In this document: piece after piece, positions 1 through 64,000 of the stretch
Position numbering within the stretch: the first letter of the stretch is position 1
Layout of the letters: each line of letters begins with the position of its first letter
Source of the DNA: a virus
DNA: 64,000 nucleotides
Virus genome (UHGV): UHGV-2113617
Reading direction: 5' to 3' (one strand)
The notes under the pieces: generated by a model
Told to the model about the DNA's origin: nothing
What the model saw: the letters and a program-made list of their open reading frames with translations, nothing else
The model's database searches: none
Made by a program: the position numbers and the translations under genes

Positions 1-161
1 CCTGGATTCACAATTACTAATACTGAACGAGGAGTTTCGGTAATAACACGAACCGATGTTTCTGGAAATCGTTCAGAAACCTTATTTACCAATTCCTGAG
101 CAAATAGTTTAACTTTTTCTTGGAATTCTTTAACAGTAATTGGTTTTTCACTTAGCAGCAT
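1..161 (-). CDS. hypothetical protein, 3-prime end cut by window edge
   Basis: ATG at 161..159 preceded by GAGGAAA; frame stays open to position 1. Confidence 0.35.
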   Translation of the reverse strand, partial: MLLSEKPITVKEFQEKVKLFAQELVNKVSERFPETSVRVITETPRSVLVIVNP

Positions 162-222
162 TTTGTTTTCCTCATTTGTTTGGTAGAGCTATAATATCAC
201 AACTCTACCGTAAAGTAAACTA

Positions 223-498
223 TTAAATTGCTTTGAATTCTGCTGTCTGCGATTCAAAACGAATATCGCCTTTGATGACTAGCTCAGCATCAAGACCGAA
301 TACAACAATGATATGCGCGGAACCTGGATACAGCGTAATGGCAACAGAATCCACCTGGTCTGGAAGCAAAGTGTTCAATACATGAGTCACTTGAGCGTGG
401 ATTCGAAGCTCAGCTGCGTTATCAAGTTTTTCAAACATATTATTAGCGATAATTTGGCTAAACACTACTTCTACGATTTTAGAGTAAGTCGGAAACAT
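223..498 (-). CDS. hypothetical protein (cd-pseT interval)
   Basis: Track ORF 223..528; internal ATG at 498 has a GAGGT SD, so start trimmed. Confidence 0.4.
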   Translation of the reverse strand: MFPTYSKIVEVVFSQIIANNMFEKLDNAAELRIHAQVTHVLNTLLPDQVDSVAITLYPGSAHIIVVFGLDAELVIKGDIRFESQTAEFKAI

Positions 499-562
499 AT
501 TTACCTCACATAATTTTCTTCGAGCCAATTAATAATAGTCCAAGTTTCATGGTGCCAAGCCA

Positions 563-1763
<1,201 letters not shown>

Positions 1764-1767
<4 letters not shown>

Positions 1768-1994
1768 TTATTTTTCTCAACTAATGATTGAATATAATCA
1801 TGTAGGTCTTTAGATGCTTTACCCCACTTATTTTGATATTCATTTTTGAGATTAGCACGTGATTGAGCTAATAAAACATCATTAGTTGGAGGTAAAGATT
1901 CTAATCGCTGAATCTGGCGTCCATAAATCATTGCAGCCATCTCGGATTCATAAATCAATCCTTTGAGATGTTCAAATTGATGCCATGAAATCAT
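1764..1994 (-). CDS. hypothetical protein (pseT.2-like)
   Basis: 76 aa ORF, 4-nt overlaps with both neighbours. Confidence 0.5.
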
Positions 1995-2290
1995 TTACAT
2001 TTATCCTCTTTTAGCTCTTGACGATAATAACATATCATAGTTTTCTGGTCATGTACATATCGTTTTACATCATTAAGCCAAATACGAAATTCCTGGGAAT
2101 CTTCAAATGGCATACCGACCCAAGCTTTACCATCGATAACTTTAACTTGCCAAGATAGTTTAGCTTCATCATATGACTTTATTTGTACAGGCCAATTAGG
2201 ATGAACTGTTTCTTTCTTTACTTCTAGAGGCTTTGTCGAACAACCAACTAGAAGACCAATAGATAATATTACTGCTGATAGTTTAATCAT
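1991..2290 (-). CDS. putative lipoprotein
   Basis: 99 aa; signal peptide with lipobox LLVGCS. Confidence 0.5.
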   Translation of the reverse strand: MIKLSAVILSIGLLVGCSTKPLEVKKETVHPNWPVQIKSYDEAKLSWQVKVIDGKAWVGMPFEDSQEFRIWLNDVKRYVHDQKTMICYYRQELKEDKCK

Positions 2291-2640
2291 TTAGAAAGGT
2301 CCTGGATGTCTTCTGCGAACTTGTTGAAGGAGTTGTTGATTTGTTTTTCAACCAATCCTGGCTTATGAGCCACCACATCCGCCTTCTTTGCGTCTTTGCG
2401 CAGTTTTTCATTTTCACGCTCAATAGCAGCAATTGCCTCACGATTTTTATTATTCATCGCATCAATATAATTATACTGAATTCGCAAATTATTTAATGCT
2501 AAGGCGTTTTCATTGGCCGTTTTTGTAATTTCTACAACAGACGTTTCTAATCTTTCAATTTTATTTTTTAAAATTAAAGAAGTTCCGCCTAATGCAATTA
2601 CAATTAATAGCAAACCTGTTGTCGTATTACTTAATTGCAT
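2287..2640 (-). CDS. hypothetical membrane-anchored protein
   Basis: 117 aa; N-terminal hydrophobic helix then charged helical region. Confidence 0.45.
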   Translation of the reverse strand: MQLSNTTTGLLLIVIALGGTSLILKNKIERLETSVVEITKTANENALALNNLRIQYNYIDAMNNKNREAIAAIERENEKLRKDAKKADVVAHKPGLVEKQINNSFNKFAEDIQDLSK

Positions 2641-3134
2641 AAAGTTTTAATAACCTCTATAATATCGTCTTGAGAAAGACCGTTAATTAAAATATGATGT
2701 TCAGCCGGAGATTTAGAAATTTTAAAGCATGCCTCAACATCTTCTGCCATATCCGATGCACTACGATTTGGATTACTAATCCCAAGGCGGTGTTTTCCCG
2801 TCAAAGGATTAACAATAATGTAGCATTTACAACTATTGATATGAACATTAGGTTGAGTCTGATTAATGAACACTTCACAATCATACTTAGCGAGTTGATT
2901 TTCTAAAAAGACTTTCATCTCTTCAACCGCATCAGGAAGCATATCACGGGCTTGCTCAAGACGACGATTTCGATATTCTTTAATGGTCGTTTTCCGCTTG
3001 ACTTGCTTAGCTAAATCTTTCTTAAGATCAGTGATATATCCAACTCGACGATTTCCTTTGAATACAGAAATCCCATCTGTAGTATCACCGTATGCTTCAA
3101 CGACCATTTCAGTAGTAATAAGTTGTAAATCCAT
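2631..3134 (-). CDS. alc: Alc, host transcription unfolding/termination protein
   Basis: Matches recalled T4 Alc (MDLQLITTEMVVEAYG..); lies between pseT and rnlA as in T4. Confidence 0.8.
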   Translation of the reverse strand: MDLQLITTEMVVEAYGDTTDGISVFKGNRRVGYITDLKKDLAKQVKRKTTIKEYRNRRLEQARDMLPDAVEEMKVFLENQLAKYDCEVFINQTQPNVHINSCKCYIIVNPLTGKHRLGISNPNRSASDMAEDVEACFKISKSPAEHHILINGLSQDDIIEVIKTLCN

Positions 3135-3198
3135 CATGAAGTCCTCATGTTATGTCAGTAAGATTATTATAACACAACACGAGGGACTTGTAAACAGC

Positions 3199-4786
<1,588 letters not shown>

Positions 4787-4813
4787 AATAAAATGGGCCT
4801 TGCGGCCCACTCC

Positions 4814-5992
4814 TTAAAAATATTTTTTAAAACTCATCATAACTTTATCATCAACATCATTATCAATCTGTGCTACAAGGTAAGATGACAGTTCTACTTC
4901 TTGCGGCGCGGATTGAACATTATCAGAATTAAGGTATTCACGAATCCAAGGATATGGATGTTTAACCGGAGCATCGGTAATTGGGCATGGAAGACCGCAC
5001 TGTTTCATACGAGATACAGTTAAGTAATCAATAAAGCTCCACATGCTATTTGTATTTAATCCAGGAACATCGCCATCTTTAAATAAATGAACTGCCCAGT
5101 CTTTTTCTTGACGGTTAACTTCCATGAAAATATCAACTGCTTCTTGTTCACACTCTTGGGCAATTTTACCCCATTCATCACCATCAGTACCGGATTGAAG
5201 CTGACGAATAATATATTGGGTGCCTTTAAGGTGGAGCTGCTCATCACGAGCAATGAACTTCATAATCTTGGCATTACCTTCCATGATTTCCATATTCTTG
5301 TGGAAGTTAAAGGTACATGCAAAAGATACATAAAAACGAATAGCTTCTAAGGCATTAATAACGTGCAAACAGAGGTAAAGAGATTTCATTAGCTCACGCT
5401 TCCAATATGTCTCATGCTCAATAGCATCTTCAATAACGTCTTCGTCTGCATTAATTTCTTTTTGGTATTCGATATCAGCTTTAGCGTTTTCCCAATAACG
5501 GGTTTTAGTCAGAACATCATCATAATAGCGTCCAATGGATTCAGCACGTTTCATAATAGCTTCATCTAATACAATTTCATCAAATACCTTCGATGGATCA
5601 GTATAAAGATTTCGCATGATATGTGTATATGAACGGCTGTGAATAGTTTCACTAAAAGTCCACGTAGCAACCCATGTATCAAGGCTTGGGTCTGAAATTA
5701 ATGACATAAGTACAGCAGACGGCGCACGACCCTGAATGCTATCCAAAAGTGATTGATACTTCAGATTATTAGTAAAAATATTTTGCTGATACTGAGGAAG
5801 CTTATTAAACTGTGCAGCATCCATCATTAAGTTTACTTCTTCAGGACGCCAGAAAAATGATAAGGACTTCTCTGTAAGTTCTTCAAATACTCGATGCCGT
5901 TGAATATCATAACGTGCAATACCAAGACCTGAACCAAAAAACATAGGTTCTTTTAAAACATCAACTGGATTTGTATTAAAAACTGTGCTCAT
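4814..5992 (-). CDS. nrdB: ribonucleotide reductase small subunit
   Basis: 392 aa single uninterrupted ORF; strong match to recalled T4 NrdB; no intron here. Confidence 0.95.
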   Translation of the reverse strand: MSTVFNTNPVDVLKEPMFFGSGLGIARYDIQRHRVFEELTEKSLSFFWRPEEVNLMMDAAQFNKLPQYQQNIFTNNLKYQSLLDSIQGRAPSAVLMSLISDPSLDTWVATWTFSETIHSRSYTHIMRNLYTDPSKVFDEIVLDEAIMKRAESIGRYYDDVLTKTRYWENAKADIEYQKEINADEDVIEDAIEHETYWKRELMKSLYLCLHVINALEAIRFYVSFACTFNFHKNMEIMEGNAKIMKFIARDEQLHLKGTQYIIRQLQSGTDGDEWGKIAQECEQEAVDIFMEVNRQEKDWAVHLFKDGDVPGLNTNSMWSFIDYLTVSRMKQCGLPCPITDAPVKHPYPWIREYLNSDNVQSAPQEVELSSYLVAQIDNDVDDKVMMSFKKYF

Positions 5993-6043
5993 AAATTTTC
6001 CGCTTAGTTAATAGTTAGTGACTCGTCCGTGAGTCAAATTATA

Positions 6044-7033
6044 TCATAATTTACAGGATGAACAATCTTCAGCTTTTGGAGTTTCTATTTCATAATCATC
6101 AGTACCAGAACCATCGCGGGTATTATGATAATAGAAATTTTTTCCGCCAAAATACCAAAAATACAAAAGGTCATCAATCATTACAGACATTGGAACCTTT
6201 CCTTTTGGAAAAATCTGCGGGTCATAATATGTATTCGCTGAAGCTGATTGACATACCCATTTAAGCATAATAGCTACCTGCGTAAGATAAGGTTTATTAC
6301 CTTTCTTAGCTAATTTCCATGTATAATCATAGAGGTCTATGTTATGTTCAATATTGGGCACGACTTGATTAAAGGAACCCTCTTTTGATTCTTTAACCGA
6401 GACTGGTCCACGTGGAGGCTCGATACCGTTTGTACTGTTAGAAACTTGGGAAGATGACTCACATGGCATAAGTGCTGATAATGTGCTATTACGGATGCCA
6501 AAGAGCTTAAGGTCTTCCCGCAGCGACGACCAGTCACAAACGTATTTTGGAGCTGCGATTTGGTCAATCTTTTTATTGTACCAGTCGATAGGTAATTCGC
6601 CTCGAGACCAACGAGTGTCTGAATAATATTCGCAAGGTCCTTTTTCTTTGGCGAGTTTAATGGATGCTTTAATGAGTCCATACTGTAATCTCTCAAATAG
6701 TTCATGTGTTAAATCGTTAGCATCTTCATAAGAAGCAAAGTTACTTGCCAGCCAAGCTGCATAGTTAGTAACACCTACGCCAAGGTTTCGACGCTTTTTA
6801 GCTTTTTCTGCTTCAGGAACTGGATATCCTTGGTAATCCAACAGATTATCAAGAGCACGAACTTGAACTTCTGCCAATTCATTAATTTTATCTTGGTCTT
6901 GCCAATCGAAGTTATCCAACACAAATGCGCTAAGGGTACAAAGCCCCACTTCTCCCTTGTTTTCAATAACTTCTATTGTAGTATACTCATCATCTTCGTA
7001 AAATTCATCTACAAATTCATAATCAATATTCAT
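6044..7033 (-). CDS. nrdA: ribonucleotide reductase large subunit, C-terminal fragment
   Basis: 329 aa; from GEVGLCTLSAF onward collinear with class Ia NrdA C-terminus incl. terminal CSSCKL; own ATG with AGGTAGAAG SD. Confidence 0.9.
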   Translation of the reverse strand: MNIDYEFVDEFYEDDEYTTIEVIENKGEVGLCTLSAFVLDNFDWQDQDKINELAEVQVRALDNLLDYQGYPVPEAEKAKKRRNLGVGVTNYAAWLASNFASYEDANDLTHELFERLQYGLIKASIKLAKEKGPCEYYSDTRWSRGELPIDWYNKKIDQIAAPKYVCDWSSLREDLKLFGIRNSTLSALMPCESSSQVSNSTNGIEPPRGPVSVKESKEGSFNQVVPNIEHNIDLYDYTWKLAKKGNKPYLTQVAIMLKWVCQSASANTYYDPQIFPKGKVPMSVMIDDLLYFWYFGGKNFYYHNTRDGSGTDDYEIETPKAEDCSSCKL

Positions 7034-7733
7034 TTAATTCTTCTACCTTTTTTCTAGTAATTCCTAAAGCTTTAGATGCTCGATGTATTGATTGATATTC
7101 TATACCGTTTATTTTTACAGCAATTAAGTTATGGGGTTTTAATCCCTTTGGATGAGGTTTACTGACGAAAACTAAATTATCAAGCTCTGAAATCTTATCC
7201 AATTTCTTACACTTAAATCCTTTGTGATGCGCCCGTTTACCTTTACAAACGGCTGACATCGCAGATGGATTTAAATTATGCTCTTTACAAAATTCGTTAA
7301 GACCTCGATGAATTTCCTCATGACCATCTGGAAATGTAAACACCCAAGACGTTTGAAGTCGAGATTTAACTTCTGGAGACATAGGAATACCTTTGTTCCA
7401 GGCCGGTTTGCCTTTATTATTTTCAGATACAGAAATAGCCAATTTTCTTCTAAGCCATCCATGACGTTTATTAGTGTTCTTTCGTTCAATATTATCTTCA
7501 GAATAAACACACATCATATTAGCGGCAAATATCAATTTATGATTATCTGGATATATCTTTACTAATAATTGATGAGCTATGTAATGCTCTTCTGGTGTCA
7601 AATCTACCAGGTTTTCTTTTGTATCAGAACCACCAATACACAGAGGTATAATATGATGTGATTCGGTATAGCAATCTAATTTTCTGTTCTTAGCTTTAGA
7701 AATAAGGTTATTGTAAATTTTAGAATAATCCAT
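7023..7733 (-). CDS. HNH homing endonuclease (MobE-like) inserted within nrdA
   Basis: 236 aa; HNH motif ESHHIIPLCIGGSDTKENLVDLTPEEHYIAH; stop overlaps the ATG of the downstream nrdA fragment by 10 nt. Confidence 0.85.
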   Translation of the reverse strand: MDYSKIYNNLISKAKNRKLDCYTESHHIIPLCIGGSDTKENLVDLTPEEHYIAHQLLVKIYPDNHKLIFAANMMCVYSEDNIERKNTNKRHGWLRRKLAISVSENNKGKPAWNKGIPMSPEVKSRLQTSWVFTFPDGHEEIHRGLNEFCKEHNLNPSAMSAVCKGKRAHHKGFKCKKLDKISELDNLVFVSKPHPKGLKPHNLIAVKINGIEYQSIHRASKALGITRKKVEELNEY

Positions 7734-7778
7734 AACTTTTCCTCTTGTTATGGATTATTTATTAACGGTCTGTGTACT

Positions 7779-9212
7779 TTATTTGCTTTGAATTATACCG
7801 CCAGGATTAGCTTCATAAAACTTAGCTACATCCGACTTCTTAATTTTAATTAAACGGGTTTGTTGACTATTCACATCATTTGTTGGAATAGCAATTTCAC
7901 AACACAAGTTACTCTGACGAATAGGTGCCTTTTCACGAATAAACGGAGTATAATTATTCGTATTATCAATGAACTGCACATAAATCCTTGCTGTTCCTGA
8001 TCGTTCAGTCATGAGTAATTCAAATAGTTCACGGGCTTTAATACGCTTTTTGCGAATATTAGGGTCTTTTTCTGCTGCTTCGTATAATTCGCGGAAACGG
8101 TCTTGGTCTTTAAAATAAGAATAATAAAGCTCGCCACCCATTTCATGCGGACTAAACAAAGTAATGTAATCGTTCTTTCCGAATCGTTCCATCATTAGGT
8201 CATTCAGCTGAACACCATAATCCATATGACGGATACGGTTTTCTTCTACACCTTTGTTATTTTTCAAAACGAGAAGATTTTCAACTTCCAAATGCCAAAT
8301 AGGATAATAAGCAGTAGCAGCGCCGCCACGAATTCCGCCCTGTGAACATGATTTAACAGCAGTCTGAAAATGTTTCCAAAAAGGAATAACGCCAGTATGA
8401 CGTACTTCACCTGTGCCAATCTTAGAACCTTCGGCACGAATCATACCAACGTTAATACCGATTCCGGCTCGTTTAGAAATATACTCAACAATTGAAGCAG
8501 AAGCTTTATTGATAGACTTCAGCGAATCACCTGCTTCAATAACAACGCATGAACTAAACTGTCGAGTTGGAGTACGACATCCAGCCATAATAGGAGTTGG
8601 CAATGAAATCTGTCGAGTAGATACTGCTTCATAAAAACGAATAACATGTTTTAATCTGTCAACAGGTTCATCTTGATGCAATGCCATTCCAATAGTCATA
8701 AATGCAAACTGTGGAGTTTCATAAATTTGACCAGTGGTTTTATCTTTAACGAGATATTTTTCTTTTAATTGCATCGCCCCGGAATAAGTAAATTCCATAT
8801 CCCGCTCGTGCTTAATTTTTGATTCTAAAAATGTAATTTCTTCTGCAGAATATTTTGACAACAATTCAGGGTCGTATTTACCTTCATTTACACAGTAAGA
8901 AATATGGTCAATAAATGAACGTGGTTCATATTGCCCGTAAACATGCTTACGAAGAGCAAACATTAAACAGCGTGCAGCTACGTATTGATAATCAGGCTCT
9001 TCAACTGAAATAGAATTCGCAGCAGCCTTAATTACAATGGTTTGAATGTCATCAGTGGTCATTCCATCGCGGAGATATGATTTAATATTTTCATATAATT
9101 CATAAGGATCTACAGATGTTCCTTCAGCTGCCCAAGATAAAACTTTAATAATTTTTTGTGGGTCAAAGCTCTGAGAAACACCACTACTTTTGATAACATT
9201 AATTAATTGCAT
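7779..9212 (-). CDS. nrdA: ribonucleotide reductase large subunit, N-terminal fragment
   Basis: 477 aa; collinear with NrdA up to active-site NLCCEIAIPTNDVN, then 29 non-homologous residues before the stop. Confidence 0.9.
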   Translation of the reverse strand: MQLINVIKSSGVSQSFDPQKIIKVLSWAAEGTSVDPYELYENIKSYLRDGMTTDDIQTIVIKAAANSISVEEPDYQYVAARCLMFALRKHVYGQYEPRSFIDHISYCVNEGKYDPELLSKYSAEEITFLESKIKHERDMEFTYSGAMQLKEKYLVKDKTTGQIYETPQFAFMTIGMALHQDEPVDRLKHVIRFYEAVSTRQISLPTPIMAGCRTPTRQFSSCVVIEAGDSLKSINKASASIVEYISKRAGIGINVGMIRAEGSKIGTGEVRHTGVIPFWKHFQTAVKSCSQGGIRGGAATAYYPIWHLEVENLLVLKNNKGVEENRIRHMDYGVQLNDLMMERFGKNDYITLFSPHEMGGELYYSYFKDQDRFRELYEAAEKDPNIRKKRIKARELFELLMTERSGTARIYVQFIDNTNNYTPFIREKAPIRQSNLCCEIAIPTNDVNSQQTRLIKIKKSDVAKFYEANPGGIIQSK

Positions 9213-9529
9213 AAGTCCTCAACTTGAAAATCGTCTTTAAACAATCGGTTAACTATATGAGCTATTATATCACCATGACACGGCTTTGGTTTACATGTGC
9301 ATCCTAGCCTCATTCCACGTAAAGGCTCTAAATGTGCTTTAGTTATTTCTCCGGATTTAATTCGACGTATAAAATCTTTTTTAAATAATTCAATGGCAGC
9401 CTCCCGGCTGCCAGCATCTTTACCGACGTAATTTCCCCAAAATGTACCGCGGTGAATATTAACATCAAAGTCGGATTTGTATTTATTCACTACCCGGCAT
9501 AGACGGCCCACGCTGGAATAATTCGTCAT
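9203..9529 (-). CDS. hypothetical protein (nrdA.1-like)
   Basis: 108 aa ORF between td and nrdA. Confidence 0.45.
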
Positions 9530-9758
9530 ATTGTTTTTCCGTTAAAACAGTAATATCGTAGTAACAATCAGAAGAAGTTTTAACTGTGGAAATTTTATTA
9601 TCAAAATACTCACGAGTCATTTTATGAGTATAATATTTTTTGCCATAAATTATAATAGGCTGATTTGGTCCTGGAACTTCTAACTCGCTTGGGTTAGGAA
9701 GTGTAAAAAGAACTACACCAGAAGTATCTTTAAATCGTAAAATCATATATCCTCGCAA
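9483..9758 (-). CDS. hypothetical protein (nrdA.2-like)
   Basis: 91 aa ORF between td and nrdA; true start may be internal. Confidence 0.4.
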
Positions 9759-9769
9759 TTAAATTAAAA

Positions 9770-10081
9770 TTACACCGCCATTTTTCCTTTCAAGACACCA
9801 TGGGACTGATAATCTTTAAGAACGAAATCTTTAGGCCTGAGTTTAAGAACATATTCCAATTGTTCTTTAGTAGAAAGATAGCGGAATTTATAAGGCAATC
9901 CGCCTATTATCAGTTCACAAAGCTCTTTAGGTTCACGACGCAAAATTTCTTTACATTGTTCTACGTGATTCATATAGATATGAGTATTACCACCAGAAAA
10001 TATCAAATCTCCTGGAATAAGATTACACATCTTAGCTACAATATGAACTAACGCAGCGTACGAGGCAATGTTGAATGGAAG
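9770..10081 (-). CDS. td: thymidylate synthase, exon 2
   Basis: LPFNIASYAALVHIVAKMCNL..GKMAV matches recalled T4 TS C-terminus; the ATG in the track ORF is the last 3 nt of the intron. Confidence 0.9.
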   Translation of the reverse strand, partial: LPFNIASYAALVHIVAKMCNLIPGDLIFSGGNTHIYMNHVEQCKEILRREPKELCELIIGGLPYKFRYLSTKEQLEYVLKLRPKDFVLKDYQSHGVLKGKMAV

Positions 10082-11097
10082 CATTATGTTCAGATAAGGT
10101 CGTTAATCTTATCCCGGAATTATATCCAGCTGCATGTCACCATGCAGAGCAGACTATATCTCCAACTTGTTAAAGCAAGTTGTCTATCGTTTCGAGTCAC
10201 TTGACCCTACTCCCTAAAGGGATAGTCGTTAGGCATTTATGTAGAACCAATTCCACTTATCAGATTTTACACGGTAAGTAACTAATCCGGATGAAATTTC
10301 AAAATGTCTAGCTGCGTCAGCTGCACATTCAAAAATAACCCCATCACATGAAATCTTTTTAATATTACTAGGCTTTTTACCTTTCATCTTTTCTGATATT
10401 TTAGATTTAGTTTTGTCTGAATGCTTATGATTAAAGAATGAATTATTTTCGCCTGAACGATTTCTGCATTTACTACAAGTATAAGCAGAAGTTTGTATAC
10501 GAACCCCACATTCACAAAACTTATGGGTTTCTGGATTCCAACGCCCATTTTTGCTTCCGGGTTTACCGTAAAGAGCTTTCCGACCATCAGAGCCAAGCTT
10601 AAGCATCTTAGCTTTAACAGTTTCAGAGCGTTTCTTAATAATTTCTTCTTTTAATGGATGTACAGAATATGTATCACCAAACGTTGCATCAGCAATATTG
10701 TATCCATTAATTTTAGAATTAAGCTCTTTAATCCAAAAATTTTCTCGTTCAATAATCAAATCTTTCTCATATGGAATTTCTTCCAAAATAGAGCATTCAA
10801 ACACATTACCGTGTTTATTAAAAGACCTTTGAAGTTTTATAGAAGAATGGCATCCTTTTTCTAAGTCTTTAAAATGCCTCTTCCATCTCTTTTCAAAATC
10901 TTTAGCACTTCCTACATATACTTTATTGTTTAAAGTATTTTTAATCTGATAAATTCCACTTTTCATAAATACCTCTTTAAATATAGAAGTATTTATTAAA
11001 GGGTAGTCCTACAATTTAGCACGGGATTGTCTACTAGAGAGGTTCCCCGTTTAGATAGATTACAAGTATAAGTCACCTTATACTCAGGCCTCAATTA
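10082..11097 (-). mobile_element. group I self-splicing intron of td
   Basis: 1016 nt between td exons; 5-prime end TAATTGAGGCCTGAGTATAAGGTGACTTATAC.. matches recalled T4 td intron; begins with in-frame TAA. Confidence 0.9.
10229..10966 (-). CDS. intron-encoded GIY-YIG homing endonuclease I-TevI
   Basis: 245 aa; MKSGIYQIKNTLNNKVYVGSAKDFEKRWKRH.. near-identical to recalled I-TevI. Confidence 0.95.
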   Translation of the reverse strand: MKSGIYQIKNTLNNKVYVGSAKDFEKRWKRHFKDLEKGCHSSIKLQRSFNKHGNVFECSILEEIPYEKDLIIERENFWIKELNSKINGYNIADATFGDTYSVHPLKEEIIKKRSETVKAKMLKLGSDGRKALYGKPGSKNGRWNPETHKFCECGVRIQTSAYTCSKCRNRSGENNSFFNHKHSDKTKSKISEKMKGKKPSNIKKISCDGVIFECAADAARHFEISSGLVTYRVKSDKWNWFYINA

Positions 11098-11646
11098 ACC
11101 CAAGAAAACATCTACAGAACGTTGATACCACTGCAAATCCAAATAGCCATTACGCACATTAAACTGATAGAACATATGACAGGGCGGTAATGCCATTTGA
11201 TTGATTTCAGCTGGATTCCATGCTGAAACGATTTGACGTCGATCAGTTGGTAATTTTTTAATACGATCAATAGTTTCAACTAATTGGTCCACACCGCCGA
11301 AATCACGCCATTGTTTACCGTATATAGGACCAAGTTCACCACTATGATATCCTAAATCTTTTGCTTGGTTTTCGTAATTTTCATCCCAGACTGTTTTGCC
11401 TTGAATTAATGAATCGTGTTGAATTAATCGTAAATCATTGACATTTGTGCTTCCTGATAAAAACCAAAGGAGCTCAGCAATGCAAGCTTTCCAGGCGAGC
11501 TTCTTAGTTGTTACTGCAGGAAAACCTTTACTTAAATCCCAGCGTAATTTAGTACCGAACAAGGCAATTGTTCCTGTGCCTGTTCGATCATCTGTTTCAT
11601 AGCCATTTTCAAAAATGTCTTTAATTAAATCTTGGTATTGTTTCAT
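11098..11646 (-). CDS. td: thymidylate synthase, exon 1
   Basis: MKQYQDLIKDIFENGYETDDRTGTGT.. matches recalled T4 TS N-terminus; ends VDVFLG at the splice site. Confidence 0.9.
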
Positions 11647-11683
11647 TTAGTACCTTATATAAATTATAATACATTTTATGAAG

Positions 11684-12037
11684 CTAAATAATCAATGGTT
11701 TAGCATCAAATTTTCTTTCAATTTCAGGTGTGAAATATAATTCTTTACCGCGTTTGGAAAAGCGACCAATAATATGATAATTATTCTCATCAAACGTAAT
11801 ATTGCCAATATCCATAGCTTTCAACCAAATATCGATATTTCTGTCAAGCTTTATATCAAAATTCCAATACGGAGAACTATTACCGAAAATACTGCAAGCG
11901 GATTCAGTGAAACAACTGCTATAAATCTTGTCTTTAGGAACTACTAATTGATAGACGCCTTTAATAAACTGAGGACCCTGCCATTTTGGTTGTTTTGCGT
12001 CTTTTTCTAATAGAATAGGATAATAATTAAAGTTCAT
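11684..12037 (-). CDS. hypothetical protein in the frd-td interval
   Basis: 117 aa from ATG 12037 (track used an upstream GTG at 12049); no recognisable motif. Confidence 0.45.
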   Translation of the reverse strand: MNFNYYPILLEKDAKQPKWQGPQFIKGVYQLVVPKDKIYSSCFTESACSIFGNSSPYWNFDIKLDRNIDIWLKAMDIGNITFDENNYHIIGRFSKRGKELYFTPEIERKFDAKPLII

Positions 12038-12057
12038 ATTTTCCGCCACGCGTTATT

Positions 12058-12642
<585 letters not shown>

Positions 12643-12885
12643 TCAAAACCCCCTTTCAATAAACCATTCAGCGGCTTTATTAGCATCAAAGAATAATTCT
12701 TCATATGTCTTTTCTTTGTTTTCAAAAACTGTCACACAAACACGTTGACATTCTCCACAGTATTCTTCTGACATACTCAAAGCGTCAGAAAACATTTCAT
12801 TAAATTCATTTAAATCAGGATTATGCAATGCGTTAAAAATTGCATAATCGAATTCATCATTCATAAATTCAAATACAAAAATCAT
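12643..12885 (-). CDS. hypothetical protein (frd.1-like)
   Basis: Track ORF 12643..13074 trimmed to internal ATG 12885 with AAGGA SD; avoids overlap with next ORF. Confidence 0.4.
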   Translation of the reverse strand: MIFVFEFMNDEFDYAIFNALHNPDLNEFNEMFSDALSMSEEYCGECQRVCVTVFENKEKTYEELFFDANKAAEWFIERGF

Positions 12886-12895
12886 ATTATTTTCC

Positions 12896-13138
12896 TTAAA
12901 CAGACTTTTTCGCAATTTTCCAATCAGCTTTAAACTGTTCAACGTCAGAATGGTAAATCCAGAATCCTGCGCTTTCTCCATCCTCATAAAGAGGGCATCC
13001 ATCGCATTCATCTTCCCATCCCATATCACGTAAAAGTTGTTCAGCTTTTTCAACAAGTTCAGAATCTTTACCAATGATATTAAAATACCATTTACCTTTA
13101 ACTTCTGAATCTTTGATGCTCTGACGTTGTAATCTCAT
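12896..13138 (-). CDS. hypothetical protein (frd.2-like)
   Basis: Track ORF 12896..13195 trimmed to internal ATG 13138 with AAGGAG SD. Confidence 0.4.
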   Translation of the reverse strand: MRLQRQSIKDSEVKGKWYFNIIGKDSELVEKAEQLLRDMGWEDECDGCPLYEDGESAGFWIYHSDVEQFKADWKIAKKSV

Positions 13139-13195
13139 TTTATTCTCCTTAGTTGATAAGGCTATAGTATCACTACTATAGCCCGTTGTAAACAA

Positions 13196-13459
13196 TTATT
13201 TTTGAATTTTATCGAGCCACTTACCAAGCTTAATCATTTCTTTAGTAGCCTTTTCCATACTTCTGAACTTAACCAATAGAGGATAGGTATCGACACCCAT
13301 AACTAAACTGGTTACAAGACTGTGTTCACCCACAAGCCATAACGAATACGTTTGAATATCGAGTCCGTAATTTCTGTCTTTATGGACCCGTACACCCATC
13401 ACTTCAAATTTCTCACTAGCTTTTTCTACCGCATCCAGGAAATCATCTTTAGTCATATT
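13196..13459 (-). CDS. hypothetical protein
   Basis: Track ORF 13196..13498; internal ATG at 13459 makes ATGA overlap with upstream stop. Confidence 0.4.
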   Translation of the reverse strand, partial: NMTKDDFLDAVEKASEKFEVMGVRVHKDRNYGLDIQTYSLWLVGEHSLVTSLVMGVDTYPLLVKFRSMEKATKEMIKLGKWLDKIQK

Positions 13460-13859
13460 AGGCCTTAAAAGTTTTTCGCAAAAGTTCAATGATTTCATCT
13501 ACATTGTTTTCGTCTACAATGCAGTGAATTTTTGTTACGCCAGAAACCTTGTCTTCGACTTCATCTTCTTCAGAAGTCGGTTCTTTATACTCGCGGAAAC
13601 AATAAAACTCTTCTTCACTAAGTTCAAAATAATCATCACCTATGCCATCATCATTATAGATTTCGCCATTAGCACAAATGATTTCGGTTACATAATCAAA
13701 GCCATCTAAACTTGATATTGATTTAACTTCAAACCAACCGCCATTTTCTTGAATGATGCTGACCATATTAGCATTTGATGAACTAATATCAATGAAAGAT
13801 TTAATACGGTGTGGATTTAACTCATATTTTTTGCCGATTTCCATTTTGATTTTCCTCAT
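13458..13859 (-). CDS. hypothetical acidic protein
   Basis: 133 aa ORF. Confidence 0.45.
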   Translation of the reverse strand: MRKIKMEIGKKYELNPHRIKSFIDISSSNANMVSIIQENGGWFEVKSISSLDGFDYVTEIICANGEIYNDDGIGDDYFELSEEEFYCFREYKEPTSEEDEVEDKVSGVTKIHCIVDENNVDEIIELLRKTFKA

Positions 13860-13889
13860 TTTAACGGGACTGTAATAGCCCCTTGATAA

Positions 13890-14138
13890 TTATTGTTCAA
13901 TCAGTCCCATATAAAATTCTGCGTCTTCAGCATCCATGCCATCGCAATATTCATTAGCCATAAAGCGGGTGAGGTCTTCAAGAGGACCTTCAATAACGAT
14001 TTGAATACTCCAAAACTTAGAATCTTGTACGCTTGTGATACTAAGTTCAGGATAACGATTACGAATAATTTCTTCAATATATTCAAAATCAACGATGTCA
14101 ATATCAACTTTAGCCATATTATTTTCCTCTTTAATCAT
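13890..14138 (-). CDS. hypothetical acidic protein
   Basis: 82 aa ORF immediately downstream of a promoter-like element. Confidence 0.45.
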
Positions 14139-14144
14139 CAGCAG

Positions 14145-14200
14145 TATTGCCGATAGTTGTATAGTACCATAGAAGAACAGAGATGTAAACAGTTTTGTGA
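14145..14200 (-). promoter_or_regulatory. T4-type early promoter-like element
   Basis: On minus strand: A/T-rich tract, GTTTAC, ~18 nt spacer, GGTACTATAC; same composite motif recurs at several intergenic sites. Confidence 0.4.
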
Positions 14201-14206
14201 AAAATT

Positions 14207-14240
14207 TTTGAAATAAAAAAGGGGACCTCTAGGGTCCCCA
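14207..14240 (-). terminator. rho-independent terminator downstream of gene 32
   Basis: Hairpin GGGGACC..GGTCCCC followed on minus strand by TTTTTTATTT. Confidence 0.7.
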
Positions 14241-14261
14241 ATTAATTAGTAATATAATCTA

Positions 14262-15170
14262 TTAAAGGTCATTCAAAAGGTCATCCAGGTCCGTGTCATC
14301 AGCACTAGATGAACTGCCAGAGCTTGAGCTCATAAAATCATCTTCAGTTTTTGTTTTGAAGTCATCAACATTAAATGCATCCAAATCATCAGCAACTTTA
14401 TCAGCTTTCTTAGCGGCAGTTGCTGCGGCACCACCCATAGCAGCAGTTCCCATAACTTGACTGAACTTAGTGCTCAGTTCTTCAAACGATTTGAATTTAT
14501 CTTTAGAAGTCATTTCAGAAAGGTCAACCATTTGTTCGAACAGTTCTTTCTGGAAAGATTCATCATCAATGTTTGGAATCGCAGATTGATTCAGGAATTT
14601 AGATTCGTCGTAGTTACTAAAACCAGAAACTTGTTTAACTTTCAGTACAAAGTTAGCACCTTCCCACGGACAAGTTACATCAACCGGAGTTTCACCCATT
14701 TCAACATCAACTGCAATCATTGCGTTGATTTTATCCCAGATTTTCTTACCGAAACGGTATTTAAATACTTTACCTTCATTTTCTGGAGCAGCTGGGTCTT
14801 TTACTACAAGAATGTTAGCCCAGTAAGAAGTTTTACGTTTAACAAGACCGTACTCTTTATTGTCAGTGTTGTACAAATCATTTTTATTGATGTACTGACA
14901 TACTGGACAAGAATCGTAATCACCGTAGGTAGATGAGCATGTTTCGATATACCATTTACCATTTTTCTTGAAACCGTGATTTACAAGAAGTGCAAATGGT
15001 GCTTGTTCATCATTTTTAGACGGAAGAAAACGAATTACTGCTTGACCGTTACCCGCATTGTCGAGTTTCAGTTTCCACTCGCCTTTATCTTCAGAAGAAA
15101 AACCACCTTTATTTCCAGCCAGTTTAGCCATTTGCGCAGCGAGTTCAGCAGTAGATTTACGTTTAAACAT
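14262..15170 (-). CDS. 32: single-stranded DNA-binding protein gp32
   Basis: 302 aa; matches recalled T4 gp32 incl. acidic C-terminal tail. Confidence 0.95.
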
Positions 15171-15245
15171 TTTTATTTCCTTTTTAATTTAATTTAATTT
15201 AATAACAGTTGGTGCTATGACACTTTACCTCATAGCTGGCATAAT
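15171..15245 (-). promoter_or_regulatory. gene 32 translational operator (pseudoknot plus A/U-rich tract)
   Basis: Minus strand reads ..ATGAGGTAAAGTGTCATAGCACCAACTGTT then ATTAAATTAAATTAAATTAAAAAGGAAATAAAA ATG, as recalled for T4 gene 32. Confidence 0.7.
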
Positions 15246-15859
15246 TCGCAATACTCTGGGTCTTCGAGAGGTATCCAACCTGAATTGAAATACTTTACCA
15301 TCGATTTAGCAGTTGTATCAGTTATATTTATATTACCTTTAACTCTTCGCCATCCAGGAGTTTTACCGTACAGATTAGAGGATAATAACACATAATTCTC
15401 GTAAGCAATATGAGATAATTTCCAAGACTCTATATTAGCTCGTGATGTTTTCCAAGGTCTAAAATCGTCACGGTTCATATAATTAGCCAATCTCATATGC
15501 TCTCTAACTTCCGGGTCTTTGGCTGGATGAGTTTCACCACTCACACCAAATCCGCCACCGGCATATACCAGATTAAAATAGTCTGGATTATCTCTGGCAT
15601 TTACTTCAAGTTGGTATTTTCGCTCTGCTTCAATAACATCCAAATCATCATCAATTTGAATTATTTTAACGCTCGGTTTTTGAAGCATTACCGCATTTAA
15701 AAATCTTTTTTGTTTACACGAACTCCAGTATTCCTTTCCGGAAGAGTCATATATTATTCCATTCTCAAATGAGCAATTTAATTTACTGCCGATATAGTAG
15801 TACGGCGGAGTCTTATTTTTGATACGGTCTTCAAATGTAAACCAATATACTATATTCAT
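15230..15859 (-). CDS. putative GIY-YIG-type homing endonuclease (SegG-like)
   Basis: 209 aa between 32 and 59, where T4 carries segG; N-terminal IVYWF..YYYIGSK resembles a degenerate GIY-YIG motif. Confidence 0.45.
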   Translation of the reverse strand: MNIVYWFTFEDRIKNKTPPYYYIGSKLNCSFENGIIYDSSGKEYWSSCKQKRFLNAVMLQKPSVKIIQIDDDLDVIEAERKYQLEVNARDNPDYFNLVYAGGGFGVSGETHPAKDPEVREHMRLANYMNRDDFRPWKTSRANIESWKLSHIAYENYVLLSSNLYGKTPGWRRVKGNINITDTTAKSMVKYFNSGWIPLEDPEYCELCQL

Positions 15860-15860
15860 A

Positions 15861-16514
15861 TTAATACTTACAGGATTTCACAGTTTCAATGAAAACACTT
15901 TTAGCTTTCTGTGAATCAATATTTAAAATTTTTCTATAAGCCTTTAACTTTATAGAATAATTATTCCAGACTAAATTATCAGTCTGTTCATCATGTTTAT
16001 CGATTATATTTAAAAACGAATCAAGCAAGATAAACGTCTCAAACGAAATTATATTCGATTGAAGTAGTTTAAAAATATAACTTGATTGAACTTTTGGATT
16101 ATACTCAAAGATTTCTTTAAAAGCAGAAACTTCAACTTTTTTACTAAAATAATAAATGTTGCGAATATCTTCTTCAAACTTAAATTTAATTTGCTTTAAG
16201 CGTCCGATATATTCACGATAAAACACAAGTGCATCAGCGTCAGAGATGTCACCAATCCAAGCATCTTGGTTAGCAACAAGATTGCTTATAAAGATTAAAG
16301 CAAGTTCCTTTAATTTATATTTTTCTGATAACTTCTGGAAAAAATACTTATCCCTTCGCTTTTGATAAGCGGCATCAGACACCCGCATGCACCAATTATA
16401 CTTAATTACATCATACTTTCCATTCATGTGTTGTTTTATCATTAAGTATAATTTATAAACTGATTTACCATCAATATATCTTTCACCACCAGCAGGCATG
16501 CGGAGTTTAATCAT
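15861..16514 (-). CDS. 59: helicase loader gp59
   Basis: 217 aa; matches recalled T4 gp59. Confidence 0.95.
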   Translation of the reverse strand: MIKLRMPAGGERYIDGKSVYKLYLMIKQHMNGKYDVIKYNWCMRVSDAAYQKRRDKYFFQKLSEKYKLKELALIFISNLVANQDAWIGDISDADALVFYREYIGRLKQIKFKFEEDIRNIYYFSKKVEVSAFKEIFEYNPKVQSSYIFKLLQSNIISFETFILLDSFLNIIDKHDEQTDNLVWNNYSIKLKAYRKILNIDSQKAKSVFIETVKSCKY

Positions 16515-16849
16515 AGTAGAAAATCTAATGTATTAGTTTTTTCACAACGAACAACAGAAGGACGTAAAAGATTTTCGTCAATGGCTTCTGACTGAATTTT
16601 TTCAATTATACCCGAAGGAATAAATTTAGCAAATTGAGTTTCAGGAATAGAATTTTCTTCTAAAAATGCTGTTGTAGCTTCAAGATAACTCATTCCAAAC
16701 TCTTCTACCATTTTTTCAATAATAAATCCATTTTCTTGACGATCAAGAAGCTTTGCTATTTCATCCTTTTCTTTCTTAATTGAAAGTTCTTTTTCTGAAA
16801 GACCGGTCTCATCGACCGGACGAATATCATTTAGAGAAAACTGTGTCAT
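16511..16849 (-). CDS. 33: late transcription co-activator gp33
   Basis: 112 aa from MTQFSLNDIRPVDE..; track ORF extends 3 codons upstream. Confidence 0.85.
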   Translation of the reverse strand: MTQFSLNDIRPVDETGLSEKELSIKKEKDEIAKLLDRQENGFIIEKMVEEFGMSYLEATTAFLEENSIPETQFAKFIPSGIIEKIQSEAIDENLLRPSVVRCEKTNTLDFLL

Positions 16850-17096
16850 AAAGTTCAACTACCTCTTCAGTTTCAGCTTCAAACACATCACGGTTATCTT
16901 TATGATACAAAGCTAAAAGACGATTAAACATCTTACCATCAACGCCAAGTTCATCTTTGGCACGAATTCGAATATCTTTAATCAGTTCATTATAACCGGA
17001 AATTTTCAGTTTATGATCAGATGCTTCTTTGATAAATTTAGCCAAGTCTTCGCCATGGATAGCTTCATCAAATTCAACCATTTCTTTTTTAGCCAT
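16827..17096 (-). CDS. dsbA: double-stranded DNA-binding protein DsbA
   Basis: 89 aa; matches recalled T4 DsbA; overlaps the start of gene 33. Confidence 0.85.
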   Translation of the reverse strand: MAKKEMVEFDEAIHGEDLAKFIKEASDHKLKISGYNELIKDIRIRAKDELGVDGKMFNRLLALYHKDNRDVFEAETEEVVELYDTVFSK

Positions 17097-17104
17097 TATT
17101 CACC

Positions 17105-18022
17105 TCAAAATTCATTAATGCTATTAGTTAATTTAGAAAGACCCGCTTTTACAAAATATGAATAAATTTTGCCACGCGGCGGTAATTTATATGAATTATA
17201 GTAATTCACAATGTTTGAAGCAATATTATCAGGAATATAATCAAAATCAATTAGAACTAAATTTTCTTTGTATCGATTGTATTCAGATTCGGTGAGAAGC
17301 ACCTTAGCTTGCTCACGGTCATTAGCAATAGCTTCAACAATAGATGTTTTCATTGAAGGAGTTCGTTCACCTTCAACTCTGGTAAACCAAAAGTCAGATC
17401 GTACTTTAACTGAAGCAACGTTATCCTTTTTGTCGCCTTTAAGGATTTTAGTCATGCAATCAATTTCAGCAGAACCGCTTTTAATTTTAACCCATTTCTT
17501 ATGCATCGGTGACCATTGCTTAACATTTGGATACTTGTGAAGTTGAGTAAAGTCACCATCCGATGAAATGATTAAAATTTTATGTCCTTCTAAAGAGAAC
17601 TTTTTAACAAGCACAGCAATGTGGTCATCTGCTTCATACTTATCAATATCCATAACAATGTATGGCATATAAGCTTTCAATTCATCTATAACTTTATGAC
17701 TGGATTCAAAATAACCTTCCCAGTCCCAAGTAGATTCTTCTCGTGCTTTTCCACGGTTTTTCTTATAATAATAAGCAAAATCACGACGCCAGTATCCGGA
17801 TTTTGCGTTATCGATACACAATACAATTTTAGTGTATCCAAGAGTTTTTGCTTTTTTGACATTAAACTTAATTGAGTTCAATATCAAATGACGAACCATT
17901 GATAAGTTAATTTTTTCTTTATCTGGAAAGTTTACTAAAGCAGTTGAAAGCGCAATTTGACTAAAGTCAATTAAGCAAATTCCTTCTTTGTAATCTTCAT
18001 CCAGCATCATTTCTAAATCCAT
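17105..18022 (-). CDS. rnh: RNase H (5-prime to 3-prime exonuclease)
   Basis: 305 aa from MDLEMMLDEDYKEG..; track ORF extends 5 codons upstream. Confidence 0.9.
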   Translation of the reverse strand: MDLEMMLDEDYKEGICLIDFSQIALSTALVNFPDKEKINLSMVRHLILNSIKFNVKKAKTLGYTKIVLCIDNAKSGYWRRDFAYYYKKNRGKAREESTWDWEGYFESSHKVIDELKAYMPYIVMDIDKYEADDHIAVLVKKFSLEGHKILIISSDGDFTQLHKYPNVKQWSPMHKKWVKIKSGSAEIDCMTKILKGDKKDNVASVKVRSDFWFTRVEGERTPSMKTSIVEAIANDREQAKVLLTESEYNRYKENLVLIDFDYIPDNIASNIVNYYNSYKLPPRGKIYSYFVKAGLSKLTNSINEF

Positions 18023-18084
18023 ATGAACCTCGTTCAATTAGTGAGATTTCTATTATATACCATCCAAATCTTAAAGTAAACAAG

Positions 18085-18092
18085 TATAAATA
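18085..18092 (+). promoter_or_regulatory. late promoter TATAAATA for gene 34
   Basis: Exact TATAAATA ~35 nt upstream of the gene 34 ATG; AGGAG SD at 18112. Confidence 0.6.
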
Positions 18093-18126
18093 CTTATTAT
18101 TGAAAACACAATAGGAGCCCGGGAGA

Positions 18127-21100
18127 ATGGCCGAGATTAAAAGAAAGTTCAGAGCAGAAGACGGTCTGGACGCAGGTGGCGATAAAATAATCAACGTAGC
18201 TTTAGCTGATCGTACCGTAGGAACTGACGGTGTTAACGTTGATTACTTAATTCAAGAAAACACAGTTCAACAATATGATCCAACTCGTGGATATTTAAAA
18301 GATTTTGTAATCATTTATAATAATCGTTTTTGGGCAGCAACGGATAATATTCCAAAACCTGCTGGAAGTTTTAATAGAATTCGTTGGAAAGCATTGCGTA
18401 CTGATGCCGTATATACAACCGTATCATCTGGACCGTATCAATTAAAATCCGGAGAAGCAATTTCAGTAGATACATCAGTTGGTAATGACATTGAGTTTAA
18501 TTTACCACCTTCTCCGCTTGATGGAGAAACCGTAATAATTCAAGATATTGGTGGAAAACCTGGTATAAATCAGGTTAAAATAAATTCTTCAAATCAGAGT
18601 ATTATTAATTTTAGAGGTGAACAGGTACGTTCAGTTCTAATGACTCATCCAAAGTCACAAATGATATTCATTTTTAATAATCGTTTGTGGCAAATGTATG
18701 TTGCTGATTATAGCAGAGAAGCTGCGATTGTTACTCCATCGACTGCATATCAAGCACAATCTAATGATTTTATCGTGCGTAGATTTACTTCCGCTGCGCC
18801 GATTAATATTAAACTTCCGAGATTTGCTAATCATGGCGATATTATTAATTTCGTTGATTTAGATAAATTAAATCCACTTTATCATACAATTGTCACGACA
18901 TATGATGAAACGACTTCAGTACAAGAAGTTGGAACTCATTCTATTGAAGGCCGTACATCGATTGACGGTTTCTTGATGTTTGATGATAATGAAAAATTGT
19001 GGAGATTGTTTGACGGGGATAGTAAAGCACGTTTACGCATTATAACAACTAATTCTAATATTCGTCCAAATGAAGAAGTTATGGTATTTGGTGCGAATAA
19101 CGGAACAACCCAAACAATTGAACTTCAGCTTCCAACCGATATTTCCATTGGTGATACTGTTAAAATTTCCATGAATTACATGAGAAAAGGACAAACAGTT
19201 AAAATCAAAGCTGCCGGTGAAGATAAAATTGCTTCTTCAGTTCAATTGCTGCAATTCCCAAAACGCTCAGAATATCCACCTGAAGCTGAATGGGTGACTG
19301 TCCAAGAATTAGTTTTCAATGGTGAAACTAATTATGTTCCGGTTTTACAACTTGCTTATATAGAAGATTCTGACGGAAAATACTGGGTTGTACAACAAAA
19401 CGTTCCAACAGTTGAAAGAGTTGATTCTTTAAATGATTCTACTAGAGCAAGATTAGGCGTAATTGCTTTAGCTACACAAGCTCAAGCAAATGCTGATTTA
19501 GAAAATTCTCCACAAAAAGAATTAGCAATTACACCAGAAACATTAGCTAATCGTACTGCCACAGAAACTCGTAGAGGTATCGCAAGAATAGCAACTACTG
19601 CTCAAGTGAATCAGAACACCACATTCTCTTTTGCTGATGATATTATCATCACTCCTAAAAAGCTGAATGAAAGAACTGCCACAGAAACTCGTAGAGGCGT
19701 TGCTGAAATTGCCACACAGCAAGAAACTAACGCAGGTACTGATGATACTACAATCATCACTCCTAAAAAGCTTCAAGCTCGTCAAGGTTCTGAATCATTA
19801 TCTGGTATTGTAACCTTTGTATCTACTGCAGGAGCTACTCCAGCTTCTAGTCGTGAATTAAATGGTACAAATGTTTATAATAAAAACACTAATAATTTAG
19901 TTGTTTCGCCTAAAGCTTTGGATCAGTATAAAGCTACTCCAACCCAACAAGGTGCAGTAATTTTAGCAGTTGAAAGTGAAGTAATTGCTGGGCAGAGTCA
20001 AGAAGGATGGGCAAATGCGGTTGTAACGCCAGAAACGTTACATAAAAAGACATCAACTGATGCAAGAATTGGTTTAATTGAAATTGCTACGCAAAGTGAA
20101 GTTAATACAGGAACTGATTATACTCGTGCAGTCACTCCTAAAACTTTAAATGACCGTAAAGCGACTGAAAGTTTAAGTGGTATAGCTGAAATTGCTACAC
20201 AAGTTGAATTCGACGCAGGCGTCGACGATACTCGTATCTCTACACCATTAAAAATTAAAACCAGATTTAATAGTACTGATCGTACTTCTGTTGTTGCTCT
20301 ATCTGGATTAGTTGAATCAGGAACTCTCTGGGACCATTATACCCTTAATATTCTTGAAGCAAATGAGACACAGCGTGGTACACTTCGTGTAGCTACACAA
20401 GTTGAAGCTGCTGCAGGAACATTAGATAATGTTCTAATAACTCCTAAAAAGCTTTTAGGTACTAAATCTACTGAAGCACAGGAAGGCGTTATTAAAGTTG
20501 CAACTCGGTCCGAAACTGTAGCTGGAACGTCAGCAAATACTGCTGTATCCCCAAAAAATTTAAAATGGATTGTGCAGAGTGAACCTACTTGGGCAGCTAC
20601 TACCCTGGTAAGAGGTTTTGTTAAAACTTCATCTGGTTCAATTACATTCGTTGGTAATGATACAGTTGGTTCTACGCAGGACTTAGAACTATATGAGAAA
20701 AATAACTATGCAGTATCACCATATGAATTAAACCGCGTATTAGCAAATTATTTGCCGTTAAAAGCAAAAGCTGTAGATAGTAATTTATTAGATGGTTTAG
20801 ATTCACTCCAGTTCATTCGTAGGGATATTGCGCAGACGGTTAATGGTTCACTAACCTTAACACAGCAAACGAATCTGAGTGCCCCTCTTGTATCATCTAG
20901 TACTGCTACGTTCGGTGGATCAGTTTCGGCAAATAGTACATTAACTATTTCTAATACTGGAACAGCAACTCGTCTGATTTTTGAGAAAGGACCTCAAACT
21001 GGGACGAACCCAGCTCAAACGATGACAGTCAGAGTGTGGGGAAATCAATTCAGCGGTGAATCGGACACAACACGTTCTACTGTATTTGAAGTTAGTGATG

Positions 21101-21996
21101 AAACGTCTAGTCACTTTTATTCTCAGCGCAATAAAACTGGTAATATAACATTTAATATAAACGGTACAGTAACGCCGATAAATGTGAATGCTTCAGGAAC
21201 ATTGAATGCGAATGGCGTTGCAACATTTGGTAGTTCAGTTACTGCTAATGGCGAACTTATCAGTAAATCATCGAATGCTTTCAGAGCAATAAATGGTAAT
21301 TATGGATTCTTTATTCGTAATGATGGTACTAACACCTATTTTATGCTTACTGCATCTGGTGATCAGACCGGTGGATTTAATGGATTACGTCCTTTAACTA
21401 TTAATAATGCATCTGGTCAAGTAACGATTGGTGAAAGCTTAATCATTGCCAAAGGTGCTACTATAAGTTCAGGTGGTTTAACTGTTAACTCGAGAATTCG
21501 TTCTCAGGGTACTAAAACTGCTGACCTATACACCCGTGCGCCAACATCTGATACTGTAGGATTCTGGTCAATCGATATTAATGATTCAGCCACTTATAAC
21601 CAGTTCCCGGGTTATTTTAAGATGGTTGAAAAAACTAATGAAGTGACTGGGCTTCCATACTTAGAACGTGGCGAAGAAGTTAAATCTCCTGGTACATTGA
21701 CTCAGTTTGGTAACACGCTTGATTCGCTTTACCAAGATTGGATTACTTATCCAACGACTCCAGAAGCACGTACCACTCGCTGGACACGTACATGGCAGAA
21801 AACTAAAAACTCTTGGTCAAGTTTTGTTCAGGTATTTGACGGAGGTAACCCTCCTCAACCTTCAGATATAGGAGCGATCCCATCTGATAATGGAATAATA
21901 GGTAATCTTACTATTCGCGATTTCTTGCGAATTGGTAATGTTCGCATTATTCCTGACCCAGTGAATAAAACTGTTAAATTTGAGTGGATTGAATAA
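18127..21996 (+). CDS. 34: long tail fiber proximal subunit gp34
   Basis: 1289 aa, same length as T4 gp34; internal periodic repeats (TPKKL, RTATETRRG). Confidence 0.95.
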   Translation: MAEIKRKFRAEDGLDAGGDKIINVALADRTVGTDGVNVDYLIQENTVQQYDPTRGYLKDFVIIYNNRFWAATDNIPKPAGSFNRIRWKALRTDAVYTTVSSGPYQLKSGEAISVDTSVGNDIEFNLPPSPLDGETVIIQDIGGKPGINQVKINSSNQSIINFRGEQVRSVLMTHPKSQMIFIFNNRLWQMYVADYSREAAIVTPSTAYQAQSNDFIVRRFTSAAPINIKLPRFANHGDIINFVDLDKLNPLYHTIVTTYDETTSVQEVGTHSIEGRTSIDGFLMFDDNEKLWRLFDGDSKARLRIITTNSNIRPNEEVMVFGANNGTTQTIELQLPTDISIGDTVKISMNYMRKGQTVKIKAAGEDKIASSVQLLQFPKRSEYPPEAEWVTVQELVFNGETNYVPVLQLAYIEDSDGKYWVVQQNVPTVERVDSLNDSTRARLGVIALATQAQANADLENSPQKELAITPETLANRTATETRRGIARIATTAQVNQNTTFSFADDIIITPKKLNERTATETRRGVAEIATQQETNAGTDDTTIITPKKLQARQGSESLSGIVTFVSTAGATPASSRELNGTNVYNKNTNNLVVSPKALDQYKATPTQQGAVILAVESEVIAGQSQEGWANAVVTPETLHKKTSTDARIGLIEIATQSEVNTGTDYTRAVTPKTLNDRKATESLSGIAEIATQVEFDAGVDDTRISTPLKIKTRFNSTDRTSVVALSGLVESGTLWDHYTLNILEANETQRGTLRVATQVEAAAGTLDNVLITPKKLLGTKSTEAQEGVIKVATRSETVAGTSANTAVSPKNLKWIVQSEPTWAATTLVRGFVKTSSGSITFVGNDTVGSTQDLELYEKNNYAVSPYELNRVLANYLPLKAKAVDSNLLDGLDSLQFIRRDIAQTVNGSLTLTQQTNLSAPLVSSSTATFGGSVSANSTLTISNTGTATRLIFEKGPQTGTNPAQTMTVRVWGNQFSGESDTTRSTVFEVSDETSSHFYSQRNKTGNITFNINGTVTPINVNASGTLNANGVATFGSSVTANGELISKSSNAFRAINGNYGFFIRNDGTNTYFMLTASGDQTGGFNGLRPLTINNASGQVTIGESLIIAKGATISSGGLTVNSRIRSQGTKTADLYTRAPTSDTVGFWSIDINDSATYNQFPGYFKMVEKTNEVTGLPYLERGEEVKSPGTLTQFGNTLDSLYQDWITYPTTPEARTTRWTRTWQKTKNSWSSFVQVFDGGNPPQPSDIGAIPSDNGIIGNLTIRDFLRIGNVRIIPDPVNKTVKFEWIE

Positions 21997-22004
21997 GAGG
22001 TATT

Positions 22005-23120
22005 ATGGAAAAATTTATGGCAGAGTTTGGACAAGGATATGTCCAAACGCCATTTTTATCGGAAAGCAATTCAGTAAGATATAAAATAAGCATAGCGGGT
22101 TCTTGCCCGCTTTCTACAGCAGGACCATATGTTAAATTTCAGGATAATCCTATCGGAAGTCAAACGTTCGACGCAGGTCTTCATTTAAGAGTTTTTGACC
22201 CTTCTACAGGAGCATTAGTTGATAGTAAGTCATATGCTTTTTCTACTTCAAATAATACTACATCAGCTGCTTTTGTTAGTTTCATGAATTCTTTGTCAAA
22301 CAATAGACTTGTTGCTATATTAACTAGTGGAAAGGTTAATTTTCCTCCTGAAGTGGTATCTTGGTTAAGGGGAGCAGGAACTTCAGTTTTTCCATCAGAT
22401 TCCGTATTGTCAAGATTTGACGTATCATATGCTGCTTTTTATACTTCTTCTAAAAGAGCTATTGCATTAGAGCATGTTAAACTAAGTAATAGAAAAAGCA
22501 CAGATGATTATCAAACTATTTTAGATGTTGTATTTGATAGTTTAGAAGACGTCGGAGCTACGGGATTTCCTAAAAGAACATATGAAAGTGTCGAGCAATT
22601 TATGTCAGCGGTTGGTGGAACTAATAACGAAATTGCGCGATTACCAACTTCAGCTGCTATAAGTAAACTATCTGATTATAATTTAATTCCTGGTGATGTT
22701 CTTTATCTTAAAGCACAGTTATATGCTGATGCTGATTTACTTGATCTTGGAACTACAAATATATCCATTCGTTTTTATGATGCATCAAATGGATATATTT
22801 CTTCAACACAGGCTGAGTTTACTGGACAAGCTGGATCTTGGGAATTAAAGGAAGATTATGTAGTTGTTCCTGAAAATGCAGTCGGATTTACTATATATGC
22901 GCAGAGAACTGCTCAAGCTGGTCAAGGCGGTATGAGGAATTTAAGTTTTTCTGAAGTGTCAAGAAATGGTGGCATTTCAAAACCTGCCGAATTTGGCGTC
23001 AACGGTATTCGTGTTAATTATGTCTGTGAATCGGCTTCACCTCCAGATATAATGGTACTTCCTACACAAGCCTCTTCTAAAACTGGCAAAGTGTTTGGGC
23101 AAGAATTTAGAGAAGTTTAA
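22005..23120 (+). CDS. 35: long tail fiber hinge connector gp35
   Basis: 371 aa; position and size as T4 gp35. Confidence 0.85.
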   Translation: MEKFMAEFGQGYVQTPFLSESNSVRYKISIAGSCPLSTAGPYVKFQDNPIGSQTFDAGLHLRVFDPSTGALVDSKSYAFSTSNNTTSAAFVSFMNSLSNNRLVAILTSGKVNFPPEVVSWLRGAGTSVFPSDSVLSRFDVSYAAFYTSSKRAIALEHVKLSNRKSTDDYQTILDVVFDSLEDVGATGFPKRTYESVEQFMSAVGGTNNEIARLPTSAAISKLSDYNLIPGDVLYLKAQLYADADLLDLGTTNISIRFYDASNGYISSTQAEFTGQAGSWELKEDYVVVPENAVGFTIYAQRTAQAGQGGMRNLSFSEVSRNGGISKPAEFGVNGIRVNYVCESASPPDIMVLPTQASSKTGKVFGQEFREV

Positions 23121-23125
23121 ACTGA

Positions 23126-23151
23126 GGGAGCCTTCGGGTTCCCTTTTTCTT
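23126..23151 (+). terminator. terminator-like CUUCGG hairpin after gene 35
   Basis: GGGAGCC-TTCG-GGTTCCC followed by TTTTTCTTT. Confidence 0.55.
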
Positions 23152-23159
23152 TATAAATA
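23152..23159 (+). promoter_or_regulatory. late promoter TATAAATA for gene 36
   Basis: Exact TATAAATA ~25 nt upstream of the gene 36 ATG. Confidence 0.55.
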
Positions 23160-23182
23160 ATATTAAAATAAAGGGGCATATA

Positions 23183-23872
23183 ATGGCTGATTTAAAAGTA
23201 GGTTCAACTGTAGGTGGATCTGTCATTTGGCATCAAGGAAATTTTCCATTGAATTCAGCCGGTGACGATGTACTCTACAAATCATTTAAAATATATTCAG
23301 AATATAATAAACCGCAGGCAGCTGATAACGATTTCGTTTCTAAAGCTAATGGTGGCACAAAGTCTGGAGGTTTCCAAAAAGAAGTAGAATTTAAAGAAGG
23401 CGTTAAGATTTCTGCAACGTTTTCTCGTGGTTCAGACCTGAATGGGTTATATTCTGGCAATGGAGATGGAGCTTCCAGAGAAAAAGCTAACATGGATTTA
23501 CATTCATGGTACGGCATTGGTATTTGGAACACATGCACAGGTGATGGGATCCAGGGACGCACAATCTGGTTTAATGCCAGGCGTGGTACAATTGAAACAG
23601 TTGGCGATATTGTTTCGGGCCGACAAGTTATTTCTAATGCTTCAGTACCGACCGGCCCAGCACACTTAACTCGCAAAGATTATGTCGATGGAGCAATAAA
23701 TACTGTTACGACAAATGCAAACTCTAGAGTGTTACGATCTGGTGACACTATGACAGGTAATTTAACTGCGCCAAACCTTTTTTCACAGAATCCTGCATCT
23801 CAACCTTCACACGTTCCACGATTTGACCAAATCGTGATTAAGGATTCTGTTCAAGATTTCGGCTATTATTAA
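23183..23872 (+). CDS. 36: long tail fiber distal connector gp36
   Basis: 229 aa; position between 35 and 37. Confidence 0.85.
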
Positions 23873-23880
23873 GAGGACTT

Positions 23881-26800
23881 ATGGCTACTTTAAAACAAAT
23901 ACAATTTAAAAGAAGCAAAACTGCAGGTCAACTTCCTGCTGCTTCAGTATTAGCCGAAGGTGAATTGGCTATTAATTTAAAAGATAAAACAATTTTCACA
24001 AAAGATGACTCAGGCGATGTTATAGAATTAGGTTTAAAATATGGAGGAACAATTGATGGTTCTTTAACTGTTAATGGAAATATAATTGGAAATTTAACAG
24101 GTAACGCTGCAACTGCAACGAAATTAAAAACAGCACGAAAAATTAATGGTATATCCTTTGATGGGTCAAAAGATATCACGCTAACTCCATCTGACATAAA
24201 TGTCAATAGCACAACGTTTATAAAAAATAACGGCGAATTACCTGTTGATGCTAATTTAGATACGTATGGGCCTGTTGAAGAATATCTTGGAGTTTGGTCG
24301 AAATCTACTTCAACAAATGCGCAACCGGCAAATAAATTCCCAGAAGAAAATGCCGTAGGTGTACTAGAAGTATTTGTGACCGGTCAATTTGCTGGTACTC
24401 AGAGATATACTGTAAGATCTGGTAACGTATATGTTCGATCATTGTCTGCTAAATGGAACGGTGTTAACGGTCCGTGGGGAGTTTGGCGTAATGTTCAAGC
24501 GTCAACTCGTCCACTTTCACAAACGATTGACCTTGATAGTTTGGGAGAATTAGAACATTGCGGCTTATGGCGAAATAGTTCAAGTTCTATCGCATCGTTT
24601 GACCGTCATTATCCAGAAGAAGGAGCAGCCGCACAAGGATTTTTGGAAATTTTTGAGGGTGGTTTATACACAAGAACTCAACGTTATACAACTAGATTTG
24701 GTGTTGTTTATACTCGCTGTCTTGCTGCTGCATGGGATGCTTCCGCGCCTAAATGGGGACCGTGGCAACAAGTCGGTAATGTCACACCAGCGACTTTCTA
24801 TGACGGAAACCTGAATGATTTTAAAACTCCTGGGTTATATAATATTTTAGGCACTGATGCCGTTATTAATTGTCCTACAGGCGAAGGTTTACCAGCCGTT
24901 ATTGTTGGTTTGCTGGAAGTTAAACAGCGTGCTTCTGGTGGTGCTATTTTCCAAAAATTTACTACTGCCGGAACAGGTGCAACTACTCGCGGACGTATTT
25001 TTGAGCGTGCATATACTAATGGTACTTGGGGTACATGGAACGAAGTATATACATCTTACTCTCTGCCAATTACTTTGGGTATGGGTGGTATTAAAACTCA
25101 ATTAGCGGAGCTAGATTGGCAAACATTTGATTTTGTTCCTGGTAGTATGTTTAGCGTTCCTTTGAACAAAATAAAGAACATGCCAGCAAATATGGATTGG
25201 GGTACAATTGACGGAAACTTGGTTATGTTTTCTGTCGGTCCTAGCGAACATACTAGCACAGGGCGTACTGTTCAGGTTTGGCGTGGTACTGTATCCCAGA
25301 CAAACTACCGTTATTTTGTCGTTCGTGTATTCGGTAATTCAGGAAATAGAACTTGCACAGTTCGTCGCGTTGTTCTTGAAGATGGTCGCCACAAATGGAC
25401 AGCGCAACAAGATTTTAATGGCGCAGTTAACTTCGGTGCTCCTACCAATTTTAACTCTACTGTTAACCTTAATAACACTACCACTTTTAAAACAGAAGTT
25501 AAATTTCGCTCATTGAATGCATTCCGTATGTATGGCGGAAAATTTGGTACAATTTTCCGTAATGATGGAGAGAGTCTTTATATTCTTTCTACCGACGAAG
25601 ATGACCAAGATGGAAACTTTAATACAAATAGACCTTTCCGTTATGAATTAAGAACTGGCGATGTTACTTTAGGTGGTGCTAGTGGTGCTAACGTTTTAAA
25701 ATTAAAACGTGATTCTCTCACCGCATTTTTTGGCGGTGATATTAACATGAAAGGCTTGCTGACTTTTGATGCCGGACGTTTAGGATCACGAGATTATTTT
25801 AAATTTAACCATTGGGGTGATAGTAATAATGCTCGTGATAACATCATCCAGTTAGAAGATAGTCAAGGCGCCCATTTTTCCACTGAACGTACTTTAGCGA
25901 CAGGTGCAATTAAAACTCGTTTCTTTGGCGAAACATTCACTGATGGTACATTATACCTAAATCAGATGAATAATAGCTCTGAACGATTCTCTATTAATAA
26001 TTGGGGAAATTCAGAAGTTGGTCGCGAGGCAGTGATGGAAGTCGGTGATTCCAAAGGTTATCACTTCTTTACTGCACGCAGGACAGATAACAGTTTGATG
26101 TTTGATGTTGCTGGCGATTTTACTGTGCATGGATCTTCCGGGATTACTATCAAAACCTCTACTGGTGCTCGCCACATCTGGTTTAGAGATGATAGCGAAT
26201 CGGAAAAGGCTGTTATCTGGGCTACAGATGATGGTATTTTACATATGCGAAATAATCATGGGGGTTCATTTAGTCATCACTTCCAGGGTGCAATGATTAA
26301 AGTGGGAGAGCGTGTTCCTTATGCCGGAGATCGAGGGCTTATTCGCGGTGAAGTTTCTGGTGGTGCTTATGTGAATTGGAGAGATCGCCCTGCTGGTTTG
26401 TTGCTTGACTGTCAACAAAGCGTTGATAGTGCTCATGCTATTTGGAAAGCGGTTGATTGGGGGCGTAACTACATCGCTGCTCTGGACGTTCATTGTCCCG
26501 GTGATAGTAATAATACTGCGGCAGCGGTTCTTCATGTTCAGGGTGCTGATTATCAATTCCATGCAAGTGGAGAATTTCATGCCACTGGTAACGGAAACTT
26601 TAACGATGTTTATATTCGTTCCGATCGTCGCCTCAAAGAAAACATCGAAGATTATATAGGAAATGCAACTGATTTAATCGGTAAACTGAAAGTTAAAACC
26701 TACGATAAAGTTAAATCATTATCCGACCGTGAAATTATCGGTCATGAGATCGGCATTATCGCGCAGGATTTACAAGAAATATTACCAGAAGCGATTAATA

Positions 26801-26973
26801 TTTCGAAAATTGGCAATCTTGATAAACCAGACGAAGTTCTGACAATTTCTAACTCCGCTGTGAATGCTCTTTTAATTAAGGCCATTCAGGAAATGAGTGA
26901 AGAAATTAAAGAATTAAAAACGCCTTTCTTCACTAAAATTGCTCGCAAAATTGGTAAATACTTTAAATTCTAA
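23881..26973 (+). CDS. 37: long tail fiber distal subunit gp37 with C-terminal intramolecular chaperone domain
   Basis: 1030 aa; last ~117 aa (from [14 protein letters not shown] at 26620) resemble self-cleaving chaperone domains of phage fibres. Confidence 0.9.
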
Positions 26974-26977
26974 TAAC

Positions 26978-26994
26978 AAGGGGCAATGCCCCTT
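26978..26994 (+). promoter_or_regulatory. intercistronic stem-loop between genes 37 and 38
   Basis: AAGGGGC-aat-GCCCCTT, not followed by a T-run; may modulate coupling or mRNA stability. Confidence 0.3.
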
Positions 26995-27006
26995 TGGAGA
27001 TAAATT

Positions 27007-27789
27007 ATGGCAGTAGTTGGTGTTCCTGGTTGGATTGGTAGTTCATCCGTAAATGAAACAGGACAACGATGGATGAGTCAAGCGGCTGGTCAATTAAGAT
27101 TAGGTGTTCCTTGCTGGATGAGTCAATTTGCAGGTCGCTCAAGAGAAATTATTCATACACTTGGAGCAGATCATAACTTCAATGGTCAATGGTTCCGAGA
27201 TAGGTGTTTTGAGGCAGGTAGTACACCTATAGTGTTTAATATCACTGGAGATTTAGTATCATATTCTAAAGATGTTCCTTTATTCTTCATGTACGGAGAT
27301 ACACCGAATGAATATGTTCAACTGAATATACATGGTGTAACGATGTATGGCCGTGGCGGTAATGGCGGTAGCAATAGTCCTGGCTCAGCTGGGGGTCATT
27401 GTATTCAAAATGATATTGGTGGGAGACTAAGAATTAATAATGGCGGAGCTATTGCTGGCGGCGGTGGCGGCGGCGGTGGCGGATATTATTCTCCTTTTTC
27501 ACAAATGAGATTGACCTTTGGCGGTGGTGGCGGTCGTCCGTTTGGCGCGCCGGGCGGATCTATTGATATGCAATCAGGAGCAACTGCTGGTACTATTTCT
27601 GCACCAGGCTCAGGGTCTGTGAACGGTATCTATAGCGGCGGGTCTGGTGGTGAAGTTGGCTCCGCAGGAGGTAGATGTAATATTCGTGGTCAAGGATATG
27701 AATACGATGGCGGTGCTGCTGGTTATGCCGTCATAGGGTCTACACCGACATGGCAAAACGTTGGAGCAATATATGGTCCAAGAGTATAA
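27007..27789 (+). CDS. 38: T2-type receptor-recognising adhesin gp38
   Basis: 260 aa; N-terminus [40 protein letters not shown]; glycine-rich motifs alternating with variable segments. Confidence 0.85.
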
Positions 27790-27819
27790 TTTGAATAAAT
27801 ATCCTTAAAAGGAGGGTCT

Positions 27820-28476
27820 ATGGCAGCACCTAGAATATCATTTTCGCCCTCTGATATTCTGTTGGGTGTTCTAGATCGCTTGTTCAAAGATAACGCTACC
27901 GGGAATGTTCTTGCTTCCCGGGTAGCTGTCGTAATTCTTTTATTTATGATGGCGATTGTTTGGTATAGGGGAGATAGTTTCTTTGAGTACTATAAGCAAT
28001 CAAAGTATGAAACATACAGTGAAATTATTGAAAAGGAAAGAAATGCACGCTTTGAATCTGTCGCCCTGGAACAACTCCAGATAGTTCATATATCATCTGA
28101 GGCAGACTTTAGTGCGGTGTATTCTTTCCGCCCTAAAAACTTAAACTATTTTGTTGATATTATAGCATATGAAGGAAAATTACCTTCAACAATAAGTGAA
28201 AAAACACTTGGAGGATATCCTGTTGATAAAACTATGGATGAATATACAGTTCATTTAAATGGACGTCATTATTATTCCGACTCAAAATTTGCTTTTTTAC
28301 CAACTAAAAAGCCTACTCCCGAAATAAATTACATGTACAGTTGTCCATATTTCAATTTGGATAATATCTATGCTGGAACAATAACCATGTACTGGTATAG
28401 AAATGATCATATAAGTAATGACCGCCTTGAATCAATATGTGCTCAGGCGGCCAGAATATTAGGAAGGGCTAAATAA
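27820..28476 (+). CDS. t: holin T
   Basis: 218 aa; matches recalled T4 holin incl. single TM segment near N-terminus. Confidence 0.95.
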   Translation: MAAPRISFSPSDILLGVLDRLFKDNATGNVLASRVAVVILLFMMAIVWYRGDSFFEYYKQSKYETYSEIIEKERNARFESVALEQLQIVHISSEADFSAVYSFRPKNLNYFVDIIAYEGKLPSTISEKTLGGYPVDKTMDEYTVHLNGRHYYSDSKFAFLPTKKPTPEINYMYSCPYFNLDNIYAGTITMYWYRNDHISNDRLESICAQAARILGRAK

Positions 28477-28749
28477 TTATTTGTTCGTATACATCTCTAG
28501 ATATCGATATACACCCTCAAAACCCTCGTTGAATTCGTCGATGAGGGTTTTCTTATCTTCTTGAGTTAATTCAGAAACAATTTTACGGAATGAATTCTGA
28601 TTTAACTTTCTACCTTCATGCGTTACTCCAATCTCATTCAGAAATGCAATAAAATTAGCACGATTCTCAACAATATCTTCTCTGGAAAATTTAATCAAAA
28701 TAGACGCAACAGTAATAATTTCACGAACTGTATCAATGTTTTTATTCAT
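28477..28749 (-). CDS. asiA: anti-sigma70 factor AsiA
   Basis: 90 aa; matches recalled T4 AsiA. Confidence 0.95.
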   Translation of the reverse strand: MNKNIDTVREIITVASILIKFSREDIVENRANFIAFLNEIGVTHEGRKLNQNSFRKIVSELTQEDKKTLIDEFNEGFEGVYRYLEMYTNK

Positions 28750-28761
28750 TAACTATACCAC

Positions 28762-28914
28762 TCAATTAGCTGACTTTATTATAATATCATCAGACACTTG
28801 ATTTGTAAACTGGTCTGTGTTATTTTCTTCAAAAATTTTTTCTACGAATTCCTTGAACGACTCACGTTCCTGAGCTACATTATGCTCGATTACCTTTTCA
28901 AGATTATGACTCAT
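28762..28914 (-). CDS. small hypothetical protein
   Basis: 50 aa ORF below the track cutoff; ATG overlaps stop of upstream ORF (ATGA). Confidence 0.3.
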   Translation of the reverse strand: MSHNLEKVIEHNVAQERESFKEFVEKIFEENNTDQFTNQVSDDIIIKSAN

Positions 28915-29189
28915 TCGAAATAATCTTCAATTTCGTAATCATGGACATAAAACATTATAGTTTTTAATACATCATCAATACTTTTTCCTGGAGCTGGAAT
29001 TACGTAAAAATATCCCGCCTTTGAGTTATCTTTATAAGTTCCAATCAAGAAATCGTTATTATTGCGATGTAGTTCTTCAATTAATTCATTAACAATTAAG
29101 CGGTATAAATTTGGTAAAAACTTATATAGCTTTTCTAGAATATCAATTTTGATTGTGTATTGAACCACAGATTGAGAATCAATAATCAT
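28911..29189 (-). CDS. arn: putative anti-restriction protein Arn
   Basis: 92 aa acidic protein between asiA and motA, position and size of T4 arn; sequence recall uncertain. Confidence 0.5.
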   Translation of the reverse strand: MIIDSQSVVQYTIKIDILEKLYKFLPNLYRLIVNELIEELHRNNNDFLIGTYKDNSKAGYFYVIPAPGKSIDDVLKTIMFYVHDYEIEDYFE

Positions 29190-29272
29190 AGACCTTCCCT
29201 TTATGTTTCTGTTTGCGATTAGATTCTTTAAACGCTTTCTTCTTATCTTTATGAACAGAAGCTTTATTAAAA

Positions 29273-29491
29273 TTATGTTTTGCGACTAAATTGTTCATAG
29301 TGCTGAATTACCTCTCTTAAACATTTGCATGTGAATGAAAACTTTTTAGCTACACCACATTCAAATATATGTTCTCTTAAATCACGTGTGTCAGTATATC
29401 CCATCTCAACAATAAAATGCCGTATTAGATTTTTATCTTTATCATTGAGAGAGTTAAAATAATCGGATTTTGAATTAATTTCCCTGGCCAA
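29273..29491 (-). CDS. hypothetical protein
   Basis: 72 aa ORF. Confidence 0.4.
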   Translation of the reverse strand: MAREINSKSDYFNSLNDKDKNLIRHFIVEMGYTDTRDLREHIFECGVAKKFSFTCKCLREVIQHYEQFSRKT

Positions 29492-29771
29492 ATTGAATCA
29501 CCTTCAGTTGACGTTTTAGCTCTTTTATCATCTCTTCGTTCATCGCAATATAAAGATCACGTAAAGCAGGTTTTAGCATTCCATTTATTGGGGAACTAAA
29601 TGGACATACATAATCTTTTCCTACGAGCTTTTTAGTGAATTCCATGTCACAAAACTGAAATGCAGGTTCATTAGCATAAATTCCCCACTTGGTTGACATC
29701 ATTTTATTGGCATATTCCAATGCTTGGATTTGATTAGTAATTCCATCAATTTGAAACTTTTTAATATTCAT
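29475..29771 (-). CDS. hypothetical protein
   Basis: 98 aa ORF. Confidence 0.4.
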   Translation of the reverse strand: MNIKKFQIDGITNQIQALEYANKMMSTKWGIYANEPAFQFCDMEFTKKLVGKDYVCPFSSPINGMLKPALRDLYIAMNEEMIKELKRQLKVIQFGQGN

Positions 29772-30232
29772 TAGTAAAGGTCCTCAGAGTAAAGTTCTTT
29801 TTCACTACCACCGCGTTCAATATGTACTTGTCCAGCGTAAGTTGCAATAATCATTGCTTCTTCACGTGTCCAATAATTACTATATTGGTCAATAAACCCT
29901 TGATCATCATCACAAACTTGCTGAGTAACTAATTGAGGTTTAACTACATCTAAAACTTCGGCCATATCTTTAGAATAATGACGAGCACCCGGAATAATAA
30001 GAGTTCGTCCATCTTTTAATTTAAAACGGTTGGCGGCACAAACAATTCGTCGTTGATACTTTTGGTTTTCATCCCAGTATGCAGACTGCCAACAGATTTC
30101 AGGAACTTCTTTTAGAATATCTTCTTCTGTGCATTTATAACCATGTGCTTTAAATTTTTCAACAAGACTTTCTGGAGTTTCACGAGATAAAGGAACATTC
30201 AGCATTTTTAAACGATTAATAAATGGATTCAT
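29771..30232 (-). CDS. hypothetical protein
   Basis: 153 aa ORF, 1-nt overlap with neighbour. Confidence 0.45.
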
Positions 30233-30573
30233 TTAAACCATCCTTTAATACGCTGCCACAAAGTTTTCTGTTGAGCTTTGTTAACACCAATTGAGCGAAT
30301 AACTGGTTGAGATTCCTGGAATTCTTTATAATCAGCAAGGTAAATTTCGTAAGCTGCATCCGTGAATGAACTTATCGCTGCCATGAAGTTTTTACGTACA
30401 CCACCAGGAGCTATTCCGTTAGGTAATTCAGAATTTTCACGAATAATTAAATATAACCCAGTTCTAACCTTAACAATAGTTCCAAGATAAGCCCCATGGT
30501 ACCAGATATCCCACCCCTCTTGAGTGGGTTCTGCACAGCGACGAAGTTCATTGATAATTTCTAACTTGTTCAT
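30229..30573 (-). CDS. hypothetical protein
   Basis: 114 aa ORF, ATGA-type overlap. Confidence 0.45.
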
Positions 30574-30583
30574 TATTTATTCC

Positions 30584-31219
30584 TCACAGTTCAGATGCTA
30601 CGGTGATTACAGCTTCAATGTTTTCTGCCGAGCGTTTAATGTCAAGATACACATTACCGTTTTTAGCGATTTTACATGACATTCCGATATCAGTAAATTT
30701 CTGAATATGATGTTCCATCATTTTGTATCCAAAAATTCGCATATTTCCATTGTTGTTAATTTCAAAATTACGAATTCCGTGAGTGCGTTTTTCTAAAATA
30801 GCGAGATAGTTACTACGATAAGTTTCAACCTTTTTAAGAACAAATCCATTTTCATCTAAAAGTTTTAACATGAAGTCTTTATCTTCTTCCATATCAGAAG
30901 TAATCTCACGAGCTTTACGAGTTGCTCGTTTTTTCAGCAGTTCAGGAGCGTTTTCCTGTGCGTATAAAGTTGCTGCATTTGAAATAATATCCTGAGCTTC
31001 ACCCGTAATGATTAATCCATCACCAGATTTCTCTACCAGGCCTTTTTTAATCAATACACCAATATTACTATTAACTACTGCATTACCTAAATCTGGATGC
31101 ACCTCACGAACTTCTGCAGCTGTAATGAAATCTTTCTTAGCAATGGTAATTAAAATCGCAGCAGTTTTTTCATTCAGAACATCGTTAGAAGCTTTGATGA
31201 TGTAAGTTACTTTAGACAT
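30584..31219 (-). CDS. motA: middle transcription activator MotA
   Basis: 211 aa; matches recalled T4 MotA. Confidence 0.95.
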   Translation of the reverse strand: MSKVTYIIKASNDVLNEKTAAILITIAKKDFITAAEVREVHPDLGNAVVNSNIGVLIKKGLVEKSGDGLIITGEAQDIISNAATLYAQENAPELLKKRATRKAREITSDMEEDKDFMLKLLDENGFVLKKVETYRSNYLAILEKRTHGIRNFEINNNGNMRIFGYKMMEHHIQKFTDIGMSCKIAKNGNVYLDIKRSAENIEAVITVASEL

Positions 31220-31244
31220 TTTCTAATCTCCGTAATTCTGTATC

Positions 31245-31305
31245 AGTAGTTGATAGTTGTATAGTACCACAGTATGCTTTGGTTGTAAACCGTTTTGTGA
31301 AAAAA
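31245..31305 (-). promoter_or_regulatory. T4-type early promoter-like element upstream of motA
   Basis: Minus strand: A/T tract, GTTTAC, spacer, GGTACTATAC; near-duplicate of element at 14145..14200. Confidence 0.4.
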
Positions 31306-31307
31306 TT

Positions 31308-31342
31308 TTTGAAATAAAAAAGGGAGAGCCTCGGCTCTCCCT
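31308..31342 (-). terminator. rho-independent terminator
   Basis: Hairpin GGGAGAGCC..GGCTCTCCC followed on minus strand by TTTTTTATTT. Confidence 0.6.
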
Positions 31343-31346
31343 AAAA

Positions 31347-31496
31347 TTACTGCATGACTGTGATAACTGTCATGATAACACGTTGAATGCCGAACGCAAG
31401 AAGACCTCCTGCTACAGCTGGAACAACACCTAAACCCGCTAGTAAAATGCCACCAGATACTAATGCAGCGCTTGTAATACCTATGAATGGACTCAT
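31347..31496 (-). CDS. small hydrophobic protein (motA.1-like)
   Basis: 49 aa (MSPFIGITSAALVSGGILLAGLGVVPAV..), below track cutoff; ATG overlaps gene 52 stop (ATGA). Confidence 0.45.
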   Translation of the reverse strand: MSPFIGITSAALVSGGILLAGLGVVPAVAGGLLAFGIQRVIMTVITVMQ

Positions 31497-32821
31497 TTGA
31501 TTTCCTCTAAATCTTTAGTGTATTCGGTAACTACATCAGTAGTTTTCCAATATTCGTTTTCTTCTTTCTTAGCTTTAGCTTCTTCAGCAAGTTTCTTTGC
31601 TTCGTCGGAAGTCATATGAAAAATATTCATTCCAACTAGTTTATCAACATAAGAAGAATACATATCAATTTTAGAAAGTTCTTCGGTCAGTTCTTTGCGA
31701 GTTTTACCTTGCACAACAATTTCACCTGAAATTACTTTCTTAATGAAATGTGCCTTGGCAAAGGCTAAACGAAATGCTGATTCAGTTTCTTTGATTTTGT
31801 TATCAATTCGTTTTTGGACATAAGTTTTACGAACTTCAACGAAGTCTTTAATTAAATCAACTACGTTATCGTAAACTTGCAGCTTTCCTTTCTCATTAAT
31901 GACTGTAATATTCTGAGAACGACGCTCAATCAACCCGAAGTCTTTCATAATTTTTGCATGACGTTCTTCTTCGTTATCGCTCAAAGAATATTCTTTACGG
32001 AATTTAACCTTGAAGCCAAACCCATGCTCACCACAAGCATCATCCCATGTAATGAAGCCTTTATCTTCAAGCTGGTCTAAGATTTTACTCACGTAAGTTT
32101 CACGATCATACTTATATGGAATTTCAGTGATATGCATTTGGGTTCGTGAAATAAACTTGTACGTTCCACGAATTTCATATTGACCATCAATTTCAACGAC
32201 TTCACCACGAAATTCTGGGAATTCTACCTTCGGTTTAGTTACTTTCTTTCCTTGAAGAGCTTGTAGTACAGCTTTCTTGACAGAAGAAACACTATGAGGA
32301 AGAATGTAAGTTGCATAACCAGTTGCAATACCGGAAACACCATTAAGAAGAACGGTAGGAATAATAGGCAAATAGAAAGCAGGCGGAATGTGTTCTTTAT
32401 CTTGATGTACCGGAGCATATTCAGTATCTTTATATACGCTATAGAAATTTTTACTTACACGAGCAAAAATATAACGACTTGCCGCTGCTTTTTGAACGGT
32501 ACGAGAACCAAAGTTTCCTTGACCATCTAACAAAGGAAAGTTATTATTCCAAGTGTTAGCCATCAAAGCCCCTGCATCTTGCGCAGAGTTTTCACCATGA
32601 TGATATCCAAGGTCAGCTACACCACCTGCAATAGAAGCAAGTTTGTGAAACTTATCTTTATTTCCTCGTGCTAAATCAAGGGCTCGAGCAATAACAAACC
32701 GTTGAACTGGCTTAAATCCATCAATCATATTTGGAATAGCACGATTTTCAACCGTGTACATAGCATAAGCCAATGCTTCATTATCAATGATACTTTTTAA
32801 ATCGCGATTATTCAGTTGCAT
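31493..32821 (-). CDS. 52: DNA topoisomerase II medium subunit gp52
   Basis: 442 aa; GyrA-like N-terminal region; matches recalled T4 gp52. Confidence 0.95.
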   Translation of the reverse strand: MQLNNRDLKSIIDNEALAYAMYTVENRAIPNMIDGFKPVQRFVIARALDLARGNKDKFHKLASIAGGVADLGYHHGENSAQDAGALMANTWNNNFPLLDGQGNFGSRTVQKAAASRYIFARVSKNFYSVYKDTEYAPVHQDKEHIPPAFYLPIIPTVLLNGVSGIATGYATYILPHSVSSVKKAVLQALQGKKVTKPKVEFPEFRGEVVEIDGQYEIRGTYKFISRTQMHITEIPYKYDRETYVSKILDQLEDKGFITWDDACGEHGFGFKVKFRKEYSLSDNEEERHAKIMKDFGLIERRSQNITVINEKGKLQVYDNVVDLIKDFVEVRKTYVQKRIDNKIKETESAFRLAFAKAHFIKKVISGEIVVQGKTRKELTEELSKIDMYSSYVDKLVGMNIFHMTSDEAKKLAEEAKAKKEENEYWKTTDVVTEYTKDLEEIK

Positions 32822-32958
32822 AAATTTACCATACTAGTGAATGTAGTGCCATAATAACATCAGAAATGAAAAGCACGACTTGAATTAATCCGAACATTAC
32901 TCCATAATATAGTGCTACCAATAAAGTAGCAAGGGCTAATGAATAGCCCAAGATTTTC

Positions 32959-33117
32959 TTAATCATTGGTAGATAACAACACAAATGTTAAATATGCACA
33001 CATACCCTGGGCTAAAGCTTGTGAAAACACACTGCTAGCATCGATACAGATAGTTAAAACACATGCTACTATCCAACAAATAAATGAAATAACTCCTAAT
33101 AGTTTTGCAATATTCAT
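32959..33117 (-). CDS. ac: small membrane protein, Ac-like
   Basis: 52 aa hydrophobic ORF (MNIAKLLGVISFICWIVACVL..) between 52 and stp, position of T4 ac; below track cutoff. Confidence 0.45.
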   Translation of the reverse strand: MNIAKLLGVISFICWIVACVLTICIDASSVFSQALAQGMCAYLTFVLLSTND

Positions 33118-33124
33118 ATTTTCC

Positions 33125-33205
33125 TCACTGGCGTCCGAAGACGCCTTTAGTTTTAAGATTGTTACGATAGAACTGCATTACATGTTCGTTATGGAAATTA
33201 CTCAT
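33125..33205 (-). CDS. stp: Stp peptide (activator of host anticodon nuclease)
   Basis: 26-codon [29 protein letters not shown] matching recalled T4 Stp; ATG overlaps ndd stop. Confidence 0.8.
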
Positions 33206-33660
33206 TAGTATGCCTGCAAAACAAATTTAAAGTTATCAGCCAACATACGATTCATTTCTTCAAGCGTTTGATACTCAGAATGATGATTACGAGTAAACGC
33301 TAAAGCTAACTGACCTTTTCCAAATCCCGTCGTCAGAGGTTTCATCTTAGAAGCAGGTAGATAAAATACCGTGTATGGAACATTGTTATTTGCAATAGTA
33401 CACGCAAGCTGAGATCGACGCTGGCGAATATGACTTAGAACTGCACTGAATCCTTGCTTAGAACGCTGATTACCTACATAAAATCGTGCAGATACACACG
33501 GACTATCAAATGGACCACCAAATTTACTCACTAAAAAGTAAAATCCAGGGTTAGACAAAATGTCTTTATGTGGAGTTCCAAAAACCCATTCACCGCCTTT
33601 GATTGTACCAATAACAGTAGCGCCTGCATTATTCAAATCAGTAACAGTCATATATTTCAT
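33205..33660 (-). CDS. ndd: nucleoid disruption protein Ndd
   Basis: 151 aa; size and position as T4 Ndd. Confidence 0.85.
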
Positions 33661-33719
33661 GTTATTTTCCTCTAATTATTTTCTACTCCAAGGCCGCATG
33701 AATACACACGGCCGATAAA

Positions 33720-33935
33720 TTAATCGTCGCAGTCGACGCTCAATTCCCAGAACTCTTCTACAGTATAAGTTTCAGTATCATTTTCAATACAGAAACGTTC
33801 ATTACTGTTATTTGCTAAAGTAGCGTTAACTGTCATTTTCTCGCTAGTGCTTTTAAGAGGTGAAATACGAATTAACTGATCACCATTATCTAAACAGAAA
33901 ATTTCACCGACCTTTACATCTTTAAAAATTTTCAT
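33720..33935 (-). CDS. hypothetical protein (ndd.1-like)
   Basis: 71 aa ORF with GAGGTG SD. Confidence 0.45.
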   Translation of the reverse strand: MKIFKDVKVGEIFCLDNGDQLIRISPLKSTSEKMTVNATLANNSNERFCIENDTETYTVEEFWELSVDCDD

Positions 33936-33943
33936 AATTCACC

Positions 33944-34054
33944 TCAAGGAGTATAAAATCCAAACGCAGTTGTTGACCATCCCATCCAGTATGGGAAATT
34001 TGCACCAATGTAAAACATAAGAATATAAAACCAACCACTCAGCAAATTCATCAT
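33944..34054 (-). CDS. small hydrophobic peptide
   Basis: 36 aa; ATG overlaps stop of upstream ORF (ATGA). Confidence 0.3.
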   Translation of the reverse strand: MMNLLSGWFYILMFYIGANFPYWMGWSTTAFGFYTP

Positions 34055-34269
34055 TTTACACCATTCCAAATTGTTTCAACCACAGATTTTAAGCCATTTT
34101 GATGAATGTCCATTCCGACAACCGCCATCAAATAGATTCCAACCACAACTGAACCCAAGGCGAAAATCAGCATGAAAATGAATAAAGCTGGAAAAATATT
34201 ATCGAAAAACCATTCCATAAATGTAAAAGCACTACGTTTACGCTTCATATTTTCCTCACATAAATCCAA
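34051..34269 (-). CDS. small membrane protein
   Basis: 72 aa with hydrophobic segment. Confidence 0.45.
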   Translation of the reverse strand: MDLCEENMKRKRSAFTFMEWFFDNIFPALFIFMLIFALGSVVVGIYLMAVVGMDIHQNGLKSVVETIWNGVK

Positions 34270-34369
34270 AGTAAGCGTTTAATACATCAATCATTAAAAC
34301 GATTGGGAATATACTCAAAACTACTAGTATTATAACTACATTCCATATAGCTTTAACAATCTTTTTCAT
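34256..34369 (-). CDS. small hydrophobic protein
   Basis: Track ORF 34256..34504 trimmed to ATG 34369 with GGAGG SD; the upstream part overlaps a promoter-like element. Confidence 0.4.
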   Translation of the reverse strand: MKKIVKAIWNVVIILVVLSIFPIVLMIDVLNAYFGFM

Positions 34370-34384
34370 TTTCTGTTCCTCCGT

Positions 34385-34445
34385 AGTTGATAGGGTAATA
34401 ATACCACAGAGGAACAGTCTTGTAAACAACTTTTTTAAAAATATT
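34385..34445 (-). promoter_or_regulatory. T4-type early promoter-like element
   Basis: Minus strand: A/T tract, GTTTAC, spacer, GGTATTATTAC. Confidence 0.35.
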
Positions 34446-34612
34446 CGTAATAAATGTGAATACCAATCACTACTGCCGAAACTTGTGCAACCCACCACGC
34501 ACAAGCAATAAGTACAGAATTCAAAATTTTCATAATAACCTCATCACAAAAGTAAATGTTAAACAAATTAATGGAATACTAATTAACCAAATAAAACACC
34601 ACCACAATGAAC

Positions 34613-34876
34613 TCATAGTTCAATCTCAGCGATTTTCATTTCATTACTATTAATAGCCGCTTTAAGACTATCTGAAAGAATTACATCCCAGTGGTCATTC
34701 ATATGACCATTAACTAAGCGTGTAATTTCTTCGGGAGTTGAAAAATAAGGTGTATCAGACTCCCAGTGCGATAGTCCCAAGCGAGTATAAATCATACCTT
34801 CATCATCGCTAGAATATTCAATTGACACAAACTCATCAGTTATTTTATGTTTAGCGTAATAAAATTTAAATTTCAT
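34613..34876 (-). CDS. hypothetical protein
   Basis: Track ORF 34613..34969 trimmed to ATG 34876 with GGAGGAG SD. Confidence 0.4.
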   Translation of the reverse strand: MKFKFYYAKHKITDEFVSIEYSSDDEGMIYTRLGLSHWESDTPYFSTPEEITRLVNGHMNDHWDVILSDSLKAAINSNEMKIAEIEL

Positions 34877-34889
34877 TTTTACTCCTCCG

Positions 34890-34955
34890 TAGCTGATAGT
34901 TGTATAGTACCACAGTCCTTGTGGTATGTAAACTGTTTTGTGAAAATTTTTTAAA
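34890..34955 (-). promoter_or_regulatory. T4-type early promoter-like element
   Basis: Minus strand: A/T tract, GTTTAC, spacer, GGTACTATAC. Confidence 0.4.
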
Positions 34956-35508
34956 TGGAAAGATACCATCCGTCGTAGTTGCTTTTTCTTACAACCTTAC
35001 GAAGGTCTTCTCTATCACCGATGAACTTCGGAGTGTACTGGATGACACCTGGATGAATTTCTTTAGTGTTGAATATAATTATACAGTCAGCGACCTGATG
35101 ATTTAGAATGGGCCCTAGATTTATTCCAGAACCGTATGGATACTCTCCACTGCATCCGGTTGTTACCGAAATCCAACGTGAGTCAGTTTGATGTGTCTTA
35201 ACTTCTACACGAAGCCCGCAGTATTTTGGATGCGCCAGTACATCCCACGCATATGTATACGGGTCATTAACATCCTCTTGGCCTTTGTTAACATACCCGC
35301 TTAGCCAATCTGCTACAAAAAATTCTGCGTACACAGCGATACGGCATCTTTCAATAACTTCTGCTTTATCCTGGTTCGGGTTTTGTTTTAAAGAGTATCT
35401 TGCTGTATCAGCAATTTTGACCTTCATTTCACTAGTCAAATCATTGTTCGATAGGGTAAATGTCGGAATCTGAAATAGTCTCTGTAAACCCGGATTCGTT
35501 TTCTGCAT
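34951..35508 (-). CDS. denB: endonuclease IV
   Basis: 185 aa; size and position as T4 DenB. Confidence 0.85.
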   Translation of the reverse strand: MQKTNPGLQRLFQIPTFTLSNNDLTSEMKVKIADTARYSLKQNPNQDKAEVIERCRIAVYAEFFVADWLSGYVNKGQEDVNDPYTYAWDVLAHPKYCGLRVEVKTHQTDSRWISVTTGCSGEYPYGSGINLGPILNHQVADCIIIFNTKEIHPGVIQYTPKFIGDREDLRKVVRKSNYDGWYLSI

Positions 35509-35770
35509 TTAGACTTTCCTTTTTACCGCTGAGATAAGCGTTATATACTTTAAGAGTACCATAATAAATTCTGTCATTTTCATCTAAAGACTCACGGTCG
35601 AGTTCATCGAGTTCCTTTTTATCCATGACTATAACATCATTACAGTAAAGAAACCCAAGTTTTTCGTGACCAAACTCAAATTTATTGCAGTACACAATAT
35701 TAGCGTGATGATTTCCGTGTAGATTAATCTCTTTTATGTCGGAATCACCGATATTCATACAATAAATCAT
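35441..35770 (-). CDS. hypothetical protein (denB.1-like)
   Basis: 109 aa ORF overlapping denB start by 68 nt. Confidence 0.4.
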   Translation of the reverse strand: MIYCMNIGDSDIKEINLHGNHHANIVYCNKFEFGHEKLGFLYCNDVIVMDKKELDELDRESLDENDRIYYGTLKVYNAYLSGKKESLNAENESGFTETISDSDIYPIEQ

Positions 35771-35775
35771 AATTT

Positions 35776-35803
35776 CCCTTAAAACAAAAGGGCCGAAGCC
35801 CTT
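35776..35803 (-). terminator. CUUCGG hairpin with U-rich tail
   Basis: Minus-strand RNA AAGGGC-UUCG-GCCCUU then UUGUUUU. Confidence 0.5.
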
Positions 35804-35806
35804 ATT

Positions 35807-36001
35807 TTATTTGAATTGTGCAATTCTTTTTTCTAAACAATCTGCATAAGATTTCATTGAGGTAAATTGTGAAAGCAGCAGTTCTTGCTCAACTTCATTA
35901 ATCGTTAGAAACTTTGTGCTTTCTAAAAATTTGCTCAGTGCATTAATTTTGAGCATTAATTGATCGTATTCTTCTTTTACTCGTGCTTGATAACCTAACA
36001 T
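35807..36001 (-). CDS. hypothetical protein
   Basis: 64 aa ORF with AAGGAAAA SD. Confidence 0.45.
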   Translation of the reverse strand: MLGYQARVKEEYDQLMLKINALSKFLESTKFLTINEVEQELLLSQFTSMKSYADCLEKRIAQFK

Positions 36002-36013
36002 AATTTTCCTTAG

Positions 36014-36031
36014 TTAAGGGCCGAAGCCCTT
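36014..36031 (-). promoter_or_regulatory. CUUCGG hairpin overlapping rIIB stop codon
   Basis: Same GGGCUUCGGCCC hairpin as at 35788; sits between rIIB UAA and the next SD. Confidence 0.45.
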
Positions 36032-36968
36032 ATTTAAATTGTTCAGTAACGTCTTCAACTACTTCGTATTGGCAGGTACGCATTTTAGCATCGTTGTAAT
36101 CAATCGGAATTGATACTACATCACGCGGATGCACTTTAACTTTTACAACTCGACTGGTTGAACTGCCAAAGTGACGAATATAAGATTTAGAACACACATG
36201 CAGACCACGAGAACAAGTTTGTGTATCATCGTCATTCACACGAGTACGTGGCATTTTAACTACTTTACCAGGGCTGTTATCAAAAGTATTTGAATGACAG
36301 TCAAAGTAATTGCTGCGAACTACTTTCCAAGCATAGAAGTAGCCGTCTTCTGTAATTTCAATATCGTTTGCTACCAAGAAATCAAAGAGTCGAGATACTG
36401 CTTTTTGGCTTGGGTTTTCCAGCAGATTTTCCAGGAATGGAAAATAAAATTCAAAGTTTTCACCTTTTTCCATCGAATCGAGAATACGATCAACTAAACC
36501 AGACCGCAATTCAATATTTTGATAGAACAGGCTTCCACCTTCAATTCGAACATCGCCGGAAATATATTTTTCAACAGCGCGACGAACATTAATTTTTTGT
36601 GCCGCTTCTTCCAATTTATCTGCAACAAGCAGATTAAGAATTTCCTGGAAGTTTGAATGAGTATTAGGAGTTGCGTTATAAGTTACGCCATCAACAGTAA
36701 TTGAAATGAATTTTTTAGATGCATTCCAAATAATGTCAGATTTAGCAACTGGAGCAATAACTGCATCACTCTTAACTTCAACTGTAATGTCACCGCTAAT
36801 GGTAACTTTGGAGCGCTCAGCTTCTTCAGCATTTTTCAAAACACGACGGATGGTATCAACCGATACACCTTGCCAATCAGCCAATTCCTGCTGAGTATAA
36901 TTACCACTTGAATACAGTTTGACAATTTCAGCTTGTTCGTTTTTGGTCAGGCATTTAATATTGTACAT
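36030..36968 (-). CDS. rIIB: rIIB protein
   Basis: 312 aa; matches recalled T4 rIIB. Confidence 0.95.
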   Translation of the reverse strand: MYNIKCLTKNEQAEIVKLYSSGNYTQQELADWQGVSVDTIRRVLKNAEEAERSKVTISGDITVEVKSDAVIAPVAKSDIIWNASKKFISITVDGVTYNATPNTHSNFQEILNLLVADKLEEAAQKINVRRAVEKYISGDVRIEGGSLFYQNIELRSGLVDRILDSMEKGENFEFYFPFLENLLENPSQKAVSRLFDFLVANDIEITEDGYFYAWKVVRSNYFDCHSNTFDNSPGKVVKMPRTRVNDDDTQTCSRGLHVCSKSYIRHFGSSTSRVVKVKVHPRDVVSIPIDYNDAKMRTCQYEVVEDVTEQFK

Positions 36969-36979
36969 AATTTTCCTTA

Positions 36980-39157
36980 TTAGGCCGCAAGGGCCTTCAT
37001 AGTTTTAGCGATTTGGGAAACTTCATCATCACTTAAAGAATTGCGATAACCGATGAAGTCGGAAACAATACGGAATTTCTTGGTAAACTCAGCAACCATT
37101 TTATCACTGTTTTTTGAAGCATTATTTGATAATACATCAAAAAGATTAGTTACTGTCCAGATGTCATGACCGATGGTATCTTTTCCACCGTTGAAATATA
37201 CACCCTGTAATGAACTAACCATATTAGCGAGTCGTGTATATTCTTCAGAAACTTCATCTACACTGAAGTACTTCATCATAAAATCTAACTCAGGATACTT
37301 GATAATTTTATCAATATATCGTTTAGCTGAACTTGAATAACCTACATACTTATCATAATCTACATCATCAAAAGCATCTACATATAAATCACGCAAAGTT
37401 TCAAAAATACATTGGCACTGACCAAGTTCTTTTACCTTTTTCTGCAAAAGCGGACGAATAACATAAAATTCATTAATGCCAATAAGATTAGCCATACGAA
37501 TCAAAATATTCGTAGATGGATGACAAAGCGATGTAGTACCATCCATAGAGAAAATATCAGAACGATGCATGTATGCTACATAACCAGTAATTTCATCTGC
37601 TTCTGATGTGAGCGTAAACAATTCCTCTTTTTCCCAACGCCCGTCTTTAATTTCAAACTTAAATGCAGTGGCAGTTTTAGGACGAGGAGCTGTACTTTTT
37701 ACTGCCTTTGGAATATAACTTTTAACTAAAGCTTCAATTTCTGACAAATAATGAATGTTAACTTCATCACTTTCAAACATTGCCATAATATCAGGGAGTA
37801 AATCAATCTGTGATTCTACTTCCGGATTAATAAACAGAAGACGCTCATTGTGATGAATATTTAAGGTGTTATTAAATTCGCTATCATCTAATGCACGTGC
37901 TAATCCACGGACAATATTAACACGATTTTTAATATTATCAATAACAATATTAATTTTTGTCGTATTAATACCAAACAGACGATAACTTGATGCAACGGCT
38001 GAAGTTTCATGGCTTTGCTTAATGCGTTTCAGTCGAGGGTCAAGATTTACTTCATACACAACCCCTGCATTGCATAACTTACTGTCAGGTTCAAACATGC
38101 TCTGCATCTTCTTATATGACAGATTTTTAGTCGTGAATTTGACCGAATTACTAATCATATAATCTCGAGCAGAATATCCCATCTTCATCAATTCACGGTA
38201 TGTATGACGAGGAGATGTAGATTCTTTAAATCGTTTTACATCTTCATTAAATGCCTTCTCACTAAGCTCTTTAACACGCTCAATAATATTTTTACGAGTA
38301 CGATCATCTAGTGAAAGAGCTTCGCGTGATGGAGCAATATCAAGTGAACCCATTGGAAACTTAATGTAATTCACTTCATTGCGGATGCTTAACCAGTTAC
38401 GCTCTCTAATAACACCGTCAATAGGATAAACAATACCACCATAGATAGCGTACAATCCACCACGATCGGGCCAGTATCTTTCTGGATTTACGCCGTAATA
38501 GTCATCAAAATCAGGAAAATAATCAATTTCACGGTCAAGACCATTAATGATAGCCAAATCTTTGAATGGTCGCATGATATAAGAAACTTCATAAGCAAAG
38601 TTTCTAAAGTCTTTTTCTTCAACTGGAACTACGATTTCAATACCAGTTTTATCGTTTGGACCCATTTCTTTTACGAATGTAGGTTTAATCTGCGGACCGT
38701 CACCATCCATGTAAGCTACATAACCACGAATTTCACCTTTATGATATGAAGTAATACTAAATGTATCAGTATAACTAAACGGAGATTTAGAACCTAAACC
38801 AAATCCACCAATGAAATCGTTAGATTCAGCCTTAGATGAACTAAAGTATGAATTATACAACCCAGGAGAATTATCATCACCCTGAATATCAAAATCACTC
38901 ATACCTGGACCAAAATCTCGGCAAACAAATCGCGGATCTAATCGTCCTGGAACTTGTATGATAAATTTTTCAGGATTTCCATTAAGAGCATGGGCATCAA
39001 TCATGTTGGTAATCAATTCACGGACTACTGCGCGAATCTTGTTTGTATACAAATCAGATGACAGAATTTTAAATACTTTAGGAGATGCTGTGATGCTAAA
39101 TGCCTTTGATTTAGAACCGTTACCAAGAATAGTTTCTTTTTCAGTGGTGATAATCAT
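36980..39157 (-). CDS. rIIA: rIIA protein
   Basis: 725 aa; matches recalled T4 rIIA. Confidence 0.95.
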
Positions 39158-39167
39158 AATTTCCTCA

Positions 39168-39371
39168 TTAATTCATATTGCGTTTAATAACTTCAGCAAC
39201 TTCTAGTAGTTCATCTTTAGTTGCAGTGTCGGATTGAATTTTATCTCTAATATCCTTAAAGCGGTTTTTAAACTCTTCAGCTTCTCCCATATCGAAAAAG
39301 CGTTGAATGATTCTATATTCTCGATGAACTGCTTTATCAAAAAGTTCTAAATTTACTCTATATGATTTCAT
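39168..39371 (-). CDS. hypothetical protein (rIIA.1-like)
   Basis: 67 aa ORF. Confidence 0.5.
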
Positions 39372-39389
39372 TTCAATATCCTCATTTGC

Positions 39390-39430
39390 CCAATTAATTA
39401 TACCACATCCTTGTGGTAAAGTAAACTACT
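39390..39430 (-). promoter_or_regulatory. early promoter (GTTTAC, spacer, TGTGGTATAAT)
   Basis: Minus strand GTTTAC at 39426..39421 and TATAAT at 39402..39397; drives rIIA.1-rIIA-rIIB direction. Confidence 0.55.
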
Positions 39431-41246
39431 GGCTCATCCATTCTTTACGAAGGTCAGCATTATCTCCCATGAGCATTTCAAAAAGCTCTTTCCAGTTCTC
39501 AGGAAGTTTAACAACATCATATACTGGGTTTTGAATCATCTCACGATATTCAGATTTTTCCAAAGAGCCAAGTCCCTTAATATAACGGATGCTATGTTTA
39601 GGTAGAGCATCTTTGGCACTCTCATATTCAGCGACTGTATAAAACCATTCTTGTTTTTTACCGACCTGAGCGATGATTACAGGAGTTTTGACAAAGCGAA
39701 TTCTTCCTTGTTCAAACAATTCTGGCCAATTACTAAAAAATCCGAGCAGAGAAGGATAAATGCTTCCTAGACCATCATGGTCAGCATCAGTCATAATTGC
39801 AATATTATGATAATTCAAGTTTTCAGCTTTTTCACCAAGAACCAATCCAGTGATTGCGCAAATATCAAATAGTTCTTTGTTTTTAAGCATATCAGCATAT
39901 GACATACCCCAACTGTTAAGAACTTTACCACGCAATGGATAACCACCATGAAGTTCTTTATCACGAACATCAATAAGATATCCGATAGCAGAATCGCCCT
40001 CAGTCAAGAAAAGAGTAGTATCAGCATCTTTACCACAAAGATTCGCTTTAATATGTTTATGAACCTTAGCTTTAGAAGCCTTTTTAGCTGCTTTAGTTTC
40101 TGCTGCTTTTTCTGCCGCCAATTTACGAGCCAAGGCAGCTTCAATGATTGGCATTAAAATTGCTTCATTATTTAAAATAGCACGTGAAATCTTTTTAGCA
40201 TCAAGCTGAATATGACTACGGATTTCTCCAAATGGAGAAGTCAAACGCTCTTTAGTTTGAGAATCAAATCGCATGTTTTTCATATCACGAACAAACATAA
40301 CGATAGTCAAACATTCTTTGACACGTGCTTTAGTTACATCAATTTTGAATTTACGTTTGATTTGTGGAATAAGGTCTTCACAAATATCATCCATAACGCA
40401 GTCAATGTGATGGCCACCATTCTTAGTATGAATGTTATTGACGTATGTTAATTGACGAAAACCATCCGGTGAACGACCAACCGCAATAGAACAATTTTCT
40501 TGTTCTTGAACGATAGCATGTTCATCATATTGGCGTGCATATTTCTTAAAATTACCTTGAACCTTTTTACCATTAAAGGTAAATTGAATATCAGGATAAA
40601 CTACTGCAAGTGTCTGGAGACGATCCAGTGTAATATCAAGATAAACCTGAGATAGCTCATTAGTTTCAAATGACATAAAATCAGGTATGAAAGTAACGCG
40701 AGTTCCTTTCCATTTTCCAGGAATATCTTCCCATGATTTATTTTCCATGCCGTTTGAACAACGAACTACAATATTATTTTGACCGTCGCCAGTTTCACCG
40801 ACAAACATCACAGAAAAAATGTTGGTTAAACTAGAACCAACACCGTTCATACCACCAGTGACGCGTTCTTTATCATCACCAAAGTTACCACCTGCTTTTG
40901 GAATAGTCCATGCAGCAACTGGACCAGGAATTTCTTCACCAGTAGGTGTTTTAACCATAGCCTGTGGAATACCACGACCATTATCTTCAACTGTTACTTG
41001 ATTGTTTTTGATAGTAACATTAATTTTATTTGCGAATTTAAACTTAGTACGAATACCTTCATCTACTGAGTTATCGATAATTTCATCAATAAGCTTAACA
41101 AGACCAGGTACATACTGAACACTTTCCCATTTACCAAACAGAAAGCGCTCATGCATTTCATTAGCAGAAGAGCCAATATACATGCCACTACGCTTTTTGA
41201 TATGTTCAATATCGCTCAGAATTTTAATTTCATTCTTAATCATCAC
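39426..41246 (-). CDS. 39: DNA topoisomerase II large subunit, uninterrupted gp39 (39 plus 60 equivalent)
   Basis: 606 aa single ORF with GyrB-like ATPase and TOPRIM regions; T4 splits this into genes 39 and 60. Confidence 0.9.
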   Translation of the reverse strand: MMIKNEIKILSDIEHIKKRSGMYIGSSANEMHERFLFGKWESVQYVPGLVKLIDEIIDNSVDEGIRTKFKFANKINVTIKNNQVTVEDNGRGIPQAMVKTPTGEEIPGPVAAWTIPKAGGNFGDDKERVTGGMNGVGSSLTNIFSVMFVGETGDGQNNIVVRCSNGMENKSWEDIPGKWKGTRVTFIPDFMSFETNELSQVYLDITLDRLQTLAVVYPDIQFTFNGKKVQGNFKKYARQYDEHAIVQEQENCSIAVGRSPDGFRQLTYVNNIHTKNGGHHIDCVMDDICEDLIPQIKRKFKIDVTKARVKECLTIVMFVRDMKNMRFDSQTKERLTSPFGEIRSHIQLDAKKISRAILNNEAILMPIIEAALARKLAAEKAAETKAAKKASKAKVHKHIKANLCGKDADTTLFLTEGDSAIGYLIDVRDKELHGGYPLRGKVLNSWGMSYADMLKNKELFDICAITGLVLGEKAENLNYHNIAIMTDADHDGLGSIYPSLLGFFSNWPELFEQGRIRFVKTPVIIAQVGKKQEWFYTVAEYESAKDALPKHSIRYIKGLGSLEKSEYREMIQNPVYDVVKLPENWKELFEMLMGDNADLRKEWMSQ

Positions 41247-41296
41247 TTATCCTCGTTTGGTTTCGGGAATATTATACTCCGGTAATCATAAAGCTA

Positions 41297-41314
41297 AAGG
41301 CCCGAAGGCCTTTT
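41297..41314 (-). promoter_or_regulatory. CUUCGG hairpin upstream of gene 39
   Basis: GGCC-UUCG-GGCC on minus strand, followed by GGAGTATAATAT and GAGGATAA SD. Confidence 0.4.
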
Positions 41315-41585
41315 ATTTAAAACGGATAGTCGAATCCTTGAAGAATAGACCAGAACATACTGTTCCTTCTACTTTCTGCCCGGTAGGTCCAATAGCACGA
41401 AATCCAGTATGCTGGAAATCATTTTCAGAGCAACCGAACCAATTATATCCAGTGATTTCAATATTAGTAAAACCGCTTGAAGACAAAACTTTGGTTGCAT
41501 TATCAGCATCAGTACATCCTACTAAAGATACTGCTAATACTAATGCCGCGATAGAACGATTAACATATTTCATAATTTCACTCAA
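41313..41585 (-). CDS. putative lipoprotein
   Basis: 90 aa; signal peptide with lipobox LVGCTD. Confidence 0.5.
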   Translation of the reverse strand: MSEIMKYVNRSIAALVLAVSLVGCTDADNATKVLSSSGFTNIEITGYNWFGCSENDFQHTGFRAIGPTGQKVEGTVCSGLFFKDSTIRFK

Positions 41586-41949
41586 ATTTAATGGCTTGAA
41601 GGAGACTAATAATTCTCAAGCGACTTCTTTCATCTTTAACTGTAAAAGAAAGAGGGTCACCAGATTTCATAGTGATAGTGCATTCAAAATCAAAATCTTC
41701 TGTAACTTCTTCGAAGAAGTCAAATTCTTCATCATAAATTAGAACATTACTCTGAAAACTATGAAGAATTTTTCCATCATTTCCAGATGCTGTACTAATC
41801 ATTGTAACATTATGGCCTTTCATATCTTCAACGATAAATTCGCTTGTAGATATTACAGTATTAATAGAACTATTCCTATAAATAGAAGAAAGTAGATATT
41901 TCTTTTCTTCACCTTCGCGAACACGATATTTCTTACCGATTTTAAACAT
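41578..41949 (-). CDS. hypothetical protein
   Basis: 123 aa ORF. Confidence 0.45.
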   Translation of the reverse strand: MFKIGKKYRVREGEEKKYLLSSIYRNSSINTVISTSEFIVEDMKGHNVTMISTASGNDGKILHSFQSNVLIYDEEFDFFEEVTEDFDFECTITMKSGDPLSFTVKDERSRLRIISLLQAIKFE

Positions 41950-42130
41950 AATTACCCTTTAAGTAAGTCGTAAAATCCACCATTCACATGCTTAGGAGCA
42001 GAAGGCCGACGAGTAGACAAACGATGACATTTAGGGCAAACATCATTTTCTCGTTCAGAAATCTTTTTAATTTTTTCATATTCATGCCCACAATCTTCGG
42101 ATTGGCATTTATAATCATACATTGGCATAA

Positions 42131-42550
42131 TTATTCCTTAAAATGTGCTTTCAACATCTGATACAAAGACCATGCCTGTTCATTATTTTCAATAGTAACT
42201 TTCATGACAGGGAATTCTGTGAAATCTTCTATTTGTTCTTGCTCTTCCTGCTCTTGCTCTTCAGATGCCTGATATGGATTTTCCACTTCATCAAAGAACT
42301 CAGCTTCGTTAGTAGAGAGCCAGATAAAGTTTTCGTCAATGACTGTACCACATGTTGAATATCCAATTGTGCCAGTAGATGTCACAATTTTAGTAGGACG
42401 CCCGTAATAGTCAACATCTAAAATTTTAAAAGGTTCTATACCTAAACGTCGTGCATAGATTCCGTTATCAGTATGGTCTTTAATAAAATTTTCTTGAGCT
42501 TGTTTATTTTTAAATTGATACCATTTATTAACTTCAAATTTAATAGCCAT
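42131..42550 (-). CDS. hypothetical protein
   Basis: 139 aa ORF with acidic EQEQEEQEQ tract. Confidence 0.45.
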
Positions 42551-42765
42551 TAATAAATTTCCTTCCAGTAAGTTGTGCCATCTTCAGTAATTTCACGAAA
42601 TACACCGTAAATTGGCTGTTTATCGCCGACTTTCTCATACACATAAACCGAAGTCAAGTGAGTAAACTTAACAGTATGTTCCTTTTGAACCACTACCAAA
42701 TCTGGATCGAATAATACATCTTCAAATTCGTCATTAGTGCATTTCTGGACAGTTTTACGTTTCAT
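42550..42765 (-). CDS. hypothetical protein
   Basis: 71 aa ORF. Confidence 0.4.
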
Positions 42766-42778
42766 TACAATTTCCTCA

Positions 42779-43060
42779 TTAATTGAACAGTGGAGCGATG
42801 CGTTTCAGAAGAGTAGCAGCACCTTTGGCAAATTTTACATCATGAAAAACAGTTTCTTCTTCCGTTACAACACGAACTTTAATGTTTTCACAATCCCAAT
42901 TTTTGCGAACAATCTTCAAAAGCTGCAGTAAATCTTTACATTCAGCAATATCGATAACACATCCACGAGAATCTTCCATTATCGCACGATAACCGTAAGC
43001 CATACCATAATCGTTGAAAGACTGTTCGATGATAATTAAGTTTTCCATTTTATTCTCCAA
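42779..43060 (-). CDS. hypothetical protein
   Basis: 93 aa ORF. Confidence 0.4.
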   Translation of the reverse strand: MENKMENLIIIEQSFNDYGMAYGYRAIMEDSRGCVIDIAECKDLLQLLKIVRKNWDCENIKVRVVTEEETVFHDVKFAKGAATLLKRIAPLFN

Positions 43061-43145
43061 GTTGTTTTCTGTATCAGTAGTTGATATTGATATAGTACCA
43101 TAATCAACTACTGATGTATATAGTTTTATGAAAAAATTTTAAACT

Positions 43146-43634
43146 TTATGCATAGAGCGCATTTCTATAGTGTTTAATCCAACTTTCAGGAATGACTTTG
43201 TATGTTCCTAAAAATACCACGTTGTACAACTTAACACCATCTTCTACCCATTGATCGGTAATGTATCCACACATAGCACGAGTATAAACAGCCTTTCCAT
43301 CATCTGGAATGAATTTAAATTCGCAAGGAGCAATGAACTTAATAGATTGACCGAGTTTCCACTTAAAGTCTACACCTACATGCGAAGTATCAATCGTCTC
43401 AATTCCTTTAGCGGGAACAGCTTTCAAAAACGCAGATTCAAGAAATTTCGCGCGAACATAACCAAACTGAGGTTTAGACTTTCCATCTTTAGGAATGATA
43501 CGAACTTTTACTTCAGAATCTTCATCTTTAACACCGTGTTTAAGCTGAATGCTTACAATTTCGACCAATTTTCCTGCTGCTTTAGAACGGGATTTATCAG
43601 ATACACGAGCAATTTCACCAATATTAATAATCAT
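43146..43634 (-). CDS. motB: MotB-like protein
   Basis: 162 aa, size and position of T4 motB; shares a C-terminal motif with the next ORF. Confidence 0.6.
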   Translation of the reverse strand: MIINIGEIARVSDKSRSKAAGKLVEIVSIQLKHGVKDEDSEVKVRIIPKDGKSKPQFGYVRAKFLESAFLKAVPAKGIETIDTSHVGVDFKWKLGQSIKFIAPCEFKFIPDDGKAVYTRAMCGYITDQWVEDGVKLYNVVFLGTYKVIPESWIKHYRNALYA

Positions 43635-43710
43635 AGTTATCTCTCACTTATTAAAAAGATTTTATACTCCGCGGGACCATTATACTCCGGTCCCAAGAGT
43701 TTGTAAACTA

Positions 43711-44253
43711 TTAATTTAAAATAGCTACCACCGCACTACGAGGTACTACACTAAAATCACCTGCATGAACAACATTCAGAAGTTCAACACCATCTTCAAT
43801 CCACTGGTCTGTTACCCAACCACAGACCGAAATAAATGGGGTCTTAATAGCTACTGCACGAGTTAGAAGGTCGGTAGGGTCTTGTTCTTCAACTTCTTGG
43901 AACAGGATGAACTCTGCTTCATAAACCAGGATTTTCTCTATTTTGTTATTGTCTAAACGACGACCGTGGACAATATAAGATTTAGTAAACCATTTACTTT
44001 TTTCAAAGTCTTCAACGGTAAATTCGCCTTCGCCAAAAACATCAGTCAAAGTTTTATGGCCGGAAATTAAGGCATTAGTTTTAATTTCAGGTTCAACCAG
44101 TTTGTAGGTTTTGCCGATTTCAATAGCGGTAGTCATAGTAGGTTCCTTAATTTCCAGTGGTTTAACAGGGCATACATAAGTGCTTACAACATCAAAATCA
44201 ATCAGTTTAGCTACCGGATTTGGTGTATATTCGGGATTATAATTAAATTTCAT
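43711..44253 (-). CDS. MotB paralog
   Basis: 180 aa; C-terminal CGWVTDQWIEDGVELLNVV vs CGYITDQWVEDGVKLYNVV in the preceding ORF. Confidence 0.5.
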   Translation of the reverse strand: MKFNYNPEYTPNPVAKLIDFDVVSTYVCPVKPLEIKEPTMTTAIEIGKTYKLVEPEIKTNALISGHKTLTDVFGEGEFTVEDFEKSKWFTKSYIVHGRRLDNNKIEKILVYEAEFILFQEVEEQDPTDLLTRAVAIKTPFISVCGWVTDQWIEDGVELLNVVHAGDFSVVPRSAVVAILN

Positions 44254-44755
44254 AATATCTCATTTCAATAAAATCTACGAGTTCAGCATGGGATTTACGG
44301 AACATTACTTGGTGCCCGCCAATGATAACTTCATCTTCAGGAACTTCGTATACAGCGAGATAAAATCCTTTAGAAGATAATTCTTCCCGCTCTTCTCGTG
44401 TGAACCATCTCATCATATCATATTCACTAGCGAAAGCAAAATGATAAAGAGCTATAAACCATCCTGGAATATGATATTCTACTCCAACATAATCTTTCTT
44501 GAACTTAGTATTAATTACTATATTAGCGTTTTTAACTAATAGTTTATCTTCGTGTGGTAAAGGAATTCTTTTATTATTATCGCTATGATGCATAAAATTA
44601 GGTCTGTCATAACCTACGTGTAATAGCCACTCTTCGCTCCATGAATCTATTATACTCCTGTACGGCGTTATTTGAACACAAAGATTTCGACGTATTGTTA
44701 TAGCATCTTCATAATCAAGAATACTAAACGATGATTCAACACGATAAATTTTCAT
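44243..44755 (-). CDS. hypothetical protein
   Basis: Track ORF 44243..44794 trimmed to ATG 44755 with GAGGATAA SD. Confidence 0.4.
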   Translation of the reverse strand: MKIYRVESSFSILDYEDAITIRRNLCVQITPYRSIIDSWSEEWLLHVGYDRPNFMHHSDNNKRIPLPHEDKLLVKNANIVINTKFKKDYVGVEYHIPGWFIALYHFAFASEYDMMRWFTREEREELSSKGFYLAVYEVPEDEVIIGGHQVMFRKSHAELVDFIEMRYYEI

Positions 44756-44769
44756 TTTATTATCCTCAG

Positions 44770-44815
44770 TAGCTATGGTGTTATAATACCACAACTAACC
44801 GAGGAAGTAAACAAC
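44770..44815 (-). promoter_or_regulatory. T4-type early promoter-like element
   Basis: Minus strand GTTTAC, 18-nt spacer, GGTATTATAAC. Confidence 0.4.
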
Positions 44816-44818
44816 TTT

Positions 44819-45502
44819 TTATCGTTTTGTTGGAAGAGATAGAGGATCGCACTCTTCCTCTGACGGAGCATCTTCAAGACCCATAGCATATCGCAAAGCA
44901 TACTTCATCATCAGGATGTCTTTCGCACAGTCATGAATAGAATCATGTGCAACGAATCCATCTAAAGTTCCCTTTGGAAGAGGACACGTGGTCATATCAC
45001 GAACAAGCAGAAGTGCTTCAATTCTGGTACGAATATCACGCTGATTCCAGAATTTACACGGTTCTAACTTAAATGTGTCAAGTTCATTCTCAGAAACGCC
45101 ATTAAGACGTTGAATGTCGCGAATGAGATCGACTAAAATTGGAAAATCAAACGACATTCCACGGCACCAGCCTTGAGATTTCCAAGGATCGATATTATGT
45201 GCATTGATGTAATCATTAAATTTTACAATACCATCGATGGTGCTTACATCTTCATCTGATGGTGCAATATTTTTTCGAGCTTCAGGAGACTGATTTTTCC
45301 ACCATTCGATAGTGCTTTTAGTAAAAAGACGATGTCCTTTTTGGCTTTTTAAATCAAACTTGATTTTAATGCCGCGTGAAACTAATTCATCAAATGTTTC
45401 AACTACTTCTGGATTAGGGTCAAAGGCAATAACAGCCAAATCAATAACAGCTGCCTTTTCACCGCTTCCCATTGTTTCAAAATCTATAATAAAATCAAAC
45501 AT
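44819..45502 (-). CDS. dexA: exonuclease A (DnaQ-like 3-prime to 5-prime exonuclease)
   Basis: 227 aa; N-terminal DFET exonuclease motif; size and position as T4 dexA. Confidence 0.8.
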   Translation of the reverse strand: MFDFIIDFETMGSGEKAAVIDLAVIAFDPNPEVVETFDELVSRGIKIKFDLKSQKGHRLFTKSTIEWWKNQSPEARKNIAPSDEDVSTIDGIVKFNDYINAHNIDPWKSQGWCRGMSFDFPILVDLIRDIQRLNGVSENELDTFKLEPCKFWNQRDIRTRIEALLLVRDMTTCPLPKGTLDGFVAHDSIHDCAKDILMMKYALRYAMGLEDAPSEEECDPLSLPTKR

Positions 45503-45744
45503 TAAATTTTCCTTGCTAAATCGCGAATTTGACCTACAGTATAATCTTGGATATAAACTTTATTAATGGGCTCATCAATAAATTTTGCCATAGATTCAAT
45601 ATCTTTTTGTATCTCTTCAAGACTGTATACTATCTTTAAAGCTTTTTCGCGAATAGTAACATTATCAGGTCCTGAATTTTCTTGAATGACAGCTTTAACA
45701 TTTGTCATAAGAGATTTAAACTGATGCAAACTTAATTCAATCAT
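45502..45744 (-). CDS. hypothetical protein (dexA.1-like)
   Basis: 80 aa ORF. Confidence 0.4.
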   Translation of the reverse strand: MIELSLHQFKSLMTNVKAVIQENSGPDNVTIREKALKIVYSLEEIQKDIESMAKFIDEPINKVYIQDYTVGQIRDLARKI

Positions 45745-45997
45745 TAATAATCGCCTTATAAAGATGGCTAATTTCGCCTAAAATATAATCACTGATTGTA
45801 ACAGTTTTCACTTCACCACAAAAGAATTCTAACGCAATCAAATCTCGTTCAATTTCTTCCAATTGAAGCATTAACTTGCCTGATTTAATTTTTACATTTG
45901 TACGATTTTTACTATAAGCTATTTCATAAATTTCGCTTACTTTATCTTGAAGTAAATAAAACTGGTCTTTAGTTATTTCCACGAATAGCTTCCTCAA
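45737..45997 (-). CDS. hypothetical protein (dexA.2-like)
   Basis: 86 aa ORF. Confidence 0.4.
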   Translation of the reverse strand: MRKLFVEITKDQFYLLQDKVSEIYEIAYSKNRTNVKIKSGKLMLQLEEIERDLIALEFFCGEVKTVTISDYILGEISHLYKAIIND

Positions 45998-46003
45998 ATT
46001 TAA

Positions 46004-47323
46004 TCATACATAAAACACATCATAACGACCACGTGTTACACCAACATAAAGAAGCTGCTGCGCTAGTTCAGCATCTGCATAATGAATACAAGGCGTATAG
46101 ATAAAAGCACGGTCTACAGACATGCCCTGAGCTTTGTGGAATGTTGATGCAGGAAGTGCTTTCACTTTACTAAACTGTGATTTAGCATCCCAAAAATCAC
46201 TCCATGGAGCTTTTCCACCTTTATTCCAATTTTTATAAGTTTCTGCCGTTTTACCTAAAAATAAGTTAAACTTATACAGCTCTTCATCAGATGAAATTAT
46301 TTTAATCTTTTCACGATAATATTCATCATCGCCGTAAGTTTCTACTGTTAAATCCCAATGACGAATTAGATATTCTCCAGAAACACCACGAGCTTTAACA
46401 AATGTTGATGTATACTCTGCTTCTATAATACGAACTAATTGTCCGTTATTAAAAATAATTTCTGACACAGGCTTTCCATCAATTTTATATGTTTTAATTA
46501 ACGGTTCCTGCATTACAATAATTTCACCGACAATAAAATCTTTATCAGTTTCAAAAATCTTTTTACGAATAATGCTATTTAACTTATCAACAGATTTATT
46601 CGTAAATGCCATTACGCGATTTTCAAACAAATCATCTAGTGATTTGACGATTGAAAAATAATTTACCATAAAATCACGTAAAGCGGTATCACCGGTAAAT
46701 CCACGTACTCCATGCCCATCAATAATTTTATCATAAATCCACTTACCGTTACGAACATCAGTAGCTACATCAATAATAGGAGCATTACTGCGTTTAACTT
46801 CAGTGAGTTCACACTGATAAAAATCTTTATGTGTAAAGAATGGACTGATATAAGCAGTGTTTTCTCCTGGGTCAACAGGTCTAATTTGCTTATTATCGCC
46901 TATTCCAATTATAGTACACCATGGCGGGATAGTTGAAAGCAGAATTTTAAATAGCTTTCTATCATACATTGATACTTCGTCGCAGATTAATACTCTGCAT
47001 TTAGCCAAATCTGGCACTTCTTTTTGTTCAAAAAGAACGTTTTCTTCGTATGTTACTGGGTTAATTTTAAGAATACTGTGAATAGTACTCGCTTCTTTCC
47101 CTGATAGTTTTGAAAGAATCTTTTTAGCTGCATGTGTAGGAGCTGCTAAAATAATTCCAGTTTCGCCTGTAGATATTAAGGCTTCAATAATGAACTTAGT
47201 AAGAGTAGTCTTACCAGTACCAGCAGGTCCATTAATAGTTACATGATGTTTCTTTTCTTTAATAGCCCTCATAACGATGTTAAAGGCATTTTTCTGGCCT
47301 TCTGTCAAATCATCAAATGTCAT
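46004..47323 (-). CDS. dda: Dda DNA helicase (SF1B)
   Basis: 439 aa; Walker A GPAGTGKT; matches recalled T4 Dda. Confidence 0.95.
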   Translation of the reverse strand: MTFDDLTEGQKNAFNIVMRAIKEKKHHVTINGPAGTGKTTLTKFIIEALISTGETGIILAAPTHAAKKILSKLSGKEASTIHSILKINPVTYEENVLFEQKEVPDLAKCRVLICDEVSMYDRKLFKILLSTIPPWCTIIGIGDNKQIRPVDPGENTAYISPFFTHKDFYQCELTEVKRSNAPIIDVATDVRNGKWIYDKIIDGHGVRGFTGDTALRDFMVNYFSIVKSLDDLFENRVMAFTNKSVDKLNSIIRKKIFETDKDFIVGEIIVMQEPLIKTYKIDGKPVSEIIFNNGQLVRIIEAEYTSTFVKARGVSGEYLIRHWDLTVETYGDDEYYREKIKIISSDEELYKFNLFLGKTAETYKNWNKGGKAPWSDFWDAKSQFSKVKALPASTFHKAQGMSVDRAFIYTPCIHYADAELAQQLLYVGVTRGRYDVFYV

Positions 47324-47631
47324 CGTAAATTCCCTGCAATTGGTATACTAACAATACGCCCAGTATCTAAAATTCGCCGATATAATCTTTGCGTGTCTAC
47401 ATCAGGCTTAACATGTTTAACTTCTATTTTATTAAACCAAAACCTGCGTGGAGTCTCAACTAATCTCGGAATTCCCATACCTAAAGCTAGTCGATACTGC
47501 TCTTTAAGAGTAGTAAATACTTTATCAGCAATCTCCCTTTCAAAAAATACAGCAGGACGATGTTCATCAAGAGGAACAGGCACCGCAAATCCATCTTTAT
47601 CTCTATACACTATCGCATATACATAAAACAT
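47320..47631 (-). CDS. hypothetical protein (dda.1-like)
   Basis: 103 aa ORF, ATGA overlap with dda. Confidence 0.45.
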   Translation of the reverse strand: MFYVYAIVYRDKDGFAVPVPLDEHRPAVFFEREIADKVFTTLKEQYRLALGMGIPRLVETPRRFWFNKIEVKHVKPDVDTQRLYRRILDTGRIVSIPIAGNLR

Positions 47632-47632
47632 A

Positions 47633-48371
47633 TTATCCTCGGATAAGTTTAAAAATTGAACAATTTAGCGGGTATCCTCTTTTCAGTTTAAGTTTATCAA
47701 TAAAAGACAAGTTTTGATACCGCTCTACACCTTGAATAATTTTATCACACATATCATATTGCATTTCTGCTTCTGACAGCTTTTTCACAGTTTTCCAATC
47801 CGAGCCTTTAAGAAGAACGTTCAATTTAACAACTTCAGCACCTTCTGCTATACGAGAACCATCAATACGAGCTTTAAGTGCTATAATCGTTAGCTTAACG
47901 TCAGAAGTTTGTTTTGATTTAGAAAGTGTGTTCAATTCGGTTTTCACGTTTTTTCTGTATAGCTTTAATTTGATTATAAGTCTTTTTGATTTTAGCCCAT
48001 TTCTTTTCATCTAAATTTAGTTTATGAACTTTTTTCGCAGATGAACGACCAATTCGCAAAGCAAATAAATCACGCTTTTCAATCAACTCTTCTAAAGTAT
48101 AATCAGAACGAAATGTATTATACTTTTTCTTTACTGCAATAACATTCCCTTTAATGTATCCAACGTTATTATCAAAACGTTCTAATGATAATTTCTCTCC
48201 TTCAATACGATTATCAAAAGGTTCTCCCGAGTAAGCGCAAACTTTCTGATCTAAAATGTTCTTAATGTAATTGAAGTCTAAGTTAAAATCTTTAGAACGT
48301 CTTTTAGCAGATGCCTGAGTATGCTCTAGACGACGTGTAATTTTACGAATTTGATTTTTAGACAGTTTCAT
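47633..48371 (-). pseudogene. srd: srd-like gene apparently interrupted by a frameshift
   Basis: Two ORFs (47919..48371 and 47633..48010) overlap by 92 nt in different frames and together span ~246 codons where T4 has one srd gene; A6 run near 47947..47952. Confidence 0.4.
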
Positions 48372-48486
48372 ATTTTTCTCACGGACGGTTAACTACTTAT
48401 ACTATAACATTTTTACTTCAGATTGTAAACAACTTTATGAAAAATGCTTTAAAACTTTCATGGTATAATGAATCTAAGTCCTTCCA

Positions 48487-49089
48487 TTATAGATTAAATC
48501 CTTCAAAGTCAAGAGTATAGATAGTGTATGTTGAATACTTTTTATACTCATATCTATCCGCAATTCTAAATACACTTCCAGCTGGTATCATTACTTCTTG
48601 TTCATCTGAAACTAATTCCATATTACGATAGCGATGGCTATCTGGAAACTTAAAACTTGGACTATATTCTTTACAACGTAGAGCTTTTATAGCATACTCC
48701 TGGAAATTAAATACCATAGGAGCTTTGAATTCAAAAATAACTTGCGTGTTGTATTCTAATCCAGAAGCAAAATGTAGAGCTATATTTTTATCATATGAAG
48801 CTGATACTACTTTATCAAATGTAATAATATCAATTCCTTGATTTAACACCTGCTTAGTCTCAACTGGAACACCTCTCCAAAGAGGTTTATCGTTTGGTTC
48901 CAAACGAGATTTGATTATTTCATTTAACCAAGAGTGGTCGTCTGGCTTATTAGTAATACAATGAATTAAAAGTTCAATTTCGGATAAATTAAATCCTTCA
49001 GAAAGTAATTCTTCACGAATAGAAGCACGCACCGATGCATCCATTGATTTGATTTTAAAATCTTTTAATTGCATTGCTGAATATTTCAT
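48487..49089 (-). CDS. modA: ADP-ribosyltransferase ModA
   Basis: 200 aa; EQEVMIP motif; size and position as T4 modA. Confidence 0.7.
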   Translation of the reverse strand: MKYSAMQLKDFKIKSMDASVRASIREELLSEGFNLSEIELLIHCITNKPDDHSWLNEIIKSRLEPNDKPLWRGVPVETKQVLNQGIDIITFDKVVSASYDKNIALHFASGLEYNTQVIFEFKAPMVFNFQEYAIKALRCKEYSPSFKFPDSHRYRNMELVSDEQEVMIPAGSVFRIADRYEYKKYSTYTIYTLDFEGFNL

Positions 49090-49721
49090 TCAACTACCTC
49101 AATATCATACACTTTAAATGTTCCAAATGAATCGTGTAATTTTTCTTTTGAAATAGAAGTTATTTTATACTTTCCAATTGGAATCATCCATTCTTGTTCA
49201 CGCACAATCATCATTAAGTTATCAGTACGTTCTGAATCTAATCCATCAGTATCTTCATATGTATACTTAAACTCAGTATTAGGAGAAGAAAGTATAATAT
49301 CGCTGATATGGTCAGAATAATTAAAAGCTTTATCAGTTTTTAAGCGAAATATTATTTCAGTGAAATATTCAGCATAAGAAAAAGAACACGCTGTGTGCAA
49401 ACTAGTAGTAAATGAATCTACCCTGTTCGTTGAAAACACTTCTCCAACTTGTAAATCTTTAATGAGCTCTTTTGTCGATTTTGATATACCACGATATAGC
49501 TGATAAGGTGATTTAGTTAAATGCTTTTTAACGATTTTATTCAACTGCCAGTGAAGAGCTTCATTCTTTTTGGCTTCCATACATTGCCAAAGAACTGACT
49601 GTTCAAAGTCAGTAAATTTTTCACAGACCTTTTTATACATATCATATTGAAAATCAACACTTTCAGCTTTTATAGATAACTGTTCAACATCTGCGAGATT
49701 AATAATCATGATAGCCTCCAT
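49086..49721 (-). CDS. modB: ADP-ribosyltransferase ModB
   Basis: 211 aa; EQEWMIP motif; paralog of the preceding ORF. Confidence 0.7.
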   Translation of the reverse strand: MEAIMIINLADVEQLSIKAESVDFQYDMYKKVCEKFTDFEQSVLWQCMEAKKNEALHWQLNKIVKKHLTKSPYQLYRGISKSTKELIKDLQVGEVFSTNRVDSFTTSLHTACSFSYAEYFTEIIFRLKTDKAFNYSDHISDIILSSPNTEFKYTYEDTDGLDSERTDNLMMIVREQEWMIPIGKYKITSISKEKLHDSFGTFKVYDIEVVE

Positions 49722-49776
49722 ATACTTCAGAAGCTATCATATCATTGTTAGGAAGGAAAGTAAACAACTTTTTGAA

Positions 49777-49959
49777 TTATTTTGCCCAGGGAGCCCAGGG
49801 CGGAGGGTCAAGATGGTATGAAGCTAGTTCTTCTAGAAGAGCATCTGGGGCTTCAATTCCATAATTCTGTAATACTATACGGTACTCTTTCTTATAATCA
49901 CTAGAATCATTCTGGATATTCGTAGAATGATTATCTTCTAACATCTCAAATAAATCCAT
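49777..49959 (-). CDS. hypothetical protein
   Basis: 60 aa ORF. Confidence 0.35.
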   Translation of the reverse strand: MDLFEMLEDNHSTNIQNDSSDYKKEYRIVLQNYGIEAPDALLEELASYHLDPPPWAPWAK

Positions 49960-49967
49960 ATTAATTC

Positions 49968-50438
49968 CTAGCGATAAAAACCAAAATAACGATTAGCTTC
50001 AATAATTTTTCTTTCTTCTTCGGACATTCTCCAGCGTAGTCCAACATCAAAATGAGCCCAGACCATCTTAACAAATGCATTTATATCTTTAATATCTTCA
50101 ATAATGAATGTTTTACTTTTAAAAGGTTGACTCGCTAATTTAACTTTATCATCTTCAAACAGGTCAAAAAGACCATATTCATGAGCTCTTTTATATCCTT
50201 TAATAGTTAAAGCTTCAGAAGAAGAAAATGGTGAATCAGTATTCTGCAAAATATCTTCAGTATGTTTTATAATTAGAATAACATTTTCTGGATATTTTCT
50301 TTCTTTTATATCTTTAATTAAAATATCCGGATTTTCTGCTAAAGGAATAATTAATGAGCACTCTTTATCAAGTGTATTTACTGATTTGCCTTCTTTAGAC
50401 ATAAATTCTATTGAATATAGTTTTGCTACTTCAATCAT
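49968..50438 (-). CDS. hypothetical protein
   Basis: 156 aa ORF. Confidence 0.45.
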
Positions 50439-50591
50439 GTGATTTCCTCTTGCCTACTAATGGGCCGTCAGGAATTTTGTTTTCCTGGATATATTTCTCA
50501 TTTTCTTCCATCATTTTACTGCCAATTTTAAGAAGCAAATCCAGTGCTTCATTTGCTTTAGCCTTGGCCTCTTCTAGCGTCATATCTCTGT

Positions 50592-50795
50592 TCACGATTT
50601 ATCCCCATAGATGTCTCTCATCAATTTAAGCGCTGAGCGTTCTAATTTCTTTTCTTTCTCAGCGCTAATCATTGATTTCATCCATTCTTCTGATTCGTTC
50701 TGCATTTCTTTATTTGCCTGTTCAACCCAACCATCATCAATGTACATTGAGTTTGGTCTATTGAACCATTCAAACATTTTCTTCAGAACTTTCAT
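50592..50795 (-). CDS. hypothetical protein
   Basis: 67 aa ORF. Confidence 0.35.
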
Positions 50796-51267
50796 TTGTT
50801 TTACCTAAAACAACAGTAGGAGCATCATCAAATTTATGAATTTTTAGCAAATTTGGATTTAAACTATTCCATAAAGAGGTAATAAAATATGATAGCGCAT
50901 TTTCTTCCGTAATTATAAATTTATTTCCCTTATCTATTTTCCAGTCATATATTGAATCATATGAATATAATGGCAACGGTTTATTGTTATAATATGCTTC
51001 AGCAACATCAATATAGTTAGATTTAGTAAATGCTTGAATTGACATAAATGGAGAATTTCGTACAGTTTCAATAATTCCGATCTTTTTAAGCTTTATTTCA
51101 ACATCTTCTGGAACTGGCATTGAAATAAAATCTTCTACTAGATACATGTTATTATCATATCTTTTATCAATCATTACTGCTACGGTAATTGGAACGTCTT
51201 TAGCAAACGACATACTATTACTGCTAATATACATTTCAAACAAAATCGCTTCCATAATTTTCCTCAA
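50770..51267 (-). CDS. hypothetical protein
   Basis: 165 aa ORF. Confidence 0.45.
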
Positions 51268-51605
51268 TCACAAGATGTAGATGAACAACTAGAATCACAA
51301 GAACTTCCACATGAATCACCTGCCCATACATAAACAGGAACATTAGTGTCATATAAATCAGAACTAGACTGTGTATTCTGTGCATTAGATGATGCAGTAG
51401 GTGTTGACCAGCGCCAAGGATTTTTATAATATTCTTGGGCTTCTTCATAAGTCATAGTAACTGCTTCTACTGTTCCATCTCCCATATAAACATATTCAAC
51501 TACAGTTAAAGGAAGGTAGTCATTTGAAATAGGAACTACACCTTCTCCGGGAGTTGTAGAGAAAAAATCCGTAAAGAAACTTTTAAACCAATTAAAGATA
51601 AACAT
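51264..51605 (-). CDS. hypothetical protein with Cys/Ser-rich C-terminal tail
   Basis: 113 aa; C-terminus [18 protein letters not shown]. Confidence 0.45.
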
Positions 51606-51811
51606 TACAAAAAGCCTCTTTTGAATTCGACTTGCTTTTCGCCATAATCATATCGAATCTCTGCATTAAATTCGACAGAACCATCTGCGTACATCATAAA
51701 TGAATGCACAACAACTTCTGTAGACCATGGCTGTAGTTCATATTTCTTCATTACATGCCGTGAAATGATAATATCTAAATCTTCATTTGGTTTAATCCAA
51801 CGATTTAACAT
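51605..51811 (-). CDS. hypothetical protein
   Basis: 68 aa ORF. Confidence 0.4.
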   Translation of the reverse strand: MLNRWIKPNEDLDIIISRHVMKKYELQPWSTEVVVHSFMMYADGSVEFNAEIRYDYGEKQVEFKRGFL

Positions 51812-51871
51812 AGTGCTCTCCTCTATAAGATAATTCTATTATACCATACTTGTTTTGGAAAGTAAACCGGT

Positions 51872-51903
51872 AAAATGAAAAAAGGACTCCCGAAGGAGTC
51901 CTT
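51872..51903 (-). terminator. rho-independent terminator after soc
   Basis: Minus-strand hairpin GGACUCC-UUCG-GGAGUCC followed by UUUUUUCAUUUU. Confidence 0.65.
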
Positions 51904-51909
51904 GAATTA

Positions 51910-52155
51910 TTAACCACCAGTTACTTTCCACAAATCTTCATTTGCAGTAATCCATGCAGCACGTTGATTTTCTTCATATACCGTAGAATATGCTGCTTTT
52001 TCTGAAGGGAATATCTGGTAATGAGCGCCAGAAATTTTGTGAACGTCAGAATAAAGAGGGAAAGCTACAGAAATTTCCTTTCCTTCAATTTTCTTATTTC
52101 CATCTAATTTCTGCTCAAATGTTTTAATATTAACATAACCGCGAGTACTAGCCAT
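51910..52155 (-). CDS. soc: small outer capsid protein Soc
   Basis: 81 aa; MASTRGYVNIKTFEQKLDGNKKIEGKEISVAFPLY.. matches recalled T4 Soc. Confidence 0.9.
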   Translation of the reverse strand: MASTRGYVNIKTFEQKLDGNKKIEGKEISVAFPLYSDVHKISGAHYQIFPSEKAAYSTVYEENQRAAWITANEDLWKVTGG

Positions 52156-52185
52156 GTAATTCTCCTTTTATTTAAATTACATGAC

Positions 52186-52193
52186 TATTTATA
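52186..52193 (-). promoter_or_regulatory. late promoter TATAAATA for soc
   Basis: Minus strand TATAAATA ~30 nt upstream of soc ATG. Confidence 0.55.
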
Positions 52194-52237
52194 ATAAATT
52201 CTCACATCTTTTAAGTCATCGTTTAATAAACGAATTA

Positions 52238-52756
52238 TTAATAACCTCGGTCTTGACGAGCGAAGTTTTCAGCATTTTTTAGATAATAAAGTTTAAAGAT
52301 TTCTTCAGCCGTAAGACCGAGACCTTGGAACATGTTCAGAACGAAATGAAGAATATCAATCATTTCGAATTTAATTTCCAACTGGTCTTGCAGAGACAAA
52401 TCAGTAATTAGAGTTTCACGACGTTCACCATGCTGCGACTTCCAAGGCTTCCATACAGCAGATGCATCTTTTTCACCATTGCTCATACCACCAAGAGAAG
52501 TCAGAAGTTCGCGGAATTCATCATCAATATAATCTTTCTGATTACGCAACCAATCAACAACTTCACCTGCAGTAGCCAAATCATCAGGATGACGGTTATA
52601 TTCAGGTTTATCTTTAGCTAAACGAACCTGCAGAGATTTCTGCATGTCAAGCATAACTTGCAACGGGTCTTTTTCATCACCGAGAATATCCCAGTATTCA
52701 TTTTGAGCTTTATCAGCGCCTTCAATCAGTTGACTACATTCGTTGAAATGTGGCAT
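52238..52756 (-). CDS. 56: dCTP pyrophosphatase gp56 (MazG-like)
   Basis: 172 aa; size and position of T4 gene 56, directly adjacent to soc. Confidence 0.75.
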   Translation of the reverse strand: MPHFNECSQLIEGADKAQNEYWDILGDEKDPLQVMLDMQKSLQVRLAKDKPEYNRHPDDLATAGEVVDWLRNQKDYIDDEFRELLTSLGGMSNGEKDASAVWKPWKSQHGERRETLITDLSLQDQLEIKFEMIDILHFVLNMFQGLGLTAEEIFKLYYLKNAENFARQDRGY

Positions 52757-52829
52757 GTTATTTTTCCTTTCAATTCATGGGTTAGTAGATTAATTATACA
52801 ATAAATATATAAAGCAATAAGGAGGATAT

Positions 52830-53030
52830 ATGGTACAAAAATTAATGGCACTTGTCGATGCCATAAAAGGTAATAAAAAACGTATAGCTTTTACTGTTTC
52901 TGCTATGGTAGGAATTTTACTCTGGAATTTTGTTTTATCACCAATTGCTATTGCTCATGGTGTTAATATTCCAGTAATTACTCTTGATACATTCGTAGAT
53001 TTAGCATTTGCTTTGGTTGGGTTAATTTAA
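52830..53030 (+). CDS. small hydrophobic protein on the opposite strand
   Basis: 66 aa, two predicted TM segments; AAGGAGG SD 7 nt upstream of ATG; TATAAAG motif just upstream. Confidence 0.4.
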   Translation: MVQKLMALVDAIKGNKKRIAFTVSAMVGILLWNFVLSPIAIAHGVNIPVITLDTFVDLAFALVGLI

Positions 53031-54055
53031 ATCTTAGCATATTTAGATAGCCGCATTTTAGCCATCAACCCTTGGGCAATATTATTTTTCATATATTCCA
53101 TAATTTGTTTAGGGGTTGCACCTTCCTTTCTAATCATATCATTAACATCTTTTGATTTCCAGGGAGATTTATCCCAAAACATAACCCTTTCTCCTGCATC
53201 AACTAATTTAGTCATTCGTTTAATAGTGTCAGGGTGACGAGGTTCATTATCTAAAACCCATACACGTCTATCTTTAAATGGAACAATTTCTAGGTCTAAT
53301 TGACCACCTGTAATAGCTATACCATTTTCAATAAAAAGTGAATCTATAGGTCCTTCTAGAACATATACATCACCATCTTTAACCCGTTCAACACCATAGA
53401 TTTTTGTTGCCTCAGGATAAGCCTTGATGGTGATATATTTTTGAGGAGCATCTTTCTTTAACGCACGTCCTTGAAAAGACTCAGCTTTTCCATTAGCATT
53501 ATAAATTGGAATAACAAGACGAGGCTCAGGTATTTCCTTTTTATATGTTCCTGGTGCTATACTATTAACTAATTTAGGCCATTCGGTTGTAAACCAAAGA
53601 TATTTCCATTTATCCTTTGGAATACAACGAGCTTTTACGTATTTTATAATTGGATGGTCTTCTGCCAGTTTATCTAATCTAATACATGACGGAAGAGATT
53701 TAATTATTTTCTTCTCAGGTTGTTTAGGAAGTTCTTTAGGTTTTTCTGCTGGACGACTTTTACCTTTTTCTTTTCTTATTTCAAAGATATACTCACGATA
53801 TAAATCGGGTTCAAACTCCTTTAAATATATTCCGATTGGTGCATGATAGTTACAGTTATAACAATGAATATTTCCTTCATTATTATCACCATAATACCAT
53901 CCACGAGCTTTATTTTGGTCGGTTTTTGAATCTCCACAAACAGGGCATCTAAACCGTAATTTAAAAGTTGAACTATTATTTACTTGTGTGAATTTAGGTA
54001 AATGAGCTAGCGCACGATATGCAAACTCATTATCAATCCAAGGTATTGATGACAT
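53027..54055 (-). CDS. 61: DNA primase gp61
   Basis: 342 aa; N-terminal zinc ribbon CPVCGDS..CYNC and TOPRIM region. Confidence 0.95.
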   Translation of the reverse strand: MSSIPWIDNEFAYRALAHLPKFTQVNNSSTFKLRFRCPVCGDSKTDQNKARGWYYGDNNEGNIHCYNCNYHAPIGIYLKEFEPDLYREYIFEIRKEKGKSRPAEKPKELPKQPEKKIIKSLPSCIRLDKLAEDHPIIKYVKARCIPKDKWKYLWFTTEWPKLVNSIAPGTYKKEIPEPRLVIPIYNANGKAESFQGRALKKDAPQKYITIKAYPEATKIYGVERVKDGDVYVLEGPIDSLFIENGIAITGGQLDLEIVPFKDRRVWVLDNEPRHPDTIKRMTKLVDAGERVMFWDKSPWKSKDVNDMIRKEGATPKQIMEYMKNNIAQGLMAKMRLSKYAKI

Positions 54056-54058
54056 TTT

Positions 54059-54223
54059 TTACTCTTCTTTTTCTTTAGATTCCTCTTTTTTCTTTTTAGG
54101 AATCTGTTCAGGACCTTTATTTACTACAGCGCCTGACGTTGTTCCAGTAGAGATATTTTCAGGATTACCACCTGAATCTCCAGCTACCATATCTTCTTTA
54201 ATAAATTCTTTAAACGTTTTCAT
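54059..54223 (-). CDS. small hypothetical protein (61.1-like)
   Basis: 54 aa ORF below track cutoff. Confidence 0.3.
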   Translation of the reverse strand: MKTFKEFIKEDMVAGDSGGNPENISTGTTSGAVVNKGPEQIPKKKKEESKEKEE

Positions 54224-54235
54224 ATTAGCCTCTAA

Positions 54236-54529
54236 TTATTCACCTACCACTTCAGCGATGATATTTTTATTATTGAAGTTTTTATCACAATACAGAACGT
54301 AATTATACTGCATTACACCACCAGACTTAAGTTGTTTTTGTACTTCAGCTTTCATTTCAGGGCGATCACGCTCAACGATATTCATAATATCTGCTTCAAT
54401 CTGAGTTTCAACCTCAGTCTGATCTGCAGTCATAGACCATTCACACAAATCTTTGTCATAACCCGCCATAGCAGGCTGGGCAGCACAAGAAGATAAAGCA
54501 AAAATTGCAGCAAAGATAAATTTTTTCAT
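54236..54529 (-). CDS. sp: periplasmic Spackle-like protein
   Basis: 97 aa with cleavable signal peptide; size and position of T4 sp. Confidence 0.65.
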   Translation of the reverse strand: MKKFIFAAIFALSSCAAQPAMAGYDKDLCEWSMTADQTEVETQIEADIMNIVERDRPEMKAEVQKQLKSGGVMQYNYVLYCDKNFNNKNIIAEVVGE

Positions 54530-54544
54530 GATAATCTCCTCAGT

Positions 54545-54595
54545 AGTTTATGTTTATATAGTATCTCAATTTCCAATAAAAGTAAACAATTATTT
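54545..54595 (-). promoter_or_regulatory. T4-type early promoter-like element upstream of sp
   Basis: Minus strand GTTTAC, spacer, TACTATATAAAC. Confidence 0.35.
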
Positions 54596-54847
54596 TAAAA
54601 CTTCTGCATAATCACATGTTGCAAACTGTTTCTCTAACTTGGCGATTTTACGAAAGTATCTTTTGCATTGACGAATCTGTCGCTTCGTAGGGCGCACAGC
54701 AAACTTAATAAATTCCACTCGACCAAATGGAGGACTTTCTTCTGCCGGAATATCTAATACTAATTCCCACGTATCTGCAATAAGTGCTTTGAATTGAGTA
54801 TTTTTCCTGACGTTATGTGGAGTAGGTTTAAATAAAACAATATGCAT
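54590..54847 (-). CDS. hypothetical protein
   Basis: Track ORF 54590..54889 trimmed to ATG 54847 with GAGGATAAT SD. Confidence 0.4.
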   Translation of the reverse strand: MHIVLFKPTPHNVRKNTQFKALIADTWELVLDIPAEESPPFGRVEFIKFAVRPTKRQIRQCKRYFRKIAKLEKQFATCDYAEVLK

Positions 54848-54848
54848 A

Positions 54849-55031
54849 TTATCCTCGGTAATCAACTTCACATACTTTCTTGTCATCAATGAAAGCTTTA
54901 ACTAATGCTTTATTAACTTCAGCATATTGAGTAGTAGCCCATTGAACGTCATCTTTCATCATTGTGATTTCTTTAGTAAACATGCTTTCGTTCTTAAACC
55001 ACCCCATAAAAACTACCTTTACCAATTCCAT
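54849..55031 (-). CDS. dmd: Dmd antitoxin (discriminator of mRNA degradation)
   Basis: 60 aa; MELVKVVFMGWFKNESMFTKEI.. matches recalled T4 Dmd; immediately downstream of gene 41. Confidence 0.75.
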   Translation of the reverse strand: MELVKVVFMGWFKNESMFTKEITMMKDDVQWATTQYAEVNKALVKAFIDDKKVCEVDYRG

Positions 55032-55089
55032 AACAATCTCCTCATTTAACCGACAAGACTACTATACCATAGTCTTGTCAGCTTGTAAA

Positions 55090-56517
55090 CTAAAATTTTA
55101 ATTCATTTGCCAAAGCATCTAACTGGGCTCGAGTAGATTCATTTCTTTGATAGCGATTCTGCTCAGCTTGTATCTGTTGTGAACCTGCTACTTCGTTCAC
55201 TTCAGTTGGAGTAGAATCTTGTTCAATTTCTACCCATTTCTGATTTCCTTTTTGAACACCCATTAAAAACTTATTCCATTTATTCTTATCACCATATCGT
55301 GATTTGATTTGCTTGATGAGTTGTTGTTCAGCAGCTGCTAACTCCTCGGTTTCAATGACCGCAAGCATAAAATCGGCTGTTGCTGGAAGACCGGCGGATT
55401 CTGCAATATCGCTCATGTTAACATCAGAAGAATCCCAAGCTTGTTTACCAACCTGTGCTGCAGTCCAAAGAACAGTTTCGGTTTCAACAGCCAGAGCACG
55501 CAATTCCTCTGCAATGGCTTTAACAGTTGTGTAACTATTTTCTGAGTAAACTCTGATGCGGCAAGATTTACAAATACCAAGATAGTCGACAATAATGATT
55601 GTTGGAACAAAATTCTTCTTGAGCTTTAATTCGTTTAAAAGAGATCGAAATGTATTAGCGTCTGCTCCACCAGTAGGATACTGTTTAACGATTAAACGGC
55701 CGAGAGTAGATTTCTCACGCCATTTTTCCATTTTTCCTTTATACTCAGCGTAAGAAATATGCCCATCATCAATGTCATCAAGAGAAACATCAAGCATATT
55801 AGCGTCAATACGTTTAGCACAGACTTCTTCTGCCATTTCCATGGAAATGTAAAGAACATTATGACCGAGCTGTAAATAATCTGCTGCCAATGAACACAGA
55901 CCTAATGACTTACCAACGTTAACGCCAGCCATTAAAACGTTCAGTGTTCCAGTCTCAGCTCCGCCTTTAGTAATTTTATTTAGAATTTTGAGTTTAAATG
56001 GAACCTTACGAGCTTTATTCATATAAGATAGCCAACGTGCTTCATAGTCATCCATCCAATCATGACCAACGTAACTATCAAATGAAATTGATAATGCTTG
56101 GCGCATGATGTCAGGAATAGCACCAACATCCGGCATTTTCTTATTTCGTTTTTCCGGAGGAAGCTCAGCATTAGTTTGAATTTCAATTATTTTAGACGTA
56201 GCATTAAACATCGCCCTTTGCTGAACATATTTTTCTGTTTCTTTTACTAACCAGCTGTGGTCTTCTGGAGAATCGGCTAGTTTTGAAATAAGTGTTTTTA
56301 CACCAGAATATTCTGTTTCAGTAAATGAACTATTTTCTAATGCAACATTTAACGCATTAATAGATGGAACGCTATGATACTCATTAACATGAGATTTAAT
56401 TAATTTGAATGTATTTTTAGCTGGACCACTTTCAAAATATTCTGAATCCATATATGGCCAAACTTTTGAAAAATAAGCTTGATCAAATATGAGATGAGAA
56501 AGAATAATTTCTACCAC
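55090..56517 (-). CDS. 41: replicative DNA helicase gp41 (DnaB family)
   Basis: 475 aa; Walker A GVNVGKS. Confidence 0.95.
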   Translation of the reverse strand: MVEIILSHLIFDQAYFSKVWPYMDSEYFESGPAKNTFKLIKSHVNEYHSVPSINALNVALENSSFTETEYSGVKTLISKLADSPEDHSWLVKETEKYVQQRAMFNATSKIIEIQTNAELPPEKRNKKMPDVGAIPDIMRQALSISFDSYVGHDWMDDYEARWLSYMNKARKVPFKLKILNKITKGGAETGTLNVLMAGVNVGKSLGLCSLAADYLQLGHNVLYISMEMAEEVCAKRIDANMLDVSLDDIDDGHISYAEYKGKMEKWREKSTLGRLIVKQYPTGGADANTFRSLLNELKLKKNFVPTIIIVDYLGICKSCRIRVYSENSYTTVKAIAEELRALAVETETVLWTAAQVGKQAWDSSDVNMSDIAESAGLPATADFMLAVIETEELAAAEQQLIKQIKSRYGDKNKWNKFLMGVQKGNQKWVEIEQDSTPTEVNEVAGSQQIQAEQNRYQRNESTRAQLDALANELKF

Positions 56518-56526
56518 ACTTACTCC

Positions 56527-56889
56527 TTAAAAGAATTTAAATTTTTTCTTTGACCTTTTATTAAATGCATCGTGTAGTTGCATTGTAATACATTTTTCTA
56601 CATGAGGAGCTAACTCAGCTTTTCTTTCTTGGTCAAGAACAGCAAAGTCCATTACGACTTTTCCATCAACCCAATCTAATTTTGTCACATACACAATGTG
56701 TGTAGAACCATCTTCTAGTTTAATGACAATCTCCTGGATAACATTTTCCATGGCAGATTTAATTATCTTAAGAGATTCATTAAAAAGACGTTCTTTTCTT
56801 TCTTCTTCCCCCTCCGAAGAGGGGGATTCGTCGATAATTTCTAGATCTAAATCTAAATCATCTTTATTCATTAAATTCTTCCATATCAC
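56527..56889 (-). CDS. 40: head vertex assembly chaperone gp40
   Basis: 120 aa ORF between uvsX and 41; start may be internal. Confidence 0.6.
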   Translation of the reverse strand: MIWKNLMNKDDLDLDLEIIDESPSSEGEEERKERLFNESLKIIKSAMENVIQEIVIKLEDGSTHIVYVTKLDWVDGKVVMDFAVLDQERKAELAPHVEKCITMQLHDAFNKRSKKKFKFF

Positions 56890-58045
56890 TTAACTGATCT
56901 AGGTCAGTTTCTAAATCAGCTGCTGATTTACTTTTACTTTCTGGAGATTTAAATTTTTCAACCTTTGAGTTAATCAATTCATCAACTTCAGCTTCAACAA
57001 TTTCATTACTATCAATAGCACCTAATTGATAAGCACGTTTAATAGCATCTCGGAATGGCTGATGCTTAAATAAAGGACCCCAGAATGTAGTGCAATTGGT
57101 ATCTTTTGCACGCCAAGATTTTTCTTCGCGAATCATCTCGCCGGTTTCTTCATCAAGAAATTCACGAGCATACCAGCCATTTTTAGGTTTTACTACAAAT
57201 CCTAATTCAAGAGCCATGTCTAACAATCCAGAATAAGGATCGATACCACCGTCAAATTTAACATCAATAAAGAATTTACTTTTTTCTTTGACGGTACGAG
57301 ATTTTTCTACATTTAGAACAAATTGATACCCCTGAAGATCAGAACCATCTTTAATCTGACGCTTACCGATAATGAATACAGTATCAGCCGAATACATTAC
57401 GCCTGTACCACCTGTCATCACGGTTTTACTAAACATTTCAATTGTTTCAATTGTATGGTTAACCGCAACACATGGAATGTTTTTAATACTAAAATAAGGA
57501 GTAACAATACGGAATAATGACTTCAGTGATTTAGCACGAGTCATATCTGCCACAGATTTTTCATTCAAGGCATCTTCCGTTTCTTTCTTAGAAGCCATAT
57601 TACCGATTGAGTCGATGAATACAATAACTTTTTCACCGCGCTCAATAGCTTCAAGCTGATTCACCATATCAATTTTCAGTTGTTCAACTGACTGAATTGG
57701 CGTATGAATTACTCGTTCCGGGTCAACTCCCATGGATCGCAAATAAGCTGGAGTAATACCAAATTCGCTATCATAGAATAAACAAACCGCATCAGGATAT
57801 TTGTTCAAATACGCCGCAACCATAGTCAAAGACATATTTGATTTAAAGTGTTTAGAAGGACCTGCAAAAATGGTTAAACCAGACTGCATTCCACCATCAA
57901 TCGCACCGGAAATAGCAATATTAAGCATTGGAATTTTTGTACGGATTACATCCTTTTCATTAAAGAACTTAGATGTAGTCAGTTCAGCAGTCATTTTAGA
58001 AGTGGAAGCTTTAATCAAACGGGATTTTAAATCTGCAATAGACAT
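56864..58045 (-). CDS. uvsX: RecA-like recombinase UvsX
   Basis: 393 aa; Walker A GPSKHFKS; close to but not identical with recalled T4 UvsX. Confidence 0.95.
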   Translation of the reverse strand: MSIADLKSRLIKASTSKMTAELTTSKFFNEKDVIRTKIPMLNIAISGAIDGGMQSGLTIFAGPSKHFKSNMSLTMVAAYLNKYPDAVCLFYDSEFGITPAYLRSMGVDPERVIHTPIQSVEQLKIDMVNQLEAIERGEKVIVFIDSIGNMASKKETEDALNEKSVADMTRAKSLKSLFRIVTPYFSIKNIPCVAVNHTIETIEMFSKTVMTGGTGVMYSADTVFIIGKRQIKDGSDLQGYQFVLNVEKSRTVKEKSKFFIDVKFDGGIDPYSGLLDMALELGFVVKPKNGWYAREFLDEETGEMIREEKSWRAKDTNCTTFWGPLFKHQPFRDAIKRAYQLGAIDSNEIVEAEVDELINSKVEKFKSPESKSKSAADLETDLDQLSDMEEFNE

Positions 58046-58122
58046 TCATTTTTTCCATAGGCATCATTATATTTTCCTCACTGGTTAAAGATAGGGTAAT
58101 TATAACACAATAAATTTAGGCA

Positions 58123-58968
58123 TTAATCAACTGCTATTGGATGAATAGCATTAAACTTATGAAACGCTTCTGATTTTTCTTTGCGCGAAACACACATGCG
58201 AAGAACCTTTAATGGCTCGTCTTCTTCACCCAACGATTTTCTCTTTTCAATATTCGATGTTTTCCAACGAGCTTGCTCTGGAAACTCTCTATTGATTTGC
58301 TCAAGCGCTCTATTATGTTTTGAATTACTACGAATTGAACTACATCCGCCTGGAGCTTGTGCTTTTCCAGATACAACCAGATATTTGAACAAGGCCAAAT
58401 GCGGATAACCTTGATTAATTAAATTGAGAAATGCATACATATCTTCGCATAAATCAATTTTTCCATACCCAATTTGTTCTGTTGTAAGTTTTCCTAAATC
58501 ATACCATGTATTCGTGAATCCATATGAATTTTCACGATAATTACCCCAAGATGAAGTAATTTTAAAAATTGGTAAACGGGCATGACCATGATAATACCCG
58601 CAATCCATGGCATCTTCAACGTATTGAATCAATTCATAGAACTGTTCACGAGTTAACTGATTAATTTTATCTACGCAGCGACGATCATCTTTCTTTCGCA
58701 TTGAACTCATACGAATAGTAGTATCATCGATCATCCAAATTCGTTGACCTGCATACATATCAGTAATTGCTTTACGAGTTCCAGCAATTCCATTTACATC
58801 ATCAGGAATAACTACAATTTTAGCTCTAGACCCATAAGCATCATAATAAGCTTTTTCTTCGTGTTCACGTACTACAATATGAGGTTCATAATCAGTCGGA
58901 AACATATCAAGGGCAGAAACTGCCCCTACGCGTTGATAGCTTGGAATTACGAATTGAATCATTTCCAC
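58123..58968 (-). CDS. putative DNA glucosyltransferase (possibly T2/T6-type beta-glucosyl-HMC-alpha-glucosyltransferase)
   Basis: 281 aa ORF in the uvsX-42 slot where T4 has the 351-aa beta-gt; no resemblance to recalled T4 beta-gt. Confidence 0.4.
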   Translation of the reverse strand: MEMIQFVIPSYQRVGAVSALDMFPTDYEPHIVVREHEEKAYYDAYGSRAKIVVIPDDVNGIAGTRKAITDMYAGQRIWMIDDTTIRMSSMRKKDDRRCVDKINQLTREQFYELIQYVEDAMDCGYYHGHARLPIFKITSSWGNYRENSYGFTNTWYDLGKLTTEQIGYGKIDLCEDMYAFLNLINQGYPHLALFKYLVVSGKAQAPGGCSSIRSNSKHNRALEQINREFPEQARWKTSNIEKRKSLGEEDEPLKVLRMCVSRKEKSEAFHKFNAIHPIAVD

Positions 58969-59699
58969 TCACCGTTATAATCTTTTTTCGCAATATGAGT
59001 TTCGCCAGTTTTCCACCAATGGTCAACCAAATAAAAATGACGAGAATACACATGAAGGCTTCCGACATTCCATATAATGGAACCTGCTTTATACTGACGA
59101 GTTGAATCACCTGCATTCAAATCAGATACTAATTTATCTAGTACGTATTTTTGCCATGCATAATCATTACGGAATCCGAAGACCACGTCATTTGAACGCA
59201 TGCTTACTACTGCATTGACTTTCTTATCACGAATCAGGTACTGTACTGTATTCGTACACATGAAATCTGACATACCATCTTTGTTGTAGTCAAACTGCAT
59301 GGATGGACGAGTATAAATCATGATACCACGTCGAGAATCAGGATTTTGACCAAGTTCAGCTAAACACATATCATACTGAGCATAGTTATCTTCTGACCAG
59401 ATGGCCCAACCATAATTTGAGTTAATTTCACCTTTAGAAGATGCCACCTGCTGCCAAATCTTTGGCGTTTCACCTGGAATATCTTTAACAAACAAACTTT
59501 TAGATTTATACCATTCAAGTTCACGCTGAATGTATTCATCATTAAGAGCGCCAAAAATAAAAGGTTCATCTGCTACAAATGATGCACCAATAATTTCAAT
59601 AGTTTTAACACCGGTTTTATCAATTACGAAATCTTTTTCCTTTAATGCAATTCCCAAATGAAGACGGATTTCTTCAACTGTCATAGAGTCATTAATCAT
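58959..59699 (-). CDS. 42: dCMP hydroxymethylase gp42
   Basis: 246 aa; matches recalled T4 gp42. Confidence 0.95.
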   Translation of the reverse strand: MINDSMTVEEIRLHLGIALKEKDFVIDKTGVKTIEIIGASFVADEPFIFGALNDEYIQRELEWYKSKSLFVKDIPGETPKIWQQVASSKGEINSNYGWAIWSEDNYAQYDMCLAELGQNPDSRRGIMIYTRPSMQFDYNKDGMSDFMCTNTVQYLIRDKKVNAVVSMRSNDVVFGFRNDYAWQKYVLDKLVSDLNAGDSTRQYKAGSIIWNVGSLHVYSRHFYLVDHWWKTGETHIAKKDYNGEWK

Positions 59700-59706
59700 T
59701 TAAACC

Positions 59707-59856
59707 TCAATTGATGCATTCATATTTAACTTGTAACAGTAATAAACTCCACCCTATAATAAGTGTTGGAATCATACAAGGAACTGTTACGCTATAGTAT
59801 ATACTTATTATAATCATCAAGATTAAAAGCAATACTGCTAAAATTTTGCTTTTCAT
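59707..59856 (-). CDS. small hydrophobic membrane protein
   Basis: ~49 aa ORF below track cutoff; ATG overlaps imm stop (ATGA). Confidence 0.35.
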   Translation of the reverse strand: MKSKILAVLLLILMIIISIYYSVTVPCMIPTLIIGWSLLLLQVKYECIN

Positions 59857-60104
59857 TCCTTCTCTCTGATGATAATTACTTGATTTTGCTGTACAGATTT
59901 TTTAGTTTCACCCGCAATTGACCAAATAAATGTAATAAACCAACCAATGATTGACCAGTTAAACAGTAAAGATGTGAAAAAGATTCCTACTGTCGATTTT
60001 GACCCACGCATCAAGGCGATGAACCATGGAAGCATGTATATAATAATAGCCAACACGCCTGAAACTAAAACCATAAAAATTGAACCTGCTACTAAAGTTT
60101 CCAT
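59853..60104 (-). CDS. imm: superinfection immunity protein Imm
   Basis: 83 aa, two TM segments; matches recalled T4 Imm. Confidence 0.85.
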   Translation of the reverse strand: METLVAGSIFMVLVSGVLAIIIYMLPWFIALMRGSKSTVGIFFTSLLFNWSIIGWFITFIWSIAGETKKSVQQNQVIIIREKE

Positions 60105-60111
60105 ATTTTCC

Positions 60112-60492
60112 TCACTTAGTCAAATTTTTTACGCATGAATTATAAGAATTCACTACATACTCCATCGGAGCATTTTTACCTGTACGCCATTGGTAATTAT
60201 TAGCCCAATTAGCCCAAAGCTCAGCGCAGTAGTTTTCAATTTTTTCTTCGCGTGTAATTACATCTGAATTACGATATGCTTGAGCAGATTCATCTGGGCG
60301 AATAGCTTCGTCAAAATTCGCCTGCATCTGTTCTACTGTCTGTTTTGGAGCTTCTTTATAACACTTGACGTTAGGATTATAAAATTTGCTTGAACAGTTT
60401 ACAATTTTTCCTACATCAGACTGATTTACTACCGGTCCTTGAGCTACACATCCAGTAAGACCCAATGCAATAACCAAAATAGCGATTTTCAT
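60112..60492 (-). CDS. putative lipoprotein
   Basis: 126 aa; signal peptide with lipobox LGLTGC. Confidence 0.5.
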   Translation of the reverse strand: MKIAILVIALGLTGCVAQGPVVNQSDVGKIVNCSSKFYNPNVKCYKEAPKQTVEQMQANFDEAIRPDESAQAYRNSDVITREEKIENYCAELWANWANNYQWRTGKNAPMEYVVNSYNSCVKNLTK

Positions 60493-60502
60493 AATAATTT
60501 CC

Positions 60503-60772
60503 TCAAATACAAGTAGTAATTACTCCAGTAGTGCTTACACAGGTATTACCTAATTGAACACCCAACGTTCCATTAGTATTCATATGAAGATTATCATCAA
60601 TTTTTGTTGATACTTTACCATTCATGTGAATAATAGTATTAGATTCAATCACATTCTGAGTGTCATTTTCAATATCAATAAATGGAACAGTTGCTAATGC
60701 AACTAAACACGCTGCTAATGCAACTAAACACACTGCTAAACAACCATAAACAATTTTCATTTTATTCTCCAA
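60503..60772 (-). CDS. secreted hypothetical protein with duplicated signal-peptide segment
   Basis: 89 aa; N-terminal hydrophobic region contains CLVALAA twice, from a 21-bp tandem duplication. Confidence 0.45.
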   Translation of the reverse strand: MENKMKIVYGCLAVCLVALAACLVALATVPFIDIENDTQNVIESNTIIHMNGKVSTKIDDNLHMNTNGTLGVQLGNTCVSTTGVITTCI

Positions 60773-60784
60773 ATCCGTATCAGT

Positions 60785-60845
60785 TGATAGTTGTATAGTA
60801 CCATGGAAGAACGGGAATGTAAACAGTTTTGTGAAAAAAAATTTT
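60785..60845 (-). promoter_or_regulatory. T4-type early promoter-like element
   Basis: Minus strand: A/T tract, GTTTAC, spacer, GGTACTATAC. Confidence 0.4.
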
Positions 60846-60902
60846 TAATGAATTTACAGGACCTAGAATCATCTATTTTTCCTAAGTATAGATTTATATT
60901 AC

Positions 60903-60930
60903 TTGTATGAAAAGGGACCCGGAGGTCCCT
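60903..60930 (-). terminator. rho-independent terminator after gene 43
   Basis: Minus-strand hairpin GGGACC-UCCG-GGUCCC followed by UUUUCAUAC. Confidence 0.55.
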
Positions 60931-60942
60931 AGATTTATTCTA

Positions 60943-63639
60943 TCAGCCAAACAGGAAGTCTAACGAAGCTTTTTCTTCATAGTCCATACCCGCCGATTCA
61001 CACATACCCGCAAGCGGTTTAACAAACGATTTTTGGAACAAAGTTGAGTAGTCAATCCAAGATAGTACGTCAGAACGAATTTCTTTTGGAAGTTCCGTAC
61101 CCGATGGCCAAGCAATGCACTTGTCACCAAATGGATTTCCTTCACGTAATGGAAGAACCATTACCTTATTTCCATCCAAAATTGGAGCTACACCTAAACC
61201 ACTAACAGCTCGACGATAAGTTAACACACCACGAATATGGAACGGGCATTTAAATCCTGGCCAACCCTTATCGTCATATTTTGCTATATCGTTCGCGGTT
61301 TTTACTTCAGCAATAACTTTATAGTCAAGTTGACGGTATTCTTTCTCAAAGTTCTTATAGTATTCTTGGACAGACTCTTCACCTTCCTGAAGAATACGAC
61401 GAATACTTTCTTCGAGAGCTTCTTGCACTGCTTTTGGTGTTGAACTCTGTTGAGTTTCCATACCCATGATTTTTAGATGTGGTTCAGCAAATCGCTTATC
61501 TTCCATATCATAAACGTTCAGAGCATAACGTTTTTTCGCTTTCCAAAATCCACCAACACCCTTTGAACCGAGTGGAGGGCAAGAAATAGCTTCACGGTCC
61601 ATATGCATCAGATGCTCGCGGTTATTCATATAATCACATAACTCACGATATGCAACATCAATCATAGGTTCCATCTTTTTCTTACCAAACTGATTCATGA
61701 ATTCAACTAAATCATTTTGTTCTTTAAAGCGGTCAAGACCTACTTTTTCAATTACTTTATCTACACAAACATATACCGAATCAGTATCACCTGCTGCGAT
61801 GAAATCTTCACCATCAGTTCCACACACTTTATTCAGATATTCATTAATTTTACGAGCAATCCACTGAATACCAACTTGACCAAAAATTGTGATAGCAGTA
61901 GCATTTCGCAAATCATAGTAACGGAAATGAATATTACCAAGAGCACCATAAAGACTGTTGATAAGAATTTTACGGTTCAGCTGATTTGTGTTAGCAAGTG
62001 TAGCTGCTTTTTCACATTCTTCGATCAGACTATTAAGAACAGATTCAGTGTAATTCGATAATTCGTTTAAGAAATCATCACTGAACTTAACATATCGTTC
62101 AACTTCTGGTTTAGTTGAGCAAGACCCTGCACCTTTCATAATAATCTTTTTAATAGCTTCGGCATTCATTTCTTCAGCGAACATTTTCTTTTTCCAATCT
62201 TTACGCTGGAAAAATACTTTAGCGATTTCCTTTGGAATGATACCTTCTTGGTGCTTATCATACATCCATCCATTCGGAGAGCAAGAATATTCATCACTTG
62301 GCTTAGGAGCTGTTCCTGCGATATATTCATGAATTGGATGAACTTTAAACTGTCCACGAATAGTCTCAGGACTAATGTTAACCTGACGAATAATGCTAGG
62401 ATACAGAGATGTCAAGTCAAAACTCATAATGTATCGACGGGCAATCGGTTTAGGTTCAAACACAAATGCGCCTGGAAAACTCTGCTTAACGTGCGAACCT
62501 TGTTGAGGAATAACCTTATGTTCACTTTTCAGTGAGTTAAAAATAATAGCATCCCAAGTTTTAATAGGACTCATTACACCAGAAAAAGGCATTTTAGCAT
62601 AATAAGACATACTTAAAACTAGATCGATAAACCCACGAATTTTATCAATTGCTTGAACTGATTCTACGTCAATAATGTTATAACTAATGTATCGTTGATG
62701 ATTAGTCTCACGAAGTTTATTAATAGGACCATCGTACGGCAATTTACCTTTTTTGGTTTCATGTTGAGCAACTGATTCCAAAGAGAATGATGGCAAATTA
62801 GTAAATGCGAATTTCTTGTACAAATCTAAATAATCAAGAATAGATACGCCATCAATAGAATAAATTTCTTTGCTACCGTACATATTTTGAATTAGTTTAG
62901 ATTTTACTCGACCGATTGGAGAGAAGCGTTTCATACTACGTTCACCAAGAACCATTTTAACGCGATTCATGATATACGGAACGTCAAATCCCTCAATATT
63001 CCAACCAGTAAAAATAGCAGGTCGTTTCTGTTCCCAGAGATTAATATATTCCATGAGCATATCACGCTCATTATCAAATGGCATATAAATTACTCGGTCA
63101 AGAATTTCTTGAGGAACTTCATCACCACCTTCACAGTCAAGTTTAGCAGCTAACTTTGCATCCCATTTTGATACTGAACCGTACATTGAATTCAACAAAT
63201 CAAAGACGTAAAAACGGTCGTCAATTGAATCATAATGAGTGATAGCATCAATTTCATATTCTGCTTTCATTGGGTCAGGAAATTTATCGCCAGTAACCTC
63301 AATGTCACAGTTAGCTACACGAACAAATTTTCGGTCATAAACAATTTCTGAACCATATGTATCACTGATATAAGCGAGTTTAAAATCGTTCATACCAAGA
63401 GCTTCGAGACCGATGTCTTCCATTCGCTTCATCCAGTCTCGTGCATCTTTCATTGATGGAAATTTTTGAGGAGCGCAATTTTTACCGTAAATGTCTTTGT
63501 ACTTTGACTCTTCCTTACAATGCCTAAACATAGTCGGAAGATATTCTACTTCACGAGTACGTTCCTTTCCGTTTTCATCAATATAACGCTCAACAATATT
63601 ATTTCCGACTGTTTCGATAGAGATATAAAATTCTTTCAT
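60943..63639 (-). CDS. 43: DNA polymerase gp43 (family B)
   Basis: 898 aa, same length as T4 gp43; exonuclease and polymerase motifs incl. YGDTDS. Confidence 0.97.
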   Translation of the reverse strand: MKEFYISIETVGNNIVERYIDENGKERTREVEYLPTMFRHCKEESKYKDIYGKNCAPQKFPSMKDARDWMKRMEDIGLEALGMNDFKLAYISDTYGSEIVYDRKFVRVANCDIEVTGDKFPDPMKAEYEIDAITHYDSIDDRFYVFDLLNSMYGSVSKWDAKLAAKLDCEGGDEVPQEILDRVIYMPFDNERDMLMEYINLWEQKRPAIFTGWNIEGFDVPYIMNRVKMVLGERSMKRFSPIGRVKSKLIQNMYGSKEIYSIDGVSILDYLDLYKKFAFTNLPSFSLESVAQHETKKGKLPYDGPINKLRETNHQRYISYNIIDVESVQAIDKIRGFIDLVLSMSYYAKMPFSGVMSPIKTWDAIIFNSLKSEHKVIPQQGSHVKQSFPGAFVFEPKPIARRYIMSFDLTSLYPSIIRQVNISPETIRGQFKVHPIHEYIAGTAPKPSDEYSCSPNGWMYDKHQEGIIPKEIAKVFFQRKDWKKKMFAEEMNAEAIKKIIMKGAGSCSTKPEVERYVKFSDDFLNELSNYTESVLNSLIEECEKAATLANTNQLNRKILINSLYGALGNIHFRYYDLRNATAITIFGQVGIQWIARKINEYLNKVCGTDGEDFIAAGDTDSVYVCVDKVIEKVGLDRFKEQNDLVEFMNQFGKKKMEPMIDVAYRELCDYMNNREHLMHMDREAISCPPLGSKGVGGFWKAKKRYALNVYDMEDKRFAEPHLKIMGMETQQSSTPKAVQEALEESIRRILQEGEESVQEYYKNFEKEYRQLDYKVIAEVKTANDIAKYDDKGWPGFKCPFHIRGVLTYRRAVSGLGVAPILDGNKVMVLPLREGNPFGDKCIAWPSGTELPKEIRSDVLSWIDYSTLFQKSFVKPLAGMCESAGMDYEEKASLDFLFG

Positions 63640-63697
63640 AGATATTCCTTAGTTTATAGCCCGAGTTATTAGGCTCTTGATATATTATACTCCAAAT

Positions 63698-63715
63698 AAG
63701 GGGCCGAAGCCCCTT
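63698..63715 (-). promoter_or_regulatory. CUUCGG hairpin upstream of gene 43
   Basis: GGGGC-UUCG-GCCCC followed by GGAGTATAATAT; may belong to the gene 43 leader or be a terminator for the upstream gene. Confidence 0.4.
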
Positions 63716-63717
63716 GC

Positions 63718-63981
63718 TTAAATTAATACCATTTGTCGGTGAAAAATTGTCAATCCATCTGCATTAATTGACTTAACCACTGCGGTAAAGTGTTTTTGTT
63801 CTGGGTGAACTAATTTTTGAAATTCTACCTGAAATTTTAGTTGGAGATTTTCTGGTAAATCAAAAAGTGTTTCTGTTGCAGAAAGATTATATTTTTCTTT
63901 AAGAGACGCCATGTATTCTTGCGGGGTTATAGCAGTCATATTAATTACCAATCGTATATTTTGGAACGAGTTTCCATTCAT
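63718..63981 (-). CDS. hypothetical protein, 5-prime end possibly beyond window
   Basis: 87 aa ORF; frame stays open upstream of ATG 63981 to the window edge; does not match recalled RegA. Confidence 0.35.
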   Translation of the reverse strand: MNGNSFQNIRLVINMTAITPQEYMASLKEKYNLSATETLFDLPENLQLKFQVEFQKLVHPEQKHFTAVVKSINADGLTIFHRQMVLI

Positions 63982-64000
63982 GTTTTTGTTTAAAAGAAAT

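Follow-up and report, generated by a model that had tools for sequence, protein, structure and literature searches.

The gene order nrdA-a / mobE / nrdA-b of Aeromonas phage Aeh1 was reportedly described by Friedrich et al. in 2007. From this arrangement an active enzyme is formed without splicing (Crona et al. 2010, PMC3045599). The activity of the assembled (a/b)2-beta2 enzyme depends on the tails of the NrdA halves, for which no database matches were found in 2010 (PMC3045599). In the literature searched, other cases are mentioned in only one sentence of a 2022 preprint, which cites unpublished data.

A split nrdA had been predicted in the window, i.e., the whole stretch of 64,000 nucleotides of UHGV virus genome UHGV-2113617 that was analysed here. 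We consider it highly probable that this nrdA contains a MobE-type homing-endonuclease cassette of the Aeh1 kind and that its halves, as predicted, work unspliced.

Architecture of the split nrdA locus

The genes of the locus lie on the minus strand in the order nrdA-a, HNH endonuclease gene, nrdA-b and nrdB (ORF list and sequence). The original prediction of an nrdA divided into two ORFs around an HNH ORF was recovered in all its coordinates, with nrdA-a at 7779..9212 (477 aa), the endonuclease gene at 7023..7733 and nrdA-b at 6044..7033 (329 aa), both halves being assigned from the ORF list and Pfam. The native part of nrdA-a (9212..7866, codons 1-449) spans the ATP-cone and all-alpha domains together with the first barrel half, and it includes the residues that correspond to C225, N437, C439 and E441 of the E. 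coli protein. It tracks NrdA as far as ...NLCCEIAIPTNDVNS and is followed by a basic, cassette-encoded C-terminal tail (7865..7782, codons 450-477, QQTRLIKIKKSDVAKFYEANPGGIIQSK; junction alignment) and the stop codon (7781..7779). A foreign tail had thus been rightly recognized, but it is 28 and not 29 codons long, as the earlier count began one residue sooner.

The second half starts with an acidic, cassette-encoded N-terminal tail (7033..6953, codons 1-27, MNIDYEFVDEFYEDDEYTTIEVIENKG). After these 27 foreign codons NrdA homology resumes, as had been claimed, with EVGLCTLSAF, which includes the C462 equivalent (Cys32), and continues through the second barrel half and the conserved YY pair to the C-terminal CSSCKL. 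Alignment to E. coli R1, which had been suggested for mapping the breakpoint, pairs NrdA-a residues 5-450 with R1 6-455 and NrdA-b residues 22-323 with R1 452-751, and of the 523 positions of the RNR barrel in Pfam, 1-221 are found in nrdA-a and 219-523 in nrdA-b. The break therefore falls into the loop that lies, in E. coli R1 numbering, between E441 and C462, and the active-site residues are divided over two polypeptides, with N435, C437 and E439 in NrdA-a and Cys32 in NrdA-b.

Comparison with the intact phage GEP001 by BLASTN and MAFFT delimited 912 nt of cassette-specific DNA (6953..7864), which are missing from the intact T4-type nrdA and stand in place of 8 nt (CTGATGCC). The cassette contains, in order, 28 tail codons, a stop, a 45-nt spacer, mobE, and an overlapping start with 27 tail codons; the G+C content drops to 28-29% across both tail regions. 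The 5' non-coding flank had been put at about 130 nt; it is indeed short, but only the 45-nt spacer between nrdA-a and mobE (7734..7778) is non-coding and the rest is translated tail. Likewise, the 3' end of mobE does overlap the start of nrdA-b, by 11 nt (7023..7033) instead of the predicted 10. The Shine-Dalgarno sequence attributed to nrdA-b can be seen as AAGG 12 nt upstream, although it is weak in this phage and clearer in relatives. The small-subunit gene nrdB (4814..5992, minus strand, 392 aa; ORF list and annotation of the near-identical phage FL33) is uninterrupted and lies 51 nt downstream of nrdA-b. The spacer between them does not hold any gene, so an intergenic mobE is absent.

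Directly downstream of the insertion, a stretch of 27 nt (6926..6952, minus strand) encodes E-V-G-L-C-T-L-S-A including the active-site cysteine. In the junction alignment 10 of these 27 nt differ from intact GEP001, with a single amino acid change (Val for Ile), at a background divergence between the two phages of about 2%. This recoded stretch may represent a co-converted tract which removes the target of the endonuclease.

The ORF between the halves (7023..7733, minus strand, 236 aa) is a predicted MobE-type HNH homing endonuclease with an N-terminal HNH and a C-terminal I-HmuI/NUMOD-like DNA-binding domain. In the search for MobE relatives that had been proposed, BLASTP returned a full-length homologue in Aeh1 MobE with 45% identity over 227 aa (96% of the query, E 5e-57), and in the search of the phage collection Aeh1 mobE was the top match outside the coliphage group. 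The protein also matches PHROG 655 'homing endonuclease' (E 7e-59) and Pfam PF22083 (I-HmuI NUMOD-like, E 1.7e-9), and the Pfam HNH match scores 18.2 bits, which is under the gathering score of 21.4 bits. In an alignment of only three sequences H26/H27, N41 and H50/H54 were invariant. The dN/dS of mobE is 0.16-0.28.

Distribution and lateral spread of the cassette

Thirty-three phage records contain the split (81-98% identity), if those are counted in which at least 80% of the 3.5-kb query matches at a single place. In the 21 of these that were listed as matching over the whole query, two nrdA pieces surround an endonuclease gene, except where the annotation omits the pieces, as in the HY01 record, which leaves them unannotated. 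Annotation pipelines thus mishandle the split nrdA. The carrier records that were read were contributed by several laboratories in several countries.

Among metagenomic sequences there are seven further MobE relatives of full length (50-67% identity), all of which lie inside nrdA in the same layout; a relative with 40% identity is not located inside nrdA. When IMG/VR was scanned with a MobE alignment, the gene was inside nrdA only in Aeh1 itself among the 80 loci returned. At several IMG/VR loci a MobE-like gene was seen directly downstream of nrdA.

The cassette is 95-100% identical across nrdA genes of the Tequatrovirus and the Mosigvirus type, whereas the flanks are only 66-86% identical. 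This excess of cassette identity over flank identity points to a recent lateral transfer of the cassette between diverged nrdA backbones.

Protein tails, start hairpin and proposed mechanism

In this phage the tail peptides read QQTRLIKIKK...IIQSK in NrdA-a and MNIDYEFVDEFYEDDEY... in NrdA-b. Both contain motifs that are common to 11/11 carriers, L[IV]K[IV][KR]K.[DE][IV]..F in NrdA-a and YED[DE]EYTT[IL][EQ][IV] in NrdA-b. Over the carriers the charge ranges from +3 to +7 for NrdA-a and from -7 to -14 for NrdA-b. In this phage it is +3 over the 33 residues that follow the conserved PT of NrdA-a (+6 in Aeh1) and -10 in the 30 residues before LCTL of NrdA-b (-10 in Aeh1). Tail identity is 44-55% at the third codon position versus 70-92% at the first and second, and the tail dN/dS is 0.19-0.28, so that the tails evolve as translated protein, unlike intron RNA. 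The start of nrdA-b and the stop of nrdA-a are kept in frame in all 11 carriers. Wherever the ORFs of a carrier were read, both halves proved to be intact, and among close carriers their dN/dS is 0.0-0.07. Part of this low dN/dS between carriers may reflect divergence that is older than separate acquisitions of the cassette.

A search of a protein database with the two tails joined gave only two short fragments and no re-fused NrdA, by a word index that is too insensitive for this purpose. Homologues of the Aeh1 tails can now be clearly recognized in coliphages and metagenomes, which shows the tails to be part of the mobile cassette and under selection.

These data bear on the alternatives to a functional split gene. 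It is improbable that nrdA is disrupted and dead, with the ORFs as decaying remnants and the host reductase used in its place. T4 nrdA is dispensable in hosts with their own reductase and is classed as an auxiliary gene that is required only when the host is nrd-defective, so that a loss of function would be tolerated, and the missing annotation of the pieces in HY01 fits a dead gene as well. However, neither ORF is truncated in any carrier for which the ORFs were read, including the seven divergent metagenomic lineages, and all catalytic residues are retained. The tails are kept as protein at the above dN/dS while the MobE proteins are only 45-67% identical, which would be hard to explain if the products were useless, and the homologous enzyme of Aeh1 is active (PMC3045599).

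A group I intron with an HNH ORF, spliced to a continuous nrdA mRNA, is less probable still. T-even RNR genes do host such introns, and in the window the td intron, with I-TevI, is located 1 kb upstream; moreover, there is a possible 5' splice site (AGU) preceded by a U, and a 3' site that ends in G and keeps the frame can be drawn. RF00028 was absent from 5900..11500 at E <= 10 in the Rfam scan, but this carries little weight because the scan also missed the known td intron there. Against an intron, the non-coding part of the insert is restricted to the 45-nt spacer, and the flanks of mobE show codon-position conservation with an in-frame stop and start in all 11 carriers. In addition, excision of exactly 912 nt puts the halves out of frame because 8 nt were lost at insertion. 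For Aeh1, independently translated polypeptides which assemble without splicing are reported (PMC3045599).

Slightly less credible again is a degenerate split intein, i.e., that the tails trans-splice the NrdA pieces. Such an origin was considered possible by Crona et al. (PMC3045599), split inteins typically bear opposite charges on their two halves, and in one metagenomic carrier, L091, nrdA-a contains a true intein at another place. Yet in agreement with the original prediction, which had noted that intein motifs are absent, neither piece gave a Pfam match to a Hint or intein domain at E <= 0.01. The tails have only 28 and 27 residues, and the would-be C-terminal junction ...IENKGEVGLC lacks an Asn with Cys, Ser or Thr as the next residue. 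The possibility that an assembly or sequencing artefact caused the split, raised along with the original prediction, can practically be dismissed, as the same 3.5-kb arrangement occurs in the 33 phage records (81-98% identity) and in metagenome assemblies from separate samples.

A MobE-type cassette with functional, unspliced halves remains the preferred explanation. The translation start of mobE lies in a predicted RNA hairpin (7724..7759, minus strand) with 13 perfect pairs (AAUAAUCCAUAAC / GUUAUGGAUUAUU), in which the Shine-Dalgarno sequence AAGAGGAAAA is placed in the loop and the AUG (7733..7731) in the 3' arm. The predicted free energy is -15.3 kcal/mol (z = -4.1), and none of 200 shuffled sequences folded as well. 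An equivalent hairpin is present in 10/10 carriers examined. In an alignment of six sequences 96% of the cells pair, against 31-46% in slid controls, and three pairs are changed on both sides, giving compensatory evidence.

The 5' arm of the hairpin is overlapped by a late-promoter-like motif (7756..7763, minus strand; motif scan), AATAAATA, which matches the T4 late consensus TATAAATA in 7/8 positions. At the equivalent place the consensus is perfect in L091, L092 and L096, and across the carriers the motif over the hairpin reads [T/A/C]ATAAATA. The motif may act as a promoter. Hairpin and late motif together match the regulation reviewed for Aeh1 mobE and I-TevI (PMC2988022).

Based on the biochemistry of Aeh1 and on the conservation described above, we propose that the NrdA halves are translated separately and would function without RNA or protein splicing. 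NrdA-a and NrdA-b would associate non-covalently, with the oppositely charged tails promoting an (NrdA-a/NrdA-b)2 large subunit which would work with NrdB2. In read-through transcripts the hairpin would cover the mobE start codon, whereas late transcripts starting from the motif inside the 5' arm would not contain that arm and could thus allow mobE translation. The cassette would move by endonuclease-triggered recombination into the intact nrdA of co-infecting phages, and the recoded adjacent nrdA codons would travel along, so that carriers may be shielded from re-cleavage.

Whether this can be generalized we regard as evenly balanced. In the general form, the two tails would constitute a portable and conserved module for protein reassembly. 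Travelling together with MobE in one self-contained cassette, this module would offer a homing endonuclease a third way, beside introns and inteins, to reside in an essential active site. It would then be an old family still moving between T4-like genera, with its carriers protected by recoded codons at the active-site cysteine.

Comparison with known systems

The closest known system is Aeh1, with which the locus shares a homologous MobE (45%), the break in the E441/C462 loop, homologous basic and acidic tails and a hairpin over the mobE start. The original prediction had noted a resemblance to the genes-in-pieces nrdA of Aeh1, and MobE identity, layout, break loop and tail motifs all agree with it. 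Because these features are shared, the two arrangements are, as judged from their sequences, homologous beyond mere resemblance. In Aeh1 the spacer has 46 nt and the overlap 14 nt, here 45 nt and 11 nt, respectively. The tails are 33% (NrdA-a) and 45% (NrdA-b) identical to those of Aeh1 over 33 and 30 residues, which include a few native ones, and this likeness lies mainly in the core motifs. The Aeh1 hairpin has the Shine-Dalgarno sequence in the stem, whereas here the start codon is in the stem and the Shine-Dalgarno sequence in the loop. The backbone of Aeh1 is that of a Cinqassovirus, whereas the present one is a T4-like coliphage of the Tequatrovirus type. In difference to Aeh1, the present cassette occurs in two backbones that have diverged from each other, and this directly attests to its recent lateral spread. 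The mechanism has been established in Aeh1 and the present locus shows no new principle; it adds comparative evidence. T4-like coliphages can be handled far more easily than Aeh1 and would be well suited to studies of the tails and of the site that MobE targets.

The intergenic mobE of T4 shares a related N-terminal HNH domain and the association with the operon (PMC2790892, PMC2988022), but it is free-standing between nrdA and nrdB and splits no gene, whereas the present gene lies inside nrdA. With nrdA-abutting endonuclease genes of T4-like phages the protein shares 47-56% identity over its first 76-104 residues (tblastn; H78, H79 and H85). These matches reach only the first 32-44% of the present protein, and the C-terminal DNA-binding half is unshared.

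The MobA element in the T4 topoisomerase (genes 39/60) has a related HNH which is flanked out of frame by C- and N-terminal extensions. It likewise interrupts its enzyme at a functional site, where a few host codons are deleted and an element-encoded homologous stretch takes their place (bioRxiv 10.1101/2022.08.31.505936). MobA differs in its target gene and also carries a 50-nt translational bypass cassette; the T4 gene 60 bypass sequence had no match in the window. According to Crona et al., the tails are not detectably similar in sequence (PMC3045599).

Selfish endonuclease elements at conserved active-site regions of nucleotide-metabolism genes are likewise represented by I-TevIII in nrdB, I-TevI in td and the RIR1-type inteins in nrdA. 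In phage RNR genes, introns and inteins act through splicing, of RNA or of protein, to restore the gene, whereas for the present locus a non-covalent assembly of two polypeptides is predicted.

Layout of the locus and site of insertion

The window carries nrdA on the minus strand as two ORFs, nrdA-a (9212..7779, 477 aa) and nrdA-b (7033..6044, 329 aa), which flank the mobE ORF (7733..7023, 236 aa). ORF calling reproduced the coordinates of all three as originally predicted, but mobE and nrdA-b were found to overlap by 11 nt instead of 10 nt. The uninterrupted nrdB (5992..4814, minus strand) starts 51 nt after nrdA-b. In Pfam searches the nrdA-a product matched the ATP-cone and all-alpha domains and the first part of the barrel (positions 1-221 of the 523 in the model), and the nrdA-b product matched barrel positions 219-523. 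The middle ORF showed an I-HmuI/NUMOD-like domain, with a sub-threshold HNH match. Two further minus-strand ORFs border the locus. One of 108 aa (9203..9529) shares 10 nt with the start of nrdA-a; in metagenomic relatives the ORFs located here encode DUF4326 proteins. The other, GIY-YIG-like (4376..4810), immediately follows nrdB; its counterpart in phage GEP001 is annotated as endonuclease II, and it is a resident phage nuclease rather than a mobile insertion.

Tequatrovirus phage FL33, where nrdA is split likewise, matches the region at 98% identity, and GEP001, in which nrdA is intact (754 aa), at about 98%. The match to the intact gene ends at 7865 and restarts at 6952, so that in the alignment 8 nt (CTGATGCC) are replaced by a 912-nt cassette (7864..6953). 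NrdA-a is native through ...NDVNS (codon 449) and continues with 28 foreign residues, while NrdA-b begins with 27 foreign residues followed by EVGLCTLSAF. In alignments to E. coli NrdA (R1), NrdA-a corresponds to residues 6-455 and NrdA-b to 452-751, which places the break in the E441-C462 loop. NrdA-a thus carries the counterparts of C225, N437, C439 and E441, and NrdA-b that of C462 together with the conserved YY pair and the cysteines of the C-terminus.

Selection on the tails and alternative readings

A search among 5.8 billion proteins returned full-length MobE relatives in a graded identity series. All seven relatives looked up at 50-67% identity lie inside nrdA in the same layout as in the window, whereas one at 40% does not. 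All 11 carriers share L[IV]K[IV][KR]K.[DE][IV]..F in the NrdA-a tail, whose net charge is +3 to +7, and YED[DE]EYTT[IL][EQ][IV] in the NrdA-b tail, whose net charge is -7 to -14. In both tails identity is 44-55% at codon position 3 versus 70-92% at positions 1 and 2, with a median dN/dS of 0.19-0.28. Judged from these alignments, the codon pattern is that of translated, selected protein rather than of intron RNA. In all carriers for which ORFs were read, each half of nrdA is an intact ORF. Between close carriers dN/dS is 0.0-0.07 for the halves, where part of the divergence may predate separate cassette acquisitions, and 0.16-0.28 for mobE.

A group I intron was considered as an explanation for the insert. 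A permissive Rfam scan of 5900..11500 gave no intron match, but it equally missed the intron of the td gene (9770..11646, minus strand; exon ORFs 11646..11095 and 10084..9770), which contains the I-TevI ORF (10966..10229, 245 aa); ORF-containing group I introns can therefore escape this tool. Against an intron speak the non-coding remainder of just 45 nt in the whole insert, where a 5' flank of about 130 nt had been predicted, the codon-periodic conservation on both mobE flanks, the conservation of stop and start codons, and the lack of splicing reported for Aeromonas phage Aeh1. That the tails form a split intein is argued against by their length of less than 30 residues each and by junction residues that do not fit; in addition, Pfam found no Hint domain in the pieces, in agreement with the earlier statement that intein motifs are absent. 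In the metagenomic carrier L091 the 614-aa nrdA-a (607-2451) harbours an intein as well, with PT-HINT and Intein_splicing matches, and this nrdA is one gene invaded by two different selfish elements. Since nrdA of T4 is auxiliary, a phage could in principle tolerate a dead, disrupted copy, but this does not fit tails that are under selection across deep divergence. An assembly artefact is excluded by many independent records.

Evidence for cassette mobility, and the flanking sequence

Of 830 matching phage records, 33 contain the split arrangement, and MobE relatives at least 89% identical occur in 35 records. Carriers PTE-Eco05, F2 and ZQ3 form a diverged group, whose nrdA we call Mosigvirus-type after the classification of ZQ3. 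Compared to the window, their cassette (about 7912..6912) is 95-100% identical and the nrdA flanks only 66-86%. This is evidence of mobility and points to a recent transfer of the cassette between diverged nrdA backbones. Backbone-specific differences come as close as 16 nt to the 5' junction; the 3' end of the transferred stretch varies from carrier to carrier. Directly after the insertion, the 27 nt that code for E-V-G-L-C-T-L-S-A (6952..6926) differ from intact GEP001 at 10 positions, compared with a background divergence of about 2%; Val/Ile is the sole amino acid change. This recoded stretch would have come in with the cassette and abolished the putative endonuclease target; it would then be a counterpart of the homologous region that the MobA element encodes (bioRxiv 10.1101/2022.08.31.505936).

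For the middle and C-terminal portion of mobE (7112..7412) there are two alleles of about 70% DNA identity; HY01 and ZQ3, and in part F2, have the one that differs from the window. As the alleles do not track the Tequatrovirus-type or Mosigvirus-type backbone, the distribution suggests recombination inside the cassette.

The nrdA-b/nrdB spacer (5993..6043) has only 51 nt and no gene in the window. In close relatives it is occupied: in F26 by a gene for a 523-aa endonuclease, likely shared by FL23 and FL44 judging from equal insertion size and an extra ORF, and in 236Ecol005PP by a 792-nt ORF annotated as Dam methylase; the spacer looks like a second mobile-gene hotspot. In the IMG/VR loci L025, L030, L031, L033-L035, L037 and L038, nrdA is interrupted by 0.9-1.4 kb at the position matching residue 438 (in L030, residue 453) and followed by a MobE-like gene. 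These interruptions may be inteins or introns inserted at C439.

Proposed control of mobE and relation to Aeh1

The start of mobE lies in a perfect 13-bp hairpin (7759..7724), with the Shine-Dalgarno sequence in the loop and the AUG in the 3' arm (z-score -4.1; none of 200 shuffles folds equally well). An equivalent hairpin occurs in every carrier examined. When six sequences are aligned, 96% of cells pair, versus 31-46% in slid controls, and three pairs are changed on both sides. The 5' arm is overlapped by a late-promoter-like motif (AATAAATA in the window, a perfect TATAAATA in three relatives). The same arrangement has been reviewed for I-TevI and Aeh1 mobE, where early read-through transcripts contain the hairpin and late transcripts begin inside it (PMC2988022); by analogy, the motif would serve as a promoter in the window.

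The predicted resemblance to Aeh1 extends to the endonuclease, which shares 45% identity with MobE of Aeh1 across 227 residues (E 5e-57). The gene order is the same: in Aeh1 nrdA-A, a 46-nt gap, mobE and a 14-nt overlap with nrdA-B, with 45 nt and 11 nt as the counterparts in the window. Based on sequence similarity, the tails of NrdA-a (TRLIKIKKSDVAKF; Aeh1 KMLFKVKKSEVDKF) and NrdA-b (FYEDDEYTTIEV; Aeh1 VYEDEEYTTVEI) are homologous to those of Aeh1. Deletion of the Aeh1 tails, which had no database matches at the time of that study, lowered activity about 2000-fold because the (a/b)2 large subunit assembled poorly (PMC3045599).

This kind of split nrdA is already known from Aeh1 (2007, 2010), and coliphage records with the split are public, many annotating two nrdA pieces. 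The HY01 record (L007, KF925357.1) annotates the endonuclease and neither piece, and nrdA is one of the genes given as 'not predicted' in the paper on vB_EcoM-UFV13 (PMC5931544). Our literature search found no paper describing the coliphage split nrdA; one sentence of a 2022 preprint mentions "Aeh1 and several others" with a MobE variant inside nrdA and conserved extensions, citing unpublished data (bioRxiv 10.1101/2022.08.31.505936). To this the present analysis adds the homologous, selected tails, the probable recent transfer across diverged nrdA backbones, the recoded flank beside the insertion and the covarying hairpin over the mobE start.

Follow-up and report, generated by a model that had tools for sequence, protein, structure and literature searches.

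The cassette formed by genes 37 and 38 in the viral genome UHGV-2113617, analysed here as a single stretch of 64,000 nucleotides (the window), is identified by its sequence as a Tequatrovirus (T-even phage) module for the distal long tail fibre, in the version capped by an adhesin. We consider it highly probable that the two genes specify a T-even fibre tip with a self-cleaving gp37, gp38 mounted on the tip, receptor-binding loops of the T6/RB5 kind, and the nucleoside channel Tsx as the likely receptor. Nothing that we found contradicts this architecture, and chance is ruled out as the source of the Peptidase_S74 and gp38 features, for which the Pfam scores lie far over the cut-offs.

Results

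Gene order and flanking elements of the cassette

Gene 38 sits directly 3' of gene 37 and 5' of the holin gene t (Table 1), which is convergent with asiA (28477-28749, minus strand), and the resulting order, g34-35-36-37-38-t-asiA, is the same in T6, T2, RB5 and T4. The window shows ~97% nucleotide identity to Tequatrovirus genomes, and the positions originally predicted for gp37, gp38 and the C-terminal domain of gp37 agree to the base with the list of open reading frames. PHROGs labels gp37 'long tail fiber protein distal subunit' and gp38 'tail fiber protein; host specificity' (E 2e-112), NCBIfam yielded no model for either protein, and exactly these two proteins are already present in public metagenome assemblies.

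Upstream of gene 36, a putative terminator-like hairpin precedes the T4-type late-promoter sequence TATAAATA. This box fits the established consensus for T4 late promoters, and a late unit g36-g37-g38-t probably begins here; the argument rests on the position of the box, because the number of such boxes in the whole window (6 found, 9.6 expected) is not above chance. The spacer between genes 37 and 38 holds a candidate stem-loop whose stability does not exceed that of shuffled sequence (z = -0.86) and whose sole support is a stem kept through different sequences in T2, PaulHMueller and RB69, where the loop is UUCG. A sigma-70 promoter scan of positions 23000-28800 returned fewer sites than expected by chance, and scanning the whole window with Rfam (gathering cut-offs) and for tRNAs gave no hits. 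Inside gene 37 there are eight alternative-frame or antisense open reading frames of 63-104 aa, most of which are interrupted by a stop codon in one or more relatives. The few others are intact only where the sequences are near-identical, so the comparison lends no support to overlapping genes within gene 37.

Table 1. Features of the distal tail-fibre cassette and its surroundings (positions in the window)
Feature	Position	Strand	Description	Basis
Terminator-like UUCG hairpin (putative)	23124-23145	+	after gene 35	inferred from sequence
T4-type late-promoter box	23152-23159	+	31 nt 5' of gene 36 ATG	T4 late-promoter consensus
Gene 36	23183..23872	+	229 aa; proximal part of distal half-fibre, joined by gp37	Pfam Phage_T4_gp36, E 1.3e-24
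Gene 37, long tail fibre distal subunit	23881..26973	+	1030-aa precursor, ATG start	ORF list; PHROG 1699, E 2e-233
gp37 conserved N-terminal region	23881..24078	+	residues 1-66; 77% identity to T4 gp37	BLASTP, E 1e-27
gp37 three tandem modules	24256..25050	+	residues 126-390; period ~92 aa (126-206, 218-299, 311-390)	
gp37 region homologous to gp34 C-terminal trimerisation domain	25441..25641	+	residues 521-587	Pfam Gp34_trimer, E 4.4e-13
gp37 distal shaft, RB5/YUEEL01 type	25831..26619	+	residues 651-913	per-bin identity profile
gp37 tip strand DVYIR	26605-26619	+	closes the distal shaft	
Peptidase_S74 / intramolecular chaperone domain	26620..26970	+	gp37 residues 914-1030; 117 aa, last part of the protein	
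g37-g38 spacer stem-loop (candidate)	26978-26994	+	AAGGGGC-AAT-GCCCCTT	
Shine-Dalgarno GGAG	26996-26999	+	7 nt 5' of gene 38 ATG	
Gene 38, tail-fibre tip adhesin	27007..27789	+	260 aa, ATG start	Pfam GP38 and Gp38_N; PDB 9V85 and 6F45_D
gp38 N-terminal attachment domain	27007..27144	+	residues 1-46	Pfam Gp38_N
gp38 receptor-binding region	27349..27723	+	residues 115-239; five glycine-rich motifs, four hypervariable segments (HVS)	
gp38 glycine-rich motifs			residues 115-121, 151-159, 172-180, 211-222, 235-239	
gp38 HVS1			residues 122-150	
gp38 HVS2	27484-27519		residues 160-171	
gp38 HVS3	27547-27636		residues 181-210	
gp38 HVS4	27673-27708		residues 223-234	
Codon of gp38 Tyr231	27697..27699	+	in HVS4	
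Gene t (holin)	27820..28476	+	218 aa; downstream neighbour closing the late unit	Pfam Phage_holin_T, E 2.7e-116

Composition of the gp37 shaft

The N-terminal 66 residues of gp37, presumed from sequence to form the junction with gp36, and a few shaft motifs are the only parts with significant likeness to T4 gp37. Of the three tandem modules that follow, R1 and R2 are clearly related (Smith-Waterman score 160, z = 28 over shuffles), and R3 resembles them less (z = 4.4 with R1, 2.1 with R2); self-BLASTP of gp37 did not report these internal repeats, which Smith-Waterman comparison with shuffles did. A search with a profile of the three modules gave the tail fibre chain 9b45_2 as a hit (E 1.9e-4) and, as a weak one, 6cl5, an R-pyocin fibre (E 0.36); the modules are probably knob-like shaft domains. 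AlphaFold2, run on the first repeat with the three repeats as its alignment, gave a low-confidence model (pLDDT 48.1).

Further along the shaft, residues 521-587 also match the gp34 structures 4uxe and 5nxf. The distal shaft has for the most part no relation to that of T6: residues 651-900 are 86-100% identical to RB5/YUEEL01 in each 50-aa bin, whereas identity to T6 is 68% at 651-700 and down to 10-26% at 701-900. Over its whole length the protein is 90.7-93.7% identical in amino acids to gp37 of RB5, SHFML-11 and others, with 93.7% for the best full-length match, and sequence comparison identifies it as a new recombinant, a mosaic of known segments.

The C-terminal domain of gp37

The last 117 residues or so of gp37 had been predicted to resemble intramolecular chaperone/autoprotease domains, and the profile search bore this out. 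Pfam PF13884 (Peptidase_S74, the endosialidase type of C-terminal intramolecular chaperone domain, CIMCD) matches residues 914-971 over profile positions 1-56 of 58 (E 1.1e-13, 51.7 bits, cut-off 22), beginning exactly at Ser914 (codon TCC, 26620-26622), and the stop codon TAA (26971-26973) comes directly after the end of the domain. There is also a weak independent match to the MYRF auto-processing domain 7dc3 (E 0.006). Within SDRRLK, gp37 carries a Ser at the start of the domain and a Lys five residues on (Lys919, codon 26635-26637), an arrangement that we take to be the catalytic dyad of S74 (MEROPS S74; Schulz et al. 2010).

Across the junction, DVYIR/SDRRLK aligns with DLNVS/SDRRIK of S16 gp37 (PDB 6F45 chain A; E 2.9e-7 for the gp37 C-terminus), where the cleavage site was mapped experimentally; a like prediction has been published for the fPS phages (PMC7917993). 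T6, T2, RB5, YUEEL01, FL15 and RB69 all retain the motif VY[IV]RSDxR[LV]K in their gp37; an S74 domain is likewise present in the T6 and T2 proteins, while that of T4 has Collar and fibre repeats in its place, and gp37 of both T2 and T6 has been reported as processed (PMC3157838). We predict self-cleavage between Arg913 and Ser914, releasing the 117 aa, after which the strand DVYIR would carry gp38, a role taken from published work (PMC7917993).

Architecture of the gp38 adhesin

Nearly the whole of gp38 is covered by two Pfam families, PF21721 Gp38_N at residues 1-42 (70.4 bits, cut-off 25, E 1.3e-19) and PF05268 GP38 at residues 47-260 (241.4 bits, cut-off 25, E 1.2e-71, profile positions 1-218 of 218). 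Its structural homologues are PP01 gp38 (9V85, E 1.8e-79, residues 38-260) and S16 gp38 (6F45_D, E 3.6e-50, residues 5-257), the latter solved as three gp37 chains with one gp38 chain, and BLASTP found no similarity between gp38 and T4 gp38 (E = 2.0). These results uphold the earlier assignment of gp38 to the adhesins and not to the T4 type of chaperone. In the N-terminal domain, Trp9, Trp22 and Trp37 are invariant in an eight-sequence alignment, and residues 1-46 would dock on the gp37 tip, as described for related proteins (PMC7917993, PMC12892980).

Glycine makes up 23.8% of gp38 overall and 33% of residues 113-260, with runs at 115-121 (GRGGNGG), 151-159 (G9), 172-176 (G5), 211-215 (GGSGG) and 235-239 (GGAAG). 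We drew the boundaries of the hypervariable segments from these runs and an 11-sequence alignment, following the architecture of Trojet 2011 (PMC3157838); across the 11 phages the motifs are conserved at 6-9 of 7-9 residues, and the segments between them have 0-9 identities in distant alleles. Single-sequence AlphaFold2 gave a low-confidence model of gp38 (mean pLDDT 28.6). That the variable loops of gp38 should set receptor specificity, as also proposed, is experimentally established in the literature (PMC3157838; bioRxiv 10.64898/2026.04.02.716166).

Allele type and predicted receptor

The gp38 sequence is 99.6% identical to that of YUEEL01, 98.5% to RB5, 93% to T6 and 51% to T2. The original prediction had called the cassette 'T2-type', a term that stands as the name of an architecture class and fails for the allele, which is T6/RB5-like (93-98.5% against 51%). 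HVS2 is identical to that of RB5, CM8 and FL15 (12/12) and of WilhelmHis, whose gp38 is 95% identical overall, and matches T6 at 11 of 12 residues; HVS3 is identical at 26-29 of 30 residues to RB5, CM8 and FL15 and at 26 of 30 to T6. Dependence on Tsx has been published for T6 and RB3/5/6/7/14 (PMC3157838), for FL15 (PMC12032242), for WilhelmHis (PMC8594841) and for CM8 (bioRxiv 10.64898/2026.04.02.716166). Identity to the OmpA binder EV240 is 3/12 in HVS2 and 17/30 in HVS3, that to OmpF and FadL binders is 0-1/12 in HVS2, and across EV240, PaulHMueller, RB69 and T2 the ranges are 0-3/12 and 6-20/30, respectively. An adhesin alignment had been suggested as a way to infer the outer-membrane receptor, and it did yield a candidate: since HVS2 is identical to those of four proven Tsx binders (RB5, CM8, FL15 and WilhelmHis), Tsx is the predicted receptor and, the loops being those of the T6/RB5 allele, most likely the primary one in E. 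coli.

Discussion

We propose that late in infection gp37 would be made as a 1030-aa precursor, in which the C-terminal 117 aa of the Peptidase_S74 kind would nucleate the folding of the fibre shaft and its assembly into a trimer. Ser914 and Lys919 would then let the domain release itself by a cut between Arg913 and Ser914, exposing a flat trimeric tip ending in DVYIR, on which a single gp38 would dock through its Trp-bearing N-terminal domain (residues 1-46), at the predicted stoichiometry of 3:1. The remainder of gp38 would form a beta-helix and a polyglycine-II sandwich built from the five glycine-rich motifs, holding out four hypervariable loops that would bind the outer-membrane protein.

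The same architecture might serve a receptor that is not Tsx, or not only Tsx, if Tyr231 shifts or widens the specificity (conceivable targets being OmpA, a different porin, LPS or a loop variant of Tsx); we think this unlikely. Tyr231 is the only residue in HVS2-HVS4 that differs from every proven Tsx binder compared, all of which have Ser. It is common to gp38 of YUEEL01, OES_C-1/2 and TOPO13, phages for which we looked for a receptor assignment and found none, and it aligns with Tyr230 of PP01 gp38 (numbering mapped via loop-A W119-I124 and loop-D N204-Y209), which cross-links to OmpC (PMC12892980). Lone substitutions in hypervariable segments can switch receptor, as with Q206L, which changes OmpF to OmpW (bioRxiv 10.64898/2026.04.02.716166), and PST gains recognition of OmpA and Yersinia through three substitutions in a T6 background (PMC3157838), at positions where gp38 here has the T6 residues (T6 numbering Q167, M168, G208). 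Moreover, fPS-65, with a gp38 96.9% identical to ours, behaves differently on Yersinia, where it is reported to require LPS inner-core heptose (PMC7917993), a requirement that may reflect the short tail fibre instead. Against these points, the other three variable segments are identical or near-identical to those of five proven and mutually independent Tsx binders, the EV240 allele, of OmpA type, differs by replacement of the whole segment from HVS2 on and not of one residue, and closely related gp38 proteins share their receptor in published phylogenies. There is a slim chance that the Tyr231 allele alters the usable Tsx variants or adds a second receptor, in which case its small clade would represent a naturally occurring variant of the T6-type adhesin with a host range changed by one residue; as a weaker possibility, host range may also depend in part on the distal shaft of gp37 (651-913), where an RB5-type sequence stands in place of the largely unrelated T6 type beneath an adhesin that is the same.

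It is very improbable, in our estimate, that the S74-like domain is a non-cleaving relic, such that gp37 would stay full length and gp38 would bind elsewhere or act mainly as an assembly factor. Cleavage of gp37 here does rest on homologues, and the older literature, together with PMC7917993, gives T2-type gp38 a chaperone role too, but Ser914 and Lys919 are intact in a motif conserved as a whole across distant gp37 proteins, the S74 score is well over the Pfam cut-off, and besides the processing reported for T2 and T6 the S16 homologue is cleaved at the aligned site. We give scarcely any credence to a T4-type cassette, in which gp37 would bear the receptor-binding tip and gp38 would be a released assembly chaperone: only the gene order and gene names, common to T4, speak for it, and it is refuted by the BLASTP comparison of gp38 with T4 gp38 and by the domain comparison of gp37, which matches neither the Collar nor the Phage_fiber domain of the T4 gp37 C-terminal region and carries S74.

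Knowledge of the adhesin-capped fibre tip goes back to genetic work of the 1980s, structures were solved in 2018 and 2026, and present uses include the prediction of receptors from sequence and the engineering of phage host range. As such, the tip genes described here belong to an ordinary, well-studied textbook system that is already known, and the practical value of our analysis is one of annotation, namely of a Tequatrovirus with a T6/RB5-type gp38 that is probably Tsx-dependent. If the phage were used for therapy or typing, resistance would be expected to arise first through loss of tsx.

Comparison with known systems

Phages of the RB5/RB3 group (Tequatrovirus RB3) share the lengths of both proteins, and RB5, a proven Tsx binder, also has identical HVS1 and HVS2 and a gp37 that agrees in the type of its distal shaft and of its S74 domain (88-98% identity per 50-aa bin from 601 to the end, 90-98% in 651-900). 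The two differ in gp37 residues 201-400, only 68-82% identical and T6/YUEEL01-like here, and in gp38 at T73A, S202A, S213G and Y231S. YUEEL01, like TOPO13 and OES_C-1/2, gives the best nucleotide match over the full cassette (94.2%), with a gp38 one residue apart (T246A), Tyr231 in common and a 100% identical S74 domain; its gp37, however, has 1025 aa and is only 60-74% identical at 501-600, with a gap. T6, archetype of the gp38 subtype with Tsx as its receptor, has the same gp38 N-terminal subtype, gp37 residues 1-650 that are 88-100% identical per 50-aa bin, and the same tip strand DVYIR and S74 domain, but its gp37 has 994 aa and, in addition to the other distal shaft, an S74 domain only 56-58% identical over the first 100 aa.

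Among solved structures, the prototype is S16 gp37-gp38 (PDB 6F45), a trimeric gp37 tip with one gp38 and the chaperone cleaved before SDRRIK, although S16 belongs to a different genus, binds Salmonella OmpC through other hypervariable loops and has a gp37 whose sequence upstream of the tip does not align. Nearest by sequence is PP01 gp38 (PDB 9V85), nearly identical in the beta-helix and glycine-rich motifs, which binds OmpC of E. coli O157 and differs in loops B to E. T2, whose receptor is FadL, has the same architecture, with S74 towards the C-terminus of a 1341-aa gp37 (residues 1243-1300) and a GP38 adhesin of 262 aa, but that adhesin is of another N-terminal subtype with unrelated HVS2-4, and its gp37 is 311 aa longer and mostly non-aligning. 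T4 shares the genomic position of the cassette, yet its 183-aa gp38 is an unrelated assembly chaperone and its gp37 bears its own receptor-binding tip (Collar 816-863, Phage_fiber) and no S74.

Results

The original prediction placed gene 37, for the distal subunit of the long tail fibre, and gene 38, for its tip adhesin, side by side, and both are adjacent plus-strand ORFs in exact agreement with its coordinates. They lie within the order 34-35-36-37-38-t-asiA, which is canonical for T-even phages and annotated likewise in T6, T2, RB5 and T4, and a 25-kb piece beside the fibre genes shares 96-97% nucleotide identity with many Tequatrovirus genomes while being identical to none.

Coordinates of the fibre region and its elements
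Feature	Position	Strand	Length	Basis or remark
gene 34	18127-21996		1289 aa	ORF list
gene 35 (hinge protein gp35)	22005-23120			ORF list
gene 36	23183-23872		229 aa	Pfam Phage_T4_gp36
gene 37	23881-26973	+	1030 aa	ORF list
gene 38	27007-27789	+	260 aa	ORF list
holin t	27820-28476			Pfam Phage_holin_T, E 3e-116
asiA	downstream of t	-		convergent
late-promoter box	18085-18092			42 nt 5' of gene 34 ATG
UUCG-loop hairpin	23124-23145			terminator-like
hairpin plus late-promoter box	23124-23159			box 31 nt 5' of gene 36 ATG
gp37 tandem modules	24256-25050			residues 126-390
gp37 Ser914 codon	26620-26622			start of S74 domain
g37-g38 spacer	26974-27006		33 nt	gene 37 ends in TAA TAA
spacer stem-loop	26978-26994			7-bp stem

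The 260-aa, glycine-rich gp38 had been taken for an adhesin rather than the T4 chaperone, and homology bears this out: it matches Pfam Gp38_N (residues 1-42) and the full GP38 profile (47-260, E 1.2e-71), as well as the solved gp38 structures of PP01 (9V85, E 1.8e-79) and Salmonella phage S16 (6F45_D, E 3.6e-50 over residues 5-257), and is without similarity to T4 gp38 (E 2.0). Glycine makes up 24% of the protein and 33% from residue 113 on, with glycine-rich motifs (GRMs) at 115-121, 151-159, 172-180, 211-222 and 235-239, and these are separated by four segments that differ from phage to phage. This is the architecture of GRMs and hypervariable segments (HVSs) of Trojet et al., a region that crystal structures resolve as a polyglycine-II sandwich with protruding loops (PMC12892980, PMC12032242, PMC3157838). 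In the N-terminal attachment domain, Trp9, Trp22 and Trp37 do not vary across an eight-phage alignment. The 6F45 structure has three copies of gp37 to a single gp38, which matches a model in which a gp38 monomer would sit on the gp37 trimer. In gp38 of Shigella phage CM8, residue 37 is Leu, where all other sequences compared have Trp37, one of three N-terminal tryptophans with a presumed role in docking to the tip of gp37; CM8 is still a working Tsx-dependent phage.

An alignment of gp38 with the T2, T6, K3 and Ox2 adhesins had been proposed as a guide to the receptor, and we ran it with T2, T6 and, standing in for K3 and Ox2, modern phages with proven receptors.

Receptors of the phages compared and identity of their adhesins to gp38
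Phage	Receptor	Identity to gp38
YUEEL01	not found	99.6%
RB5	Tsx	98.5%
fPS-65	LPS inner-core heptose (on Yersinia)	96.9%
CM8	Tsx	96.5%
WilhelmHis	Tsx	95%
FL15	Tsx	93.5%
T6	Tsx	93.1%
EV240	OmpA	88.8%
PaulHMueller	OmpA	60.4%
RB69	OmpF	60.0%
T2	FadL	51.5%

HVS2 is identical to that of RB5, CM8 and FL15 (12/12), nearly so to that of T6 (11/12), and distinct from those of EV240 (3/12) and the rest (0-2/12), while HVS3 agrees at 26-29 of 30 positions with Tsx binders and at 6-20 of 30 with the others. Furthermore, gp38 carries the T6 residues at all three positions that separate the dual-specificity phage PST from T6. Tsx is the receptor of T6 and RB3/5/6/7/14 (PMC3157838), of FL15 (PMC12032242) and, with complementation, of WilhelmHis (PMC8594841); CM8 likewise uses Tsx and EV240 uses OmpA, and an exchange of the part of gp38 that starts at HVS2 changes which receptor is used (bioRxiv 10.64898/2026.04.02.716166). 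Because its HVS2 and HVS3 match those of Tsx binders and it has the T6 residues at the PST positions, we assign gp38 to the T6/RB5 allele and predict that its receptor is probably Tsx. The label "T2-type" in the original prediction thus holds for the architecture class and not for the allele, for which identity is 93.1-98.5% to T6 and RB5 versus 51.5% to T2.

Within HVS2 to HVS4, a single residue, Tyr231 in HVS4, is unlike every proven Tsx binder, all of which have Ser. It is common to gp38 here and YUEEL01, for which we found no receptor data. When the gp38-9V85 alignment was put into PP01 numbering, the loop positions W119-I124 and N204-Y209 (PMC12892980) both fitted as anchors, and by that mapping Tyr231 is aligned to Tyr230 of PP01, a residue that cross-links to OmpC (PMC12892980). 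One HVS substitution can be enough to change specificity, as Q206L switches the receptor from OmpF to OmpW (bioRxiv 10.64898/2026.04.02.716166), and because of this we reserve a small share of probability for a gp38 whose specificity is shifted or widened relative to Tsx; we consider this unlikely, and Tsx remains the predicted receptor. The dependence of fPS-65 on LPS heptose on Yersinia (PMC7917993) may reflect a second, short-fibre adsorption step.

Two Pfam domains were found in gp37, a gp34-like trimerisation segment (521-587) and Peptidase_S74, "chaperone of endosialidase" (914-971), which scores 51.7 bits (cut-off 22) at E 1.1e-13. The first profile position of the latter coincides with Ser914, from which 117 aa run to the end, so that the chaperone-like C-terminal domain of about this size in the original prediction is recovered. 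The domain starts at DVYIR|SDRRLK, and the motif VY[IV]RSDxR[LV]K is common to gp37 of T6, T2, RB5, YUEEL01, FL15 and RB69, whose preceding sequences are largely unrelated. Searched against solved structures, the last 143 aa match S16 gp37 (6F45 chain A, E 2.9e-7), with S16 DLNVS-SDRRIK aligned to the start of the domain, and weakly match the auto-processing domain of human MYRF, a known relative of the S74-type family. S16 gp37 is cut between both serines of DLNVS^SDRRIKK, and in related Tequatroviruses cleavage has been predicted after DVYIR, leaving a flat tip as docking site for the gp38 tryptophans (PMC7917993). T2 and T6 gp37 are likewise reported to undergo processing (PMC3157838). By the alignment with S16, the predicted cleavage site of gp37 is Arg913/Ser914.

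In 50-aa bins, gp37 resembles that of T6 over residues 1-650 (88-100% identity per bin). The match to T6 then drops, to 68% in 651-700 and 10-26% in 701-900, and over 651-900 gp37 resembles that of RB5 and YUEEL01 (86-100%); RB5 diverges instead at 201-400 (68-82%) and YUEEL01 at 501-600 (60-74%). The closest full-length gp37 in the phage collection is 93.7% identical in protein, and 94.2% is the highest nucleotide identity reached over the whole cassette. Public assemblies already contain both gp37 and gp38 in exactly this form, for example on an ENA metagenome contig with matching gene neighbourhood. A 171.5-kb contig encodes near-identical proteins under the names "peptidase S74 [Bacillus cereus]" (PJZ22120.1) and "receptor-recognizing protein [Bacillus cereus]" (PJZ22119.1); it is almost certainly the genome of a T-even coliphage within a Bacillus assembly, rather than a source of Bacillus genes.

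In addition, gp37 has three modules in tandem that repeat about every 92 aa and match no Pfam family. Homology is clear between modules 1 and 2 (z = 28 over shuffles) and weaker for module 3 (z = 4.4 and 2.1 against the first and second). Their profile matches a tail fibre chain of solved structure (9b45_2 gp47, E 1.9e-4) and gives a weak match to the R-pyocin fibre 6cl5 (E 0.36), so they may be knob-type domains of the shaft; the predicted structure of a module (pLDDT 48) was too poor to judge the fold.

T4-type late-promoter boxes (TATAAATA) precede genes 34 and 36, the latter after the hairpin that immediately follows gene 35, an arrangement in agreement with the T4 late-transcription layout. 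Because such boxes are not above chance count in the whole window, it is from position that genes 36-37-38-t look like a putative single late transcription unit. The spacer stem-loop directly follows the double stop of gene 37 and abuts the gene 38 Shine-Dalgarno; it lies at the identical place in T6, RB5, FL15 and YUEEL01, is kept in T2, PaulHMueller and RB69 via different sequence and a UUCG loop, and is not unusually stable against shuffles. Such hairpins have long been known between genes of T4, and this one, which is annotated as a terminator in the fPS-65 record, may act in partial termination, in protection of RNA ends or in the control of gene 38 translation. Within gene 37, antisense and alternative-frame ORFs are not kept open in diverged relatives, and the window contains no tRNA or Rfam families.

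gp36 is a longer variant, at 229 aa versus 216 aa in T6, RB5 and YUEEL01, 219 aa in T2 and 221 aa in T4; gene 36 of EV240 has equal length (690 nt). Residues 58-112 of gp35 match Pfam ILEI (PF15711, "interleukin-like EMT inducer"; E 5e-8, above the gathering cut-off), as do T4, T6 and T2 gp35, so that the match is shared by T-even gp35 in general. In a search of the literature on gp35, long tail fiber and lectin, with FAM3 as the sole family term, no paper containing "FAM3" came up.

Discussion

Our findings confirm the observation of a gp37-gp38 host-range cassette and support its interpretation, within a system already described in detail by genetics, structure and prediction. To this we add the T6/RB5 allele, probably specific for Tsx, the predicted cleavage at Arg913/Ser914, a mosaic map of gp37 and the caveat of Tyr231. 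As segment shuffling is documented behaviour of the tail-fibre locus, gp37 is a new combination of segments and not a new kind. In Pfam controls, T6 and T2 gp37 match S74 at their C-termini, whereas T4 gp37 has Collar and fibre repeats without S74, and significant likeness of gp37 to that of T4 is limited to residues 1-66 and a few shaft motifs. A gp37 in which S74 replaces the T4 needle is already a defined structural class in RBPseg (PMC12143355).
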